The translations under genes and the position numbers were made by a program. From a virus: a DNA stretch of 64,000 nt. Shown in pieces: positions 1 to 64,000 of the stretch (positions within the stretch are counted from its first letter, which is position 1; the number at the start of each line of letters is the position of its first letter). A model generated the notes under the pieces. That model was not told where the DNA came from, searched no databases, and was given only the letters and a program-made list of their open reading frames with translations. The stretch lies in IMG/VR virus record IMGVR_UViG_3300035689_000004, positions 1 to 64,000 of that record. The stretch is one strand, 5' to 3'.

Positions 1-19
1 TAAGTTGCACCCGCAAGAT

Positions 20-60
20 GCCCCCGTTGTTACCTCCCTCGTAACGACGGGGGCTTTTCT
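20..60 (+). terminator. Intrinsic terminator upstream of tape measure gene
   Basis: GCCCCCGTTGTTAC-ctccctc-GTAACGACGGGGGC followed by TTTTCT. Confidence 0.7.
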
Positions 61-71
61 TATTTACGGCC

Positions 72-3000
72 ATGGCTGACCAAGAACATAAGTTAGAGTA
101 CGTCCTAAACCTAGACCCGAGTGGCTTCATTGAAGGGGCAGAACGCGCCATCAATAAGCAACAGGACCTGGAGCGCCATTTCAGTACCGGTGCGCCCTCA
201 GCGGCGGCAGCCTCAGCGGCAGGTGGTGGTGGTTCCTTTGAGCCATTGCCGCGCCCTACCACTGACACCGGTGGGACGCTGCCACCGCCCCCGCAGCCGA
301 CCACCGATAGGGGCACTTTGGGCGACTTTCAACAACGGGTGCAAGCGGTACAGGCGATCGCGCCCAATGCGCCGGACGTGGCCAATATGGCCGCCTCTCG
401 CCTGCAAACCTCGATCCTCCATGCGTCGTTGAAAGACCCGGATAGCGCTAAGGACTACCAGGACCTAATCAACTCCCTGCGAGAACTACGCAATTCATTG
501 CAGGAGGACGGCAAGAAAAAGGACGGTACCAACGAGCTATTGGGTTGGATGAAAGGTTTGGCACTTAGCCAGACCATCAATACCGGCACGTCCATTGCTA
601 CCAATGCCATGCAGGGCAATATTGCCACCGCTGCCGGTGGCGTCATTGGTGGTGTACTCGGGCTACTGGGCGGCCCTGCCGGGATGCTGACCGGTGCGTC
701 CATTGGTAGCGGCATTGGCAGCTTAGTGGATCGGGTTGCCAAGGGGGGCGAACAATCCCTTGCCTACGAAACCCAGATCGCGGACATTAACCAGCGCTTT
801 GGCGTAGGTAGCGTTGGCAGGCTGCGTAATTTTGAACTAGGCACCCAGAACGGGTTTAGAATTGAAGAGACCGCCGGGCTGATTGACCAGCTACGGGAAA
901 ACCGAGCCCTGAGTAATCCGGCCATGGCCGGACCCCTGGTGAATACCATCCAGGAGCTTACCCGGGCGCTAGGGCTTAACGTAGAAGCCACCGCCAATAT
1001 GGCTGGCATCTACTCCCGCACCGGTGGCGAGAAGGGCGCTGAGGGCGTTCGCAGCTACCTATCCGATGTGGTAGGTGGTGCTATCCGGGCTGGGTTTGAG
1101 TCCAACATCCAGCAGTACGCCGACATGATGGGCAGCGCCCGCATGCAAGCGGTGCAGCAGACCGGCCAGGGGATGAGCGATCGCGCCTTTGGCTTGCTCC
1201 AGGACGTGATGGCAGGGCTAACCGGCGGCAATTCCCGCACCTCCGCCCTGTTTAGAGATAACGTCCAGATGGCTGGGGCGGGCTTACAAAGCTTCCTGTC
1301 CTATGGCGGCACCGCTGACCCCTATAGCACCTCAGCGGCCTACCTAAGGCTGGCAGGCGTCGATGAGGCAGCCCTAGACTCGCGGTTTAATTCGCCTGAA
1401 CAAATGATGGCCAATGCGCAGCGAGTGCTGCGGATGACCACCAACCGGGTGCAGGGCATCTCCGGGATGGGTGCCGATGAATTTAGGGCGGCGGCGGCTA
1501 GTGATCCCAACTTTGTCCAGAACCTAATTGCTGGTAATTCAGGGCTGCAGCGGCAAACCTCAGCTACTTTGCAAGGCATTTTGGGGCGACAGGCGACCGC
1601 CCAGGACCTCCGTACCTTTGAAGAGCTGGCCAATATCAGCGCGGCCAATGGCGGACGGCTGCCGACCGGCCCGGGCGGCGATGGCGGACGGGTGGAGCAA
1701 TTGCTAGCCCAACTACAGGAAAGCCCAGGCGACCAAGCCCGCAAACTGGAGGCGGAGGCCAATAACCTGACCATCAAGGCGATGTCTAACTTGAATGAGG
1801 CATCGCTCAAGATGAAGGAAACCCAAGTGGAGTTACTTGAACAACTCAACGGTTTCCCGCTTAAGGAGATCGGTGATGGTATTGCTGCCGCCATGGATGG
1901 GGTGATCAAGTTTATCCGTGAGGCAGGGCCACAGCTAGCCAACCTGACTAGAGAAGGTATCGCCGCCTTCCATAAGCTCAGGGATATGGTGAATGAGTTT
2001 AGGAATAGTGCGATCGGTAGGCTGATCTTTGGGGGTGACACCAATTCAAGGGAAATCGGGGAACAGGTTGGCAGCGCCATCTCTAGCCCAATAGGGCGAT
2101 CCGCAGCACTTTCTTTCGCCGCCGGACTACCCGGACCTATTGGCTCTATAGCAACAGCGGCCAATATCGTTCGGACCAGAGAATTAGCCCCTGATGATGT
2201 CGCAAACATCGAACTTGCGCACGAAGGTGCTGAATATATTCAACGCCATGGACCCCTTGGCGAACACGCTAGGCGGATAATCCCCAGGGCTTTAAGAAGC
2301 GCTAGAAACTATATCGGCGGACTGATTGATGGTGCTTTCAATGACACCCCCGGCACCGTCACCGCCGCCCCTGGCTATAACGTTTTTGAGTTTGCCCCCG
2401 GGGACATTGTCTCCGCCCGCATGGGTGGCACCAGCGGCGGTGCATCGCTGACCGACATCTTCCAGGTACTTCGAGAGTCCAATCTGATGGACATCCAGGC
2501 GTACCAGACCGCTAGTGAGCAGCGCAAGCTATTGCAGGACGTGACCAACGACATCCTGAAGACCGACCTATTGATTCACGTCAATTCTGAAATCAACACC
2601 CAGCGGCAACTACCCAGCATTATCCAGATGATGCAAGCCTTTTTCCCTCAGCTTATTTCAGCGGTGGACTCCGTGCGGGAGGCATTGGTGTCAACGCTTA
2701 ATTCGGTGATGGGTGGAGCGGGCGGCGGTGGATTTGGAGGAGTTGATGCTTCTGCTGCAGCTGACATTGTGAACGCCGCGAAAGGCTGGGAAGGCGAAGA
2801 ATTTAGGCGAGGCGTTCAGGCGCAATGCGCTTTCTTTGTCAGGGAAGTATTTAAGCAAGCCGGACGCGATGTGGGCGTGGCGCGTGGATCGTCCCCTGGG
2901 CTTGCCGGAAGCTTTTTCGATGAAAGCGTTGGAGAACTTAGGCACACGCTAAATCCTGACGAGATCCCTGCTGGTGCGATCGTGGGGTTTGAAAATACCT

Positions 3001-3917
3001 ACGATGGCCCTGGCTCAGGTATTGGTGGGTTTACCCATGTCGGAATAGCGGTCGGCGACGGTCAAATGATTGACAGGTCCACAAGATCGGCGCCAGTAAG
3101 GCAACGACCTATCACAACTTTCCGCGCAGACAGCAGGGGCGGATATACATACATCATCCCTCACAGCATCCAAGGCACCCAGCCAGCGGCAGGTGGTGGC
3201 GGTAGCGTCAACCTCAGCACTGGCTACGAGTCCCTAGAACAGCTAAGCGGACAATTAACTAGCCTGGACCCCCGGTTCAACACCAATACCCCAGACGGAC
3301 GGGCCGCACTCGCGATCGCCTTAGCGATCGGCGGGACTGAGGTTTATGGACGCGGGGCAACAGGCACCGACTTCTTTACCCGACGCGGCGGAACGGGTAA
3401 CAACATGCTGGGGTTTGCTCAATTCAACCTTGGCTTTCACCGAGCCAACACTGACACTCCAGGCGAATATACCGATTTCCTGGCGGACATCCTGACCGGC
3501 GATCGCGCCCAGCCAAATGGACGCCAAGCACGAAACTGGAGTGCCGAATTATCTAGGGCAGTACAGAGCGGGCAAATTGGCAGCGGAGCGGAGTTGCAGC
3601 AATGGTTAAGGCGAAGCGGGCTAGGCGGTAGCAATTGGCAGGGCATTGACGACGGCTGGAGTCGGGTTCCTGGACTTCCTGACCGGTTATTTCAAATGCT
3701 TAGGAGCGGCGGCGACAACCGCCAAGCCTCCAACAACCGCACCACCAACATTACTGTCAACATCGCCAGCGCCACCGACCCCGCCCGCACCCGGCAGGAG
3801 GTATTCAACGGCATCCATGCCGCAATGCCCTACCTGGACGAATTTGAGCAAGTCCGCCGAAATAGCAGCGATCGCAACCCGCGCAATAGTGGCAATCTAT
3901 CGCCGGTTTACGGCTAA
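72..3917 (+). CDS. Tail tape measure protein with C-terminal NlpC/P60-like and putative lysozyme-like domains
   Basis: 1281 aa, Ala/Gly-rich helical body upstream of baseplate genes; QCAFFVREVF...FTHVGIAVGDG (Cys/His of NlpC/P60); AIGGTE...GFAQFN resembles a lytic transglycosylase motif. Confidence 0.8.
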   Translation: MADQEHKLEYVLNLDPSGFIEGAERAINKQQDLERHFSTGAPSAAAASAAGGGGSFEPLPRPTTDTGGTLPPPPQPTTDRGTLGDFQQRVQAVQAIAPNAPDVANMAASRLQTSILHASLKDPDSAKDYQDLINSLRELRNSLQEDGKKKDGTNELLGWMKGLALSQTINTGTSIATNAMQGNIATAAGGVIGGVLGLLGGPAGMLTGASIGSGIGSLVDRVAKGGEQSLAYETQIADINQRFGVGSVGRLRNFELGTQNGFRIEETAGLIDQLRENRALSNPAMAGPLVNTIQELTRALGLNVEATANMAGIYSRTGGEKGAEGVRSYLSDVVGGAIRAGFESNIQQYADMMGSARMQAVQQTGQGMSDRAFGLLQDVMAGLTGGNSRTSALFRDNVQMAGAGLQSFLSYGGTADPYSTSAAYLRLAGVDEAALDSRFNSPEQMMANAQRVLRMTTNRVQGISGMGADEFRAAAASDPNFVQNLIAGNSGLQRQTSATLQGILGRQATAQDLRTFEELANISAANGGRLPTGPGGDGGRVEQLLAQLQESPGDQARKLEAEANNLTIKAMSNLNEASLKMKETQVELLEQLNGFPLKEIGDGIAAAMDGVIKFIREAGPQLANLTREGIAAFHKLRDMVNEFRNSAIGRLIFGGDTNSREIGEQVGSAISSPIGRSAALSFAAGLPGPIGSIATAANIVRTRELAPDDVANIELAHEGAEYIQRHGPLGEHARRIIPRALRSARNYIGGLIDGAFNDTPGTVTAAPGYNVFEFAPGDIVSARMGGTSGGASLTDIFQVLRESNLMDIQAYQTASEQRKLLQDVTNDILKTDLLIHVNSEINTQRQLPSIIQMMQAFFPQLISAVDSVREALVSTLNSVMGGAGGGGFGGVDASAAADIVNAAKGWEGEEFRRGVQAQCAFFVREVFKQAGRDVGVARGSSPGLAGSFFDESVGELRHTLNPDEIPAGAIVGFENTYDGPGSGIGGFTHVGIAVGDGQMIDRSTRSAPVRQRPITTFRADSRGGYTYIIPHSIQGTQPAAGGGGSVNLSTGYESLEQLSGQLTSLDPRFNTNTPDGRAALAIALAIGGTEVYGRGATGTDFFTRRGGTGNNMLGFAQFNLGFHRANTDTPGEYTDFLADILTGDRAQPNGRQARNWSAELSRAVQSGQIGSGAELQQWLRRSGLGGSNWQGIDDGWSRVPGLPDRLFQMLRSGGDNRQASNNRTTNITVNIASATDPARTRQEVFNGIHAAMPYLDEFEQVRRNSSDRNPRNSGNLSPVYG

Positions 3918-3946
3918 AGCAAAAGCCCCCAGCGAAGGCTAGGGGC
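3918..3946 (-). terminator. Intrinsic terminator of antisense cassette
   Basis: Minus strand GCCCCTAGC-CTTC-GCTGGGGGC-TTTTGCTT. Confidence 0.7.
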
Positions 3947-3980
3947 GGAGAGTGAAGCAATGCAGTAGCGCCAAATCTTA

Positions 3981-4292
3981 TCAGTACGCCGTAGCCTTGA
4001 TGGGGTGTCCTTCAGCATCCTGATAGCACACCTCAAACACTTCTCCGTGAACATTCAGTCTCGTGACATGCGCGAAACGATGATCCACGGAACAGTGCTC
4101 CGGCAGCCCCAAGCACTGAGACTCGGGAATCCTGGCGGCGGCAAGATGCTGAAAATAAGAACCCGCCTCTGTGCGAGATCCAGGTATTTCTAGCCATTCA
4201 ATTTCGGGAATGGTGGGAGGATGCTGGGAGATCAAGCTCCCGTCCCTTACATCGCAAATAACGAGCTTGACGTCTTCAACCTTAGTATTCAT
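3981..4292 (-). CDS. Hypothetical protein (stand-alone antisense cassette)
   Basis: 103 aa ORF with GGAGG RBS, own promoter and terminator. Confidence 0.7.
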   Translation of the reverse strand: MNTKVEDVKLVICDVRDGSLISQHPPTIPEIEWLEIPGSRTEAGSYFQHLAAARIPESQCLGLPEHCSVDHRFAHVTRLNVHGEVFEVCYQDAEGHPIKATAY

Positions 4293-4322
4293 GACTGCCC
4301 TCCAATGGCTTTCAACAATTTC

Positions 4323-4352
4323 AATATACCGCCCTTTCTATCGAATTGTCAA
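4323..4352 (-). promoter_or_regulatory. sigma-70 promoter
   Basis: TTGACA-18 nt-TATATT. Confidence 0.7.
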
Positions 4353-4453
4353 CACTAAACGATAGCATACTGAAGCAGATGGCGAATTTTCTTTGCCCTT
4401 AACCTTTCCCTTAAAGCGTCGTCATTAAAGTGCATGGTTCTTTCCAAATGGGT

Positions 4454-4484
4454 AAGCAAAGGCCCCTAGCAAGGGCTAGAGGCG
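4454..4484 (-). terminator. Intrinsic terminator ending the csx3 unit
   Basis: Minus strand GCCTCTAGC-CCTT-GCTAGGGGC-CTTTGCTT; similar to the 3918 terminator. Confidence 0.6.
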
Positions 4485-4672
4485 GAGGGAATCAATTGCC
4501 TGTTTAATGGCCCGGTCAGGCTCCGGGTGTTGCTCAATTAGCCGCCGCAGTTCGCGGTAGGCCGCTGAGCGACAGCCGGGTATCCGCAGTGTGGTGTTGT
4601 AGACTTCGGTGCCCTCGGTGGGGCGACCTTCGCCAGCAATACCCCGGGCAGATACCCGGTAGTTGCGGCCAC

Positions 4673-4984
4673 TTAGGCTAGGACTGGCTGAAAAGACAGC
4701 ACAGTGCCTGGACGGGGGGCGGACGGGTGATGGGTGCTGACGACCACCGCACCGAGGCGGGGGTCACGGCAGGCTACCCATCGGCTAACGTGATAGTGGT
4801 GGGCCATGGCCGCATAGAGCCAGATCGGTCCCCTGCCAGAGAGGACGACCCCACCGGTGGGGTCGATGGCTGGCAGCTCAAGGCTGCTTAAGACATCAGG
4901 GCTCAAATCGCCGTCGAGAGTGAACTCGACAAGGGTGGCCTGATGGCCATTGAGGATAACGGAAGTGGTTGAAAAGTTGATCAT
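4673..4984 (-). CDS. csx3: CRISPR-associated Csx3/Crn3 family cA4 ring nuclease
   Basis: GVVLSGRGPIWLY..AHHYH...VACRDPRLGAVVVSTH matches the Csx3 signature, including the His pair and DPR motif; 103 aa as in stand-alone Csx3. Confidence 0.9.
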   Translation of the reverse strand: MINFSTTSVILNGHQATLVEFTLDGDLSPDVLSSLELPAIDPTGGVVLSGRGPIWLYAAMAHHYHVSRWVACRDPRLGAVVVSTHHPSAPRPGTVLSFQPVLA

Positions 4985-5046
4985 GTTTGCCTCATCAGTA
5001 CCGGGGTTACAACCACCCGGCAGACCCAGCTAGGGCTGGGTTTCGG

Positions 5047-5535
5047 CTATTCAGGCCAAGCGTAGTCCCAGAACAGGAGGAACCTGCTCCAGGCCCATTC
5101 GGGGGTGTCATCCCCAAGCGGAAAGGCCGCCTCCAGCAAGAAATCCATGCAAGAGGGCAAAACCTGCCCGTAGTCCTGCCCGTAGTCGAGGAAATCGCCT
5201 GCTAGTTTGAGGGGAACTTCCACCCCCCCAATTTCGACGACATGGGACTCATCCCACGCCGGATCGATGTGACACCAATGGACGTACTGTCCTGATATGT
5301 CGTCGTAACGGGAGCAGTACATCTCCTCTGCTACGACGGATCGCTGGACTACAAAGTCTAACGATCCAACACCCTCGCTACCCTCATAAGTGAGGGTCCG
5401 GGTTGTCTTTTCAATCCAGAGGCCCTGCTGCGAAAGCCTTTGTTTCTGGGTCAGATCTTCTTTGGAAGCAGGCTCATCCCAGCATTGGCCTAAAGCCTTT
5501 GAGATCGCCAGACCCTTGCCCCATGGTTCAGCCAT
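5047..5535 (-). CDS. Acidic hypothetical protein, first gene of the csx3 unit
   Basis: 162 aa, AGGAGG RBS. Confidence 0.75.
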   Translation of the reverse strand: MAEPWGKGLAISKALGQCWDEPASKEDLTQKQRLSQQGLWIEKTTRTLTYEGSEGVGSLDFVVQRSVVAEEMYCSRYDDISGQYVHWCHIDPAWDESHVVEIGGVEVPLKLAGDFLDYGQDYGQVLPSCMDFLLEAAFPLGDDTPEWAWSRFLLFWDYAWPE

Positions 5536-5580
5536 AACTTTTCCTCCTAAAACTTGCGGGCTTCACTCGCCCATGTCATT

Positions 5581-5609
5581 ACTATAGTGTTTCGTATACG
5601 AAACGACAA
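5581..5609 (-). promoter_or_regulatory. sigma-70-type promoter with 16-bp palindromic operator
   Basis: TTGTCG-17 nt-TATAGT; perfect palindrome GTTTCGTATACGAAAC at 5589-5604. Confidence 0.7.
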
Positions 5610-5728
5610 TAGTTAGTTAGTAGTAATTTTGCAAATTTACAACCCTATCGCCAATCTGCGCGAACCGATAGTATCCTAGAACTAGGGTGGGCATCGTCTA
5701 ATCAATAGCCCTACAGCTTTCCAGAAAA

Positions 5729-6520
5729 ATGCACCAGCTAGCCCTGTTCAATACCATTGACAATAAGCCAATGGCGGACGATCGCATCCGCACCTACCGT
5801 GGCGACGCGATCGCGGTCCTGGCCAACCTACTGGCTAAGGGAACCACCTGGGACTATTGCCTAACCTCCCCTCCCTACTACGGCCAGATAGACTATGGCC
5901 ACGAAGGGCAACACGGGCTAGAGGGTAGCCTTGACGCCTACCTGGATACTCAGCAGCAGGTTTTTAGGCTGGTGTACCAAGGGTTAGCAGAAGGCGGGGT
6001 GTGCTGGATTGTGATAGGTGATACCAGCAACAACTACAGCCCGGTACGCGCCAAGGGGCAACGGCGACAAGCAGGAGAATGGCTCTACCGCCGCAGCCTG
6101 GAGGACGACTACCGCGAAAAGGAACCCTTGCTAGTGCCTATCCGCCTAGCGGAGCGGCTACGGGCTGATGGCTGGGTAATGCGGAAGATATTGATTTGGG
6201 ACAAGGGGCAAAGTAGCCAAGTAGGCAAGGGTGATGCGCCGCCTGAAACCCATGAGTATGTCCTGATGATGGGCAAGAGCGGCAAAAACGGGCGACCGAT
6301 GCTGAACACCAAGCCGCTGCGATCGTCGGTGCTGGTGCATCGTCCCTGTGGCCACTCTAACCACCCCTGCCCATTCCCTGACTCATTAGTCCACGAATTA
6401 TTGTCTAGCGCCACCGTGGCCGGAGCGACGGTGCTAGACCCTTACTTTGGCACCGGCACCACCGGACGGGTAGCGTCCCTGTTGGGCATGAAATCTATCG
6501 GCATTGACCTAGGAGCATAA
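5729..6520 (+). CDS. Orphan DNA methyltransferase, beta class (N4-C/N6-A)
   Basis: TSPPY catalytic motif precedes HPCPFP and LDPYFGTGTT SAM-binding motif; no adjacent restriction enzyme. Confidence 0.9.
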   Translation: MHQLALFNTIDNKPMADDRIRTYRGDAIAVLANLLAKGTTWDYCLTSPPYYGQIDYGHEGQHGLEGSLDAYLDTQQQVFRLVYQGLAEGGVCWIVIGDTSNNYSPVRAKGQRRQAGEWLYRRSLEDDYREKEPLLVPIRLAERLRADGWVMRKILIWDKGQSSQVGKGDAPPETHEYVLMMGKSGKNGRPMLNTKPLRSSVLVHRPCGHSNHPCPFPDSLVHELLSSATVAGATVLDPYFGTGTTGRVASLLGMKSIGIDLGA

Positions 6521-7264
6521 ATGCTAGTCCTTGAAATTACTGAGAACACGGTCCTGAAGCCAGGGCCGGACCAAGCGATCGCCTACGATAAGGCAGCGGT
6601 AGTGAATGTCAGCAAGGGGCGATCGTTCCCATTGTTGGCCTATCAGCTATTGCACGGTCATGTGCATTTCACCATCGACCCGAAGCGGTTCGACCTAGTG
6701 AACCTGCACCCATCAGGCAGGAATACTTGGTGGGCATTCGCGGGACACGCTAGCGATCCATCAGGGTTTGGCTCAGGCAATGACCCCAAAGATGAGCCCC
6801 CAACTCGCCGGGACGGCCATCGAATTATTTTGCCAGGGTTTGAGAACGACTGCTCCAGCACTCAGTCAATCTCGACCAAGGCGCCTAACTTCACCTGGGG
6901 GGAAGCACTCCATATGCGCCCTGACGGTAGCTACCGCCACCCTGAAAATGCCTCTGTGGTGTACGGCATCATTCGGGTAGCAGAGGTGATGCAAGACATT
7001 AGGGAGCGGTTTAAGCGGCCCATTAAAATCAACTCCTGGTATCGGGACCCAGGCACTAATGCCCGCGTGGGGGGCGCTCGCTTTTCTACCCACATGAAGG
7101 GCCATGCGGTGGATTTTAATATCCCTGGGCTGCCTCCGGTAGATGTTTATAACGAGCTGGACCATTGGTGGGGCGGCCAGGGCGGGCTTGCCCGGGGTAA
7201 TGGGTTTTTCCATATCGACTGCCGGGGCAGCCGCGCTCGGTGGGACTACCCTGGGGTTAGGTAA
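6521..7264 (+). CDS. Endolysin, peptidase M15A family, with N-terminal putative cell-wall-binding domain
   Basis: INSWYR..N.RVGGA..S.HMKGHAVD...FFHID motifs. Confidence 0.88.
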   Translation: MLVLEITENTVLKPGPDQAIAYDKAAVVNVSKGRSFPLLAYQLLHGHVHFTIDPKRFDLVNLHPSGRNTWWAFAGHASDPSGFGSGNDPKDEPPTRRDGHRIILPGFENDCSSTQSISTKAPNFTWGEALHMRPDGSYRHPENASVVYGIIRVAEVMQDIRERFKRPIKINSWYRDPGTNARVGGARFSTHMKGHAVDFNIPGLPPVDVYNELDHWWGGQGGLARGNGFFHIDCRGSRARWDYPGVR

Positions 7265-7266
7265 TT

Positions 7267-8349
7267 ATGAAAATTTATACCCTTGCCGGGGTGCCCTACG
7301 TCCCGGCAGTGACCGCTAGCGGCATTGTCTTAAGGAAAGCGGGCAGGCGATCGCCTGCCCCAGGACAGTTAGGACTATTTGACGCTCAGCACCAAGAAGG
7401 TGAGACCCGCACCAACCAAGCGGGCCACCAGGAGGTATTGCAGGGCGGACGGTGGCACCTCGCTGGAAGCCAGGGAGCGACGCCTACAGCACCCGCTACG
7501 CCCGCCGCCCAAGCTCAACCACAGGCACAGCAAACTCAACCACAGGTGCAGCAACAAGCGCCGACGATGGAAGGGCTCCATGCCCTGCACCAACAAGTCT
7601 CCCAAGGTACTCAAGGCGAGCAACAAGACCCCTTAGCGGGAATTGACCCCAAGGCGGTACTTAACAGCGCCTCCCCGGAAGCTGGGCAATTTGTAAACTT
7701 TCTCAAGCAGTCTGGCGACCCGGATACGTTAGTTGAGTTGCTTACCGAGTGGCCCGCTAGTTCCTGCAGGCAACAAGCAAAAGAATGGGAGTCTGCTGTT
7801 AAAGCCTATGACAGCTTTGGCGTTCAAAGCATAGAAGACATTTGCACACCTGACGATCTTGCTGAAGTATTTGGAGGTAAAAACCCACCTCCAAAAGACG
7901 TTTATGCAAAAGCCGTTTACGATGCCGTAGCCGGTGCCGCTCAAAACTTTTCCGAACTTAGCCAGCACGGCATCAACCCGCTTGAGGAAGCTTGGGGCTA
8001 TGTTTATGAAGACAAGCCATCACTCCAAGCCCTTAGGAAGGATTTTGCAGGCGATCTGAACTCCGCAACCGATCAAGCGTCTAAACGCAAAGCAGAGCTT
8101 GCCCTTGGCTTGCTGGATAGCGTCATCAATGCACTGCCAGCCATCGAAAAAGCCAGTAGTCAGATGGAGTCTTTTCATGAAAAGCTGCCCGAAAACTTTT
8201 TTGATGCAGACTCTAAGCAGGAGGCGATCGCGCTACAAAAACTTTATTCGCTTGGAACAAGCCCAACCGCCAGGAAGGTAGCAAGAACCTTGGCACGAGA
8301 TGATGCCGCCTTCGACTCGATTATGAATAGAGCTGGTTCCCATGGATAA
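7267..8349 (+). CDS. Putative virion-associated protein, paralog of 16504..17643
   Basis: First 66 aa nearly identical to the 16504 ORF; LRKA, QLGLF and EGETR..GRW motifs. Confidence 0.8.
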   Translation: MKIYTLAGVPYVPAVTASGIVLRKAGRRSPAPGQLGLFDAQHQEGETRTNQAGHQEVLQGGRWHLAGSQGATPTAPATPAAQAQPQAQQTQPQVQQQAPTMEGLHALHQQVSQGTQGEQQDPLAGIDPKAVLNSASPEAGQFVNFLKQSGDPDTLVELLTEWPASSCRQQAKEWESAVKAYDSFGVQSIEDICTPDDLAEVFGGKNPPPKDVYAKAVYDAVAGAAQNFSELSQHGINPLEEAWGYVYEDKPSLQALRKDFAGDLNSATDQASKRKAELALGLLDSVINALPAIEKASSQMESFHEKLPENFFDADSKQEAIALQKLYSLGTSPTARKVARTLARDDAAFDSIMNRAGSHG

Positions 8350-8599
8350 ATCCCGCATCGATCGCGCCTGTCAGTGGTACATGGACAACCGCGACTTTAT
8401 CCGCGCCATGCTGCCGCTGGAGTTGCGTCATCCCAACGGCCAAAGCCTTAGCCTATATCAGGCTAATTGGGATATTACCTGCTGGGTAACCCGTTGGCAG
8501 GAGAACCGGCTGGCCGCCAGCGACGCGGAGCAACTTATCTGCGCTCAGCTACGACCCTTGTTTGAGGTGGTACGCGATCGACGGGTGAGTCATGGTTAG
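8342..8599 (+). CDS. Hypothetical protein
   Basis: 85 aa, overlaps both neighbours (translational coupling). Confidence 0.65.
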   Translation: MDKSRIDRACQWYMDNRDFIRAMLPLELRHPNGQSLSLYQANWDITCWVTRWQENRLAASDAEQLICAQLRPLFEVVRDRRVSHG

Positions 8600-10319
8600 A
8601 ACCGTTGGCGTTTACGCGCCCGCTGGCATGGGCATTACTTCCGGCCATGAGTCCACGGTGCGCTTTGACCTGCGCATCATGACCCGCACCGGGGAGACCG
8701 TGGTGGACTTTGGCGAGTTCAAAGACTTGCTTAGCTACAACGATACCTTAAGCGTCGAAAGCCCTGCCGGTAGCTGGAACTTGAAAATGCGGGCACGGCT
8801 TGACAATGAGACGTTACTAAAGCGCATCCACCCGGGCATGGTGATCGAAGTCTATGCCTCCCGCAACCAGGACCCGTTGACCAACGTAGAAGCATTTGTC
8901 CCCCAGGACCCGGAGAATAACCCGGTAGTATTCCAGACCGCTGATGGCAGTGGCTCTAACCTAAGTCCCGCCTACGCGCCCGCCGACGGGCAGCCTAAAC
9001 CACCTCCTGAGCCCGACTGGGAGGACTATCTAGACAAAGCGCCCTACCTACTGATGCGCGGCATTACTAGCGCCTACGGGCGCTCCTCGGCGGTAATGGG
9101 CGGCGGAACGGAGACGACCCTAACCCTCTCGGGTGAGTCCTACGGCGCCATCTACCGCAATGCTCAGGTGCTCACCGACACCAATGCGCCCACCTCCCTG
9201 GGGCGATCGCTAGAGGTACGGTTCCAGACCGTTGACGTTAATACCGTCGTGCCTATCTACTACGGCATCCTACGCCACTGGGTAGAACAATTCTGGTTTG
9301 ACCCGGCTGACGGGCAAGGTGAAACTGGCTGGGAGGCTAGAACCCGACCGATCCCGATCCCGCCGGACGTATTCGCTAGGATTGCCAACGAGGGCAGCGC
9401 CTGGAGTGCGCTTCAGTACCTAACCGTCAACGGCATCTTTCAAATGTTCGTTGACCATACCGGCGCGATCGTGTGGGAAAAGCTACCCTACTCCGGCAAG
9501 TGTCAGACAGTACTGGATTCGGAATACCTGAAATGGAGCGATCGCCCGCTGCGCAATTGGGAGGACCTACCCTTTGTCCAGTGTCCATCGTCTAGCATTA
9601 TCGCCTGGGCGGATAGGCTATCCTGCGATCGCATTGCTAACTATGTTCGTTGTACCCTCCAGGGGCAGATGGGCGCCTCCGCTGGCGACACGGCCATGGA
9701 TGCGGGCCAATGCTACAACATGGGGAGTATCAAGCAGTATGGCGGGCCACGCAAGATGGAAATTGCCATCCCCGCCAGGCTTGTCAATAGCGGCAACAAA
9801 GATATTGACATAGAGCGAGACGGACGGGCCAGTACGTTTATGGACCTGATCGCCCTCGAAGTCATCCGCTGGTACGATCGCCCGGTGCAGCGTTGCACCC
9901 TATCGGTGCGGGGTGAACCTGGCTGGCGCATTAATACCTGTGTGGAGGTGACAGAGAACTGGCATAACCCCGAGGCGGTGCCAGGGCAGTACCTAATCCT
10001 TAGCCGCAGCCATAGCATCGAACTAGCCAGTGGCAGCTGGACAACTCAGCTAGAATGTTTGCGCGATCGCCGCAATCGTTACCTAGGCGCCGGGCTAACC
10101 GAAGACCGGGACCAGTTGGGCGGCGAGGGCGAGGTAAACCCAGAACGCGCCTCCGGGCCGGTCTCAACCGATGAGGAGCTAGAAGACTTTATCAGTCCCA
10201 TTGAGCCTGACTTTTATTATTGGTACAACCGCAAGGGCAACAAGATGGAAGCGATCGGCGGGGCGGAAGAGTATAACGCGCTGATTCAGGAGTATTTGCC
10301 GGAAGAGTGTAAGACATAA
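8592..10319 (+). CDS. Baseplate hub-like protein
   Basis: 575 aa between tape measure and spike; C-terminal RGEPGWRIN...Y.I....H......W.T.L.C.R pattern typical of hub/gpD-like proteins. Confidence 0.65.
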   Translation: MVRTVGVYAPAGMGITSGHESTVRFDLRIMTRTGETVVDFGEFKDLLSYNDTLSVESPAGSWNLKMRARLDNETLLKRIHPGMVIEVYASRNQDPLTNVEAFVPQDPENNPVVFQTADGSGSNLSPAYAPADGQPKPPPEPDWEDYLDKAPYLLMRGITSAYGRSSAVMGGGTETTLTLSGESYGAIYRNAQVLTDTNAPTSLGRSLEVRFQTVDVNTVVPIYYGILRHWVEQFWFDPADGQGETGWEARTRPIPIPPDVFARIANEGSAWSALQYLTVNGIFQMFVDHTGAIVWEKLPYSGKCQTVLDSEYLKWSDRPLRNWEDLPFVQCPSSSIIAWADRLSCDRIANYVRCTLQGQMGASAGDTAMDAGQCYNMGSIKQYGGPRKMEIAIPARLVNSGNKDIDIERDGRASTFMDLIALEVIRWYDRPVQRCTLSVRGEPGWRINTCVEVTENWHNPEAVPGQYLILSRSHSIELASGSWTTQLECLRDRRNRYLGAGLTEDRDQLGGEGEVNPERASGPVSTDEELEDFISPIEPDFYYWYNRKGNKMEAIGGAEEYNALIQEYLPEECKT

Positions 10320-10348
10320 AAATACCCCAGCCAAGAGGCCGGGGTAGC
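10317..10348 (-). terminator. Intrinsic terminator
   Basis: Minus strand TACCCCGGCC-TCTT-GGCTGGGGTA-TTTTTAT. Confidence 0.7.
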
Positions 10349-10368
10349 GGACGAATGATGTGTGTAGG

Positions 10369-10923
10369 CTAGGCAGGAACTAGCTCTCGCACTTCAGCGG
10401 CAAGCTTTTCGTAATCGGGGCACCATTCAATAGTTCCGTCATAGATTTCGTCTTCTTGGCGAAGAGCTCTGGCCGCTAGCTCGTTTTGAACAATTCGACT
10501 AGCAAAAGCGTCAATTTGACGGCCAACAAATATGGTGACTCCAGCATCAGTGCCAGAGCTAACAGCTAAAGTAGGCCGGTTAAAACCTAGTTTTTCTGTC
10601 ACGTCAGATGTCCAATCCTCAACGCTGCCGCTATTAGTGATATGAAACAACGAAACGCCCTGAAAAACCGCCATCCGCTTGGCTCCCCACTCGGATCTTT
10701 TAGTCCGAAGTGAGAACTGAACAGGGGTGTTGTAGTCGTTGTACCCAGCCCCCGAGCAGTATTCCGTAGGATCACTGGTTACCTGCAACGACCCTTCAAT
10801 ATATGCGCGACAACCAAATGCAGTCATTCCCGCCTTAGCTCTATTGAGAATCGTGCGCTCGTCTTCCCGATCATCCCAAACAATTACTTCAACCATGGCT
10901 CTAACCTCAATGTGACTCGACAT
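10369..10923 (-). CDS. Hypothetical protein (antisense cassette, probably leaderless)
   Basis: 184 aa; ATG lies 5 nt after the -10 hexamer. Confidence 0.75.
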   Translation of the reverse strand: MSSHIEVRAMVEVIVWDDREDERTILNRAKAGMTAFGCRAYIEGSLQVTSDPTEYCSGAGYNDYNTPVQFSLRTKRSEWGAKRMAVFQGVSLFHITNSGSVEDWTSDVTEKLGFNRPTLAVSSGTDAGVTIFVGRQIDAFASRIVQNELAARALRQEDEIYDGTIEWCPDYEKLAAEVRELVPA

Positions 10924-10928
10924 CTATC

Positions 10929-10957
10929 ACTTTATCAACACCTTCCGATACTGTCAA
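10929..10957 (-). promoter_or_regulatory. sigma-70 promoter (copy 1 of duplicated element)
   Basis: TTGACA-17 nt-TAAAGT. Confidence 0.75.
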
Positions 10958-10990
10958 GCATGTCTACAACCCTATAGCAAAAATCAGTTA

Positions 10991-11539
10991 ATGTTTACCC
11001 TCGTTGGCGAGCTGCCACGGCACCTCTACTGCTACGTTGATGCTAGCTTTTGCCAGCACAGCGGCGGGTTTATCCCAGCGCTATGGTTTGGGCTAGTGTC
11101 CTATCCAGATCGGGTGTGGGGCTGTACAGTGCTGCTAGAGAATGGTGCCATTTTTCGCAACCTACCCACCCACGCGATCGCGTTCAATGAGTCGCCACCG
11201 CCCTGGGGACCGAAGGACGCCCAAACCTGGAATTGCTACGGCCAGCAATTCACGACGCTGGAGTATAGCTACCTGCACGGGCTCAGGATAAAGGCGATCG
11301 CGAATGGGCAGCCCTACCTAGGGGAGTACCTATTCACCGCCGCACCGGTTAATGACGGCTTCTCCGCCTACCCCGAACAGGCTAAGGAATTTGTCTTTGT
11401 GAAGCTAGACAATGGCAGGTTGACGGTGCAACCCACCAACCGCCTGATTGTGGAAGACAAGAGCTTTACCACCAATGACGCCATGGAGTTTCCCAAGGGC
11501 ATGAAGGTTCAAGTTGATACCTGGAGTGCAGAGCGGTAA
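10991..11539 (+). CDS. Conserved-looking phage hypothetical protein
   Basis: 182 aa, VLLENGAIFRNLP..WNCYG..LDNG....QPTNR; coupled to the spike gene. Confidence 0.7.
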   Translation: MFTLVGELPRHLYCYVDASFCQHSGGFIPALWFGLVSYPDRVWGCTVLLENGAIFRNLPTHAIAFNESPPPWGPKDAQTWNCYGQQFTTLEYSYLHGLRIKAIANGQPYLGEYLFTAAPVNDGFSAYPEQAKEFVFVKLDNGRLTVQPTNRLIVEDKSFTTNDAMEFPKGMKVQVDTWSAER

Positions 11540-12186
11540 TGGAGCTTAGTCGCTGGTATCGGGTGCTAACCTATGACCCGATCGCTCAGACCTGTGTGCT
11601 AGCGCCTGCTAGTCAGCATCAGTCAGGAATCATTTACGATGTGCCTATCCTAGCCTGGGGTGGCAACTGGCAGGACCAAAAGCGCGTGCCATTGCAGCTT
11701 ACCCAACCGGTTGACCCGGGCGCCTGGGGCAGTAGCGACCAGGGGCCACGCTGGGGGGTAACCTTCCCGGTGCAACAGGGCGACCTGGCTAAGGTGGAGT
11801 ACCTAGACGGTGCTGCGGTGGTGACGGGCTTTGCCAAAGGCATTGTAGGCACCGCAGGACCGGCGATCGCGGCTGAGGAGCAGGGCGAATCCATCGAGGA
11901 CCGCTTTGACCTATTGCTACCCTCCGGCGCCTGGGCGCGATCGCTAGGCGATGGTAGCTGGGTGCTAAGTACTGGCCCGGTGGGTAACCCCGCCGCTCAA
12001 ATTACCCTAGCCGCCGATGGCACCATTACTCTGGACGGCAGTGCCTTAGTAATCAATACGCCTACCATTACCGTCAATGGCCAGACCAGCTTTACTGAGG
12101 CAGGGCAGGTGATCAACGGCAAGGAAATCGCGGTGATTGGTGCGCCAGATAGTCGCGGCGATCGGCTGACGGGTTCTAACCAGTAG
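11539..12186 (+). CDS. Baseplate spike (gpV-like)
   Basis: N-terminal OB-like region (P.QGD.A.V.YLDG), C-terminal beta-helix-like ITLAADGTITL and APDSRGD tip motif. Confidence 0.7.
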   Translation: MELSRWYRVLTYDPIAQTCVLAPASQHQSGIIYDVPILAWGGNWQDQKRVPLQLTQPVDPGAWGSSDQGPRWGVTFPVQQGDLAKVEYLDGAAVVTGFAKGIVGTAGPAIAAEEQGESIEDRFDLLLPSGAWARSLGDGSWVLSTGPVGNPAAQITLAADGTITLDGSALVINTPTITVNGQTSFTEAGQVINGKEIAVIGAPDSRGDRLTGSNQ

Positions 12187-12214
12187 GCAATAAAAAGCCC
12201 TCCAAGGGGAGGGC
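12187..12214 (-). terminator. Intrinsic terminator
   Basis: Minus strand GCCCTCC-CTT-GGAGGGC-TTTTTATT. Confidence 0.7.
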
Positions 12215-12234
12215 GTGTAGTCAAGCGACTGTTT

Positions 12235-12621
12235 TTAATACTCAGTGATAAAACTCCACCCATGGACGGGATTAAAAGAGGCATTCATAGACTTTTTCAA
12301 ATCCCCAGGCAGCTCATCAAAGCTGCTCTCCATTGAAGCCAGGAACGCCCGGCGTGATGCTTCGTTAGCCCGGCGTGATGCTTCGTTATAAGCATCGCGA
12401 AATGCTTTGACTACTTCATAGCGCCTTTGCCAAAACTCGGGATCTGGATCGGTGTAGTTGACCCCATCCTTCTGATCAAGTAACTCTATGGAGCGCTCCG
12501 CCGCAAAGGCTAGCAGCATAGCGTCAAGTTTCTCCTTCTCCGTCTTTTCGTCGCTGGCCATGATTTGGTGGGCCGATTCCATCGCTTGCCTAGCGTCATA
12601 AAAATCTTCAAACAGCTTCAT
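12235..12621 (-). CDS. Hypothetical helical protein (antisense cassette); probable start at ATG 12621
   Basis: Track start 12675 falls inside the promoter; contains a 21-bp tandem repeat encoding NEASRRA x2. Confidence 0.7.
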   Translation of the reverse strand: MKLFEDFYDARQAMESAHQIMASDEKTEKEKLDAMLLAFAAERSIELLDQKDGVNYTDPDPEFWQRRYEVVKAFRDAYNEASRRANEASRRAFLASMESSFDELPGDLKKSMNASFNPVHGWSFITEY

Positions 12622-12646
12622 AAGTTCCAATAGCTCAACATCTATC

Positions 12647-12675
12647 ACTTTATCAACACTTTTCGATACTGTCAA
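12647..12675 (-). promoter_or_regulatory. sigma-70 promoter (copy 2 of duplicated element)
   Basis: TTGACA-17 nt-TAAAGT, nearly identical to 10929-10957. Confidence 0.75.
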
Positions 12676-12720
12676 GCATATTTACAACTGCATAGCAAAA
12701 ATCAGATGACGAATCCCAAC

Positions 12721-12751
12721 CAACAAAAAAGCCCAGCGTCCCCGCCAGGCT
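12721..12751 (-). terminator. Intrinsic terminator insulating the cassette
   Basis: Minus strand GCCTGGCG-GGGA-CGCTGGGC-TTTTTT. Confidence 0.6.
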
Positions 12752-12797
12752 GTCCTCTTTTTCAATCGTGCCGCCCCCACTATAGCTGAGGTGTCCC

Positions 12798-13196
12798 ATG
12801 TTCAAAGCATTCTTAGTTGGCGTCCTACGTGAAGCCATTGATACCGATAAAGTTAGAGGCGCGATCGCGGATGGCGTCCGTAGCGCGATCGCGTCTAGCC
12901 GCACCGCCGTCAGCTTTGCCGACAAGGCAAGCGACATCGTTGGTGTTACCTCCGCCCGCTATGACGCGCTAGGGCTCAAAGGTAAGTTGCTGAAGGGTTA
13001 CCTGCTGCAATTACTCAAGGACCTAGCCAACGACAGCCCCGCGATCGCGACGGGGTTACGCCATGGTGAGCCTTACCTAAAGGCAGTGCTCGATGGCATC
13101 AGCCCGGACGAGATCGCCACCGTCAGCATGTCGCTGTATAGCTTTCTGAAAATCCAGGCGATCAAGGTAGCTAGGGAGCAAGGGTTAGCTGAGTGA
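12798..13196 (+). CDS. Hypothetical protein
   Basis: 132 aa, GAGG RBS, coupled to next gene. Confidence 0.7.
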   Translation: MFKAFLVGVLREAIDTDKVRGAIADGVRSAIASSRTAVSFADKASDIVGVTSARYDALGLKGKLLKGYLLQLLKDLANDSPAIATGLRHGEPYLKAVLDGISPDEIATVSMSLYSFLKIQAIKVAREQGLAE

Positions 13197-14386
13197 ATAA
13201 GAGCGATCGCGCCCGTTATGCCAGGGCAAACCATATCTTTTTCCGGCACGTTGGCAAGGAAACCAAGGACGTTTACTTTCGCGTAAACCCTCAGGCGATC
13301 CGTGTGCAGCAGCAAAACAAGGGTTCAGTGGTTGACACCCTAGGCGGCTATTTCAGAGAAATTCTGTACTCTGAGGACCCGCAGCGTAATGGGTTAATGC
13401 TGCCGGACCTGACGATTGAGTGTGACACCGGTGCGGGCTACCGCCAGGAGTTACAAAAGCTGGAATGGATATGGCGCAATCACGGTACGCCCAAGGAGGA
13501 CGGTAGCCCAGCGGATACCTACTTCATGGATATGACCGATGAGGATACCCTCTGGTTTGACGGCGCGGCGCCCGGTAACCCATGGACGGAGGGCGGCATT
13601 GGTGCAGGGCTCCCCCAGGGGACTGACCCGATACCGCCCACCAACCCCGGGCTAACCCAGGCGCAATTACAAAAGACAGTAGACCTAAAGCGACGATACA
13701 AGAGCACTATCGCCAAAACCCTTAAGGGTAGTCGCTTTGTGCCCCGGTGCTATCGCATTGAAATCCTTAACTTTGCCTGGGATGAATCGGTGCAGGATCC
13801 GTACCGCATTCGGTTCAACTTTCGCTGCAAGATCCTGCGCGATGAATTTTGGCAGGTGGATCAACCCCTGGCTGAAGGCACTGAGGTACAGCCGCTCGAA
13901 GATTGGACTGATGGCAGTGTCGCGACGCCTAAATTAGCCGCCGTCGATAAGGCCAAGATGGTAGAAGAGTCGCTTAAGAAAAGTACCGACTTCCCCCTGA
14001 ACCCCGCTGCCCAGGTAGCGTTGATCCGAACTACCCTGGGTTTATTGCCTGGCAATGTAGGCGCGATCGTCACGCCGTTGATCAATACGGTAATGGACTC
14101 CGTTGGACTAGGGGAAACCCAGATGCTGGCCAATGCCATGGAGCAGGGCTGGAGCGCCTACGACCCTGAGCTAGGGCAACGACTGTACTGGCGCTCTGAA
14201 TTTTCAGGTGTTCAGGTTACCCAAAATATGACTGAGCAACTAAAGAATGTTTACCCGGCCCTGCCGCCTTCGGTGCAGGCGATACTGAGCCAGACGGGAG
14301 TGCAGGTGGGGCCATGGTCGCCGGCGGCGGTGGATGGGCTATCAGCGGCGGTGCAGACGCTTAGCATTTTAGGAGTCAAAATCTAA
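13193..14386 (+). CDS. Tail tube initiator/baseplate-associated protein
   Basis: FRVNPQ.I.......V..TLGG N-terminal pattern; position before LysM and wedge genes. Confidence 0.55.
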   Translation: MNKSDRARYARANHIFFRHVGKETKDVYFRVNPQAIRVQQQNKGSVVDTLGGYFREILYSEDPQRNGLMLPDLTIECDTGAGYRQELQKLEWIWRNHGTPKEDGSPADTYFMDMTDEDTLWFDGAAPGNPWTEGGIGAGLPQGTDPIPPTNPGLTQAQLQKTVDLKRRYKSTIAKTLKGSRFVPRCYRIEILNFAWDESVQDPYRIRFNFRCKILRDEFWQVDQPLAEGTEVQPLEDWTDGSVATPKLAAVDKAKMVEESLKKSTDFPLNPAAQVALIRTTLGLLPGNVGAIVTPLINTVMDSVGLGETQMLANAMEQGWSAYDPELGQRLYWRSEFSGVQVTQNMTEQLKNVYPALPPSVQAILSQTGVQVGPWSPAAVDGLSAAVQTLSILGVKI

Positions 14387-14715
14387 TGCCCCTCCTCCTC
14401 CCCAGCGAATATTCCCCAGAAGCCTTGATGGCCGATACACCCCTGCAGCGGGCTGCCGTGAACCAGCTAACCATGCAGCTAGTCGCCCTTGATGAAGGCA
14501 TCAACCTACCGATCTCGCCCACCGTTGGCCCCACCCGTCAGGGTGTACGCCAGTACGAGGTAGGCACCTTTGAAACGCTCCCCACGATCGCGGCTAAGGT
14601 GTACGGTTCGCCCGACCAATGGAATGCGATCGCGGCAGCGAATGGGCTTAGCTATCCGTACATTGTCACCCCTGGCCAGTTGCTAACCCTACCGGAGCTA
14701 CCCGTCGATGGCTGA
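14386..14715 (+). CDS. LysM-domain baseplate protein (tail protein X-like)
   Basis: YEVGTFETLPTIAAKVYG...W..IA.ANGL..P....PGQ.L.LP. Confidence 0.8.
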   Translation: MPLLLPSEYSPEALMADTPLQRAAVNQLTMQLVALDEGINLPISPTVGPTRQGVRQYEVGTFETLPTIAAKVYGSPDQWNAIAAANGLSYPYIVTPGQLLTLPELPVDG

Positions 14716-15142
14716 TGTAATTGAGTCGATCTTTGGCAGCGACATTGCCTTTGACGCATCGCCCGGGCTAACCGATGCGATCGCCAGTAGCACGGAGACG
14801 GACCTAGCCTACCGGGTGGGGGTACTGAGCCTGCGGGAGGAGATTGAGCGGCTATTTATGACGCCCAAGGGTAGCTTTGTCGATGACCCAACCTACGGCA
14901 TTGACTGGGGGTTAATTGGCACTAACTTTGACCCACGGGTAAGCCTGGGGATGGCCCGACTAGCGGCCCTCAATGCGCTACAGCACCCTAGCTTTAGGAC
15001 CCGCTTTAGGGTGCGGCAACTAGAGACCGACTATAGCTTCCAGACGCCTAATGCTATCTACGTTTATGGGTTGCTAGAGGTATTTGGCTTTAGCGGTGCT
15101 GCGTTTCAGTTCGGACCGATCGCCCTTCAACTCATGGGATAG
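14708..15142 (+). CDS. Baseplate wedge/sheath initiator (gp25/gpW-like)
   Basis: FGSDI...L.....R.F.TPKGS...DPTYG motif, directly before baseplate J. Confidence 0.75.
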   Translation: MADVIESIFGSDIAFDASPGLTDAIASSTETDLAYRVGVLSLREEIERLFMTPKGSFVDDPTYGIDWGLIGTNFDPRVSLGMARLAALNALQHPSFRTRFRVRQLETDYSFQTPNAIYVYGLLEVFGFSGAAFQFGPIALQLMG

Positions 15143-15144
15143 CT

Positions 15145-16500
15145 ATGGCTGATAATGTACGGTTTCTTACCTGGCAGGAAGTATTGGACCAGATGCTATC
15201 CTTCCTGCCACCCCAATGGCGGGCCAACTTTACCGGCAAGCTATTTAAGCGCCTCCTGGTAGCCTTCAGCCTATCAATGGAGGGGTTGTATGGGTTTCTC
15301 TCTCACGTGCTGCGGATGAGCATTCTAGCCACCAGTGAGGGGCAATGGCTCAGGCAATTGGTGACAGGCTTCGGGATGAGCGCCAATGCCGGTATCGCGG
15401 CGGTGGCGGCGGTGCGCTTTGAACGCTACGGGGCGACAACAACCGCAGTCACTATCCCAGCGGGGACAGCGGTACAAACCAGTGGTGGTATTGTCTTTAC
15501 CACCAACTCCTCAGCAACCCTGGCGATCGCTCAAAGTTCTGTCCTGGTGGTTTGCACCTGCAGCCAGCCGGGGACGATTGGCAATGTGGTTGGGGGCAGC
15601 ATCAACGCGCTGCGATCGCCGATTGTAGGCATTGACAACGTGGTGAACCTGGACCCGGCGGTGGGTGGTGCCGACCCGGAGGCAGATGCGTCCATTAAAG
15701 CCAGGGTGCCCCAGCATTTAGCAATGTTGCACCGGGCGACGATACCAGCGACCGAGGCGGCAATCCTGGGCCAGCCCGCGTTATTCCCGTCAGTGGTAAG
15801 CTTTATCACCGAGCGGAGATCGGACCTACCCGGCTACGTGCGAGGGGTGCTAGCGGACGCCAGTGGCGGCGACCTATTCCGCCCGGGCACCTGGCAGGCG
15901 ACGGACCTACCCGGCACCTACTATGTCGTGACTAGCCAGACGCCCCAGGGGTTAATTGAGGTGGGTTGGCCCTGCAAGCGCTTCGGTGTAGTTAGCCAAG
16001 CCACGGACGGCAGAGAACTATGGAACCCGTCTGACTCGGCGGTGACCGTCTCCCAGGGCAATTACCGATGGTTTTATGACACCAGCAATAACCGCCTCTA
16101 TGCCCGGGGCAATGGCGGCAACCTGAATAGCCTGGAAATGGTGATCTACGCGGGGGTGGTATGGCAGGCGGTACAGGAGCTAGAGACCAAGTGGGTGGCG
16201 GCAGGGGTTGGCGTTGATGTGATTGTCCCCACCACCAGCCGGGTGGCGTTCGTCCTGTCCTATGCCCTGGAACCCGGCTACACCGCCAGCACCGTGGAGG
16301 CCGCCCTGGCCGCCGCGGTCAACAGTTACGTTGGCACCCTGCGAATGGGCCAAACCTTAGAGGTAGAAGCGCTCTATGGTGCCCTGGGGGGTGTCCCCGG
16401 TGCCGGTGGCATACTGCTTATCTCCCCTGCCACCAACGTGACAGTGGAGCGCGGCTTCATCATTCGGGTGGCATCGGTGCAAGTTATCAGACGAGGTTAA
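15145..16500 (+). CDS. Baseplate J/gp47 family protein
   Basis: TIPAGT.V......F.T, C.QPG.IGNV, V.N..PA.GGAD.E.D..I.AR motifs. Confidence 0.9.
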   Translation: MADNVRFLTWQEVLDQMLSFLPPQWRANFTGKLFKRLLVAFSLSMEGLYGFLSHVLRMSILATSEGQWLRQLVTGFGMSANAGIAAVAAVRFERYGATTTAVTIPAGTAVQTSGGIVFTTNSSATLAIAQSSVLVVCTCSQPGTIGNVVGGSINALRSPIVGIDNVVNLDPAVGGADPEADASIKARVPQHLAMLHRATIPATEAAILGQPALFPSVVSFITERRSDLPGYVRGVLADASGGDLFRPGTWQATDLPGTYYVVTSQTPQGLIEVGWPCKRFGVVSQATDGRELWNPSDSAVTVSQGNYRWFYDTSNNRLYARGNGGNLNSLEMVIYAGVVWQAVQELETKWVAAGVGVDVIVPTTSRVAFVLSYALEPGYTASTVEAALAAAVNSYVGTLRMGQTLEVEALYGALGGVPGAGGILLISPATNVTVERGFIIRVASVQVIRRG

Positions 16501-16503
16501 GCC

Positions 16504-17643
16504 ATGAAAATTTATACCCTTGCCGGAGTGCCTTACGTCCCGGTGGTGACCACTAGCGGCATCGTCCTGAGAAAAGCGGGCAAGCGATCGCCTGCCCCAG
16601 GACAACTAGGACTATTTGACGCCCAGCACCAAGAGGGTGAAACCCGCACTAACCAAGCGGGCCACCAGGAAGTATTGCAGGGCGGACGGTGGCACCTAGC
16701 CGACAAGCCTGGACCGGCTCAGCAACAGCCAGCACAGGCGCAGCAGCCAGCACAGGCGCAGCAGCCAGCACAACCACAGCAGTCAGTGCCTACCATAGAA
16801 AGCCTCCATGCCTTGCATCAGCAGGTTGCCCAAACCCATGGCATAGCGCCTAGTCAAAACGATCCATTGGCAGCGATCGCGTCAGAAGCATTGCTCAACA
16901 CAGCTTCCCCTGAGTCAGCCCAATTCGTCCAATTTCTGAAACAGCTAAAGAGCCCAGAAACATTCTTAGAACTCATCGACCCGGAAGAAGCGTCCGACAA
17001 GGATCTAAAGCAAAGGGAAGCCAAGGCACAGCACATCGTCAATTTATTCGGCCAATTCGGCGTTAACGAGTCCCACGAAATATGGGATTTATTAGACAAA
17101 GTGCCGGGAATACTTGAGGCTAACGTCCCGCCCGAACAGCCACACTTCAAGCCAATCTTTGACTTAATTAGCCAGTCTGCCGCCGGACTTGAAGAGCTGC
17201 ACAACTCTAAATCTTTGGCCCTAGAGTACGTCCAAGAGTACAACAAAAGCGAGCTTAAAAGCTTGCGCAAGGAAATGGAGCAGGATATGACAAGCGAAAC
17301 CGATCCAAAAGAACGACGCAAATATGAGCTGAGTATCAAGCTTGCCGACAATGTTTTAGAAAATTATCCGGCAATAAGTAAAGAGCTTAAAAAAATTCGG
17401 GATATGGGCGATCGCATGCCTGACGAATTCTTCGACCATGACACCGTTGATGACGCCAAGCAAAATTTGACAACTATCCAGGCTGCCATGACTCCATCGG
17501 CTCGCAAAATCGGCGCAATATTGTCTCCCTCCAAAGAAATTAGAGACAACGAAATTATTAACGATGATGACGAGCTATTGCCGTCCGAGAAAGCTGACGC
17601 TGCGCGGGATCACTATTGGGACACGGTCGCAAAGCTGCGTTAA
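16504..17643 (+). CDS. Putative virion-associated protein, paralog of 7267..8349
   Basis: Shared N-terminus, QQPAQA tandem linker, diverged but alignable C-terminal domain. Confidence 0.8.
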   Translation: MKIYTLAGVPYVPVVTTSGIVLRKAGKRSPAPGQLGLFDAQHQEGETRTNQAGHQEVLQGGRWHLADKPGPAQQQPAQAQQPAQAQQPAQPQQSVPTIESLHALHQQVAQTHGIAPSQNDPLAAIASEALLNTASPESAQFVQFLKQLKSPETFLELIDPEEASDKDLKQREAKAQHIVNLFGQFGVNESHEIWDLLDKVPGILEANVPPEQPHFKPIFDLISQSAAGLEELHNSKSLALEYVQEYNKSELKSLRKEMEQDMTSETDPKERRKYELSIKLADNVLENYPAISKELKKIRDMGDRMPDEFFDHDTVDDAKQNLTTIQAAMTPSARKIGAILSPSKEIRDNEIINDDDELLPSEKADAARDHYWDTVAKLR

Positions 17644-17724
17644 CCTGGCGGGAAAAGTTAACCACCGCGAACCCCGTTAAAATAGGCAATAGATTGCGCT
17701 CCTTATCTCCTTCGGGTTCTGCCA

Positions 17725-19296
17725 TTGGCGGAGCCCATTTTTATGGCCACCCCCGTTAACCCTGCCTACCAACTAGACGCCTTCCAGGAATTTGAGCGGC
17801 ACCTACCGCCCACCTGGTTTCGGCAATTGCACCAGCGACAGGGACCCCTATACCCAGTGGTATGGGCATTGTGTGGCGCGATCGCAGGGGCACGGGAATC
17901 CATCGACTCAGCGCGATCGATGGCAATACCACAAACCTCAGAAGGCTTTTGGCTATCGCTACACCTGCTAGGGCTAGGGCTAAACCGCCGTAGTGCTGAG
18001 AGCGACGCCCAAGCCCGGACCCGCTACCGCTTTGAATTTAGCCAATCTCGCAATACCCGCCAAGGACTCCAGCTATCGCTAACCACCTTCAGCGGACTGC
18101 CGGCGGCCAATATTCGACTAGAAACTAACTTCGCTAGTGGCGAATACGGCCAGCTATCGCTAACGGTCAATACTGCCAGCCATTGGACCACCGTCGAATG
18201 GTGGTGGTTAGCGGACCTATTTACCAAATGGATTGCCAATGGCATCAACAGCAAGGCATCGTTAACCACCCAGGGGTTAAGGACCGTTGCCCTGCCACCC
18301 TGGGATTATTACACCCGCTTCCCGGTGACGACCGACCTGCTAAAGCCATTTTGGCAGCGGCCCGCCTTTGCCAACGAGCTACGGCTTGTCAACTTTACCC
18401 AAATTTTTGAAGAACGCGCCTTTGTTGAACTTGGTAGCTATAGCCTCCCTGCCGCCATCAGCTACGACGCGCCCAACCTTAGCACCGCCTCCTACCTATT
18501 GCCCGTCGATATTACGCCCATCGACCTAGTGCCAATTTCGGTACTATCTAGCGACGTATCGCGCAATGTGCTGGGCTTTATCTGCCAAGCCAATTGGAAT
18601 GATCAAAGCCTACGGATGAGTGAGATATGGCGCAGCCTCACCTATGCCCAGCAGCCTGGCCAGCCATTTTTCTACCTGGGGGACCCTGACACCTGCGATC
18701 GCTTGCTGGTGAACCTACCCGCCCCGCCTACCGTTGCCTTCCCGGGTGACTCGGTTGATCAAATGACCGGCAAGGGGCCATGGCAATTACAACTAGGCAA
18801 TAGCCAAGTGCCGGTGCCACGCATCCAGCAACCCTTTGCCACCCTTGAACCGGTCGCCCAATGGTGGACCGATGCGGACTTGCTCGCGCGATCGCCGACG
18901 CCGCTTGATGACCCCGAGGGCGATCGCTTTTTGATGCTGGAATTTTTGCTACCCAAGACAACGACGGGCGAAACGATCCGGCAGCTAGAGCTATTGCTAG
19001 GCTACGAGGCACCCCAGTATGGAGCAGCTTTGGGGTGGAGTTTGCCAAGCTCACCCGATGAATGGTTGGTGCCAGTGGCAGGCAGTTGGCAATTGGTAGG
19101 CGGCACCGACGCGATCGCGCTCAATACCCAGTTCCCGGTGCAGCAAACAATCCACTTTAGGCAGGTGAACCTACCCATCCCGCCTGATGTAAATATGGGC
19201 TTTCTTGTCCTGGTGCAGTACTCGCTATCAGGCGCCTTCATTAACCTGTGGCTGGACTTTGAAGAGCCGCTACATTCCTTTACCCTATACGCTTAA
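17725..19296 (+). CDS. Baseplate protein (gpI-like N-terminus), extended
   Basis: TSEGFWLSLH...GL.RR..ESD...R.R motif typical of the J-partner protein; start may be ATG 17743. Confidence 0.6.
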   Translation: MAEPIFMATPVNPAYQLDAFQEFERHLPPTWFRQLHQRQGPLYPVVWALCGAIAGARESIDSARSMAIPQTSEGFWLSLHLLGLGLNRRSAESDAQARTRYRFEFSQSRNTRQGLQLSLTTFSGLPAANIRLETNFASGEYGQLSLTVNTASHWTTVEWWWLADLFTKWIANGINSKASLTTQGLRTVALPPWDYYTRFPVTTDLLKPFWQRPAFANELRLVNFTQIFEERAFVELGSYSLPAAISYDAPNLSTASYLLPVDITPIDLVPISVLSSDVSRNVLGFICQANWNDQSLRMSEIWRSLTYAQQPGQPFFYLGDPDTCDRLLVNLPAPPTVAFPGDSVDQMTGKGPWQLQLGNSQVPVPRIQQPFATLEPVAQWWTDADLLARSPTPLDDPEGDRFLMLEFLLPKTTTGETIRQLELLLGYEAPQYGAALGWSLPSSPDEWLVPVAGSWQLVGGTDAIALNTQFPVQQTIHFRQVNLPIPPDVNMGFLVLVQYSLSGAFINLWLDFEEPLHSFTLYA

Positions 19297-19298
19297 CC

Positions 19299-19982
19299 AT
19301 GGCTAATATCCCCGTCCGAGACGGCATCGGCAATACGATCTACTACGAGTCCAGGGCGGCTAATAGCAACCTAGACCCGGCCCCTAGCCCGCAAACCATC
19401 GTGGACCGGCTCGGGATATTGACGGAGACGGCCCCCAACACCGATACCGCTAGCGCTGGCCTCAATGGCAGGCTACAACGCATCGCCCAGCGTATCACCA
19501 CGCTGTTGACAATCCTGCCAACGTCGCTGGGCATCAAGACAAGCGCCAATAGCTTTCCGGTAGTTTTATCCAGCGACCAATTAGCGACGCTCCTGGGCGC
19601 CTTTCCGGCTACTTTGGGGCAAAAGACAAGCGCCAATAGCCTATCGGTGGTGGTGGCTAGCGACCAGCTAAGCCAGCCGGTGACCATGACTGCCATCAAC
19701 CTATCAGCGGTATCAGGGGACCAGACGATCATCTCTCCCACCGCTGGCAAGGCACTGCGGATTTATAACTTGGTGCTCAGCAATGCGACGACGCTAACTA
19801 GCTTTGCCCTTAGGTCCGGCACCTCCGGCCAGGGGCAGGTGAACCTAACCAGCGCGATCGCCGCCTATGACTATGCAGGCGACTTTAGCCCACCGCTGGG
19901 GCTACCGGTAGACCGCAGCTTTGTGATCAACCTACCGTCGAGCGGATCATTGACCGGTTACGTTACCTGGAGGGAAGAATGA
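19299..19982 (+). CDS. Tail/fibre-associated protein
   Basis: Internal repeat LG.KTSANS..VV..SDQ x2; within tail operon. Confidence 0.6.
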   Translation: MANIPVRDGIGNTIYYESRAANSNLDPAPSPQTIVDRLGILTETAPNTDTASAGLNGRLQRIAQRITTLLTILPTSLGIKTSANSFPVVLSSDQLATLLGAFPATLGQKTSANSLSVVVASDQLSQPVTMTAINLSAVSGDQTIISPTAGKALRIYNLVLSNATTLTSFALRSGTSGQGQVNLTSAIAAYDYAGDFSPPLGLPVDRSFVINLPSSGSLTGYVTWREE

Positions 19983-20671
19983 GTTTCATCCGTAGTCAGG
20001 CAGTTAGCGGCGGTGGCTTTAGCTTTAAATACACCTTTAGCGATAGCACCAGCAGCGGGCCATCGGCGGGGCAGGTGCGGCTCAATAATGCCGCCTCCGC
20101 CAGTGCCACTCAAGTCTTTATCAACGAGAGCGATCGCAACACCAAAAACGTAGCGGTCCTGCTCGATCTGATCATCCCTGGCACAGCGTTATTGCTAGTC
20201 AGCGAGGCGGACCCTAGCCGGTACGCTTACTATATTGTCACTGGCAACACCGACAATGGCAGCGATCGGACCCTAGCGGTGACCCATGTGGCCAGCAATG
20301 GCATTTTGACAGGCAACCTAACGGTGTCGTTCTCTGGCGGCGGGGTGCAGGGCATTGGCACCACATCACCGCTGAACAGCATCACGCCATCAGCGGTCAA
20401 TGCCCTCTACCTCCAACGAACCACTAGCCCGTCTGATACCCAGGGAGCCCGGGAAGTGCTTTGGGTGGCCAGTGGCACCGCTAGCAGCAGCTGGGTGGTC
20501 GCTACCGCTAGCACCATCCGCCGCAATAGCACCAGCAACCCTGATGGAACGGTTGTTGCCGACCACCCAAGTCAGTTCCTAGTAAATTTCTCAGTGGACG
20601 TGTACGGCAATTCAACGGCGGCAACCCTCTACGTTTCTGGCACTGGCAGCACGTCATGGTATGCCGTATAG
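19979..20671 (+). CDS. Tail fibre-like protein
   Basis: Ser/Thr/Gly-rich, beta-strand-like; coupled in tail operon. Confidence 0.55.
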   Translation: MSFIRSQAVSGGGFSFKYTFSDSTSSGPSAGQVRLNNAASASATQVFINESDRNTKNVAVLLDLIIPGTALLLVSEADPSRYAYYIVTGNTDNGSDRTLAVTHVASNGILTGNLTVSFSGGGVQGIGTTSPLNSITPSAVNALYLQRTTSPSDTQGAREVLWVASGTASSSWVVATASTIRRNSTSNPDGTVVADHPSQFLVNFSVDVYGNSTAATLYVSGTGSTSWYAV

Positions 20672-21570
20672 CATTCCTACGCCCTCCGTCAGATCGGCGG
20701 GTGGCGGGGCGGCACATCTCCACCCAGGAACTTGTTAGGGGCTTAAAAGCAATTGGCGTCAAGGCGTTCTGCACCAGAAACCTGAAAGCTGAGGCAGACT
20801 ATTACGCCGTTGACTGCCTGGATAACATCAAGTGGCTGCCCAAGGTAGACCCAGCCCGGCGGATTGCCTGGGTGCGGCGGGACGTATACCACCTAACCGA
20901 CCGACCACCTATTGAAGGCATTGGCCACCTATTCGCTAGCAGCCATTTTGTTGCTAGAGCCTGGAAAGATTACCCTGTTACGGTACTGCCGGACCCTGTG
21001 CATATACCATCCTGGATGCGCCCCCACATCCGGCATCGACTACTTTATGTTGGTCGGGTATGTCGTAGCAAGGGCATACCACTGCTACTAAAAGCCTTGA
21101 AATTTCAACACGGGCTAAACCACCTGACGATCGCTGGCCCCATCGTCGAGGACTTCCAGCAAATGGTGAGAAACTACCAGCTTACCTACCACGTCAAATT
21201 CACCGGTAAACTAAGCCATTGGCAAGTCTTACGGCTATACCGCCAATCAAAATGCGTGATCGTACCAAGCCAAGCAGAACCCTTCGGGCGAGCCATGGTT
21301 GAAGCTTGGGCCAATGGATGTACGCCAATCGCGATCGCAGGCAGTGGCGGGCCGGAGGAAATATTAAGGCAAGCTTCGCTCGATAAGCCCCCCTACCTAG
21401 TGGAGCACGACCCTAAGCGCTTGTCAGATGCTATCTCCCGGGTGACCGGCGCCGACTATGATGGCATCTCCCATCGCCTTGACTACGACCATTGCCGCGA
21501 ATTAGCTGCACCCTACGATCGCCGCATTATTGCCCAACGTTTTATGGACCACTTAACCCATGACTCTTAA
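20656..21570 (+). CDS. Glycosyltransferase, GT4-like (GT-B fold)
   Basis: LYVGRV...KG, PSQAEPFGRAMVEAWANG (EX7E motif). Confidence 0.9.
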   Translation: MVCRIAFLRPPSDRRVAGRHISTQELVRGLKAIGVKAFCTRNLKAEADYYAVDCLDNIKWLPKVDPARRIAWVRRDVYHLTDRPPIEGIGHLFASSHFVARAWKDYPVTVLPDPVHIPSWMRPHIRHRLLYVGRVCRSKGIPLLLKALKFQHGLNHLTIAGPIVEDFQQMVRNYQLTYHVKFTGKLSHWQVLRLYRQSKCVIVPSQAEPFGRAMVEAWANGCTPIAIAGSGGPEEILRQASLDKPPYLVEHDPKRLSDAISRVTGADYDGISHRLDYDHCRELAAPYDRRIIAQRFMDHLTHDS

Positions 21571-23740
21571 CGTCCACCGATCGCCTCGGGATTTAGCCAT
21601 CCTTTGGCTGGGGCAACAATCTGACGTCGATACCCGGGTGCCGACCGCTGAGGAGCTAGCGAGCACCGAAGAATTGCTGAGGAGCCATATCGTTGCCCAG
21701 CGACAAGCGCGATCGCCTGCCGGGTTACTCAAGCGTCCTACCTTCACCTGCAATGGCCAGACGGTTTCTATCCCTACCCTCAGCCCATTTAGCCACTACA
21801 ACCCGCCGTTGACGACCATCCCGGCCCAGTCGCTGACGCTACCGCCCCTAACAGCGGGCACCGCCATCAACCGCTATGACTACCTGTACCTAGTGCTACT
21901 GACGGTGCAGGTAGGGGTTAGCCAGGACCCGGACGTAGCGCTATCGTTCCAGTGGCGCAGCAACGACATCCTGCAATCAGTATCGCGGGAAAATACGGTA
22001 AGGCTGCGTAGCGCCTATGGCATTTGGGTATCCCAGGGGGAAATGACCACCGCCCAGATCAAGGCGGCGATCGCGGGCCAGTTGACGGTATCAAAATCTG
22101 CCCCCCTGGTCTACGGCAATAGCCGATTGTTTCTAACCGGCGATGAGACGCTGACCAATAGCATCACCTACCAGGTGAAAGAAGTTGAGGCACTTAGCCT
22201 GCTACGGGTATGGCGACTGCAGGGGGTAGCGATCGACGGCTATCAGTGGCCGAGCTTTGAGTCATTGGAGGCATCCATCCACCTGCAGCCAACCTATACC
22301 TACGTGGGAGAGGGCTGGAATGATTGGAATGCGAGGCTAGAGGAAAGTGTCATTCGCCTGATGCGCGGCGATCCGCTACGCCAAAGCGAAGCACAACGAC
22401 GCTATGTGTTTAACCTTGTCAACGGGCAAGTAGGCGGCAACACGATAGCGCCAGGCGTAGCTACCCTATCGCCCAATGGCGCGTTGATGCTTGCCAATGA
22501 ACAGCGCATTACCTTCACCAACCAAGCAATCACCCAGACGGTTTACGCCGTCCCTGTGGTCACCACCGATGATGGCACCGGCAAAGCGGTAGCGACCGTC
22601 AGTTTTGCTAGCAATGCGCCGGCGGGCTCAAGCTTTGCTAATTCTGGCCATGCCATTGTTGCTAGCGACGGCACGACGCCGACCGGTACCTTCACTGGCG
22701 GCGGTGGCACCGGGGCCCTCACCTGGACAGCTACCAATGCCGGAGCGCCAGCGGTAGGCAATATGCTCTATGTCATCCCAGCGATCGCGTACCCGGCTGG
22801 CAGCGGGCTACCAGTGTGCGGCGACATTGAGCAGGTGTACCTCAATAGCACAGCCCTAGGCGACGTGCGGGAGACTGATATCACCGCCTACACCGAACCC
22901 AGTAGCGGCAACTTTATTGTGGTGATGGCCAAGCGCAATGCCGCCATTCAATGGATCTATCGCAAATTTACGGTTACTGCCTCCAGTAATGGCGTTGTGA
23001 CGATGCCAAATACTGCCCGTGGACTAATCGCCTGGATTAGTGGCCCTGGCGCGCCGACAGGCAGGCAGGACAAGGCAGTCATCACCGGGCTAACCAACAA
23101 TGGCTCTTACTCAGTGCTGTGCTACCACGCGCCACCCGCGGCGGAGCAATGGCAATTCCAGCTACGCTCCCCCGGCTATGCAGGCACCAAAGACTTTAGC
23201 TACCTAAATGGCGCTCGCATTGATGGCGAGGTGCGTTACTGGGCCCATAGCCTAGGCGGAGCGACGACCTTTAACCCGCCCTCTAGACCCCTACCCGATG
23301 GCAATGTGGCCAACCAAGCCATCACCTATCGACTACCCCGCAATACTGACGCGATCGCCGTCCAGGACCATGCCCTTGATGCTGAAATCAATCTGGGCGG
23401 CCTCTACGCTAGGGCAACGCCCTTCCAGGCAATACCAACCATCAGCGGCGAGGGCGGTAGCGCTAGCCTACGGCCAGGGTTAACGATCGCCGCGATCGCT
23501 GGCGTCACCAACTACCCTCAGGTGCTACCGGCCACCCTAACCGGGCTGAGCATCTACAAGCCAGCGCTAGCCAGTAACAAGGCATACCAGTTGGTTGTGG
23601 CCTGTGGGCTGGAGAAGGACGGAGATCGCCGGTTCCTGGTGCTGACCTTCAACCAAGGCACCCCGACAGTTGGCAACCTCCTGCCGGTAACGACTGACAG
23701 CCCGAGCTATGCAGGAATTGACGTTTTTAGGTACTGGTAA
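21560..23740 (+). CDS. Large tail/baseplate structural protein
   Basis: 726 aa, Thr/Gly/Ala-rich, in tail operon. Confidence 0.6.
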   Translation: MTLNVHRSPRDLAILWLGQQSDVDTRVPTAEELASTEELLRSHIVAQRQARSPAGLLKRPTFTCNGQTVSIPTLSPFSHYNPPLTTIPAQSLTLPPLTAGTAINRYDYLYLVLLTVQVGVSQDPDVALSFQWRSNDILQSVSRENTVRLRSAYGIWVSQGEMTTAQIKAAIAGQLTVSKSAPLVYGNSRLFLTGDETLTNSITYQVKEVEALSLLRVWRLQGVAIDGYQWPSFESLEASIHLQPTYTYVGEGWNDWNARLEESVIRLMRGDPLRQSEAQRRYVFNLVNGQVGGNTIAPGVATLSPNGALMLANEQRITFTNQAITQTVYAVPVVTTDDGTGKAVATVSFASNAPAGSSFANSGHAIVASDGTTPTGTFTGGGGTGALTWTATNAGAPAVGNMLYVIPAIAYPAGSGLPVCGDIEQVYLNSTALGDVRETDITAYTEPSSGNFIVVMAKRNAAIQWIYRKFTVTASSNGVVTMPNTARGLIAWISGPGAPTGRQDKAVITGLTNNGSYSVLCYHAPPAAEQWQFQLRSPGYAGTKDFSYLNGARIDGEVRYWAHSLGGATTFNPPSRPLPDGNVANQAITYRLPRNTDAIAVQDHALDAEINLGGLYARATPFQAIPTISGEGGSASLRPGLTIAAIAGVTNYPQVLPATLTGLSIYKPALASNKAYQLVVACGLEKDGDRRFLVLTFNQGTPTVGNLLPVTTDSPSYAGIDVFRYW

Positions 23741-24129
23741 TGACAGCAAGCTACACGATAGAAAACGGGTTCAAAAAGCTCGTCCTTGATGATGGTTCCA
23801 AGGTAGATGTGATCGCGCCCTTGTCCCTTGACGAAGGCCAGTTTGTGAGGCTAATTGCCTCCCAGATGAGTACGATCACCAGCATCAATACGGGGCTGAG
23901 CAACCTCAACACGACACTAGGCGCCAACAATGCCCAGGCAGTATTGAACGCGCCTGACTTGGCGATCGCCTATACCTACTTCGACCAAGGTACTGCCAAC
24001 CAGCGCATCAATACCGCCACCTATACCAGCGCAAGCGTTGGCTATCGGGTTGTTGATACCTACGTCTATGGCGGCACCGTGCCCAACTTCTATGTCGTTA
24101 GTACGAGTCGAGTGACCAATGCCCTTTAA
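23740..24129 (+). CDS. Tail-associated hypothetical protein
   Basis: 129 aa, coupled to neighbours. Confidence 0.6.
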   Translation: MTASYTIENGFKKLVLDDGSKVDVIAPLSLDEGQFVRLIASQMSTITSINTGLSNLNTTLGANNAQAVLNAPDLAIAYTYFDQGTANQRINTATYTSASVGYRVVDTYVYGGTVPNFYVVSTSRVTNAL

Positions 24130-25306
24130 CCTCGGGGATATTCCCCTTATCTACCAAGAGCTAAGGCGTTATTTTGCCTCCCAAAGCCAAGGGGCATTAG
24201 CTGATACCGCCCTACAGGCGGCAGCCATCGGCAATACGGTCCAAGGCTACGACGCCGACCTAGCGGCGATCGCGGCCATCAATAGCAATGGCTTTTTGCA
24301 ACGGACAGGCGTTGGCAGTTGGGGTATTAGCGATCGGGTGCAGCTATTTGGCGGCAATGGTGGCCAGAATGGCACCACCGACTTTGAAGCCACCGCTGAC
24401 ACCACCCTGGACCAAGGCATTTATTTCTATCGCAATTTCACGGTGACTAACTACACCGTGACGATCAACAAATTTGCCCATATTTTTTGCACCGGCAACG
24501 TGTTGATCAACCAAGGGCAATTGTTGGTAACGCCAGCAGCGCCCGGTGGTGTACCTGGCCACTTGGAGTTTTCGGCAGCGGCCTCCGCCGCTTTTGGTGG
24601 TAGGCCAGGGTTTGGTGCAGGCGCCACCCAGGTGGACAATGCGAACCAGCCCAAGTACGGCATCCCAGGTACCGCCTACCCATGGACACTCCACCCCTTT
24701 GGCACCGGTGGCAGCGCTGGTTATATTACCGGCAGTAGTGGTGAAGTACGGGCAGGCAATGGCGGCGACGGTGGCGGTGGGCTTATCATCGAAGCGGTTG
24801 GCTCGATTACGATTGTCCCTGCAGCTGGACTGGCAGGCGAAAGGTCCGCGATCGCGGCAGATGGCACCCCGGGCACCAATGGGTTTATTGGCGTTGGTGC
24901 GGTTGGTTCTGCCTCCGGCGGCGGTGGCGGCAGCGGCGGGCTAGTGCGATTGTCTAGCCTCACGTCAGTTGTCTTCAATGCTGGATCATCAGGTAATTTT
25001 TGTGTCTCCGCTCGGGGTGCCAAGGGCGGCAATGGGGCAGCTAGTGCCGGACGCGATGCCGGTGGTGGCGGTGGCGGTGGTGGTGGCTGGGTGCTGCTGA
25101 CAGCACCGACCATCACCTTCAATGGAGCCGCTAGCGTCCTGCCTGGAGTCGCTGGCACTAGGGTTGGCACCCTTGGCGCTAGCCCTGGCGGTGGCTATGG
25201 TGGCGCCTTCGGTGGCAATGGCGGGCCAAGCAGCGAAACGACTAACCCAAGTATTGACACCGCCCGCATTGGGCGCTATATCACCCGAGCATGGAGGGAG
25301 TTCTAA
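24119..25306 (+). CDS. Glycine-rich tail fibre protein
   Basis: QGALADTALQ..IG.TVQGYDADL.AIA fibre motif; GGGGG repeats. Confidence 0.75.
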   Translation: MPFNLGDIPLIYQELRRYFASQSQGALADTALQAAAIGNTVQGYDADLAAIAAINSNGFLQRTGVGSWGISDRVQLFGGNGGQNGTTDFEATADTTLDQGIYFYRNFTVTNYTVTINKFAHIFCTGNVLINQGQLLVTPAAPGGVPGHLEFSAAASAAFGGRPGFGAGATQVDNANQPKYGIPGTAYPWTLHPFGTGGSAGYITGSSGEVRAGNGGDGGGGLIIEAVGSITIVPAAGLAGERSAIAADGTPGTNGFIGVGAVGSASGGGGGSGGLVRLSSLTSVVFNAGSSGNFCVSARGAKGGNGAASAGRDAGGGGGGGGGWVLLTAPTITFNGAASVLPGVAGTRVGTLGASPGGGYGGAFGGNGGPSSETTNPSIDTARIGRYITRAWREF

Positions 25307-25818
25307 TGCAGCAGTACTACGTCGATAGCAGCACCCATGCAATTACTGGGCTGCACTACGGTGATCCAATAACACCGCCCGATGGTTGGCTATTGCTAGA
25401 AGGGCCGGACGGTAGCCCCGTTGATGTTTACTACGACGGCACCGCCATTCAGTTCAAGCCAGCACGGCTCAGCGATACCGCCTATTGGGACTATGCCACC
25501 AACACTTGGCAGGAGCCGCCCCCGCTGCCACCGCCGCCGGTGGTGCCCAACTGGGGCAATCTAGGCGATCGCTTGGTGTCTGACATCGGTATTCTGGCTA
25601 TCCTATCCGCTAACCCGTTATTCCCTGTCTTGGTGGGCCGCCTGCAAACCTTGCGCAATGGTGGCGCCATGGGTGACCCGGAGCCCTTGATAGCATTCTG
25701 GAACCACCAAGCTTATAGCTTCACTGAGGCACAGCTAAATGCCCTCAACCTAATGGTTGAAGAAGAGCACATCCCGTTAATTATCACGCCGGAGGGAATG
25801 CTAGCGGTTAAGCCTTAA
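25291..25818 (+). CDS. Tail fibre assembly/chaperone-like protein
   Basis: Follows fibre; KP.R......WD..T..W pattern; start may be ATG 25306. Confidence 0.6.
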   Translation: MEGVLMQQYYVDSSTHAITGLHYGDPITPPDGWLLLEGPDGSPVDVYYDGTAIQFKPARLSDTAYWDYATNTWQEPPPLPPPPVVPNWGNLGDRLVSDIGILAILSANPLFPVLVGRLQTLRNGGAMGDPEPLIAFWNHQAYSFTEAQLNALNLMVEEEHIPLIITPEGMLAVKP

Positions 25819-26002
25819 ACGATCGCCAGGTGCCAATTGCACCCCCCGCGATCGCGGCAAGGCCAGCGGCAAGCATAATTACATCCCCAGCGCGGATTTG
25901 CGCTAGTATCACTAAAAAGACCCCATAGCCTAAGCTATGGGGTCTTTGCTTTGACCATTCAAAGGCCGCCTGGATGGCGGCCAGCACTTGCATCAATGTC
26001 AT
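25808..26002 (-). CDS. Small membrane protein
   Basis: 64 aa, two hydrophobic segments; ATGA overlap with upstream gene. Confidence 0.6.
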   Translation of the reverse strand: MTLMQVLAAIQAAFEWSKQRPHSLGYGVFLVILAQIRAGDVIMLAAGLAAIAGGAIGTWRSFKA

Positions 26003-26577
26003 GGCTTGAGGCTATAGTTTCCACTAGAACTGCCTGCCATGGTAGCACCACTACCAGATAGCAGGCGACCGTAGAGGTGAGTGCCATGGAAAAACACCTC
26101 TGGCCCAACCACATTGAGCCAGACGGGGAAAGCACTAATCGCCCACAAGGACGATACCCCAAAGGCCAACATCGACGTGCTCAGGTTGTAGGCATAGGCA
26201 TTAAACCCGCCATAGCCCAACGCCAACACGATCAACACCGTTACCGCCGTCCCCAAGCTACGACTAACGGCGCCATCGCCGCTAATGCGCTTGATCTCCT
26301 CGAAGGCAGTCGGTAAACCTTTGGGGTGAAAGGCGATGCCGGAGATAATTAAACACATCGCATCAGTAGCGAAAGCGCTCCCGTACCTTGCTAGCAGTCC
26401 CTCCATGCCGCCCCGGGCAGCCACCGGAGTAAAGTCAGCAGTCGCCGCCATTCGGGCCACGACGCCGATACCCACAGCGCTGTAGTGGATATTGGCAAGC
26501 ATCAGAAACCCTGCGATCGCTAGGGCGCTGTAGTTGATAGTTTTACTGATTGCTGGGTTACGACCGAGTGAACTCAT
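25999..26577 (-). CDS. Multi-pass membrane protein
   Basis: 192 aa, about 4 hydrophobic segments. Confidence 0.7.
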   Translation of the reverse strand: MSSLGRNPAISKTINYSALAIAGFLMLANIHYSAVGIGVVARMAATADFTPVAARGGMEGLLARYGSAFATDAMCLIISGIAFHPKGLPTAFEEIKRISGDGAVSRSLGTAVTVLIVLALGYGGFNAYAYNLSTSMLAFGVSSLWAISAFPVWLNVVGPEVFFHGTHLYGRLLSGSGATMAGSSSGNYSLKP

Positions 26578-27227
26578 GATTTGACGTCCTTTATCAAAGA
26601 AACAATACGGTTGTACTTTTCAGTCCCCTTGGACTGACCAAACACCACGGTGACGATCTTGTTTTGACTAACCCCTGCCGTTATCGCCCGCTCCACCCAA
26701 ACAGACGCATTAACCAACGCTTTGCGATCGCGATAACTAGTAACTTGAGCAGGCGGTAACGGGACTGGAAAAAAGCATTTGTTTTGCTCTAACCAATCGG
26801 TAAATGACAGCATTTCTGGCTCACCACAACCGGTTGCTCCACCGGTTGTACAACTAGTTGTTACAACCGGTTGTAATGCTGGTTGCACCAGGGTTTCAGG
26901 CGTATGTAGGGGGGTGGGCTCGGGGGCGGTGGCAGGTAGGTCCACGCCTATCCACGGGTCCCTCTCGATCGCTTCTATTTGTTCTTTGGAATATTTATGA
27001 TCTAGCTCATTCCAAAATTGCCTAGTAGCAGTCGCCCGCACTACAGGTGCTTCTACCTCAACCCTAGCGGTAGTCATAGGTGAGCTTGCCAGCCAAGGTG
27101 AACCCTCCCCACCTGTTCTGGCCACCAATTCCATCCGTTCGCGATCGTTCTCCCATTGGGCAAGCTTGGCCGTGCCAATGCCTAGAACAAGGAAAAAGAA
27201 AAAGGCGATCGCATTACCCATACCCAT
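26574..27227 (-). CDS. Membrane-anchored protein with possible C-terminal HTH-like domain
   Basis: N-terminal TM helix; C-terminal G.SQNKIV..VFG.SKG..KY. Confidence 0.65.
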   Translation of the reverse strand: MGMGNAIAFFFFLVLGIGTAKLAQWENDRERMELVARTGGEGSPWLASSPMTTARVEVEAPVVRATATRQFWNELDHKYSKEQIEAIERDPWIGVDLPATAPEPTPLHTPETLVQPALQPVVTTSCTTGGATGCGEPEMLSFTDWLEQNKCFFPVPLPPAQVTSYRDRKALVNASVWVERAITAGVSQNKIVTVVFGQSKGTEKYNRIVSLIKDVKS

Positions 27228-27244
27228 GCACCCTCCAAACCCAA

Positions 27245-27778
27245 TTAACTACCGGCAATCACCGCAATGATGACGCCGAAGAATAACCCAGCAATAATCA
27301 TCACCCCACCGCCTTCACCCGCTGTCTGGCTGACAGTGATATTGGGGTTTACCTCAATGTGGGTAGGCTGCTCGGGCCGTTGGTGCTGGGCCATCATGGC
27401 CGCCAACAACGCATCAGAGCGCTGCTGTTGTTGCGCCATTAGCGCCATCATTTCAGAGACGCCCGTAGACGCCTCTTGGGGGCGTTGCGCCGCCTGGACA
27501 ATAGCCAGGACATCAGCGGCGGTTAAACCGCCTTCCTGGGCCGTAGGAGCGCTGGCGTGATAGTGGTTTTCGGTGTGGTTAATAACAATCACCGGCAACC
27601 CTTCATTGCGGCACAATTGGACGAAGCCTACCGGGTCCTGGCTGATGGCGCTTTCCAAGATAGCTAGGTTGTCAGGGCGCCGCCGTTGGGGCGGCAATGC
27701 CTCCCACGCATGGCGGGCGATCGCCGCCTTTTGCCGTGGATTGGCCAACGTGATCGCTTTAACATCAACGGTTTCCAT
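27245..27778 (-). CDS. Hypothetical protein with C-terminal TM helix
   Basis: 177 aa, GGAGG RBS. Confidence 0.65.
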   Translation of the reverse strand: METVDVKAITLANPRQKAAIARHAWEALPPQRRRPDNLAILESAISQDPVGFVQLCRNEGLPVIVINHTENHYHASAPTAQEGGLTAADVLAIVQAAQRPQEASTGVSEMMALMAQQQQRSDALLAAMMAQHQRPEQPTHIEVNPNITVSQTAGEGGGVMIIAGLFFGVIIAVIAGS

Positions 27779-28085
27779 GCTTACCCTCCTTTTGCTTGCC
27801 GCGAGTCATAACGCCTAAGGCTACTAGGGTTAAACCAGTACCAGCGGCAAGCAGTCCTGGGCTCAAAACCGGTTGGTCCATCAGCCCAGTGTCATGAGTA
27901 TTAGCGCCCTGGGGGACACCTAAAACCTCAGCTTGCTGTGGTTCCTGTCCAGCACAGTAGGTTTGACCGCCTATCTGAACGTGGGTGTCGCAATCACGTA
28001 AGCCGCGCTCGGCAATGTCTGTTGCGGATAAACACTCGCTAAACGAGCCGTTTGTGTATTCAAACTCCGTACACTGATTCTCCAT
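27765..28085 (-). CDS. Small Cys-containing protein with C-terminal TM helix
   Basis: 106 aa, 4 Cys, hydrophobic C-terminus. Confidence 0.6.
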   Translation of the reverse strand: MENQCTEFEYTNGSFSECLSATDIAERGLRDCDTHVQIGGQTYCAGQEPQQAEVLGVPQGANTHDTGLMDQPVLSPGLLAAGTGLTLVALGVMTRGKQKEGKHGNR

Positions 28086-28157
28086 AATTCGGTCTTTTGA
28101 GTGGTGGTTAAGAAAGGCGATCGCATAACGGAGGCGCTACGCGATCGCCCAAAACAG

Positions 28158-28571
28158 TCATTCAGCCTTGCAGTCCACCGATGAGCCGGAGGAAGGGTTC
28201 AAAGTTGCCTTGCTTGGCTGCCAAGACAATGCGGGCAGTGGTTCGAGGTCCAGGGCCACTGCCGCCGTGGACTTTGGGAGCGTTTCCATGTGCTGTTGCA
28301 GCAATTGCGCTGTGCGTCCCCACATCAGCTGTCCGCTCATCGCGGCGGCCAAGAACTCAGCGTTTTGATGGGCCACCCGGTCAATAGCTGCGATCGCGGC
28401 CTCTTGGATGCCTGCAGCATGGTCCCGCTGTTCTTTTAGCGCTAACTGAAGTGGGTGAGAAATAGAAAGGCTGCCCGCCTCACTGGGACCCGGACCCGAC
28501 TGGGTACAGTTGGGTGCAGTCGCCCCCGGCTTGCGGGGTTGATTGAGCTTGTCGGTATTGAGAGCCATTAG
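28158..28571 (-). CDS. Hypothetical protein (probable start MALNTD)
   Basis: Helical ORF overlapping the end of the upstream HTH gene. Confidence 0.55.
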   Translation of the reverse strand, partial: LMALNTDKLNQPRKPGATAPNCTQSGPGPSEAGSLSISHPLQLALKEQRDHAAGIQEAAIAAIDRVAHQNAEFLAAAMSGQLMWGRTAQLLQQHMETLPKSTAAVALDLEPLPALSWQPSKATLNPSSGSSVDCKAE

Positions 28572-28842
28572 CTTTCTCCTGATTGCGATATTTTTCAACC
28601 TGACTGAGCGTGTAGTCCAACGCCTCTTGATGGGAGTAACCCCAACCCATGCACTGCCCATAGCAAATCAGCGCTAAGACATCCTCTTGGTCCCACACCC
28701 GCCGGCGGCCAGGCTGACCAGGCTCATAGCCCAGTTTTGCCATCCACCGGGATAGCGTGGAAGTAGGAATACTTCCACGGCTCAAACCCTGCGCCAGCAA
28801 GGTTTTAAGCTCGGTGTAGGTGTAGGTAACGGTTACTTCCAT
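28480..28842 (-). CDS. MerR/excisionase-like HTH DNA-binding protein
   Basis: YTYTELK...IPTSTLSRW...LG......RR.W...DV..L. Confidence 0.6.
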   Translation of the reverse strand: MEVTVTYTYTELKTLLAQGLSRGSIPTSTLSRWMAKLGYEPGQPGRRRVWDQEDVLALICYGQCMGWGYSHQEALDYTLSQVEKYRNQEKANGSQYRQAQSTPQAGGDCTQLYPVGSGSQ

Positions 28843-28879
28843 GGAACTTCGTGGAACTTCCACGCTCTAGGACTCCTGT

Positions 28880-28909
28880 ACTGTAGTTCCGTTGTATTCT
28901 CCCTGTCAA
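28880..28909 (-). promoter_or_regulatory. sigma-70 promoter of membrane-protein operon
   Basis: TTGACA-18 nt-TACAGT. Confidence 0.65.
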
Positions 28910-28979
28910 CCCCCTACTTAGGGGTTTAGTGGGGAGAAAGCGCTAAAATAGGCGCACCACTTTGATGGAGTAAAATCAG

Positions 28980-29228
28980 ATGGCCTTTACTGCAGAAGCG
29001 ATGCCCACCAGCAAGCGCAAACTGGTAGAAATCAAAATCAACGTTCCTGAGAACTTGCTGGAAAGAGCCCGACGGGTGTTTGAGGCGATCGGGATAACTG
29101 ACGGCGATGGCCATCGCGACGCATGGATAGCAGGCGTTTATCACATGATAGAGTGCGAAAACAAAGCTTTAGTCAACGAAAAACTCCTCAATGATTCTGC
29201 AAAGACAACAGAATCAGAACATAATTGA
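28980..29228 (+). CDS. Small ribbon-helix-helix-like regulator
   Basis: KRKLVEIKINVPENLLERAR pattern; divergent from the operon. Confidence 0.5.
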   Translation: MAFTAEAMPTSKRKLVEIKINVPENLLERARRVFEAIGITDGDGHRDAWIAGVYHMIECENKALVNEKLLNDSAKTTESEHN

Positions 29229-29604
29229 TCAGTACTTTTACTTACGTCATATAACCATGGCCTTCCTACCACCGCCGTCAGCAACGGCGATCGCTAGCCT
29301 TATAGCAGAAAACATCAGCAGCCTTGCCCCTGCAGGTTGCGAAATCAGTGTCCTGCCCCATCCTGTCTCTGGATACAGGGTACGGCTATGGGTTGCTAAT
29401 CATACCGCTGGCGCCCACCTAGCCAGCAACCTGTTAGCGATCGTCGGTATCCTAAAGAACATAATTCCCCTAACCTCTATTGAGATCAGGGGAGGCTTCG
29501 AGCTATTGGTAGATGACATAAGGCTAATTGAGCGCTTGTACCCTGATGAAACGGAGCAAGTGGACGGGAGGCGCGATCGCGTCCTTCAAGCTAGCAAGCG
29601 CTAA
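29191..29604 (+). CDS. Hypothetical protein
   Basis: Probable start MAFLPPP at about 29257. Confidence 0.5.
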   Translation: MILQRQQNQNIIDQYFYLRHITMAFLPPPSATAIASLIAENISSLAPAGCEISVLPHPVSGYRVRLWVANHTAGAHLASNLLAIVGILKNIIPLTSIEIRGGFELLVDDIRLIERLYPDETEQVDGRRDRVLQASKR

Positions 29605-29945
29605 CGCTTAGCTTCCTTTCTGATGGTGTGCCCGTAGGCGTCAAGTTCGCCCAACAGTACCCTCGCCAAATCATCTACCGTTGGGCGGATAGTGGACTCC
29701 AGAAATGTAAACTCTGGAATCCTGGATAGCGCCACGAGCACGATCCAGGCAGGCGTTTTTGCCAACCGTCCACCCCTGTAGATAATGTCTTTTGACAATG
29801 GGAAGCCGCTACGTTCACCAATCCACTTGGTGAAACCTTCCCAAGGCTCATTACTTCTCTTTGCTCTTAGCGCATCAATAAGCAGGGCAAAATTACGATT
29901 GCCCTCGCTAGTAACGTAACTCTTTCTCGAATTAGCCATTTTCAA
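29601..29945 (-). CDS. Putative repressor-like protein
   Basis: 114 aa, divergent from the replication operon (CI-like position); weak HTH resemblance. Confidence 0.45.
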   Translation of the reverse strand: MKMANSRKSYVTSEGNRNFALLIDALRAKRSNEPWEGFTKWIGERSGFPLSKDIIYRGGRLAKTPAWIVLVALSRIPEFTFLESTIRPTVDDLARVLLGELDAYGHTIRKEAKR

Positions 29946-30047
29946 CTACCTACAAGTAACACCCGGTCTATCGCAATTCTAAACCCCCATTGCAAAATTG
30001 TGAAACCTAGCACATTTGCACTACAATGGGGCGGAAGATTAGCGTAG

Positions 30048-30419
30048 GTGATGACGATGACCGCTGAGTACAGACGAATAGCGCTGCCCCGGCGTTATAC
30101 CCGGGTGGTGATGGGCGCCGCCGCCCTCAGAAATATGAAGCCAATCAACTACCAGGAGAAAATCCTGGTGGCAGCGGCAAAGAAGGTGATTGAAGTGGGG
30201 GCAGACGGCAAGCCGTTTAAGCCAATTACCCGCAAGCCAGGCGAGCCTAACCTAGCCTTGATCTTTTCTAGGGAGGGCTATGATACGATCCGGACAGCAG
30301 CTCAGATTGAGGGGCTAAATCCGCCCCAGTTTGCCGTGAAATATCTACTGCCCAAGGCGTTCAGGGACATAGAGGCTGGCTTTAAGGCCATTAAGGCCAC
30401 CTACGACGGGGCAGCGTAA
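30048..30419 (+). CDS. Hypothetical, possible DNA-binding protein
   Basis: 123 aa, Cro-like position. Confidence 0.55.
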   Translation: MMTMTAEYRRIALPRRYTRVVMGAAALRNMKPINYQEKILVAAAKKVIEVGADGKPFKPITRKPGEPNLALIFSREGYDTIRTAAQIEGLNPPQFAVKYLLPKAFRDIEAGFKAIKATYDGAA

Positions 30420-30421
30420 TG

Positions 30422-30457
30422 AAAAAGGCGATCGCATAACCGGCGATCGCCTTTTTG
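30422..30457. terminator. Bidirectional terminator built from two HIP1 sites
   Basis: AAAAAGGCGATCGC-ataaccg-GCGATCGCCTTTTT. Confidence 0.65.
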
Positions 30458-30536
30458 TTGTTTATTGCCAATAGACACCAGTTTGGCCCACGAAAGTAAC
30501 ACCTACGAAAGTATTACCAATGGAGGTAATTTTACC

Positions 30537-31787
30537 ATGAAATGGTTTGCTCATGACACAGATATGCACCGTAATCGCAAAATCCGTAAGCTTTTCCGCG
30601 TTCACGGAGGGGTTGCTTATGGCTTCTGGTGCGTGCTGCTAGAAAAGCTCTATGCCGCAGAAGGCGATTTTCAGATACCCGTCGATCATCTTTGGCTGGA
30701 GGACATCGCGGATGACATGAAAATGTCTGACTATCGAACCCCCTGCCGCATCCTTGACACTATGGCAGAAATAGGACTTATAGATCGTCAGTTGTGGGAA
30801 GAGCATATTATCTACAGCCCAGCGATCGCCAAAAGAGGCGACGGATATATGGTTAAACGCGCTCAGGAAGCAGAGAAAAAACGGCGCTACCGAGAAAAGC
30901 AACGGGAATTACTGACTACTGCTACAGAAGCATTGTCCACGGTGGACACCACAGGGACAGTAGGACAGAAGTTTATAATGTCCCCTGCAGATCCAGATCC
31001 AGATCCAGATCCAGATCCAGAGATCGATAAAAACTTATTAGAAAGCTATATAGAGTGTCCGGACATCGAACCGCTTTGTAGCGCTGACGCGCTACCCGAT
31101 CGCGACTCCATCTCAAAAATCAAAGAACCCGAATTATCCGAACCGGCTAAACAGGAAGCAGCCGATACCGTTACCCCTCTGGATAGCCAAGCAGAAAAAC
31201 CTGGGGCTCAACCAAAACCCCGGACAAGAAAAAAATCTACCGCCGGCGGCAAAACCAAAACCGAAGCCCAACACTATCCAGAAGCTTTCGCAAAATTCTG
31301 GAATGACTACCGCAATCACCTGAAGGCGATTGAAAGCAACGTCTGGGTTACCCAGAAGCGCCCAGAAGCAATTAAGGTATGGGACAGCCTGGTAGCCTCT
31401 GGAGTGCCTTTAGAGACGATTCTAGAGGGCGCTCAGGCATGGTTTGAACTTACCCTGCGAATGATGAAAGCCAAAGGCAAGGTTTACGGTGCTCCCCATT
31501 GCTGTCGGTTCTTGTCTGGCCGGTTATGGGAGAGTGCCTTGGACGACAAGCGATCGCAGCCTACCGCTGCCCTTCAGTCATCCGCCCGTCCCCAGGCAAA
31601 ACGCGACGGGCAGGTAGAGATTACGGGGCTGCTGATGGAGCTACGGCGGACGGTGCTATTGCCGGAGGACTGGCAAACCCGTACTGGCAAACAGCTATCA
31701 ACCCAGCTAGGGCCGGAGGACTCCGCTGACTATGCCGCATTCTTAAGACAAGAACGCGATCGCCTGATGAGCGGCGCTATTTTTTAG
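30537..31787 (+). CDS. Phage replication initiator (DUF4373/Lin1244-like N-terminus)
   Basis: MKWFAHDTD...RKI..L...HG..AYGFW..LLE; C-terminal F..FW..Y...K..A...W; DPDPDP linker. Confidence 0.75.
   Translation: MKWFAHDTDMHRNRKIRKLFRVHGGVAYGFWCVLLEKLYAAEGDFQIPVDHLWLEDIADDMKMSDYRTPCRILDTMAEIGLIDRQLWEEHIIYSPAIAKRGDGYMVKRAQEAEKKRRYREKQRELLTTATEALSTVDTTGTVGQKFIMSPADPDPDPDPDPEIDKNLLESYIECPDIEPLCSADALPDRDSISKIKEPELSEPAKQEAADTVTPLDSQAEKPGAQPKPRTRKKSTAGGKTKTEAQHYPEAFAKFWNDYRNHLKAIESNVWVTQKRPEAIKVWDSLVASGVPLETILEGAQAWFELTLRMMKAKGKVYGAPHCCRFLSGRLWESALDDKRSQPTAALQSSARPQAKRDGQVEITGLLMELRRTVLLPEDWQTRTGKQLSTQLGPEDSADYAAFLRQERDRLMSGAIF
30934..31066. repeat. Intragenic iteron-like repeats (candidate replication origin)
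   Basis: TGTCCAC-G-GTGGACA, further GGACA/TGTCC copies, and (CAGATC)x5 at 30988-31017. Confidence 0.5.
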
Positions 31788-31852
31788 CCTAGCTGTTGCA
31801 TATTTGCTCTAAGCGATGCTAGTGTAAATAAACATCTAGTACGGGGGAACCA

Positions 31853-32353
31853 ATGGATGATCAGCTAACCATGGAAGGGCTAGAATCCCTGATGGGTGAA
31901 ATGCAAACTTGGCATGGCAACAAGTTCCGGCTTGATGACGATGCCATGGAGCGATTGTTTGATTATTGCCACCAATGCTCATTGGATGAGCTTATTAAGC
32001 TATTTGGCAAGGCTTATGCTGAGTCATTTTTGACCCCAGCTCAACTGCTGGGCAGCGTTAAGCAACTGGTGCGCCAGGAGTTGGAGCGTAAGGCTTCAGC
32101 GGTGCCTAGTGGCTACAAGCGATACGCCGATATGAGCGATCGCGAGAAAGACGCTTACATCGCAGCTCAGCAACTAGCCAAGCAAAAGTTAAAAGCGAAT
32201 TTGGCCCAACTTCACCGGAAAGGCAAACTGCCCACTACCCGGGTGGGAGGGTTTTCTAGCGTAGGCGACGTTATGGTGCCAGCCATGTTAGGACAGGCGT
32301 TAGATGAGGCTGCCTTTAGCGATCGCCTGGAGGCTGCCAGTGGACTGCATTGA
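31853..32353 (+). CDS. Hypothetical protein (helicase-loader position)
   Basis: 166 aa after initiator. Confidence 0.6.
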   Translation: MDDQLTMEGLESLMGEMQTWHGNKFRLDDDAMERLFDYCHQCSLDELIKLFGKAYAESFLTPAQLLGSVKQLVRQELERKASAVPSGYKRYADMSDREKDAYIAAQQLAKQKLKANLAQLHRKGKLPTTRVGGFSSVGDVMVPAMLGQALDEAAFSDRLEAASGLH

Positions 32354-32606
32354 CGTTTTTTTGGCGAGAATCCAGTGCAATTTTAATATGGCACTGGAGT
32401 TGTTTAATCAAGACCGCGCCAAGGTCGAAGATTACATCTACAAGGTGGCCATTCGCTCGATTGTCCTTGAGGACGGCGTGAGCGAAGACGAGGCTATCCA
32501 ACGCCTGCAGGGTACATCCCCCATGCGTCAGTTGTCGCTGATGTCCTACGAGGCATTAGAGGCATTAGACGCCAAGTTTCAATCCGTTGTGGAGAGTTTT
32601 TTATGA
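32304..32606 (+). CDS. Hypothetical protein
   Basis: 100 aa ORF, start uncertain. Confidence 0.5.
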   Translation: MRLPLAIAWRLPVDCIDVFLARIQCNFNMALELFNQDRAKVEDYIYKVAIRSIVLEDGVSEDEAIQRLQGTSPMRQLSLMSYEALEALDAKFQSVVESFL

Positions 32607-33124
32607 TTACCCTTACACCAGAAAAGCTGGCCCAAGTGGCCACCCACCGCGCCTTCAAAGGCGTACCTGATGATTGCATTGAGGCGATCGCTGCCCTGGC
32701 CGCACAGGAAGTGCAGGCTGCTCAACGTGCACTGACTAAAACCCTGGTGCAGAAAATTCTGGCTGACAGCGAGGCTGGGTATATTTATGCCAAAATTCAA
32801 GACAAGTATGCTGATTATGGCTACTTTGGCTATTTCGCCCCCTTGGGACGTAAATCAGCAGCCTACCGGTTCAAATTCGAGTGTACCGGCTATACCCGCT
32901 TATTCCGCTCCCTAGCAGAGGCTGATGAGTACTTTGTCAATACCCTCAGCCGTCAACCGATGGCGGTTGGTAGGGGCTGCCCTACTTGCGTCTATGGCGG
33001 CCATGGCGATGTTGAGGGACGGTTCTGTGCTGCCCAGCGGTGCACGGTGCCCTACCGTCAGCTATGGCAAGCTCACTTGTCTTGCAACGGCTACAAGCCT
33101 ATTCATGCTGAGGTGACGGCATGA
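32603..33124 (+). CDS. Hypothetical protein with C-terminal Cys cluster
   Basis: CPTC...FC...C...C pattern. Confidence 0.6.
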   Translation: MITLTPEKLAQVATHRAFKGVPDDCIEAIAALAAQEVQAAQRALTKTLVQKILADSEAGYIYAKIQDKYADYGYFGYFAPLGRKSAAYRFKFECTGYTRLFRSLAEADEYFVNTLSRQPMAVGRGCPTCVYGGHGDVEGRFCAAQRCTVPYRQLWQAHLSCNGYKPIHAEVTA

Positions 33125-33345
33125 ATGAACCAGTTGTTTCTATGGTGGCAGACGTTAAGCCACCGGTTGCCGCTGCGATCGCGGCTTACCTCGATAGCCA
33201 CCGGGAATGGGACTGCGATCGCATCGTCAATGCCGCCCTCGCTATGTTTTTGCTGCAGGGTGGCAACTCGGGTGATCCTGAGTTGGCCCGGGTGTATCTG
33301 GAGGCTCAGTTTGGCGATGTGTTTCAAGCGGAGGAGCAGTCATGA
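33121..33345 (+). CDS. DUF2811-like cyanobacterial protein
   Basis: YLDSHREWDCDRIVNAALAMFLLQ...RVYL. Confidence 0.7.
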   Translation: MNEPVVSMVADVKPPVAAAIAAYLDSHREWDCDRIVNAALAMFLLQGGNSGDPELARVYLEAQFGDVFQAEEQS

Positions 33346-33509
33346 GTCCCCAGGTGAAAGAAAGCCTTAATTTAGCGATCGCGTTAACCAAGCAAGAGAA
33401 GCAAGTTGCCTATCAACTTGCCAAGGCGGTGCTGAAAATGCCAGATGCACCTCCTAAGGTGCGACAACTGGCGGAAAAGTTGCTGAAGCCATTGCAGGAT
33501 GCGGCGTAG
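33342..33509 (+). CDS. Small hypothetical protein (55 aa, not in ORF track)
   Basis: MSPQVKESLNLAIALTKQEKQVAYQLAKAVLKMPDAPPKVRQLAEKLLKPLQDAA; ATGA overlap. Confidence 0.55.
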   Translation: MSPQVKESLNLAIALTKQEKQVAYQLAKAVLKMPDAPPKVRQLAEKLLKPLQDAA

Positions 33510-33549
33510 CAAAACTTTCCCGCTAACACTGAACGCCATGGGACGGTTC

Positions 33550-34887
33550 CTATGGCGTTCTTTGCATTTTTAGCCGCACCTCTACCACTTCATTCCCCTG
33601 CAAGATCACCCGCTCCACCAATTCCGCGTAGATTTCCCGACGCCTTACCACCGGCAATAGGTTTAGGTCCGCCTGCGCGATCGCCATTGTCTTTTCCCGT
33701 AACTCTTGCTGGTTGGCGCTGGTATGGCTTTCCATCCCTGCCAGGTTTTGTAGTTCCGCCTCGATGGCAGCAATTTCTTCAGCGATCGCCGCCCGGTGGG
33801 CCAAAGGTCGAAGTGCCTCTAGTTCTCGCTCCAATGCGATCGCCTGCGGGTTTGCCGTTGATGGCTGTAGCATATCCGCCGCGATCGCCTCAGCCGCTTC
33901 TGCCAATGCCTCCTGCATGGCTGCTTCAACTACCTCTTGACGGCAGGAAAGGGTATAGGCGCATTCCCGGTTGCGATAGTCATAGCGGGCGGCACAGGCA
34001 AAGTACCGATGGCCTTTCGAGACAGTGCTGCGGCATCGGGTGCCACAAACACAGGACACAATCGGCGGCACCGGGTAGATGCGCCCCTGATTATGGCCGC
34101 GCAGTTGTCGGTTGAGCCCAATTAGGTAATCAATCCGCTTGTACTCCTCTTCGGTGATAAGCGCTTGGTGGGTGTTGTAGCGCCATTCATCGGTGCTGGC
34201 ATAGTGCAAATGCCCACGCAAGGCAGCACTACGCAGCCACCACCGCCAGCCCGCCCGGGACTTATAAAACCCGTGCTCCTGTTCCATGTAGACCGATAAC
34301 CCCGCTACATTGCCGTGCTGCATGTAGTGTTCTACCGCCGCCCTTGCCTTTGCCCACTCTGGCCCTGGCTCATAGCGGCTACCGTCCGGCGATCTCTGGT
34401 AGCCAAAGGGAGGTGGGCCACACATGGGGCGTCCCTGTCGCCTCATCTGGGCATAGGCGCGCTGGATACGTTCGCCTAGTTCTACTGAGTAATAATGCGC
34501 CATCAGTGATTTAACGCCGGTGGTGAGCAACCCTGAGGCGGTCTGGAGGGTGATCTCCTGTCCAGTGGTTAGCTCCTTCACCTGCACGCCCGCCGCTTCC
34601 AATTGGGCTAGGCTCTCCATCGAATAAACCGTATCCCGTGCCCATCGGGTCCACTCGATGACCCATACTGTAACTTGATGACGTTGACCACGGAGGTCTA
34701 ATGCTCGTTCCACCATGCGCAAAAATTCAGGGCGATCGCGCCTACGCCCCGACAAATTTTCAGCAAACAGTTCATCGAACTCAAGCTGTTGCTGGAATTG
34801 CTGCATCTGTAATTCCAGGCTTTGCTCTTCAGTCGATACCCGCCCGTAGCAAAGTTGATAGTGTGCCATGGTCAATCCCCTCTCCAA
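33550..34887 (-). CDS. Large serine recombinase/integrase (XisF-like)
   Basis: YGRVSTEEQ, SG....RP.F, TRWARD, PPFGY, zinc ribbon C.CG..C...C and coiled coil; likely start ATG 34869. Confidence 0.92.
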   Translation of the reverse strand: MERGLTMAHYQLCYGRVSTEEQSLELQMQQFQQQLEFDELFAENLSGRRRDRPEFLRMVERALDLRGQRHQVTVWVIEWTRWARDTVYSMESLAQLEAAGVQVKELTTGQEITLQTASGLLTTGVKSLMAHYYSVELGERIQRAYAQMRRQGRPMCGPPPFGYQRSPDGSRYEPGPEWAKARAAVEHYMQHGNVAGLSVYMEQEHGFYKSRAGWRWWLRSAALRGHLHYASTDEWRYNTHQALITEEEYKRIDYLIGLNRQLRGHNQGRIYPVPPIVSCVCGTRCRSTVSKGHRYFACAARYDYRNRECAYTLSCRQEVVEAAMQEALAEAAEAIAADMLQPSTANPQAIALERELEALRPLAHRAAIAEEIAAIEAELQNLAGMESHTSANQQELREKTMAIAQADLNLLPVVRRREIYAELVERVILQGNEVVEVRLKMQRTP

Positions 34888-34918
34888 TTTCAGCGTACTA
34901 CGCCGCCTCTAAAGGGAG

Positions 34919-34958
34919 GTGCCATGGTGAGAGCTGCTCAGAGTTCTAGCTATGGCAC
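34919..34958. other. Candidate att site (imperfect inverted repeat)
   Basis: GTGCCATGGTGAGAGCT...AGTTCTAGCTATGGCAC, 40 bp, just upstream of the recombinase. Confidence 0.4.
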
Positions 34959-35017
34959 AACTAGCCTAAATTAAAGTGTTATCGTAAGATATACACAAAT
35001 CGAACCCAGGAGGCAGT

Positions 35018-35242
35018 ATGGCTTGGCGTCCCCAGGCTTGCTTGGACAATTTGACACCCAAGCAGCCCTTTTACGAAGAACACAAGAAACGGGGTCAGCT
35101 TAGCCTTACCCCAACCGCGTGGGCTATCCTCAGCACCTTAGCAAAAAAAGCAGGCTTATCTCGCTCTGAATTTATAGAGCGGCTTGCTAGGGCTGAATTA
35201 AGCCTTGTCGATGGTGAAGTTATTCAAAAAACTCCTTCATAA
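35018..35242 (+). CDS. CopG/RHH family DNA-binding protein
   Basis: KKRGQLSLTPTAW..L..LA...GLSRSEFIERLAR. Confidence 0.8.
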   Translation: MAWRPQACLDNLTPKQPFYEEHKKRGQLSLTPTAWAILSTLAKKAGLSRSEFIERLARAELSLVDGEVIQKTPS

Positions 35243-37127
35243 TTTCGCTTTGGGTCTTGCTGTAATCAGACCCGAGCTCTATTGGCCCTGTGGGCTCCTC
35301 TAAGCCCTCTTCTATCACCTCTGGCTCTGGTAGGCTATAGAACTCACCCGAGGCCGCTGACAACTTGCACAGTGCCCCCACAACCGATGCAACCGCGTCA
35401 GCAATGTCTTTGTGGCTATCGACATCACTGCCTAGGGCAGTACGCGGGGCATCAATCCGCCCGGTTGATAGCCTTACCAATTTCCTTAGCTCCCCGAACA
35501 ATATCGGGTCGATGCGGTAAACCAACTGCCGGGCATAAATCAACGCCTTTAGTTCATCGTAATAGCCTGGGTTGCGGTCCACCGAGAAATTCTGGCTGCT
35601 AACCCCATAGTGGTATAGCAGCTGTCGAGCCGTAGCGCTATTGAATTGGTCAAACGTCACCCGCGCGATCGCAAACCCTAGTCGCTTACTCAGCAGTAGC
35701 ACAAACTCCACCGGTGTTTGCAGGTCAATTTCCGCCTGGCGGATGTCCACAGTTGTGGAATCGCCGCCCTCCCAGTTCATCCGCTGCAACTGGCCGCGCC
35801 CGGTGAAATGCGCTGCCTTCCAGCGAAAGGATAGGTCCAGTACCGGTATCAGTCGGTCTGCGCGATCGCCCACCGGCTCCAGGTGGGCCATGGCAAACCC
35901 AGCACTATCGCCCGATAGCCCCAGGTCGATGTGGATATAGTACTCACGCTCTGGTTTACCCTTGAACCAGTTGGCTAACATCGGAAAGCCATAGCTATCC
36001 AGTACCACGTCGCCAAATAGGTCGCGCTCTAGGATGGGGTCAGGACTGCGATCGCTACCCGTCACGCCATAGCGCTTGAGCAGGTCAGCCGTCCCACCAC
36101 TGGCATGACGGACAATTAGTTCAGGCGATCTAAAGTAGGCTTCGGTCGCCGCCCGGGGTTGGGCTGCTAGCTTAGCCGCCGATCCTTCTGGGTCCCTGAT
36201 AAATTCAGTCTCAAAGTCTTTGTATTCCAGGTGGGGCACGACTTCCCAGGTAGGACGACGTACCACAAATAATTCAGGAAACCGCCCCTCCTGGTGGGCT
36301 TCAATGAGCTGTTCCTGCGGGTCCGATACACTACGCGGGAAGCTGGTTAAAAAGCCCTTCCATGCCTTCCTAAAGCGGGTCCGGCAGGAGGTGACAAAGG
36401 TATTGAACAATGCCTCCGCTGTGGCCCCCTGGGCTTCTGACTCTAGCCCTGCAAACTCGCTAATCACGAATGCCAGCAGGTTAAACCCTTCTGCGCTACT
36501 GCTAATCAGCGGTAGGTTGTGGATGCGGATATTGTGCGGTAGCTCAATATAATCCGCCGCGTCGGTGGCTTTTTTGATATAGCGGTCAACGTCTGCGATC
36601 GCAAACTCGGGCCGCGCTAGGTGGCTTTTTAGCCAGGTGCAGGTGCGCAATCGGTTCTTTAGCTTAGTGAACGTCACCCGCCGCGTCTGGCGCAGGGTAG
36701 GTGAAGCTAGAGCAATATCAATGGGTTCCTGGGGGGCAAGCTCTAGAAAGTCTTGGGGGTCTCTCAGGCACAGCAGCACATGGGCAAACCACACAAGGCA
36801 GACGGAGGCTAGGGTATCCTTGCCCGCTCCCTTGCCGTAGCATAGGATGCCACAATTGTAAAGGGTTGGCGGATTTTGAGTAAACAATGCCTTAGCATCC
36901 GCCGCTGTGGTGCCTAGAAACTGGCTTAGGTCCTGCTGTTGAATATCCCAGGGGGTAACGTCCAGGTAGGCGCGGCAGAACTCACCCAAGGGTAAGGGGT
37001 CCTCTAGCCAGGGGGAGTCACCCGCCGTTGGTTCCTGGCCCTGGCTCATTAGCTCCAATAGCGCGATCGCGTTACCCTGCTTTCTCTGCATGGCGTTGTA
37101 GGATGCGGTGGAAGGTTTGTGCGTCAA
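35220..37127 (-). CDS. terL: Terminase large subunit
   Basis: GKGAGKD Walker A, FVISEF Walker B, HIDLGLSGD and HKDIADAV nuclease motifs. Confidence 0.88.
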   Translation of the reverse strand: MTHKPSTASYNAMQRKQGNAIALLELMSQGQEPTAGDSPWLEDPLPLGEFCRAYLDVTPWDIQQQDLSQFLGTTAADAKALFTQNPPTLYNCGILCYGKGAGKDTLASVCLVWFAHVLLCLRDPQDFLELAPQEPIDIALASPTLRQTRRVTFTKLKNRLRTCTWLKSHLARPEFAIADVDRYIKKATDAADYIELPHNIRIHNLPLISSSAEGFNLLAFVISEFAGLESEAQGATAEALFNTFVTSCRTRFRKAWKGFLTSFPRSVSDPQEQLIEAHQEGRFPELFVVRRPTWEVVPHLEYKDFETEFIRDPEGSAAKLAAQPRAATEAYFRSPELIVRHASGGTADLLKRYGVTGSDRSPDPILERDLFGDVVLDSYGFPMLANWFKGKPEREYYIHIDLGLSGDSAGFAMAHLEPVGDRADRLIPVLDLSFRWKAAHFTGRGQLQRMNWEGGDSTTVDIRQAEIDLQTPVEFVLLLSKRLGFAIARVTFDQFNSATARQLLYHYGVSSQNFSVDRNPGYYDELKALIYARQLVYRIDPILFGELRKLVRLSTGRIDAPRTALGSDVDSHKDIADAVASVVGALCKLSAASGEFYSLPEPEVIEEGLEEPTGPIELGSDYSKTQSEIMKEFFE

Positions 37128-37527
37128 AGTCTGGCCGGTTTAGTAGCGCGATCGTCGCCTCCTCCAGCGTGGTCGGGTTCATCTCCCGGTATAGCTGCAG
37201 ATACCTAGCCAGCGCCGTAGCGACGCCCTCCAATGACTTGGCCTCCGTCTCATTGACCGCACCCGCCAGAGTCTTGATGGTGCGGGTCATATAGTCATTA
37301 ACGTCGAGCCCGTCGATGGTGACTTTTGCCCCCGCCGCGATCGCGTCAGCGACCACCTGATTAGTGCTGCGGGTTGGGGTCCGGCTCAGCTTGCCCTCCT
37401 TGACTACCCGCTTAACGGTGCCGGTGGAGACGCCACAAATCTGGGCAATATCCTCAATGGTATTACCGGACTCAGCATAAAGCTTTTTAATTCGGGCTTG
37501 GATCAACTCTGGAGTCTTAGCAGGCAT
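37072..37527 (-). CDS. terS: Terminase small subunit (N-terminal HTH)
   Basis: TIEDIAQICGVSTGTVKR; immediately upstream of terL. Confidence 0.7.
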   Translation of the reverse strand: MPAKTPELIQARIKKLYAESGNTIEDIAQICGVSTGTVKRVVKEGKLSRTPTRSTNQVVADAIAAGAKVTIDGLDVNDYMTRTIKTLAGAVNETEAKSLEGVATALARYLQLYREMNPTTLEEATIALLNRPDFDAQTFHRILQRHAEKAG

Positions 37528-37637
37528 AGGCTTGTAGCGTTTGGAGATCTACCGTAGATCCTTAGATCAACTATAGTTGATCCTCCCCGCGATCGCGCCA
37601 ATACCCAACCCCATTGTAAAATTGCTATCAATAAGTG

Positions 37638-37666
37638 TTGACAATGCGATAGAGGGTTGATAGAGT
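37638..37666 (+). promoter_or_regulatory. sigma-70 promoter
   Basis: TTGACA-17 nt-TAGAGT. Confidence 0.7.
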
Positions 37667-37696
37667 GTAAATGTACACGACAGAGAGGACCGATCA

Positions 37697-37957
37697 ATGA
37701 CTGCACCGCTAAACCATGATTGGAGCATTATCACCACCGCCGAAGGAGGCGAGGTTCTAGCCCGCCTAGATGACAGCAGAGAAGGTTACATCCGGGTTTC
37801 TTACCCCGAAGACCTGAGGGAAGATTTCCTGATCGAAGCACTCAAAGACAAGGGGGTAAAGGTTGATCTGGGCGTTCAACCCTTTTACCAGTCGGGCGAG
37901 AGCCCCGGCGAGGCTGTAGCGCTGTTTAAGCTGGAGTATTCCGGCGCTAACCTCTAA
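37697..37957 (+). CDS. Small acidic hypothetical protein (stand-alone cassette)
   Basis: 86 aa, GAGGA RBS; terminator GCCCTCC-ccct-GGAGGGT-TTTTT at about 37982-38004. Confidence 0.7.
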   Translation: MTAPLNHDWSIITTAEGGEVLARLDDSREGYIRVSYPEDLREDFLIEALKDKGVKVDLGVQPFYQSGESPGEAVALFKLEYSGANL

Positions 37958-38002
37958 CCAACCCTGCATCACCACCCCGCCGCCCTCCCCCTGGAGGGTT
38001 TT

Positions 38003-38617
38003 TTATTGCCCTGCCCCTAGCTTTGTCCGCCTCACCCGATCGCGTAATGCCCAGGCGACGGTATTAACGCTATGGCGGTTGGGGGACAGCGTTGGGGTGT
38101 AGTGTTCTCCCATCCATAGCCGCTTGGCGGTGTCTACCTCCCAGGTCCAATCGGTAGCGTCTTGATAGAAAGCCATCGCTACTTGGTAGAGAATCGCGAT
38201 CGCGTAGGCGTCCCGCTCGGGTTGGCTGCCTTGCCAATCATCATCGAGGCTATAGATTTGCTCAGCGTTATAACGCCCATCGTCATTGATCCAATGGTCG
38301 GAGACCAGAATAGTCAGCCGGTGGGTACCGCGTACCTTACCCCTACCCCTAGCCGGTGTCTTCATCCCTTCAAGGTGGTCACAGGTGATATGAATATCTC
38401 TAACGCCGCCCTCCTGGCGGTAGGGCTCAAAAATGTAGGCATCCACATGGCGTGGGCATAGGGAGCGGGGCCGTTGGACACGATGCAATAGGCCGCGCCC
38501 CGCTAGCCGCCAGGTTTGCAAGATGCGGTAGGGTCGTTGCTTTACCTGCCGCTCCCGCCACCAGTTGCAGCGGTTGACATAGCCAAGCAGGTCACTGACT
38601 ATCCGATCCACTTTCAT
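38003..38617 (-). CDS. Hypothetical protein
   Basis: 204 aa in coupled minus-strand operon. Confidence 0.6.
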   Translation of the reverse strand: MKVDRIVSDLLGYVNRCNWWRERQVKQRPYRILQTWRLAGRGLLHRVQRPRSLCPRHVDAYIFEPYRQEGGVRDIHITCDHLEGMKTPARGRGKVRGTHRLTILVSDHWINDDGRYNAEQIYSLDDDWQGSQPERDAYAIAILYQVAMAFYQDATDWTWEVDTAKRLWMGEHYTPTLSPNRHSVNTVAWALRDRVRRTKLGAGQ

Positions 38618-38948
38618 CGTCCGGGTCCTCCTCTGAGGATGATTCGCGGGGCATCGCGTTGGTGCCTAGCACCCCGGCGGCGCCGATGCTGATAATGCTC
38701 ACCGCCAGATCTCGCAGTTGCTTTTGATGTTCCGGCGACCAGTTGAATAGCATCAAGGCGCCAATGATCACCACGGTACTGAAGCCTAGGGTTAGCCGTT
38801 GCTGGGTCTTGAGCTTACGGGATTGCTCGCGATCGCTTTTCATTAGCTTCAGTTGCCGCTCTTGCAGCTCGTGCAGCTTTTCATTAATCAACTTCAGGTG
38901 CTTCTCTATCGAGTCCAAGCGACGGCACAGAATATCAAAGAACTTCAC
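38592..38948 (-). CDS. Coiled-coil protein with two TM helices (holin-like candidate)
   Basis: Coiled N-terminus, two hydrophobic helices, acidic tail. Confidence 0.5.
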   Translation of the reverse strand: MKFFDILCRRLDSIEKHLKLINEKLHELQERQLKLMKSDREQSRKLKTQQRLTLGFSTVVIIGALMLFNWSPEHQKQLRDLAVSIISIGAAGVLGTNAMPRESSSEEDPDDESGSDSQ

Positions 38949-39418
38949 GTTAGGGCTGCCTTTCGGACAAATTCCGAGGTGGGGAGGACGGTATCAACTG
39001 CAGCCCGCATCCTGCGATCGCTGGCATATTTCCGATAGTCAAATCCGATCCACACCTCGACGATGCCAGATTCTTCTAACGGTGCGCAGCGTAGGTGGTC
39101 CAGGTCCACCACTTGTAGGTAAGTAGGGTAAGCACAGTCTGGGAGGTTCATCGGGATAGTTAGTTCTACCAAGTCCCGCAGGCGATCGTCGATATTAATC
39201 CGTTGCATCAGGCGCAGGCTAGCGGCTTGTCTAGTATCCGGAAACAACCACAACCAGCTTTCCTCTTCACCCTCCGCCGATAGCCTGGAAAAGTGACAAT
39301 AGGCCGGTTCCTTTTGTTGCTGGCCAGGCAAAATTAACCCCGACTCACTCTCTGTCGCCAAGGATAAAAACTGAGCGCTCCACGCCCAGCTAAAGAGAGG
39401 GGACGGTAGTTGGTACAT
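38945..39418 (-). CDS. Hypothetical protein
   Basis: 157 aa, coupled. Confidence 0.6.
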   Translation of the reverse strand: MYQLPSPLFSWAWSAQFLSLATESESGLILPGQQQKEPAYCHFSRLSAEGEEESWLWLFPDTRQAASLRLMQRINIDDRLRDLVELTIPMNLPDCAYPTYLQVVDLDHLRCAPLEESGIVEVWIGFDYRKYASDRRMRAAVDTVLPTSEFVRKAALT

Positions 39419-39854
39419 AGGTTCCAGCGTTGATGAGTTGTAAGGTTTCTCGGCTTGGCAGGCTGGTTAAACTTTCCAGCAACCGGCGATCGCGCTCTGC
39501 CCTAGCGTCTAGCCCGTCGAAATACCGAGTAAGCGCGATCGTTGTTAGTTCGTGGTAGTCCTTGGCATAGCGATATTTCACCGCGTACTCCCACCGGCCA
39601 CGGGTATGGGAGTCCAGGGTGAAGGGGATCGTGCCATCGTTATCAACTGGCTCGCACTCCAGCGTCCCGCCCGCCTCACAAGCTTCGATATAAAGGTCGG
39701 TGGTCCAGCGCACCAAGTCGGCAACGCTCGCTAGTTCCCGGCCGTCCTCCGTCATTACCCGCGATTTCAGCCGCAAGAAAGTTGCTTCCCGCCTCACCCG
39801 CCCCGCGATCGCCTCGGGCACCAATAAATTAATCCGCTTGTGCTTAGTTGGCAT
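39390..39854 (-). CDS. Hypothetical, possible RHH-type DNA-binding protein
   Basis: KRINLLVPE...SVADLVR. Confidence 0.5.
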   Translation of the reverse strand: MPTKHKRINLLVPEAIAGRVRREATFLRLKSRVMTEDGRELASVADLVRWTTDLYIEACEAGGTLECEPVDNDGTIPFTLDSHTRGRWEYAVKYRYAKDYHELTTIALTRYFDGLDARAERDRRLLESLTSLPSRETLQLINAGTYVPTTVPSL

Positions 39855-40206
39855 TGAGCAGCACCTCCATAAAGCAGCCCTCTGCCAGCATCAGCGCTGT
39901 TTGGGTATGGCTGGTGTCTGGATGCTCTAGCGCCCGTCCTAGGCGCTCCATCGTCCAGCCCAGTAGGTGAATTGCTATCAACATCACCGCCGCGCCGCGA
40001 TCGCGTACCATCAGCGCTGTTATGGCTTGCTCAATATCGGCATTGGTGAACCGCTCCGCCAGCCCCATCGCCCTGAAGCCATGGCCAGTTAGCACCAAGT
40101 TGGGCACCCCGGAGACGATGTGGCCGGAAGACATAATATTATCCAGGTTGCCGCTGCCCCATTGCTGGAGCAAAAAGCCAAGCTGCGACGGGCTATAGGT
40201 TGCCAT
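39844..40206 (-). CDS. Hypothetical, possible sigma-4-like HTH regulator
   Basis: DIEQAI..L......I.LLGWTMERLGRAL. Confidence 0.45.
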   Translation of the reverse strand: MATYSPSQLGFLLQQWGSGNLDNIMSSGHIVSGVPNLVLTGHGFRAMGLAERFTNADIEQAITALMVRDRGAAVMLIAIHLLGWTMERLGRALEHPDTSHTQTALMLAEGCFMEVLLNAN

Positions 40207-40299
40207 TGTCTATTGCAAATACCCACAGCCCTATCGTATCGAACTAGGATAGGCGCGATCGTTTTAGCAACCAGAGAGCTTAATCACAATCGAAACGTG

Positions 40300-40328
40300 T
40301 TGACAATTCGATGGGGTTAGGGTACTTT
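40300..40328 (+). promoter_or_regulatory. sigma-70 promoter
   Basis: TTGACA-17 nt-TACTTT. Confidence 0.7.
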
Positions 40329-40510
40329 AGGTATAGCCAAACGGCGCCGCCCCCCGGCGGGATACCAAATAGGGTGCCACCCCGGAACAGGACGGGGATT
40401 CAACTAAACCCATCCTTCCGTAGGGATGTAAACAAATTTACGGCGGTTTACTTTCCGGTTGGTGTCCCGACAGCAACGAACCGGACCCACCATGATTAGG
40501 AGATACCGCC

Positions 40511-40708
40511 ATGATGATTGTTCGTTACAGTGTTTTTCCCCGGGATGGAGGCTACCGTGTCTTTGCCATTTCACCAAAGACTGGTAAATGGGAGGATTGT
40601 GAAAGCCTATTCGGTGACGGTAGCCTATGGGTTACCTATCCGACTGAAGCTGAAGCAGAAGCCGCGATCTCGCCGCTGATTAAAGACGATTACTTGACTG
40701 TTGCTTAA
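40511..40708 (+). CDS. Small hypothetical protein (stand-alone cassette)
   Basis: 65 aa, AGGAG RBS. Confidence 0.65.
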   Translation: MMIVRYSVFPRDGGYRVFAISPKTGKWEDCESLFGDGSLWVTYPTEAEAEAAISPLIKDDYLTVA

Positions 40709-40734
40709 CCGCCCCGGGACCACCCCGGAGCTAC

Positions 40735-40759
40735 CCCGCCACTTGGCGGGTTTTTTATT
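40735..40759 (+). terminator. Intrinsic terminator
   Basis: CCCGCCA-ct-TGGCGGG-TTTTTT. Confidence 0.7.
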
Positions 40760-40766
40760 GCCTTAG

Positions 40767-40919
40767 CTACAGCCGTCCTGCAGCTGCCAGCCACGCCAGC
40801 GCTGCCACGGCACCCACCACCACGCCGGATAAAGTAAAGCGGATCTCGTGGAGCATGACTTCATGCCGGGCTATCTGGGTAGCGATCGCCTTCACTTGGG
40901 CTAGTTGATCATCACTCAT
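40767..40919 (-). CDS. 50-aa single-TM protein (not in ORF track)
   Basis: MSDDQLAQVKAIATQIARHEVMLHEIRFTLSGVVVGAVAALAWLAAAGRL; AGGAGG RBS; TGcTATAAT upstream. Confidence 0.6.
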   Translation of the reverse strand: MSDDQLAQVKAIATQIARHEVMLHEIRFTLSGVVVGAVAALAWLAAAGRL

Positions 40920-41174
40920 AGCAAGCCTCCTGAAGTTTGCCGGTGATTATAGCAGATAAGCAATGAAAAGCCCCTGTGGGCAATGTCAGGGGCTCTGGCG
41001 CAGTATTAGGAGAATGGGGCTATTGTAGCGGATGCCAGCGGCGAAAGGCGGAGGAAGCGCGATCGCACTTAGCTAGGGCGCGATCGCGGGTATCAAGGTG
41101 TATCTAACGGTGTTGATTATAGCGGATAAGCAACAAAAAGCCCCCGAGGGGGCCAAGCAATACAGCGCGTGGTT

Positions 41175-41417
41175 CTATGGTAGCGAGTTGCCGCTGTAGT
41201 CGATAAGCTCCGCCGGAGTGCAGTTTAGCGCACGGCAAAGGGCATCCAGTTGAGTGCCATCAATTCGGGGCATAGTGTCGCGGCGCTTCATATTGCTGAC
41301 GCTGGCCTCGTGGACGCCTAGCGCCTCAGCCAAGGCGCGATTACTGATTTGCCGGTCTGCCATAACCTGGCGGAGACGCCATCGAATCATCGGAGCTACA
41401 GAACGCATATTTACCAT
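41175..41417 (-). CDS. Cro/C1-type (XRE) HTH regulator
   Basis: IRWRLRQVMADRQISNRALAEALGVH..SVS..K....LC.ALNCTP.EL. Confidence 0.88.
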   Translation of the reverse strand: MVNMRSVAPMIRWRLRQVMADRQISNRALAEALGVHEASVSNMKRRDTMPRIDGTQLDALCRALNCTPAELIDYSGNSLP

Positions 41418-41482
41418 CCTCCCACGCGATCGCTAGTATTTGCCCCAACTATAGCGCAGACATCGAATACTTTATATTAAGC

Positions 41483-41511
41483 TTGCATTGTATAACGTCA
41501 GGCGTTATACT
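41483..41511 (+). promoter_or_regulatory. Promoter with overlapping inverted-repeat operator
   Basis: TTGCAT-17 nt-TATACT; GTATAACG-5 nt-CGTTATAC at 41490-41510. Confidence 0.65.
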
Positions 41512-41606
41512 CATATCAAGCGATGGGGACGGCCCCAAAGCAAAGCCCCCGCCAAGGCTGGCACCGAGGCAGGGGAAGTAAAACCATTCACTAGAGGTTC
41601 ACTGAT

Positions 41607-41852
41607 ATGGTAGCCCAAGCTGTTAAAGTCCGCACTCCTGAAACCACCACTGCCCCTGCCCTTGTCAAATTCTTTGCTTCTTTGGTTGGGGAGGTGAGGG
41701 GCGAGTTTACCTTTACTGTCGAGGTTATTGAAATTCAAGACAGTTACATGGGGCTGGAGGACAAGCAGCGGATTGAGGCTGCTGTTGAGCAGCAATTTCC
41801 GGGTTTGGCAGTGCTGGATTTCTGGCGATGCCGCCAGGATAGCCTGCTGTAG
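41607..41852 (+). CDS. Small hypothetical protein
   Basis: 81 aa, GAGG RBS. Confidence 0.6.
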   Translation: MVAQAVKVRTPETTTAPALVKFFASLVGEVRGEFTFTVEVIEIQDSYMGLEDKQRIEAAVEQQFPGLAVLDFWRCRQDSLL

Positions 41853-42050
41853 TCGCGATCGCTGCCGCCCCACAGCGTTAGCGAGGGGACTAACTAAATT
41901 TCGTAGAGACGCTGTAATGAAATACCGACCTTTTGTTTACCGCTGGCTGATGCACAAAACCAGTTGCCTTTTAGAAGATCTGGCCTATTGGATTGATCGG
42001 TTTGCCGGAGTTCTTGAGTGGGAAGCTAGGGAGCCAGGAGAGGAGTAGAA

Positions 42051-42091
42051 TCAAAAGACCTCCGTGGACACGCTTCACGAAGGTCTTTTGA
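42051..42091. terminator. Bidirectional terminator-like hairpin
   Basis: TCAAAAGACCT.CGTG...CACG.AGGTCTTTTGA between convergent genes. Confidence 0.6.
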
Positions 42092-42123
42092 GTGCGCCCT
42101 AGGGGGAACCCTGGGGCTTTCCT

Positions 42124-44313
42124 TTAGACGGCTAAATCGCCAAAAATGCTTGGTTGGTGAGGCTTTATCTGACTCTTTTGTGCCCAATAGTTTTCTATAG
42201 CTTTCTCCGCCCTTTCAAGCGTGGCTTTTTCTTCGGGTGTCAGTTGCCCGTAAGTTTTTTTGCGATGAGTAACCTTACTCAGTGGCATACAATTTTCAGC
42301 AGATCTGACTGACCTGCTTCTTATGTGATCAAACTCGCAATCTTTGGTTTTGGACCCATTGGCGTTGATCAACAACGTTTGGTCTATGACATCCCGCCCG
42401 GTGTTAAGCGTGATATACAAGAAAGCCTCTATAGCGCTAGATATAGCGTCTGGAAGAAATTCCTTGCGTGGAGAGTTTGTGTTTATGTCGATTCTGTTCA
42501 CTATTTCTTCTGTCCTAGTGGTTGTCGGAACTACATTATTATCCAAACGATCTTTCACAATCTGTACATCCCTATGTATGTTAACCAGCATTTCCCACGC
42601 GACTGGATCGGAAGTTTGAAGAGAACTGCCCGATGTTTGTATCTGACCTTTCAGGACATTAGCAATTTCTGCCAATGCAACCCAAAAGCTGCTCTTAATC
42701 AATTCGGCTGGCTCAGTACGCGCCGCCAAAGCTATCCAAGACGCCCCGGCAGGGTTGAACAATAGCAGGTGATGTGCTTTTGAATGGACCGTTTTGTCGA
42801 ATAACCCCTCTACCCTTCTAGATGTAGGCGAGTAGTACTCGCCTACATCTGGAGGGGTCAGGGGGGTCAGGGGGTTATAAATGCTTTTGTAGTTTTTTAA
42901 CCTATCCCCGGTCAACCGCTCAGTTAAAACAGCTTCTTGTACGGGGCAGCCTCTAAACCACCAAAGAACGCTATCTTCCTCCAGGCTCAGCAATGATGCC
43001 AACTGTTTGACCGTTAGCCATTTCTTGCCCTCAAACATGACCCATTCAAACTGACGGCCTATTCCTCTGGCGCAGGCAAGTAAAGCGCCTTCAAACAACT
43101 CTTGGTTTTTGTCTTCCTGAAAAGTCTCATAAAACCTCTGCCGAACTCCGTGCTCTAAAACGTCTTGCAGCGTCTCAGCATTGGTCAAGGCTTGGGCGGT
43201 TGGTACCAACGCCCCAGGACTCTCCTGAGCAACTTCGACTACCTCAACCTCAGCTTCAACGACAGCCGGAGCGGGCTTTGGCTCATCTGGCGGAGGGGTC
43301 ACGCAATAGTAAGTAACCCTACGATCCTTCCAGGTATATAATTTTTCTTGCTGAATTAAATATTCAGTCCGAACAAGATAAAGATCTCGCGCTTCATCCC
43401 CGTATTTACCTCGAACCTTATTTCGCAGGATAGTACTCGTGATCGGACAAGCACAAGCCCTTAATATCCGTTCATCTACCTTAATTTCTAGGTCTGACCT
43501 TTGATCCTGCTCAAACTCTTCTTCAATGGGCAAATCAACAACCTCCGCCGCCACCTTGACAGGGGGCTCAACAATCTCCGCCACTATAACGGGAGGATTG
43601 ATCGACTTAGCCTCAACGACAGCCGGGCTAGGCTCTGGCTCATCTGGCGGAGGGGTCACGCAATAGTAAGTAGCCTTACGCTCCTTCCAGGTATGCAACC
43701 TTCCCTGGGCCAGCAGAAGATCTCTTCGAGGAACAACATATTCTTGAAAACGTTTCCGATCTGGTCCGCTAGTCCTAGCCTTTTTGTACAAAACTTTTGC
43801 TGTAACCGGATGGCTAGCGCACTCCAAGATCCTTTGATCGATAATCTCCCAGATCTCCTCTTTAGTCTTTGAACTAAATGAGAACTTTTTGGCGCGACGA
43901 TTTGATCTAGTTGCAGTCTTGGCCGCAGCTTGCTCAGTCTCAACAACCGGCTCAGTGTTCTCTAGCAGCAGTTTGAATAATGGCTCAACCGGTCGCTCAG
44001 GCGCCTTGTCCCAACACAAAACTTTGTAGCTGTTTTTGCCTAATGGACGCGGAAAATATTCAAAGATGCACTCAAAGTCTTTTCTAGTAGCGCCGCCACG
44101 CTTTAGCGCAGTCTCGGCGAGCACCTTAATTTCAAGGGGAATATCTTTCTTGTCGTTTTTTATGTCGGTAACAGGACGGCGAACAGCATGAGCATCACCA
44201 TAAGGATCAGACTTAAGCTTGCTTTTGTGAGCTCGCTCTCCTTTTGGCATCTCATAGATGACATAGGAGAGATCATCAAAGCTATAGAGACGGTTGTCAC
44301 CAAAAGCGTTCAT
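42124..44313 (-). CDS. Multidomain protein: duplicated putative DNA-binding domain, antirepressor-like middle, C-terminal HNH-like motif
   Basis: Repeat ending TWK.R..TYYCVTPPPDEP.P.PAVVEA x2; EFDHI......N...L....H..KT; lower GC. Confidence 0.65.
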   Translation of the reverse strand: MNAFGDNRLYSFDDLSYVIYEMPKGERAHKSKLKSDPYGDAHAVRRPVTDIKNDKKDIPLEIKVLAETALKRGGATRKDFECIFEYFPRPLGKNSYKVLCWDKAPERPVEPLFKLLLENTEPVVETEQAAAKTATRSNRRAKKFSFSSKTKEEIWEIIDQRILECASHPVTAKVLYKKARTSGPDRKRFQEYVVPRRDLLLAQGRLHTWKERKATYYCVTPPPDEPEPSPAVVEAKSINPPVIVAEIVEPPVKVAAEVVDLPIEEEFEQDQRSDLEIKVDERILRACACPITSTILRNKVRGKYGDEARDLYLVRTEYLIQQEKLYTWKDRRVTYYCVTPPPDEPKPAPAVVEAEVEVVEVAQESPGALVPTAQALTNAETLQDVLEHGVRQRFYETFQEDKNQELFEGALLACARGIGRQFEWVMFEGKKWLTVKQLASLLSLEEDSVLWWFRGCPVQEAVLTERLTGDRLKNYKSIYNPLTPLTPPDVGEYYSPTSRRVEGLFDKTVHSKAHHLLLFNPAGASWIALAARTEPAELIKSSFWVALAEIANVLKGQIQTSGSSLQTSDPVAWEMLVNIHRDVQIVKDRLDNNVVPTTTRTEEIVNRIDINTNSPRKEFLPDAISSAIEAFLYITLNTGRDVIDQTLLINANGSKTKDCEFDHIRSRSVRSAENCMPLSKVTHRKKTYGQLTPEEKATLERAEKAIENYWAQKSQIKPHQPSIFGDLAV

Positions 44314-44436
44314 CGCTTATGCCCAGACTGCAAATATGTCGCCCTATCAATCACAGATTGTATCTATAATAGACGCTTGTTTGCAATATGATACTGAAGC
44401 GGCAATTTAGCTACTCTATTGTAAAAGTGCTACCCC

Positions 44437-44691
44437 ATGCCCCTCGCCGATCGCACCTCCTACCGCAACGCCCTACAAGCGCTCAGGGCAATCAAGGACA
44501 CTACTGGCAATACGCCCCAGGTGAAGGCCATAGCGGCCTTCCTGCTAGAGGCGGCCAATGCTGAGTATCCAGGCGGCTACGTGGGCGACCCGAGCGACCC
44601 ACGGGATAGGGCGGTGGTAGAGGCGCAGCGCGACTACTGGCAACGGTTCATGGCGGGTGAGGACGTAGAAGAGAATTACTACGATCTATAG
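44437..44691 (+). CDS. Hypothetical protein
   Basis: 84 aa ORF. Confidence 0.6.
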   Translation: MPLADRTSYRNALQALRAIKDTTGNTPQVKAIAAFLLEAANAEYPGGYVGDPSDPRDRAVVEAQRDYWQRFMAGEDVEENYYDL

Positions 44692-44694
44692 TCA

Positions 44695-44724
44695 AAGCAA
44701 AACCCCTGGCGAGGGCCAGGGGCT
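44695..44724 (-). terminator. Intrinsic terminator
   Basis: Minus strand GCCCCTGGC-CCTC-GCCAGGGGT-TTTGCTT; same family as 3918 and 4454. Confidence 0.65.
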
Positions 44725-44743
44725 AGGGTGAGAGGCGGTAGGG

Positions 44744-44899
44744 TTAGATCTTACCCTTTGCCTTCTCAGTGGCCGCCAGGGCTATGATCGCCGCCCCAGT
44801 GGCGGCAAACAACAGCGCATTCTCCACGGTGCCGGGCACCTGGGAGGGCGGCTGCGGGTTGTCAGCGGGCTGGGTGGTAGTGCTATTAGTCGTTGACAT
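44744..44899 (-). CDS. 51-aa single-TM protein (not in ORF track)
   Basis: MSTTNSTTTQPADNPQPPSQVPGTVENALLFAATGAAIIALAATEKAKGKI; AGGAG RBS. Confidence 0.5.
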   Translation of the reverse strand: MSTTNSTTTQPADNPQPPSQVPGTVENALLFAATGAAIIALAATEKAKGKI

Positions 44900-45069
44900 G
44901 GGTGGTAAGCTCCTGATTGATTTGCTCTAATGCAACCCGTGCGCGGCGCAGGGTCTCCAGCGCTTGTTGAGCCTTGAGTATTGCCGCCCGTGCGGCTTGC
45001 TCATTGGCCTGTCTTTCCTCTTCAGTCACAAACTTTCCTCCGTAAAAATGGTCTTTTGAGTGGAATAAA

Positions 45070-45297
45070 CTAACCCGCTTGGCGCAGGTCTTCCATCAGC
45101 AAAACAGTTCCTTGCACGTCCATGGCGCGGATAAGCCGCACCACACCCGTTTCGTCCGGTTCATCCAGCGGATCGGCATCAATCGCGCCGGTTTCCCGGC
45201 ACGCTTGGTTCCAAGCTTGCAGAACCCCTAACCCATCCTCCATGAGCGCCCTAGCCCGACGCTCGATTTCTTGTTGATCAACTGCCATGGTTGGCAT
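45070..45297 (-). CDS. Small hypothetical protein
   Basis: 75 aa, AGGAG RBS. Confidence 0.55.
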   Translation of the reverse strand: MPTMAVDQQEIERRARALMEDGLGVLQAWNQACRETGAIDADPLDEPDETGVVRLIRAMDVQGTVLLMEDLRQAG

Positions 45298-45397
45298 CTC
45301 CTAAACGATATTGCATATTTACTCTACCATGGCATATTTGCAATATGCAATAACCCAAGGGGAGAACCGCTAAAATTAGCCTAGAGACTGGCTACCC

Positions 45398-46936
45398 ATG
45401 GACCTCACCCGCCTTCACCGCCACCTAGAGACCTCCCCTGACCTGGATTTACCCCTATCCCAGGCGAGGGAGCTAGCCAAACGCGCCAATGGCCGTGGCT
45501 GGGATGACGGCATCGACAAGAAGCCTGGCCGCCGTTATCGCACGACTCCGAACATCTGGACCACCTTCGAGGGACGCGGCCAACCCCGTCAGGGCTTTCT
45601 TAGCCCCGAGGTGATGCGGATGGTTTATATGCGCTCTGAGGTTGTCCGCGCCTGTGTCGATACTCTGGTAGAGCTAGTCTGCGGTTGTGATTGGACGATT
45701 CGTCCCATTGACGAAGAGAAAAGCCGGTGGCTACGCGATCGCCGCCCAGATGACTACAAAACCCTTAAAAAGCGCATCCGCTGGCTAGAAAAGTTCTTTG
45801 CCCACCCTGCCAACCATTACAACCTGGACCAGTTCCACCGCCTGATACTGCGGGACTTACTCATCTACGACGCGGCAGCCTACGAGATCGTGACCGCTGA
45901 TGTAAATGGCCATCGGTTGCCGCTGGAGTTGGGCGCGATCGCGGGCGATACGGTGGAGATCGATTGTGACGATACGGGCATCCCGCTGGCCTACTGGCAA
46001 AGCTATAACGTCAAGACCCATGTACGGTTTGAGCCGGAAGAACTAGCCTATATCCGACTCAACCCGGTGTCCTGGAGTCCCTACGGCATCTCTCCGATTG
46101 AGACCGCCTACGTCAGCATCGCTAGCGACCTGAACGCTAACCGGTACAATGCCAGCTTCTTTGAAAAGAACGGCATCCCCCCGGCATTGCTGGCGGTGAT
46201 GGGATTGTCATCGGCTGAGTTCCGTAGCCTCATGTCCCAGATGCGGCAAACCAGCCAGGATAACCCGTGGAATATCCACGCCTTCCGGGCCGCCCGGGAT
46301 GCCGAGGGCAAGAGCCAGCAGGTATTCGACCTGGTGCCCCTGTCATCGGTATCTAACCGGGAGATGCAGTTCACTGAATTGCTGACCCACGTGGTGCGGC
46401 GCATCACCATGCTGTACCGCATCTCACCGAGCCAGATCGGCTTTACCGACGAGGTGACCGGCGGCATCGGTTCTGGGGTAGCTGAGACCCAGGTGGACTT
46501 GATGGAGTCCAAGGGTGTCGCGCCATTGCTGCGCAGCTTGTCCTCTATCCATACTGAACAGGTGATCCACGGTGTTTGTGGGTGGGAGGATTTAGAGTTT
46601 GCCTTCACCCAATCCCAAACCCCGGCGGAGCAGCAAGAATACCAGCGCGATGCCGGTGAAGTCACCATGGGCGCAATGACCATTAACGAACTCCGTTCTA
46701 AGTGGGGTGGACGCGATGCCGTCGAGTGGGGTGACTCGCCCCTCCAGCCGCCGCCCATGTGGGCACAGGAGAAGCAACAATCCCAGCAGATGCTAGCCCA
46801 AGCCCAAGGCATGATGGCCCCACCACCGCCCGGGCAGGAGGACCCTAACCAGCAACCACCAGGACAACCACCGGAGGACCCTAACCAGCCCGAGCTAGAG
46901 AAAAGCGCCAGGAGGCTAGTGATCCGATGGAATTAG
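45398..46936 (+). CDS. Phage portal protein
   Basis: YGISPIE, N..FF..NGIP, EMQF.E......I...Y.ISP.QIG, G.MTINE.R motifs. Confidence 0.92.
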   Translation: MDLTRLHRHLETSPDLDLPLSQARELAKRANGRGWDDGIDKKPGRRYRTTPNIWTTFEGRGQPRQGFLSPEVMRMVYMRSEVVRACVDTLVELVCGCDWTIRPIDEEKSRWLRDRRPDDYKTLKKRIRWLEKFFAHPANHYNLDQFHRLILRDLLIYDAAAYEIVTADVNGHRLPLELGAIAGDTVEIDCDDTGIPLAYWQSYNVKTHVRFEPEELAYIRLNPVSWSPYGISPIETAYVSIASDLNANRYNASFFEKNGIPPALLAVMGLSSAEFRSLMSQMRQTSQDNPWNIHAFRAARDAEGKSQQVFDLVPLSSVSNREMQFTELLTHVVRRITMLYRISPSQIGFTDEVTGGIGSGVAETQVDLMESKGVAPLLRSLSSIHTEQVIHGVCGWEDLEFAFTQSQTPAEQQEYQRDAGEVTMGAMTINELRSKWGGRDAVEWGDSPLQPPPMWAQEKQQSQQMLAQAQGMMAPPPPGQEDPNQQPPGQPPEDPNQPELEKSARRLVIRWN

Positions 46937-48423
46937 AATTTATCGGTGATTGGCAACCCTCTGACGCCCACGCGATCGCGCTACAGCTGCGTAAATCCTT
47001 GAGCGTTGACGCCGGCGGTGGTGCTGAAATAACGGTGCAGCAGCTAGACGATAACCCGATCCAGCAAATGCTTAGCCAACGGCAAAAGCGATTGCTGGAC
47101 CTGCTGCGGGAGGCGGGTAGCAAAACCTTCAGTGAAGCGCCCCTGGCCAAGGCACTATGGACCGATGACCATACCTGCACCCCTGGTTGCCGCCATGATT
47201 GGCTGGAGGACTATAGCCTAGGTGCCCTGACCAAGGCGGTGAGCCGGGGAGCGCTCAAGCGCGATGCCCAGGGACGCGCCTATGTGTTTAATGCCAATAA
47301 CCGCTGGCAGCGCTACAATGCCACGCCGCCCCCGCCTGGTGACTATCGTTTCCCCCTAGGCGATGGTGACTATGGCCGGGGTGTTTATCTTCCTATCCTC
47401 GATACGCCCCAGGGCTACGCCAAGCTACGGGTACGGCTCAACCTATCGCCCGCTCAACTGATCAGCGACGATGAGTTCTATGCCATCGAAGACAATTTCG
47501 CCATGGACCTGACCACCGCCCTCGATCGCCAGGGCGTTCGGGGTGTGGTGCAGACCGAAGGCGATCGCGTGTCGTTGTTATTCCTACGCTCCCCCGCCGA
47601 CATCGAAGTGCTCGGGCTAATTGCTGACTCCGGCATCGTTCCCTCTGGGCCCGACTTTAGCTATCGCCTATCCTCCTTTGTCGCCAATGACGACCATTGG
47701 ACGCTGGATCTAGAGCTATCCCCCGCCGGTGATCCACCCTCCCCCCAGGCGCTTGTCAAGGCGGCTAAGGTTACCCTATTTCCCGATACGCCCCTAGCCA
47801 CCGCCACCACCAGCCGCGCTCGGGGGTTGCTTAGCCGTCGCCTGCTGCGGGATGCCTGCGATCGCCTCCGCGCAGACGGGCTAATGGGCTACTGCACCAT
47901 TCAACTGATTGATAGCGCCCCCGACTGGCTACCCCGCCATTGCAAAGCCTTTTGTCACCCCTCCACCGGCGTTATCTACCTGGTAGACCACGACCCCGCT
48001 GATGCTTTAATGGACCGGCTATTGATGCTTAGCCGTCAGCTAGAGGATGCCGCTAGCGATGGCATCATCACCTATGCCCAGGCGATGGATACCCTCCAGG
48101 CAGGGCTAAAGCTGACCAGTCAATGCTGGCTAGAATGCCTCCTGCGGCGGTTTATCGGAGCGTGCTTGATCGCTAGTCGCCATGACCTATCAACCAGCGC
48201 TGACTACGGCCCCTGGCAGGGCTACCTATCCTTGCAAGCCGCTCGCGGGATTCAGTACTGGGGCGATCGCACCGCGATCGTTCGGTGCATGGCCGAAGAC
48301 TATCGCTGTTGCTTTGAACCAACGGGACTACCTAACGAGGTGACGATGATTTGGGATATGGTGACGCCTGCGATCGCCAGGATGGCGCAACAACAATTGA
48401 TGGAGGTATTGAGTAATGCCTAA
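46927..48423 (+). CDS. Head-associated protein of unknown function
   Basis: Coupled to portal; several LxK[A/S] motifs and a ..NRW module. Confidence 0.65.
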   Translation: MELEFIGDWQPSDAHAIALQLRKSLSVDAGGGAEITVQQLDDNPIQQMLSQRQKRLLDLLREAGSKTFSEAPLAKALWTDDHTCTPGCRHDWLEDYSLGALTKAVSRGALKRDAQGRAYVFNANNRWQRYNATPPPPGDYRFPLGDGDYGRGVYLPILDTPQGYAKLRVRLNLSPAQLISDDEFYAIEDNFAMDLTTALDRQGVRGVVQTEGDRVSLLFLRSPADIEVLGLIADSGIVPSGPDFSYRLSSFVANDDHWTLDLELSPAGDPPSPQALVKAAKVTLFPDTPLATATTSRARGLLSRRLLRDACDRLRADGLMGYCTIQLIDSAPDWLPRHCKAFCHPSTGVIYLVDHDPADALMDRLLMLSRQLEDAASDGIITYAQAMDTLQAGLKLTSQCWLECLLRRFIGACLIASRHDLSTSADYGPWQGYLSLQAARGIQYWGDRTAIVRCMAEDYRCCFEPTGLPNEVTMIWDMVTPAIARMAQQQLMEVLSNA

Positions 48424-48531
48424 CTGCTCTCCCCGCAACTATTCAACACCGCCAACCCTCTGTGTAGTGGAGGTTGTCGGTTTGAGTGTTGGCAAATGGC
48501 CTAAATTTGGACTAAATGGAGGGCTGGAGTA

Positions 48532-50094
48532 GTGCCTACAGCGTATCTGTCCCCCTCGCAACTCAAGGAACTGACCGACGTATCAGTGAACCCTGGCTCT
48601 GGCCAGAATGGTTACCCTTTAGTCTGGAACAATACTACGGGCAAATGGGAAGCCTCTAACGCCTTCACCGGCACTTTAACCGGTAGTGCCACCAGCCTAA
48701 CTACAGGCAGAACCATCAGCGCTACAGGGGATGTGGCGTGGACCTCAAGCGCTTTTGACGGAACCGGCAATGTAACTGGCACTGCTACCCTAGCTAACTC
48801 AGGGGTGACCGCTGGCAGCTATACCAATAGCTCTGTCACCGTTGACGCCAAGGGCAGGGTAACCGCCGCCTCAAGTGGCACTGCACCGGTAACCAGTTTC
48901 TCTGGTGGGACTACAGGCTTAACCCCTGCCTCTGCTACGTCTGGCGCAGTCACGCTAGCAGGAACGCTAGGGTTGGGCAATGGCGGGACCAACGCAACTA
49001 CCGACACAGCCGCTAGGGCAAATCTGAAAATCCCTGAATATACCATTTCCCGTGGTCAAAACCTTGTATCTAACGGGTTTGCCACGATGGGGACGAATTA
49101 TAATTTTTCACAATTTACTTTTAATGGTGCTGATACTTACTTTAGCGGAGGTAGTTTCAGGGCAACGGGCGTTGATGATTATGGAATTACCCTGATTAGC
49201 GACGAATTTATGCCGGTCGATATAACAAAAACCTATATTTTAAGTGTTGCAGCAAAACAAACTGGTCAATCTTACATACTGTTTGGATTACGTTTTTATG
49301 ACGTCGATAAAAACCATATAGAGCCTAGACATTACCAATACATTCCAAACACAATAACGACCCTTGCAACAAACTTAAATCCAGGTGATGCGGTAATAAA
49401 TCTAACAAGTGGTACAAATTGGCTGCCGAATGGTGGTGGACCTATTCCAGTATGGCAACGCTCTATAATTTTTTGGAATTATCAAAACTCTTTCGGCGGT
49501 TCTTATCCTTTTTCTATTAATCCCTATAGCAGAAATTTTTATTACAATGTTTGGAACAATGGCGGCATTGTCGGTAATACCATTACTCTTAACATGCAGG
49601 GAGGGTGGCCAGGACCTTTCTATCCAGCCGGAACTCCTTGTTCAAACGGAGACATTAACGTTAACAATACTGATAAACATATAGCTCTTCATACTGGACT
49701 TGGGTCTGTAGTTAATAATGCGTTTTCGGTCCATTCTGGCAAAATCAGCCAAGTTGCTTTAACTGGCATTGATCAGCCAAATAATTTTCCTCCGGGGACA
49801 GCTTATTGCAAATTAGTAGCGTATATTTTCGGATCTTCACTTATTGATTTTTCCTCTATTTCCTTTAGCGAAGATTACAGCTCTTTGCCCCGCTACACTC
49901 CCACTAGCAACGCCGACAGCACTAATACCACTTCAGGCTCAATTGTGACTCCAGGCGGGGTGGGAATAGCAAAATCATTGATTGTCGGTGGTTCAAGGGT
50001 GAATCTAGCTAATTTGCCTACTTCACTTAATTCAACAGTAGCAATTGGAGACCTCTGGCGAGATGGAGACGTTATTAAGGTGAGAACTTCTTAA
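48532..50094 (+). CDS. Fibre/receptor-binding protein
   Basis: RTISATGDV..S..FDGT.NV...ATLANSGVTAGSY...VTVDAKGRVTA fibre motif; AT-rich C-terminal domain. Confidence 0.75.
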   Translation: MPTAYLSPSQLKELTDVSVNPGSGQNGYPLVWNNTTGKWEASNAFTGTLTGSATSLTTGRTISATGDVAWTSSAFDGTGNVTGTATLANSGVTAGSYTNSSVTVDAKGRVTAASSGTAPVTSFSGGTTGLTPASATSGAVTLAGTLGLGNGGTNATTDTAARANLKIPEYTISRGQNLVSNGFATMGTNYNFSQFTFNGADTYFSGGSFRATGVDDYGITLISDEFMPVDITKTYILSVAAKQTGQSYILFGLRFYDVDKNHIEPRHYQYIPNTITTLATNLNPGDAVINLTSGTNWLPNGGGPIPVWQRSIIFWNYQNSFGGSYPFSINPYSRNFYYNVWNNGGIVGNTITLNMQGGWPGPFYPAGTPCSNGDINVNNTDKHIALHTGLGSVVNNAFSVHSGKISQVALTGIDQPNNFPPGTAYCKLVAYIFGSSLIDFSSISFSEDYSSLPRYTPTSNADSTNTTSGSIVTPGGVGIAKSLIVGGSRVNLANLPTSLNSTVAIGDLWRDGDVIKVRTS

Positions 50095-50095
50095 T

Positions 50096-50404
50096 ATGGA
50101 ACAACTATCCCGATTTCAAGCTGATCTTACCCCCTCAGGCGCTATCTCCATGCAGGCGTACTGGTGCCGTGTGGCTACCATCGAGGGTGAGCCGCCGATT
50201 GTCGGCCCGTTGCAACAGGGGTTTGATCGCAACTATCCTTCTTTAGATGCCGCCGATCAAGCTGCTCTGGCGTTCCCTGACTTTGCTGAGCTAGCTGAGC
50301 AATTTCAGAGCCAGCCGTTTACGGCTTTTTGTGCCCTGCTAGAGGCGATTAAGAATTATCAGCCAGTACTCGAATTGCCTGAATTGCCTGAAGGTGAGCC
50401 ATGA
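50096..50404 (+). CDS. Fibre-associated hypothetical protein
   Basis: 102 aa, coupled. Confidence 0.55.
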   Translation: MEQLSRFQADLTPSGAISMQAYWCRVATIEGEPPIVGPLQQGFDRNYPSLDAADQAALAFPDFAELAEQFQSQPFTAFCALLEAIKNYQPVLELPELPEGEP

Positions 50405-51150
50405 CCCAAGTCCTCCCCGCCGCCCTTGTCGCCCCCACCCGAGCTGGCCAAAGCGTTGGCTACCAAATCCGTGCGGTCGATGGCACGACCATTGCCACAG
50501 CCTTTACCACCACAGGGGTAACGGAGGTTTCTGCTACTGGCTATTACCGTGTGAATGGTGGTATAAGCGCCCCTGACGATGGAGGGACGCTGGAGTGGTA
50601 CTTGAATAATGCAGGAGCGGCAGGGGCGTTCCTCAGTGCCGTAGCGATTGAGCCCGCGCCCAACCAAGCAGACCAAGCGGCAGTCATCCGCGCCGCCCTG
50701 GGGCTGGCTAGCGCCAATCTGGATAGCCAGCTATCGGCCATTAACAGCAAGACCACGAACCTGCCAGCAGCCCCCGCAGCCGTTGGCGATATTCCCACGA
50801 CTAGCCAGATCTGGACCCATGCCACTAGGGCACTGACAGACAAAGATAATTTCAATCTTGCCAGCTCCCAAACCTTCAGCACAACCGGATCGGTCGGTAG
50901 CGTAACCGGAGCGGTAACTGTTGGCACGCTGAATAGCAACGTGATCACTGCTGGCTCTATTGCCACTGACGCCATTACCGCCGCTAAGATTGCCGACAAT
51001 GCTATTGACGCCGCCGCCATTGCTACCGATGCAGTAATCGAGATCCAGGCAGGCTTAGCGACTCAGGCTAGCGTAGACACCAAGGCCAGTCAGGCCAGCG
51101 TGGATACACTCAACGCCAAGGCTGATGACATTACGGCATTGGTGCTATAG
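50401..51150 (+). CDS. Virion structural/fibre protein
   Basis: AIT...IA.DAI repeats; N-terminal domain resembles that of 52440..52940. Confidence 0.6.
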   Translation: MTQVLPAALVAPTRAGQSVGYQIRAVDGTTIATAFTTTGVTEVSATGYYRVNGGISAPDDGGTLEWYLNNAGAAGAFLSAVAIEPAPNQADQAAVIRAALGLASANLDSQLSAINSKTTNLPAAPAAVGDIPTTSQIWTHATRALTDKDNFNLASSQTFSTTGSVGSVTGAVTVGTLNSNVITAGSIATDAITAAKIADNAIDAAAIATDAVIEIQAGLATQASVDTKASQASVDTLNAKADDITALVL

Positions 51151-51158
51151 GAGGAGCT

Positions 51159-51557
51159 ATGGGCGTTATCTACCTGCCAGTTTCACTACTCCCCGACCTT
51201 GGCGATGCGGTCACCACCGCCACCGCCAGCATCAGCCTATCGGCGCTCAGGGCGGTAATCCTCGACAATGCAGGCCAGTTTGCCTATGCAGACAGCAGCA
51301 CCCCCAGCCATGCCTACCGAGTTGCTGGTATTCTGCCCTATGCGATCAGCCAAGGGGCTGAAGGCGTAGCCTACCGGCTAGGGGAAATTAGCGATGCGGT
51401 GTGGAACTGGACCCGTGGCAGCCCCATTTACCTGGGCACCAATGGCCAGCTTACCCAGTCGCCACCCACCACGGGCTTTTTGCTAGTGCTGGGCCAGCCA
51501 GTGTCAGCCACGACGATCAACCTTCAACCACCTTCTCCCATATTTTTAGGAGTTTAA
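51159..51557 (+). CDS. Putative head fibre/decoration protein
   Basis: WNW..G.PIYLG.NG.LTQ.PP..G....LG motif. Confidence 0.6.
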   Translation: MGVIYLPVSLLPDLGDAVTTATASISLSALRAVILDNAGQFAYADSSTPSHAYRVAGILPYAISQGAEGVAYRLGEISDAVWNWTRGSPIYLGTNGQLTQSPPTTGFLLVLGQPVSATTINLQPPSPIFLGV

Positions 51558-51561
51558 ATCC

Positions 51562-52080
51562 ATGACCACGAAAAAGTTTTTAACCGTTGTAAGCGGCACC
51601 CCTACCTTGACTGAGGCGCCTAGCAGCAGTGCTGGAGCGGGCGATGCCAACAAGCTGATCGCTACCAATAGCTCAGGCTTGTTGGATACCACCTTCCTGC
51701 CACCTGGCGTTGAGTTGCAAACAGTGCTTTTGCCGACCAGCGAAAACCTGACCGCTGGCGACTTTGTGAACATCTTTGACAACTCCGGCGCTCCAACCGC
51801 CCGCAAGGCGGATGCAAGCAACAACCGCCCTGCCATTGGCTATGTGTTGACGGGGGTGACCTCTCCCGCTAATGCCACCGTGTACCTATCTGGGCGCAAT
51901 ACCGCCGTCACCGGCGCTACGGTGGGCACGGTGTACCTAAGTGCTACTGCTGCGGGTGGCTTTTCGTCCACCGCTCCCGCCACCCCAGGCGCGAACGTCA
52001 TTCTACAGCGGCTTGGCAATGCGATTTCAGGCACGTCAATTGTGTTTGAAAATGACCCACCCATCGCCCTGACGGTATAG
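51562..52080 (+). CDS. Putative head fibre/decoration protein
   Basis: SSAGAGDANK..A....G.LD..FLP; E.L.AGD.VNI......ARKADAS. Confidence 0.6.
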   Translation: MTTKKFLTVVSGTPTLTEAPSSSAGAGDANKLIATNSSGLLDTTFLPPGVELQTVLLPTSENLTAGDFVNIFDNSGAPTARKADASNNRPAIGYVLTGVTSPANATVYLSGRNTAVTGATVGTVYLSATAAGGFSSTAPATPGANVILQRLGNAISGTSIVFENDPPIALTV

Positions 52081-52084
52081 CGCC

Positions 52085-52384
52085 ATGACTAAAGCAGTCC
52101 AGCTCAGCAGTTCAGGCAACCTGGAGACCACCAATATTTTGCCGTTGGTCTCCTTGCGGCCTGAACCGTTCTACAAAGCCATCACCCGCACCAATGGCGC
52201 CATTACGCAAATCAGCATTTACGTCAGCAATGGAGGGGCGGAGCTGTACCGCAAAACCATCACCCGCACCAATGGCGCTATTACCAGCGTCACCGAGACC
52301 GACTACACCCGCAGCCCTGCGGTAACCCGCACCAAAACCATCACCCGCACCGATGGCGCGATCGCCGCCATAGGAGTCGCCTAA
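52085..52384 (+). CDS. Small protein with K.ITRT.GAI repeats
   Basis: Three internal repeats. Confidence 0.6.
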   Translation: MTKAVQLSSSGNLETTNILPLVSLRPEPFYKAITRTNGAITQISIYVSNGGAELYRKTITRTNGAITSVTETDYTRSPAVTRTKTITRTDGAIAAIGVA

Positions 52385-52457
52385 TGCCCCAAACCATCAC
52401 CCGCACCGATGGCGCGATCGCCGCCATAGGAGTCGCCTGATGACCCAAACCATCACC
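52335..52457 (+). repeat. 56-bp tandem duplication creating an 18-aa mini-ORF (52384..52440)
   Basis: AAACCATCACCCGCACCGATGGCGCGATCGCCGCCATAGGAGTCGCCT present twice. Confidence 0.85.
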
Positions 52458-52940
52458 AGCATCGCTAGCCTAGGCTCTCGCTACACAGCGGGCATCCAAT
52501 ATCGCCTATTTGATGGCACTACCCTGGGTAGCCTCACCAATGGCACCCACCTGGGCGATGGCATTTGGCGGGCCGCAGTAGAGCTGCCAGATACTGGGGG
52601 CGAGGTGCGGTGGTTTGCCAATGCTGGGGCAAGGTTACTGGGAGTTGACGTGGTGGATGCGGCGCCATCCGTCAGTGTCGGTGAAAACATTGCCCAGTCA
52701 ATCTGGACCTACAGCCAAGGCGATCGCTCCCTTTCTGGCAGTCAAGCCACCCTGTTCTCTAACCTTTTATCCCTGGTGCAGGCCTTCACCCTGGGGCGCC
52801 ACCGCATCGACTTTGCTGCTAGTACAACCACCCAGTACAACATAGATGGCACCGTGCGACAGGTATTCAACCTCAGGGACAAGGACGGCAACCCCGCCAC
52901 CAATGCTCAGACCGCCGTTGATCGGGTGCCCCAACCATGA
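52440..52940 (+). CDS. Virion structural protein
   Basis: 166 aa; N-terminal domain paralogous to 50401. Confidence 0.6.
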   Translation: MTQTITSIASLGSRYTAGIQYRLFDGTTLGSLTNGTHLGDGIWRAAVELPDTGGEVRWFANAGARLLGVDVVDAAPSVSVGENIAQSIWTYSQGDRSLSGSQATLFSNLLSLVQAFTLGRHRIDFAASTTTQYNIDGTVRQVFNLRDKDGNPATNAQTAVDRVPQP

Positions 52941-53157
52941 GCCATTTTCCCGACGCCAGCAAAAAGGTAGGGAGCTAACCCCATGCTCTACCCCCTTGGA
53001 CTGACCGGCACCCTTTATCCCCTCGGGCTACACCCTGGCTTGGTAGCCATACTGATCAAATTTTGCTTAAACCGCCTAGCGATCGCGCCATCGCCCGTTT
53101 TTGCCCTTGCCTTGATGCCATCGCCGGTCCTCGATCTAGTCCTGGAGCAATGCGACC

Positions 53158-53613
53158 ATGCTGTTGATACCTACTGATAGCGCCTTGGACCTGTCGAGCG
53201 ATCGCTTGTACATCGGCGATACCTTCACTCTTAGCTTTAGCTTATCGGTGGAGAGCATGGAGGCCAGCTTTCGCCCCAACCTAAGCCAGGTCAACCTTCG
53301 CATGATCGGCAAGCGTAACCCAGGCGACCCGGACGAAAAAGCATTATTTGATAGCGCCCGGGCGACTAATCCCTATTGCACGATCGCCACCGATCCACCG
53401 GTGGGCACCACCTTGAGCGGACGCATCACCATCAACGGCGCGGCAACTGCCAAGCTAAAAACCTTCAAGCCCCAGCCAGAACTAGCTAGCTCCACAACCC
53501 AGCAAGCGGTGCTGTACTTTGCCCTGACCGCCCTCTACCAAGGTGAGAGTCGCCGTAAGGTATTGGCGACCGGTGAAATTACCCTACGCCGCGATCGCAT
53601 CGAGGACCCTTGA
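53158..53613 (+). CDS. BppU-N/Ig-like structural protein
   Basis: YIGDTF.L.F...GRITI....TA.L...LATG.I pattern. Confidence 0.5.
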   Translation: MLLIPTDSALDLSSDRLYIGDTFTLSFSLSVESMEASFRPNLSQVNLRMIGKRNPGDPDEKALFDSARATNPYCTIATDPPVGTTLSGRITINGAATAKLKTFKPQPELASSTTQQAVLYFALTALYQGESRRKVLATGEITLRRDRIEDP

Positions 53614-54335
53614 TCTATTACCGTTTCTATGGATGCTTGTACGAGCACCGGGGAGATCGCCTGTGCAAGGTAGCGGTCGGCACGATGCAGACCCGTAATG
53701 GCATCCAGTACCAGCTAAACCAAAACCATCGCTGGCAACGGGTCAAGGATTTTGCTGTCCATGAGGGCGATGAGGTAGGGCGTAACGTAGCGGCATGGAA
53801 GGCAGGCAAGGTGATTGGCGGAGCGGTCGCTAACCACGCGATCGCCATGGGTGCTGACCCGATGGCGGCTCAGTTAATTTCAGAAACCGTGGTGCAGGCG
53901 GGTACGGCAACGGCACTATGGGCCGCCCAGCAAGCGCGTAAGGGCACCCTTACCGCCGAAGGGTTAGCGGCTTACTTTATCCAACAATCAGCGGCGGCAG
54001 CCCTGGGCAAGATGGCCCACCACGAGGCAGAGCATTGGTTGCATACCTACAACGCCCAGGCGATCGCCCAGCAGGTAGGGCCAATCTTGGCGGGCAAGGG
54101 GGCGGGGCTAGGAACAGTTGTGACGACCGCTAAGACTAAAGCCCATACCGCGTTGGTAGACTGGGTGGTTAGCCGCAGCAAGCATGATCTAGCGATGCTG
54201 GGCAAGGTGTTTGGCCATGACCTAGCCAAGGCGGCTGACCCGCAGGCGATCGCATTGTTGTGGCAATTGCACCAAGCAGGTATTGCCATGGCCGCTATGC
54301 AGTTGAGGTATGCCCATGATGAACATCAGCCCTGA
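53610..54335 (+). CDS. Putative head cargo protein
   Basis: GTMQTRNGIQYQLNQNHRW module, LAKA, Ala-rich helices. Confidence 0.6.
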   Translation: MIYYRFYGCLYEHRGDRLCKVAVGTMQTRNGIQYQLNQNHRWQRVKDFAVHEGDEVGRNVAAWKAGKVIGGAVANHAIAMGADPMAAQLISETVVQAGTATALWAAQQARKGTLTAEGLAAYFIQQSAAAALGKMAHHEAEHWLHTYNAQAIAQQVGPILAGKGAGLGTVVTTAKTKAHTALVDWVVSRSKHDLAMLGKVFGHDLAKAADPQAIALLWQLHQAGIAMAAMQLRYAHDEHQP

Positions 54336-54465
54336 ACGCGCCGAACTATTGAAGCTAAAGGAAATGAGCGATGAGGAACGGCTTAGCTACCTGCTAGCCC
54401 GCCACGCGCTTATCCCCCTTGGCAGCCCACTGCCGCCTATCCATCAAGTGCTATGCGAACCCTAA
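54316..54465 (+). CDS. 49-aa hypothetical protein (not in ORF track)
   Basis: MMNISPERAELLKLKEMSDEERLSYLLARH...; GAGG RBS; fills the intergenic gap. Confidence 0.4.
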   Translation: MMNISPERAELLKLKEMSDEERLSYLLARHALIPLGSPLPPIHQVLCEP

Positions 54466-57400
54466 CGCCAAAGTCAAAGCCCACGCCATTGCGCCCCAAG
54501 GGTGTCTTTGAACTGGAAATCCAGCCCGGCGATCGCCTGTACTTTGTCGGCAATGACTGTGAATTGTACCGGGGCGAACAATGCCTAGGGCGCTACGGCT
54601 ACCACTGGGAGGATGACCTAGCCAAAGCGGTACAACGCACCCAGCTAGCTCTGGTGGAGGGCGAAGAGAAGCCGGTTAAGGGTCCTAATGTCACCAGCAT
54701 GAAGCCGGAGGCCAAGGCACCCAAGGCACCGAAGGCACCGCCTAAGCCCGAGGAACAACCGCAGACCGGCGAGCGGTGGATCACCCTCCACCCCAACAAG
54801 GAAAACCCGGACTCCTACGTCAGGGTGAAGATCCGGCAGCACCCGGACGGCACCGCCAGTGTGATTGCAGGCGCTAAAGGCAAGCTGAACCAATTGCGCC
54901 TGACCAAGCTACGCAGCCCGGAAGAATGGAAGGAACGCGCCGCAGAACGCAAACAGAAACGACAGGAGAAGGAAGCAAAACGTCGGGCGGAGTTAAGCGA
55001 AGGCGATCGCCAAGCGGAGGACGACGAAACCACCCAAGCCCGGGAGTACCACCGGGGCGAACGGCACCGTAACGCCAAGGCTACCCTAGACGCCTACCAA
55101 GAGGCAGGGCTAGACCACGGGCTAACGCCAGACCACCTAGCCGCCCTTGATACCCCCGCTGGTGCTGACACCGACCCGGAGGAAGCCAAGCAAGTCGAAG
55201 CCCTAGCCAGAGAAGCGGTGCAAAAGGCAGCCGCCATCCAAAAAGCTTATGAACAACGCCTTGTCCAGGACCATGACGCCCGGGCCGCCGCTAAGCTAGG
55301 TGATGAATCCCTAGAGGGGCTAGGCAACCCCCTGCAGCAGGATATTGACCACACCGCCTATGGCGCCGACGGTGACGCCATTTCTAACCTCATCCAACTG
55401 CCCAATGGGCAATGGCTGGTTACCGCTGACGATAAGGCAGATGCTACCTTTGACACCTGGCAGGAGGCGGCTAAGTATCACCTGGGTAATGTCAACGAGT
55501 ACGACGGCACCGCCGGCGATCGCAGCCAGCCCGACGACTTTTATAACCCCAAGCTATGGGTGGCCAACCCAGATGGCGTTGATTTTTCTCCCCAACTAGC
55601 TGGGCAGATGGCAGCCCTGGCCCTGCAGCGCAAAGAGATTGATCGCTCTGATAAGGCAGCGGGTAAGGCTATCAAAAAGAAAATGCCATGGAAGCGAGAA
55701 CAGGGGTTTGACATTGGCGGGGTTAGTGGCATTGACGACCAAGCCGCGATCGCGCAACTGGACCAGGATGCCAAAACCATCGAGGATGCCATCACCCACG
55801 GCAAGCTGCTGGATATGGCGGGGCTGTTGGACCCGCAAGCGATGGCCAAACACCTGCAGACCGGTGGCATCGCCCAGTTGGGGGAAATTGCCTCTGACGT
55901 GCTCAAAGTTGCCCAGGTTGATCCGGCAATCATCGCCCAGATGGGCCACGATGAAGCGGCCAAGCTGATTGCCTACCAGATCCGTCAGGCGGTGGGGGAT
56001 AGGGAGTATCAGGCGATCGCGGCAGCCCAGGCGGCCCACCATGGCCAATGGTCCACCGAGTACGCTAACCAAGTGATTGCCGAAAACCAACCCCGCCTGG
56101 ACGCCCTGCGCGACATCCACCGCCGTATGCAGGAGATCGAAGCGGCCAAGGATGGTGACTATACCGCCAACCAACTCATTGAACTAGATACCCTCTCCTA
56201 CCAGTCGGAGACATTGCAAGCGTCATTGCAGCAGTCCATCGGCACCGCCCTGGGGCAATTGCAGGCTAGTGCGGCGATGACCCTAGCGTTAGAGTCCAAA
56301 CCCCGTAGCCTACGCTTTGCCGTCAAGGGTAGCCATGGCGAGGTGGCCGACGTGCCCGGGCTATTGTCTACCGATGGCAGCCCATCAATCTGGAGCAGCT
56401 ACGGACTAACCGCTGAAGACTTTAGCCTGGAGGATGGCCCGGATGGGCAGTTGGTATCTATCCAGCCCAGCGGCATGGAAAAGCTTGCCAGCGCCACCTA
56501 TAACCCGGAGGACCGGGACGCCTACGAGGAGGCGATCGCCATCAAGCGCGGTGCCTACGATGAGGACGGGTTCACCCCCGCTGGATTTGCCTATCGGCCT
56601 GAGTCCACCTTTACCGATGTGCGGGCGGAAGCCCAGCAGTTTGATACCACGTTTAACTACCAGCCGGAGATGGATGATGCTGAGGTGCTGCAGGCGGTTA
56701 AAGCTTATCTGGGCGCCCGGGTAGCCAATGGCGAAGATCCAGCAAGTGTCAGAAATGACCTGTTCTCCCATCAGCTCTATTTCAACCTAGGGTTGCTTGA
56801 ACACGCAGACCGCATCAAGGGGCTTTTGCTTAAGTTTGAAAAAGAAAAGTATGGCGATAAGGTCTATCCAGGCGCCAAACAAATCCGCAACGACTACCAG
56901 GAAATTGCAAACGAAGAGGCCGCCCGACTTAGGGGCACCCAGGCGGTAGAGTCACCTGAAGTACTGCACAGCCAAAACCTGGACGCTGATAGCGCCAAGG
57001 AGGCCGCCCACCGCACCCTGGCCGCCATGCCCATGGCGAGGGCTGCCCTCAAGCCATTGGACCAGCTATCCTCCAAAGAACGTAAGTACCTGCGCGACTA
57101 CGCGATCGCGGAGGTGATGAACGAAACCCTAGAAGCACCGGCGCGATCGACACAGCCCGCCGCCCAGGAGGAAGCGCCTGAGATGGGGGCATTGTTCGAC
57201 CTATCTGCCTTCGGTTCCCCTGAAGAAGAGTCCAACGACCCGGACGATCGCCCCATCAGCCTATTTGAGGACGAGAACGACGATCGCCCATTTGAATCCC
57301 TTACCCAGTGGCAAAAGTTTTGCCGCATCGTTGGCGGTGAGCATAAAGCCTATGAAGCACTCCAGGACCGCATTAAGGGTAATTTCTACAGTCGTTTTGC

Positions 57401-59501
57401 TGGCGCCTATTCATCATTGCAGGGCAAGCCACTAAAGACTGGACTGCAAACGATGGTCCACGTGGATCGCCTAGCCGCCGCCAGCCTGCCGCCGGAAGAG
57501 CGGGAGGAATTTCTATCATTCCTTAGGGCTCAGGCGCAAAAGGATATTGCCGCCGCGATGGAGCGCGACGAGCGAGGGCGGTTTGTAGACCAGACCGAGG
57601 GCTGGATAGACCGCTATGAAGAACTGAAAGGTCAGAAACGGCAAGCCGAACTACTGACCACCGAATCCACCTACCAAGGCAACGCCAGCCAATGGCAACG
57701 CACCACCCTAGGCACCCAGGCGGAGCAGGACTTAAATGATGCCCTCCAAAGCGTCCTACCGGGCTTCGAGCAGGTTAACTCAGCGGTGAATATCTACCCC
57801 GAGGTACGCTGGAATGGTGGCTTTGTCGCCCACCAGCGCGGGCTAAAGCTGCTAGAGAGCCAGAAGAAGATCGGCATGCACTATAGTGCCGGTTCTGGAA
57901 AGACATCAGGGATGCTCGGTGCTTTCACTCACCTGCACAGTCAGGGTAAAGTCACCCGTACCCTGGTAGCGGTGCCCTCCGGCATTCTGGGGCAGGCGGT
58001 GGGGGAATGTGCCACTTTCCTAGAGCCCGGGCAGTATAGCTACTCCGCCAACATTGGCTGGGACCGGGAGAAGCGCTTAGAGGCACTGCGTAACCCCGAT
58101 ATGCACCTCCACTTTACCACCCGGGAATCCCTCGCTAGCGACCTATTGCACCTGGTGGAAAAACACACCGGCATCGGGGCGGAGGACTTTCAAAATACCG
58201 ACGCCCGCAGTGAGGACGATCGCCGATCGCTTCTCCTAACCGCCCTGCAGCAGGAAGGCGTTGACCCTAGCAGCCTGCTATTCAGTGTGGACGAAGCCCA
58301 CGACCTATCCCGCCGCCAAGGTGTATCACCGTCCCGCCGATCGCTGGTGCTTGATGCCCTAGCCCACCATAGCGCCTACCATATCAATGCCACCGGCACT
58401 CCCCTAAAGAATGATGCCTCCGAGATTGCCGACTTCCTGCAAAAGGTAGGGGCACCTGAGGTAAAGGATGTCAGCGCTTTTATGGCCCGCTATGGCAAAA
58501 ATACCCAGGCTAGCCGCCGTAGCTTGCAACGATTGGTGGCTAAGTACGCTTACGCGATCGCCGTCAAACCCACCACCAAGGATGGACAGGAATTATCCAT
58601 GCGGATGGAGCAGCCCAAGGTAGCCCTATCTGACCACCAAAAAACCCAGCGGGCGGAACTACTGAAGCACTACGATACCCTGCAAGCCTGGCGGGAGCAG
58701 GAACTGCCCAAGGTAATGGCCGCTAAGCGGGAGCGGGGTGATAACTCGCCCCTCAATGCCAAAGACCTTGCCCATGCCTGGGAGGATGAGGGCGTCCGAA
58801 ATGCGATCGCCGCCCTGTCGCCTGAGTCCTACGGCAAACTGGACGAGGCCACCAAGCAAGCCAAAGCAGGCGGGCAATTGCTAGGGGCATCCGCGCTTAA
58901 ATATGCCGCCCTATCGCGGCTCTACCACCAGACTGACTATGCCAACAACGGCAAGGCGCAGCACGTCGTTAAAATGGCCGCCCAAGCTAAGGCGGACGGT
59001 AAGCCCATGGTGATCTTTGCCGCCTCCGCCCAGGCCGCCCAGATGTTGCGGGACCAGCTTGCCAAGGAGGGGCACCGGGTTGGCTATATCGACGGCACCC
59101 TGGGGCCAGCGGAGAAAGACAAAGAACGCCTACGGTTCTCCCCCGTCGCCGGCGAGGACGCTGAAACCGACATTCTAGTGGCCACCGACGCCGCCCAGAC
59201 TGGCCTTAACCTGCAACGGGGTAAGCTACTAGTCCACTACGATATTCCCCTCACCCAAAAGGCGTGGGACCAGCGCTCAGCCCGCATCTACCGCCGTGGC
59301 CAGACCGAAGATGTGGACGTTCACACCCTGGTCGCTGATGCCCCGGAGGATGCGATCGCCCTAGCTCGAATGCAACGCAAAGGTTCCGACAGCGAACTAT
59401 TCCAGGGCGCTGATGCCACCCAGGGCCATGCTGAACTGTTGGACGATACTGGACTAGCCGCCGCGATCGCGGAGTTTATGGCAGAGGATGACCCAGGCTA
59501 G
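54453..59501 (+). CDS. Giant SF2/SNF2-like helicase protein (polyvalent type)
   Basis: AGSGKT, VDEAH, ATGTP, TDAAQTGLNLQ, QRSARIYRRGQ; about 1100-aa N-terminal extension. Confidence 0.88.
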   Translation: MRTLTPKSKPTPLRPKGVFELEIQPGDRLYFVGNDCELYRGEQCLGRYGYHWEDDLAKAVQRTQLALVEGEEKPVKGPNVTSMKPEAKAPKAPKAPPKPEEQPQTGERWITLHPNKENPDSYVRVKIRQHPDGTASVIAGAKGKLNQLRLTKLRSPEEWKERAAERKQKRQEKEAKRRAELSEGDRQAEDDETTQAREYHRGERHRNAKATLDAYQEAGLDHGLTPDHLAALDTPAGADTDPEEAKQVEALAREAVQKAAAIQKAYEQRLVQDHDARAAAKLGDESLEGLGNPLQQDIDHTAYGADGDAISNLIQLPNGQWLVTADDKADATFDTWQEAAKYHLGNVNEYDGTAGDRSQPDDFYNPKLWVANPDGVDFSPQLAGQMAALALQRKEIDRSDKAAGKAIKKKMPWKREQGFDIGGVSGIDDQAAIAQLDQDAKTIEDAITHGKLLDMAGLLDPQAMAKHLQTGGIAQLGEIASDVLKVAQVDPAIIAQMGHDEAAKLIAYQIRQAVGDREYQAIAAAQAAHHGQWSTEYANQVIAENQPRLDALRDIHRRMQEIEAAKDGDYTANQLIELDTLSYQSETLQASLQQSIGTALGQLQASAAMTLALESKPRSLRFAVKGSHGEVADVPGLLSTDGSPSIWSSYGLTAEDFSLEDGPDGQLVSIQPSGMEKLASATYNPEDRDAYEEAIAIKRGAYDEDGFTPAGFAYRPESTFTDVRAEAQQFDTTFNYQPEMDDAEVLQAVKAYLGARVANGEDPASVRNDLFSHQLYFNLGLLEHADRIKGLLLKFEKEKYGDKVYPGAKQIRNDYQEIANEEAARLRGTQAVESPEVLHSQNLDADSAKEAAHRTLAAMPMARAALKPLDQLSSKERKYLRDYAIAEVMNETLEAPARSTQPAAQEEAPEMGALFDLSAFGSPEEESNDPDDRPISLFEDENDDRPFESLTQWQKFCRIVGGEHKAYEALQDRIKGNFYSRFAGAYSSLQGKPLKTGLQTMVHVDRLAAASLPPEEREEFLSFLRAQAQKDIAAAMERDERGRFVDQTEGWIDRYEELKGQKRQAELLTTESTYQGNASQWQRTTLGTQAEQDLNDALQSVLPGFEQVNSAVNIYPEVRWNGGFVAHQRGLKLLESQKKIGMHYSAGSGKTSGMLGAFTHLHSQGKVTRTLVAVPSGILGQAVGECATFLEPGQYSYSANIGWDREKRLEALRNPDMHLHFTTRESLASDLLHLVEKHTGIGAEDFQNTDARSEDDRRSLLLTALQQEGVDPSSLLFSVDEAHDLSRRQGVSPSRRSLVLDALAHHSAYHINATGTPLKNDASEIADFLQKVGAPEVKDVSAFMARYGKNTQASRRSLQRLVAKYAYAIAVKPTTKDGQELSMRMEQPKVALSDHQKTQRAELLKHYDTLQAWREQELPKVMAAKRERGDNSPLNAKDLAHAWEDEGVRNAIAALSPESYGKLDEATKQAKAGGQLLGASALKYAALSRLYHQTDYANNGKAQHVVKMAAQAKADGKPMVIFAASAQAAQMLRDQLAKEGHRVGYIDGTLGPAEKDKERLRFSPVAGEDAETDILVATDAAQTGLNLQRGKLLVHYDIPLTQKAWDQRSARIYRRGQTEDVDVHTLVADAPEDAIALARMQRKGSDSELFQGADATQGHAELLDDTGLAAAIAEFMAEDDPG

Positions 59502-59542
59502 CAGAGCATATATACTAAAGGGGTCGTGTTAGGGATACCCCG

Positions 59543-59680
59543 ATGAGTGTTGAGCAAATCATTATCGAACTAGAAGATATTGCCGCTGTCCTGCGCAGCG
59601 ATGCCGCTGTTGACCAGGAGGCGATCGTGGCCCGAGCGGAGCGGGTAAGAGATGAAATACTGGCGGCAAGCCAGGAGTAG
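59543..59680 (+). CDS. 45-aa acidic protein (not in ORF track)
   Basis: MSVEQIIIELEDIAAVLRSDAAVDQEAIVARAERVRDEILAASQE. Confidence 0.45.
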   Translation: MSVEQIIIELEDIAAVLRSDAAVDQEAIVARAERVRDEILAASQE

Positions 59681-59701
59681 TTTAACGTTAGGTTTTGGCA
59701 G

Positions 59702-59730
59702 ACCCCCGACGATCGTCGGGGGTTTTGCTT
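59702..59730 (+). terminator. Intrinsic terminator
   Basis: ACCCCCGAC-GATC-GTCGGGGGT-TTTGCTT. Confidence 0.7.
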
Positions 59731-59738
59731 TGGGTGGC

Positions 59739-59769
59739 TATTGCAAATATGCAATAAAAACGCTATTAT
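59739..59769 (+). promoter_or_regulatory. Promoter with palindrome over the -35 element
   Basis: TTGCAA-17 nt-TATTAT; TATTGCA-AATA-TGCAATA at 59739-59756. Confidence 0.55.
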
Positions 59770-59825
59770 GCTTTGACATGGTGCAAAAGTACTAATGCCA
59801 GACTTTAAGTTTAGAGATAAAAGCG

Positions 59826-60068
59826 ATGCAAGCTTATTTAATTTACGCTTTGATTAATCGACGCTTTCTGCTTCCTAAGCACGTCGCTGCTGTTGTGACA
59901 GCGACTACCACTAAAGAGGCGGCTGCCTTCTTCAAGGCAAAAGTGGCTGACGAACACAAAGTCAAAATTGAGTCTATTCGGATTCAGAAGATTTTGACCA
60001 AAGAGGGCATGACGCCCGAACAGTTAATCCAAGCTTGGGATGCCGCAGCTTATGAGGCTAGGCCTTAA
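59826..60068 (+). CDS. Small basic hypothetical protein
   Basis: 80 aa ORF. Confidence 0.6.
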   Translation: MQAYLIYALINRRFLLPKHVAAVVTATTTKEAAAFFKAKVADEHKVKIESIRIQKILTKEGMTPEQLIQAWDAAAYEARP

Positions 60069-60155
60069 CAATTCAACTTTAGGGGTTACTTATCCATAGG
60101 CACCTTTGGCATTTCTCCGTAGTAAAAACGCTATAGACGTGCTAAAAATACACTT

Positions 60156-61292
60156 GTGTTTTATTTTTGCTACACGCCCATGCCTGGCATTCGCACCCTA
60201 TACCCCCGTGGCAGTAAAGAAGACGGTTTAGGCGTATTCCTAGCCAAGATGGGCAGACACAAGCTTCTCACCCCTGCCCAAGAGATAGAGCTAGGGCGAC
60301 AGGTGCAGGAGGGGCTATGGGCCGCGGCAACGGTCCTGGACGATCGCGATCGCCGTCAGCCACTACAGGAAGATTTCGAGCGCCAGCACCGTAGCGAGCA
60401 CGGTGAATTACCAACTCAGGTGGAAATTGACGCTTACTTTGACGAGGCACGGCAGCGGTTGATTGATACCTACCGCCAGGGCCACCCGGAGGCGACAGAG
60501 GCGGAGATGCGCCGACACTTTGAACGGGTAGCCCGGCAGGGCAAGAAAGCTTGCGACCAGATGGTAATCCGCAACCTGCGCCTAGTAGTGAGTGTGGCCC
60601 ACAAATATTCCAAGCACGGGCTAGAGCTAGGCGACTTGATCCAGGAGGGCGTTGTTGGCCTAGTGCGAGGGGTAGAAAAATTTGACCCGGCGAAGGGTTA
60701 TAAATTTTCGACCTATGCCTACTGGTGGATTCGTCAGGCGATCACCCGGGCCATCAGCAACAAAGCCAAGTCGATCCGCCTACCGATCCATGTTGTGGAC
60801 GTACTCAACAAGGTGCGCCGCTATGGCCATGTTTTTCGGGCTCAGCACGGACGCTACCCAAGCGATCGCGAAGTGGCCGAGCATTTCTCCTCCCGCAATG
60901 GCGTTTCTGCCGATGAATGGCTACGACGCTTGCAACGGTTCAAGGCGATGAATATCGCGCCGACCAGCCTGGACCACGTGGTAGATAACGGCGATCGCGC
61001 TAAAAGCACAATCCACGACCTTGTAGGGGGTATTGATGATAGCTCTATCAGTTTGTTTGGAGATCAGGTTATCGAGGAATTGGGCGCCGCTGTGGTGGGC
61101 TTGCCGACCAGGGAGCGGCAGGTGGTGGAACTAAAGTACGGGCTACTCAGCGGTACGCCTAAATCCCTCAGCGAAGTGGCTAGGGAGATGGATGCACCCC
61201 TGGCGACGGTACGAACGATCCACGTCAGGGCATTACGGCGATTGTCTAGGGAGCGGCGGGGCTTGCGATCGCTGCTCGAAGGACTAGATTGA
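60156..61292 (+). CDS. Phage-encoded sigma-70 factor (cyanobacterial group 2-like)
   Basis: [62 protein letters not shown]; no region 1.1; likely start ATG 60180. Confidence 0.93.
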
Positions 61293-61333
61293 ACCCCGAT
61301 ACAATAGGGGGTAAATTACCCCTCTCTTACCCC

Positions 61334-64000
61334 ATGGCCATCAATACCCTGCGCCCGCTGCGCCCCCGGCGGGCTATTTTATTGCGCAAAGACGCCCAGT
61401 TTGACTTGTTTGGCGGACAGGCAGAAGTAAAGCCGACAGCGGCGGCCAAGCGCCGGGAGCGAATTGCAGCAGGCTGGGGGGCTAAACCTAAAACCCAGCT
61501 AGGGCTATTTGGGCAGGATGACGATGTACCTGCCACCAAAGGCAAGGTAAAACCTAAGGCGCCTAAGGCACCCGTCGCGCCCAAGGTGCCAGAGGTAAAA
61601 GCGCCAGAGGTAAAAGCACCTGCTACACCTAAGGCGCCGTCTATGGCAGCAAAGGGACCCAAGGAGGGCGACACTCGCATTAACCGGGCAGGCAATCAGG
61701 AAGTATTGCGGGCAGGACGATGGCGGCTAGCCAGCAACCCTAAGGTAGTGGCTAAGGATAAGGGTAGTGCCGCGATCGTCCCGGTGGTTCAGGAGATTAA
61801 GGAGGAGAAGCCGGTAGAGAAACCAGCGGCAGCACCGGCGAAGGTAGAAGAGGTTAAGCCTGAACCCGTTGAGGTGCAGCAAGAGGTGAAGCCCGCCGAG
61901 CCAACTCCCGCGATCGCCGAGGAGAAACCTAGTCAGCAAGGATTGCCCCGGGCAACCATCCACCATGAGCGGCTTAATCGTTTCAAAAATCTTGCCAATA
62001 ACGCTAGTGCGCTTCCCCCGGGTTCTAATAAAGAATCCATGAGAGCCGCTTTCCGGAAACTTTCTGGGGCGGTAAAAGATGAAGACAAAGTAGTACAAAG
62101 ATGGCTGCGCGACTGGGAGAAGGAAGGGCTATCGCCTGATGAGGCGATGCAAAGAGCTTATCGGTATGGTCAAGGGTTAGATCCCGTTCAGTCAGCGGAA
62201 GCACCAGCAACACCCACCACGCCGGAGCAACCTGCCGCTGAGCCAACCCCGGCGATCGCGGTTGATGCTGACTTTGCTTCCACCAAGCAACAGAAGCAGC
62301 GCATCAAGATTAACCAGGATGTAGAGGCTCTGCTTAGCCAGAAGCCGGACGGACCTTATACCAAGGATGAATTAATCCTGCTTGCCAAGTATTCTGGCAA
62401 GGGCGGCATCACTGAAGATGACGGCAGCCTAAGCGAGTACTACACCCGTCCTGACGTTGCCAAGCACCTGACCGATATTCTCTACCAGCATGGATTTAAG
62501 GGCGGTGCCGTCCTAGAACCTAGCTGCGGTAATGGCGTATTTTTGCATCAGTTCAAAGACGATCCCAACGTGTTGCCGGTAGGGGTGGAGCTAAGTGAAA
62601 CCAGCGGCAAGGCGGCGGCAGCCCTGAACCCACACGCCGAAGTGACAGCCGGGGCATCCTTTGAACGGTTCTGCCTAGACAATCCAGACTTTAGCCCTGA
62701 TGCTGTAATCGGCAATGTTCCCTTTGGCACCCGCACCGTAGGCGGCGACCTAGAGGCATTTCGCAAGGTAGGGAAAGGATGGAAGGACAATGGCGACTTT
62801 TTCGTTCATGAAAGCCTATCCAGGCTGAAGCCAAGCGGCATCATGGCATTGATCGTGCCCCATGGCATCACCACCGGCAGCACCCATCAACGCCTGCGGG
62901 AGGAGTTGATGAAGCAAGGGCGGGTGATTGGCGTTCATCGTCTCCCTAATACCGCCTTTGCCCATACCAACACCAAGACTATTACCGATGTGCTGGTAAT
63001 TCAAAAACATCCTGACGTCATCCTTAACGCGATCGCTGACGGGCAGAGTGATGTTATCGCCAAAACCCGAGACGATGCCTTTATCCATGGCAAATACTTT
63101 GAGGCTCACCCCGAACATGTCCTAGGCGAATACCAGGAGACCAGTAACCAGTTTGGCGGTAAGTCATTTACCATCAACGGCAAGATCGAAGACGCGCTTG
63201 CCAGCGCCCAAGGGTTTACGCCAGACGTGAGCTATGACGGGCTACAAACAGATGGGGCGGAGGAGCGATCGCCGCAAAAGGGCGACACCCGTTATATCAA
63301 TGGCAGACTGTACCGGCTAGAGGGTAACCCAGCCCGTTGGCACCTTGTCGAGCAATCTGAACCGGTTGCCGAGGAAGTGGACGCCTCCGGCTATGGTGCT
63401 GAGTCGATGGCAGATGCAGAGGCGCAGCTATTGGATGCGGGGCGACGGGTCCTAATCCACCCAGATAACTTACAGGCATACCGAAACCTTGCCCACCAAC
63501 ACCTACCCAAGGCGGAGGCGATGGCGTTTGATGCCGCGATCGCGGCGAGTAATGCAGCAGGTTCTAGCATCGACAGGGAAAAGCTTGCCCACGCCATGCT
63601 GCTAGCAGACCACATTGAAAGGCTGCAGAAGGGCGATGCGGACCCGATGCAGGTAGAGAAAGCGCTTAACATGCTGCAGGGCTACAGAGAGGCGCACGGC
63701 AACCCCTCGACCGACAAAACATTGATTGGGCTGTCTAGCCAATTCCCTGCGCTGTTGCGGCTACAGGGATGTTTTGACGAGAACGACAAGATCAGTGATT
63801 ACTTCACCGACCATGACAAAGTTACCGCCCAGGTAAAGCGAACCCATAGTGAAGCGGGCGCCGCTATGGCAGAAGCCTATCGCGCCGCCGGGGGCGAAGC
63901 GGTTGACCTGGACATGATCCGAGCTCAGTTAGATACAACGATGACTGATGCGGACCTAGAGGCAACCCTGGTTGCTGATCCAACGGTTGGCTATATCAAT
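61334..64000 (+). CDS. DarB-like N6-adenine methyltransferase (likely helicase fusion), truncated by the window end; absent from ORF track
   Basis: Translated segments in the same frame as ATG 61334: LAKYSGKGG...SLSEYYTRP, GFKGGAVLEPSCGNGVF, VIGNVPFG, YF..HPEHVLGE. Confidence 0.85.
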   Translation, partial: MAINTLRPLRPRRAILLRKDAQFDLFGGQAEVKPTAAAKRRERIAAGWGAKPKTQLGLFGQDDDVPATKGKVKPKAPKAPVAPKVPEVKAPEVKAPATPKAPSMAAKGPKEGDTRINRAGNQEVLRAGRWRLASNPKVVAKDKGSAAIVPVVQEIKEEKPVEKPAAAPAKVEEVKPEPVEVQQEVKPAEPTPAIAEEKPSQQGLPRATIHHERLNRFKNLANNASALPPGSNKESMRAAFRKLSGAVKDEDKVVQRWLRDWEKEGLSPDEAMQRAYRYGQGLDPVQSAEAPATPTTPEQPAAEPTPAIAVDADFASTKQQKQRIKINQDVEALLSQKPDGPYTKDELILLAKYSGKGGITEDDGSLSEYYTRPDVAKHLTDILYQHGFKGGAVLEPSCGNGVFLHQFKDDPNVLPVGVELSETSGKAAAALNPHAEVTAGASFERFCLDNPDFSPDAVIGNVPFGTRTVGGDLEAFRKVGKGWKDNGDFFVHESLSRLKPSGIMALIVPHGITTGSTHQRLREELMKQGRVIGVHRLPNTAFAHTNTKTITDVLVIQKHPDVILNAIADGQSDVIAKTRDDAFIHGKYFEAHPEHVLGEYQETSNQFGGKSFTINGKIEDALASAQGFTPDVSYDGLQTDGAEERSPQKGDTRYINGRLYRLEGNPARWHLVEQSEPVAEEVDASGYGAESMADAEAQLLDAGRRVLIHPDNLQAYRNLAHQHLPKAEAMAFDAAIAASNAAGSSIDREKLAHAMLLADHIERLQKGDADPMQVEKALNMLQGYREAHGNPSTDKTLIGLSSQFPALLRLQGCFDENDKISDYFTDHDKVTAQVKRTHSEAGAAMAEAYRAAGGEAVDLDMIRAQLDTTMTDADLEATLVADPTVGYIN

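Follow-up and report, generated by a model that had tools for sequence, protein, structure and literature searches.

A stand-alone csx3 gene in a tailed-phage genome

Positions 4673-4984 (minus strand) of the DNA analysed here hold an ATG-to-TAA open reading frame encoding a 103-residue, stand-alone homolog of the ring nuclease Csx3/Crn3, identified by HMM searches, PDB and fold comparison and conserved residues. The window, as we call the whole 64-kb stretch, is the first part of a linear IMG/VR contig of 92,546 bp with an estimated completeness of 87%. The gene runs antisense to the phage genes on either side of it, a tape-measure-like ORF of 1281 codons on the left (72-3917, plus strand) and an N6/N4 DNA methylase gene on the right (5729-6520, plus strand; PF01555, E 4.3e-29), which agrees with a preliminary description that placed csx3 in an antisense cassette between tape measure and methylase. 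The left-hand protein is named from its size, position and composition; its gene lies between a tail sheath gene, at the other end of the contig, and a baseplate J gene, no PHROG or Pfam tape-measure model matched it, and a weak NlpC/P60 match is its sole family match.

The record is a tailed-phage contig, as judged from its gene content, and probably comes from a lake-water cyanophage. Pfam searches over all 103 ORFs revealed capsid, portal, baseplate J, DpdA, sigma-70 factor, DnaN, resolvase, methylase and helicase families, including a Resolvase-family serine recombinase, and PHROGs adds portal and tail sheath (phrog_279, E 3.8e-50; the sheath at the other contig end). The relatives of the phage DnaN on other phage contigs are 89-94% identical, and its nearest cellular homologs, which share about 38% identity with it, all come from cyanobacteria (Leptolyngbyaceae, Phormidesmis, Pseudanabaena and others), which makes a cyanobacterial host likely. 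When the first 20 kb were compared with 401 cyanobacterial genomes, with two candidates scored per genome and thus short of a true spacer search, only a csx3-AAA homolog and a peptidase-like sequence were matched. No cas family other than Csx3 was detected by Pfam among the 103 ORFs, either in the 64-kb window or in the whole record, and RAMP genes, Cas10 and a CRISPR array are absent from all 92,546 bp (estimated 87% complete). The absence of cas genes and arrays noted earlier for the 64 kb thus extends to the full record, in which no phage-encoded type III locus that might account for the gene was found. This lack of a genomic tie to a type III CRISPR-Cas locus is a feature of context and not of biochemistry.

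Conservation of the Csx3 fold and active site

The protein matches PF09620 (Cas_csx3) with an E-value of 3.5e-28 and 97.7 bits (cut-off 21) over profile positions 2-77 of 78, and the NCBIfam equivalog TIGR02579 (“CRISPR-associated ring nuclease Crn3/Csx3”) with 97.1 bits against a cut-off of 55.4; four Csx3 models in PADLOC were also matched. All three parts of the full-length signature given in the preliminary description (SGRGPIWL, AHHYH and DPRLGAVVV..H) are present. The solved Csx3 of Archaeoglobus fulgidus (AfCsx3) is matched in the PDB through chains of 3WZI, 6VJG and 6YUD (E ~1e-21). An AF2 model of the phage protein, made from 25 homologs, has a mean pLDDT of 93.3, and the best 13 PDB matches returned for it by Foldseek are all AfCsx3 chains (TM 0.77-0.88, E ~1e-11), with TM values of 0.83-0.87 against 6YUD, in which AfCsx3 is bound to cyclic tetra-adenylate (cA4).

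In AfCsx3 the residues that contact cA4 are I22, S44, G45, R46, I49, R71 and H80, of which I22 touches the ligand through its main chain only, and those required for cleavage are H57, H60, D69, R71 and H80 (PMC7371418). Transferred by a HMMER alignment with AfCsx3, I22, S44, G45, R46, I49, H57, H60, D69, R71 and H80 correspond to L27, S49, G50, R51, I54, H62, H65, D74, R76 and H85 of the phage protein, and all of these except L27 are invariant in the 25-sequence alignment. Cleavage residues are retained on both faces of the protein, namely H62, H65 and H85 on the H60 face and D74 and R76 on the D69 face. A homodimer is predicted with a score of 0.75 (best control 0.01), with contacts that agree by at least 96% between runs and a partner pLDDT of at least 91. 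Of proteins solved as one-chain pairs, 20 of 30 attained the mark used, against 1 of 23 of those solved as single chains; since the AfCsx3 dimer is already solved, this result is to be read as likeness to it and may reflect prior exposure of the predictor to that structure. On these comparisons, the phage protein is an ordinary member of the known Csx3/Crn3 family.

A 1.7-kb accessory block with an empty site in sister phages

The csx3 gene forms part of an accessory block of 1.7 kb (1,707 bp; 3924-5630) that comprises two units on the minus strand, both of which have promoter-like and terminator-like sites of their own. The block was delimited by comparison with five IMG/VR contigs of sister phages (DnaN 89-94% identical), all of which lack Csx3. 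In three of them (G001, G004 and G005, ~90% nucleotide identity) window position 3923 is joined directly to 5631: a match of about 90% to 3730-3923, the end of the tape-measure-like gene, is followed by sequence identical to the window from 5631 onward, upstream of the methylase gene. The junction in these sisters reads TAA-AGCAAA followed directly by TTTGCAACC, and the block is edged by a 5-nt direct repeat, GCAAA, at 3919-3923 and 5626-5630. The empty-site joint (3918 to 5631) is also found on a lake-water metagenome contig. Lake metagenome contigs identical to the window cover every part of the block and its left junction; among the matches listed, none spans the entire block.

The second, smaller unit of the block (3925-4352, minus strand) consists of a TTGACA-18-TATATT promoter (4352-4323), an orphan gene, ORF103 (4292-3981), with no family match in Pfam, NCBIfam or PHROGs, and a terminator (3946-3925). 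It is missing from the sister phages together with the csx3 operon. One RNA run contains a single contig of 151 nt that falls on ORF103 and none on csx3, and is uninformative for transcription either way.

Organisation of the csx3 operon

The csx3 unit is arranged in the order palindrome-bearing promoter, ORF162, hammerhead ribozyme, csx3, a small ORF without a start codon, and terminator, all on the minus strand. A promoter scan located a sigma-70-like promoter, TTGTCG-17-TATAGT, at 5581-5609, and its spacer holds a perfect 16-nt palindrome, GTTTCGTATACGAAAC (5589-5604), which occurs nowhere else in the window and resembles an operator. Conservation of the promoter, the palindrome and the 5' UTR is 92% in L088, a lake metagenome contig of a second phage lineage described below, in which the -35 element is TTGACA. 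The first gene of the operon, ORF162 (5047-5535, an ORF call), is an orphan: it has no match in Pfam, NCBIfam or PHROGs, its Atlas model is poor, and of 1.84 billion representatives only one cluster resembles it, with 62% identity. The operon ends in an intrinsic-terminator-like hairpin, located by a terminator scan at 4462-4483 and likewise conserved in L088.

Between ORF162 and csx3 lies a type II hammerhead ribozyme (4981-5048; Rfam RF02276, 51.4 bits against a gathering threshold of 37, E 3.6e-9, model positions 1-66 of 66). It spans the entire gap of 62 nt from the ORF162 stop to the csx3 ATG and a few bases on each side. The minimum free energy fold reproduces stems I-III and the CUGAUGA...GAAA core is intact, with cleavage predicted after GGGUC, between 5023 and 5022, which would give csx3 a leader of 38 nt. 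Five bases before the csx3 AUG is a GAGG sequence that shares bases with the ribozyme core and with the 3-bp stem II. The ribozyme is conserved in L088 and in the overlapping contig L089, with differences confined to the loop of stem III, and a search of other IMG/VR contigs for exactly this variant gave none. Prophages are known to contain type II hammerheads next to single genes, the function of which is still debated (Perreault et al. 2011, PMC3088659).

A conserved reading frame downstream of csx3

A small ORF (4476-4640, minus strand), in the -1 frame relative to csx3, was recognised from codon-change counts against L088 and from a homolog called as a gene elsewhere. The -1 frame is open for 74 codons, from inside csx3 to a TAG that overlaps the terminator hairpin, and contains no ATG, GTG or TTG. 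Compared with L088, the small ORF shows 11 synonymous and 2 non-synonymous changes (dN/dS 0.056), and the other two frames give values of 1.5-2.0 (Nei-Gojobori). For csx3 itself the same comparison and method give a dN/dS of 0.17, and from the two values we conclude that csx3 and the small ORF are real, constrained coding sequences. The csx3 gene is thus under purifying selection, with its fold and catalytic residues intact.

On other contigs a 98%-identical gene of 65 codons with a GTG start has been called (P0180). The only family signal of the small ORF is a sub-threshold match to PF01035, the winged-helix DNA-binding domain of MGMT (E 0.005-0.04). A ribbon-helix-helix protein was considered and rejected, as there is no RHH_1 match and no similarity to the true RHH/BrnA protein of L088. 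From its position and the palindrome alone, the small ORF may encode an Aca-like DNA-binding protein. One candidate route for its translation is for tRNA-Phe to slip by -1 on the U-run near 4694-4691, which would give a Csx3 fusion of about 172 residues, and an alternative candidate is initiation at ATT 4640. Because the -1-frame ORF lacks its own start codon, such a frameshift fusion is conceivable; the predicted fold at the csx3 stop has z = -2.3, at most suggestive of a frameshift stimulator, and a canonical X XXY YYZ slippery heptamer is absent at the candidate site.

The same cassette in a second phage lineage and in lake populations

The cassette has a different setting on L088 and L089, lake metagenome contigs that overlap (99.8% identity over 2 kb) and jointly cover ~11.1 kb. 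Their Csx3 is 76% identical to that of the source phage, and DNA identity is 92-99% across the promoter and its palindrome, the 5' UTR, the hammerhead, the final 36 nt of csx3, the ORF in the -1 frame and the terminator, whereas synonymous sites are saturated in the core of csx3. The first operon ORF of L088 encodes an unrelated protein of 189 residues that replaces ORF162. Beyond the cassette, L088/L089 and the source phage have no gene in common. A Cas6e-like gene on L088/L089 has relatives (70-79%) on two phage contigs in IMG/VR. These are 73-74 kb long, one has terminal repeats, and both lack Csx3. In one, about 385 bp stand in place of the 1.2-kb stretch from promoter to terminator, between flanks that are 91% identical; in the comparison within this second lineage the cassette is present in L088/L089 and absent from contig G418. 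Thus two phage lineages that are unrelated to each other, both from the same lakes, each include members with the cassette and members without it. It is a self-contained operon that is exchanged horizontally.

Nine metagenome runs of lake water (release years 2020 and 2024) each contain at least half of the sampled words of a 1.8-kb region that includes the cassette; one of the nine is possibly the source sample. When contigs of three lake runs were compared with the window, two csx3 alleles about 13% apart were found at comparable depth, together with the empty-site joint and with joints and loose ends that match the L088-type first ORF and its upstream sequence.

Csx3 homologs in other viruses and in cellular genomes

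Single-protein scans of viral and metagenome contigs yielded no close relatives of the phage Csx3, and alignment-based scans were needed. Two pattern-limited scans of 2.9 million IMG/VR contigs, from which the number of viral carriers is a lower bound, revealed ten other Csx3 contigs; all nine that were checked exceed the Pfam cut-off and lack RAMP genes. These nine encode stand-alone ORFs of ~92-138 residues, with one open frame of 213, on contigs of 29-65% GC. The carriers include a complete 79.6-kb genome with terminal repeats that has two tail genes in common with the source phage, and a 273-kb genome that is 97% complete, and the neighbours of csx3 encode primase, ribonucleotide reductase, helicases, terminase and a cell-wall hydrolase. 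These carriers are not equally safe, since some copies lie near contig ends and one contig is classed as a provirus (G417). A tblastn search gave no match in 50,697 GenBank phage records, a set that may omit records of the source genome or its very near relatives, and matches in three plasmids.

In a search of 185,579 species-representative genomes, the best match (73% identity over 72 residues) was on a contig of an archaeal-labelled MAG, and cyanobacterial matches were 41-58% identical. The closest copies (74-94%) circulate in the cassette common to phages, and no host donor was identified among the cellular relatives. In a quick tree the phage clade lies beside the cyanobacterial copies with SH-aLRT values of 89-92, and no node there is starred (at least 95%); the proposed comparison with CRISPR-linked cyanobacterial Csx3 therefore gives this grouping as tentative, with support that falls below the 95% level. 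The nearest cellular relatives in the tree are the N-terminal domains of cyanobacterial Csx3-AAA fusions, at most 58% identical. Cyanobacterial genomes with Csx3 homologs also encode Cas10, and in one of them (G010) about 2 kb separate it from csx3.

In a survey of 28,114 phage genomes that used models for Crn1-3, Csx15, Csx16 and Csx20, Hoikkala et al. (2025) found AcrIII-1 in 36, Csx20 in 4 and Csx16 in 2, with none reported for Crn3 (PMC12409355). Our own literature search, which combined Csx3 with cyanophage, viral genomes and anti-CRISPR, retrieved no report of a viral Crn3, so the literature check that had been proposed for earlier accounts of viral Crn3 found none. The viral setting, the architecture of the cassette and its exchange between phages are the new elements here; the protein family is known.

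Proposed function in the evasion of type III CRISPR immunity

In our view the csx3 product is probably a functional cA4 ring nuclease that would counter type III CRISPR signalling, carried on a mobile cassette that is probably ribozyme-processed and self-regulated. The idea put forward in the preliminary description, a candidate type III anti-CRISPR, gains computational support from the phage context, the lack of type III genes in the record, the intact residues and fold, the dN/dS of 0.17 and the location in an accessory cassette. By homology, the protein would be a Mn-dependent ring nuclease of the Csx3/Crn3 type, the dimers of which stack head-to-tail on cA4 and cut it to linear A2. When made by the phage in a cyanobacterial host, it would remove the cA4 produced by a type III complex that senses phage RNA, such that effectors that depend on cA4 (Csx1/Csm6, Can, Cam and similar) would not be switched on, which would allow the phage to escape. 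As to expression, the palindrome-bearing promoter would drive the variable first ORF, and the type II hammerhead is predicted to cut the transcript 38 nt ahead of the csx3 AUG and to leave a 5'-OH end. Given the overlap of GAGG with the core and stem II of the ribozyme, the ribosome-binding site may become exposed once the transcript is cleaved and its 5' fragment released. The small conserved protein encoded after csx3 probably acts on the promoter as an Aca-like repressor. The purpose of the cassette is read from csx3 alone, because the first gene and the small ORF are without assigned function.

A precedent for this role is M. mazei Csx3, which in E. coli gives partial relief of Csx1-mediated type III immunity (PMC7371418); because it does so, the Csx3 family can act as a quencher of type III signalling. 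This relief is weaker than that given by AcrIII-1 in E. coli, and the cellular Crn3 is described as cooperative (PMC7371418). For both of these reasons Csx3 may be a weaker anti-CRISPR than AcrIII-1.

Several other readings of the locus were weighed. It is very unlikely that csx3 is not truly phage-borne or is non-functional, that is, host DNA at the edge of a provirus, an assembly chimera or a passenger in decay. The gene lies 4-5 kb from one end of a linear metagenomic contig, and some other IMG/VR copies also lie near contig ends; however, the block has phage genes to its left and right, the exact empty site is seen in sister phages, and the window-identical lake contigs cover each part of the block and its left junction. 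The dN/dS of 0.17, the full set of catalytic residues and the lack of any copy above 73% identity among the 185,579 species-representative genomes also speak against this reading. Somewhat less improbable, though still unlikely, is a cA4-active enzyme that mainly serves lysogeny by damping type III self-targeting provoked by prophage transcripts, and so protects the lysogen. The Resolvase-family recombinase indicates that the phage may be temperate, one IMG/VR carrier is classed as a provirus, and the cassette, antisense to the late tail operon and with its own sigma-70-type promoter and terminator, is moron-like. Morons usually have their own promoter and terminator and lie antisense to late genes. 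Yet no lysogen or attachment site was seen, and with its operator-like palindrome and the small ORF after csx3 the cassette is reminiscent of acr-aca operons, which are expressed early in infection. Such a role is in any case a variant of the anti-CRISPR reading and not a contradiction of it.

There is a similarly small chance that Csx3 acts elsewhere: on another cyclic oligonucleotide such as a CBASS product, in the trimming of RNA 3' ends, or as the cA4-sensing half of a regulator completed by the small ORF. AfCsx3 was first described as an RNA deadenylase (PMC7371418), the ring nucleases Csx15 and Crn4 are reported to be broad in specificity, and the startless -1-frame ORF makes a frameshift fusion conceivable. 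Against this, all residues specific to cA4 contact and cleavage are kept in the phage protein and Crn3 is reported to be cA4-specific (PMC12409355), while the regulator version has to contend with the missing slippery heptamer and with a small-ORF homolog that is called with its own GTG start. More speculative again, and in our estimation quite improbable, is an autonomous, self-regulated and ribozyme-processed counter-defence module, passed between unrelated cyanophages, in which the -1 slip would fuse Csx3 to the small DNA-binding-like peptide to give a cA4-responsive regulator that acts on the palindrome, so that the cassette would both sense and answer the alarm. We retain an anti-CRISPR ring nuclease as the preferred reading of the csx3 product.

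Relationship to known ring nucleases and phage operons

The phage Csx3 resembles AfCsx3 (3WZG/3WZH/3WZI, 6VJG, 6YUD) and M. mazei Csx3 in family, in its stand-alone size of about 100 residues and in fold, at ~40-50% identity; it keeps H57, H60, H80, D69 and R71 of AfCsx3 and the S-G-R-G-P-I loop that contacts cA4, and is likewise predicted to form a homodimer. Unlike both, it is encoded outside a CRISPR locus, in a mobile promoter-to-terminator cassette behind a hammerhead. The cyanobacterial Csx3-AAA fusions (PADLOC Csx3-AAA; for example L017, L026 and L183), its nearest relatives in the tree and from the probable host phylum of the phage, are proteins of 306-326 residues with a C-terminal AAA ATPase, encoded beside Cas10/CARF genes, whereas the phage copy is the bare N-terminal domain.

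With AcrIII-1 (DUF1874; the cellular form is Crn2) the phage protein has its proposed role in common, the destruction of cA4 by a virus-encoded enzyme that disarms type III effectors. The AcrIII-1 fold is unrelated, and AcrIII-1 is metal-independent, in contrast to the Mn dependence and dimer-dimer sandwich of Csx3. As only Csx3 families match and the fold is that of Csx3, the phage protein is not a member of the AcrIII-1 family. It does lie where a viral ring nuclease is expected, on a carrier without type III genes and at a variable accessory locus. AcrIII-2/viral SAVED and the phage copies of Csx16 and Csx20 (PMC12409355) are likewise phage versions of cellular families that bind or cleave cA4, although the families differ. 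AcrIII-1 and the viral SAVED protein are established anti-CRISPR viral ring nucleases (PMC12751052). With only these two families characterised so far as type III anti-CRISPRs, Crn3 is a candidate third family of viral ring nucleases. Its presence or absence in two lineages, and the co-existence of alleles in the same lakes, indicate that csx3 behaves as a mobile counter-defence cassette. If active, the protein would provide a compact Mn-dependent off-switch for cA4, of ~100 residues and from a mesophilic source, and would suggest that type III CRISPR is a real selective pressure on freshwater cyanophages.

The architecture of the cassette recalls acr-aca operons in its inverted-repeat promoter and small 3' gene, but unlike Aca genes the small ORF has no recognised HTH/RHH domain and no start codon. 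In prophages, too, type II hammerheads are found directly upstream of a single accessory gene (PMC3088659), and the literature that we searched contained no link between a hammerhead and a ring-nuclease or anti-CRISPR gene. If csx3 is active, the cassette would represent a natural hammerhead wired to an immune-evasion gene, in which the long-open role of phage hammerheads becomes testable.

Viral csx3 genes and their surroundings

Cyanobacterial cellular homologues of Csx3 are nearly all Csx3-AAA fusions of 306-326 aa (L017, L024, L026, L031, L040, L043, L044 and L183), whereas all of the viral copies examined consist of the Csx3 domain alone. In the phage studied here, the gap between ORF162 and csx3 is occupied entirely by a type II hammerhead ribozyme (full consensus, 51.4 bits to RF02276; window 4981-5048, minus strand), the sole Rfam match in the 92.5-kb phage. 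This csx3-adjoining hammerhead is retained in L088 and L089, the overlapping lake contigs of a second, unrelated phage lineage. A second self-cleaving ribozyme near a viral csx3 was encountered in the IMG/VR contig L190, where a type-P5 twister (RF02684, 61 bits; L190:3472-3526, plus strand) lies one small gene downstream of csx3 (L190:2830-3099).

Within the promoter of the csx3 operon, the spacer contains a perfect 16-nt palindrome, GTTTCGTATACGAAAC (window 5589-5604), which occurs once in the window, is kept in L088 and looks like an operator. At the other end of csx3, a conserved ORF in the -1 frame (window 4476-4712, minus strand; dN/dS 0.056 versus L088) follows the gene and lacks a canonical start codon; it is possible that it is translated via a frameshift or a non-canonical start. 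Approximately 100 nt around the csx3 stop codon are nearly invariant in the L088 comparison, in contrast to the saturation of synonymous sites within csx3 itself. The same lake metagenomes hold two csx3 alleles of similar depth that differ by ~13% at the DNA level (window 4724-5024). In one allele, a 1-nt deletion and a 1-nt insertion at 4691/4687 compensate each other and convert a Q near the C-terminus to S.

Accessory and other phage genes

The inserted block that carries the csx3 operon also contains the orphan ORF103 (window 3981-4292, minus strand), equipped with a separate promoter close to consensus (TTGACA-18-TATATT) and a separate terminator; a single contig of 151 nt from a metatranscriptome run maps to it. 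The sister phage G002 lacks this 1.7-kb block and has a different insert of ~313 bp just 5' of the methylase start (L176:1188-1500); the site before the methylase seems to be an accessory-DNA hot spot. The phage studied here also encodes the 7-deazaguanine DNA-modification enzyme DpdA (L003:1722-2459), its own beta clamp (L002:18416-19537), a giant protein of 2493 aa (L002:1289-8767) and several SNF2/ResIII helicases, a gene content consistent with a heavy counter-defence load.

The second lineage encodes a solitary Cas6e-like protein (PF08798, E 8.7e-25; L088:4738-5724), adjoined by at least seven irregularly spaced hairpins of the form GAnAAACCCCCAC-N4-GTGGGGA (L088:2977-3456), which together may represent a phage RNA-processing enzyme and its sites.
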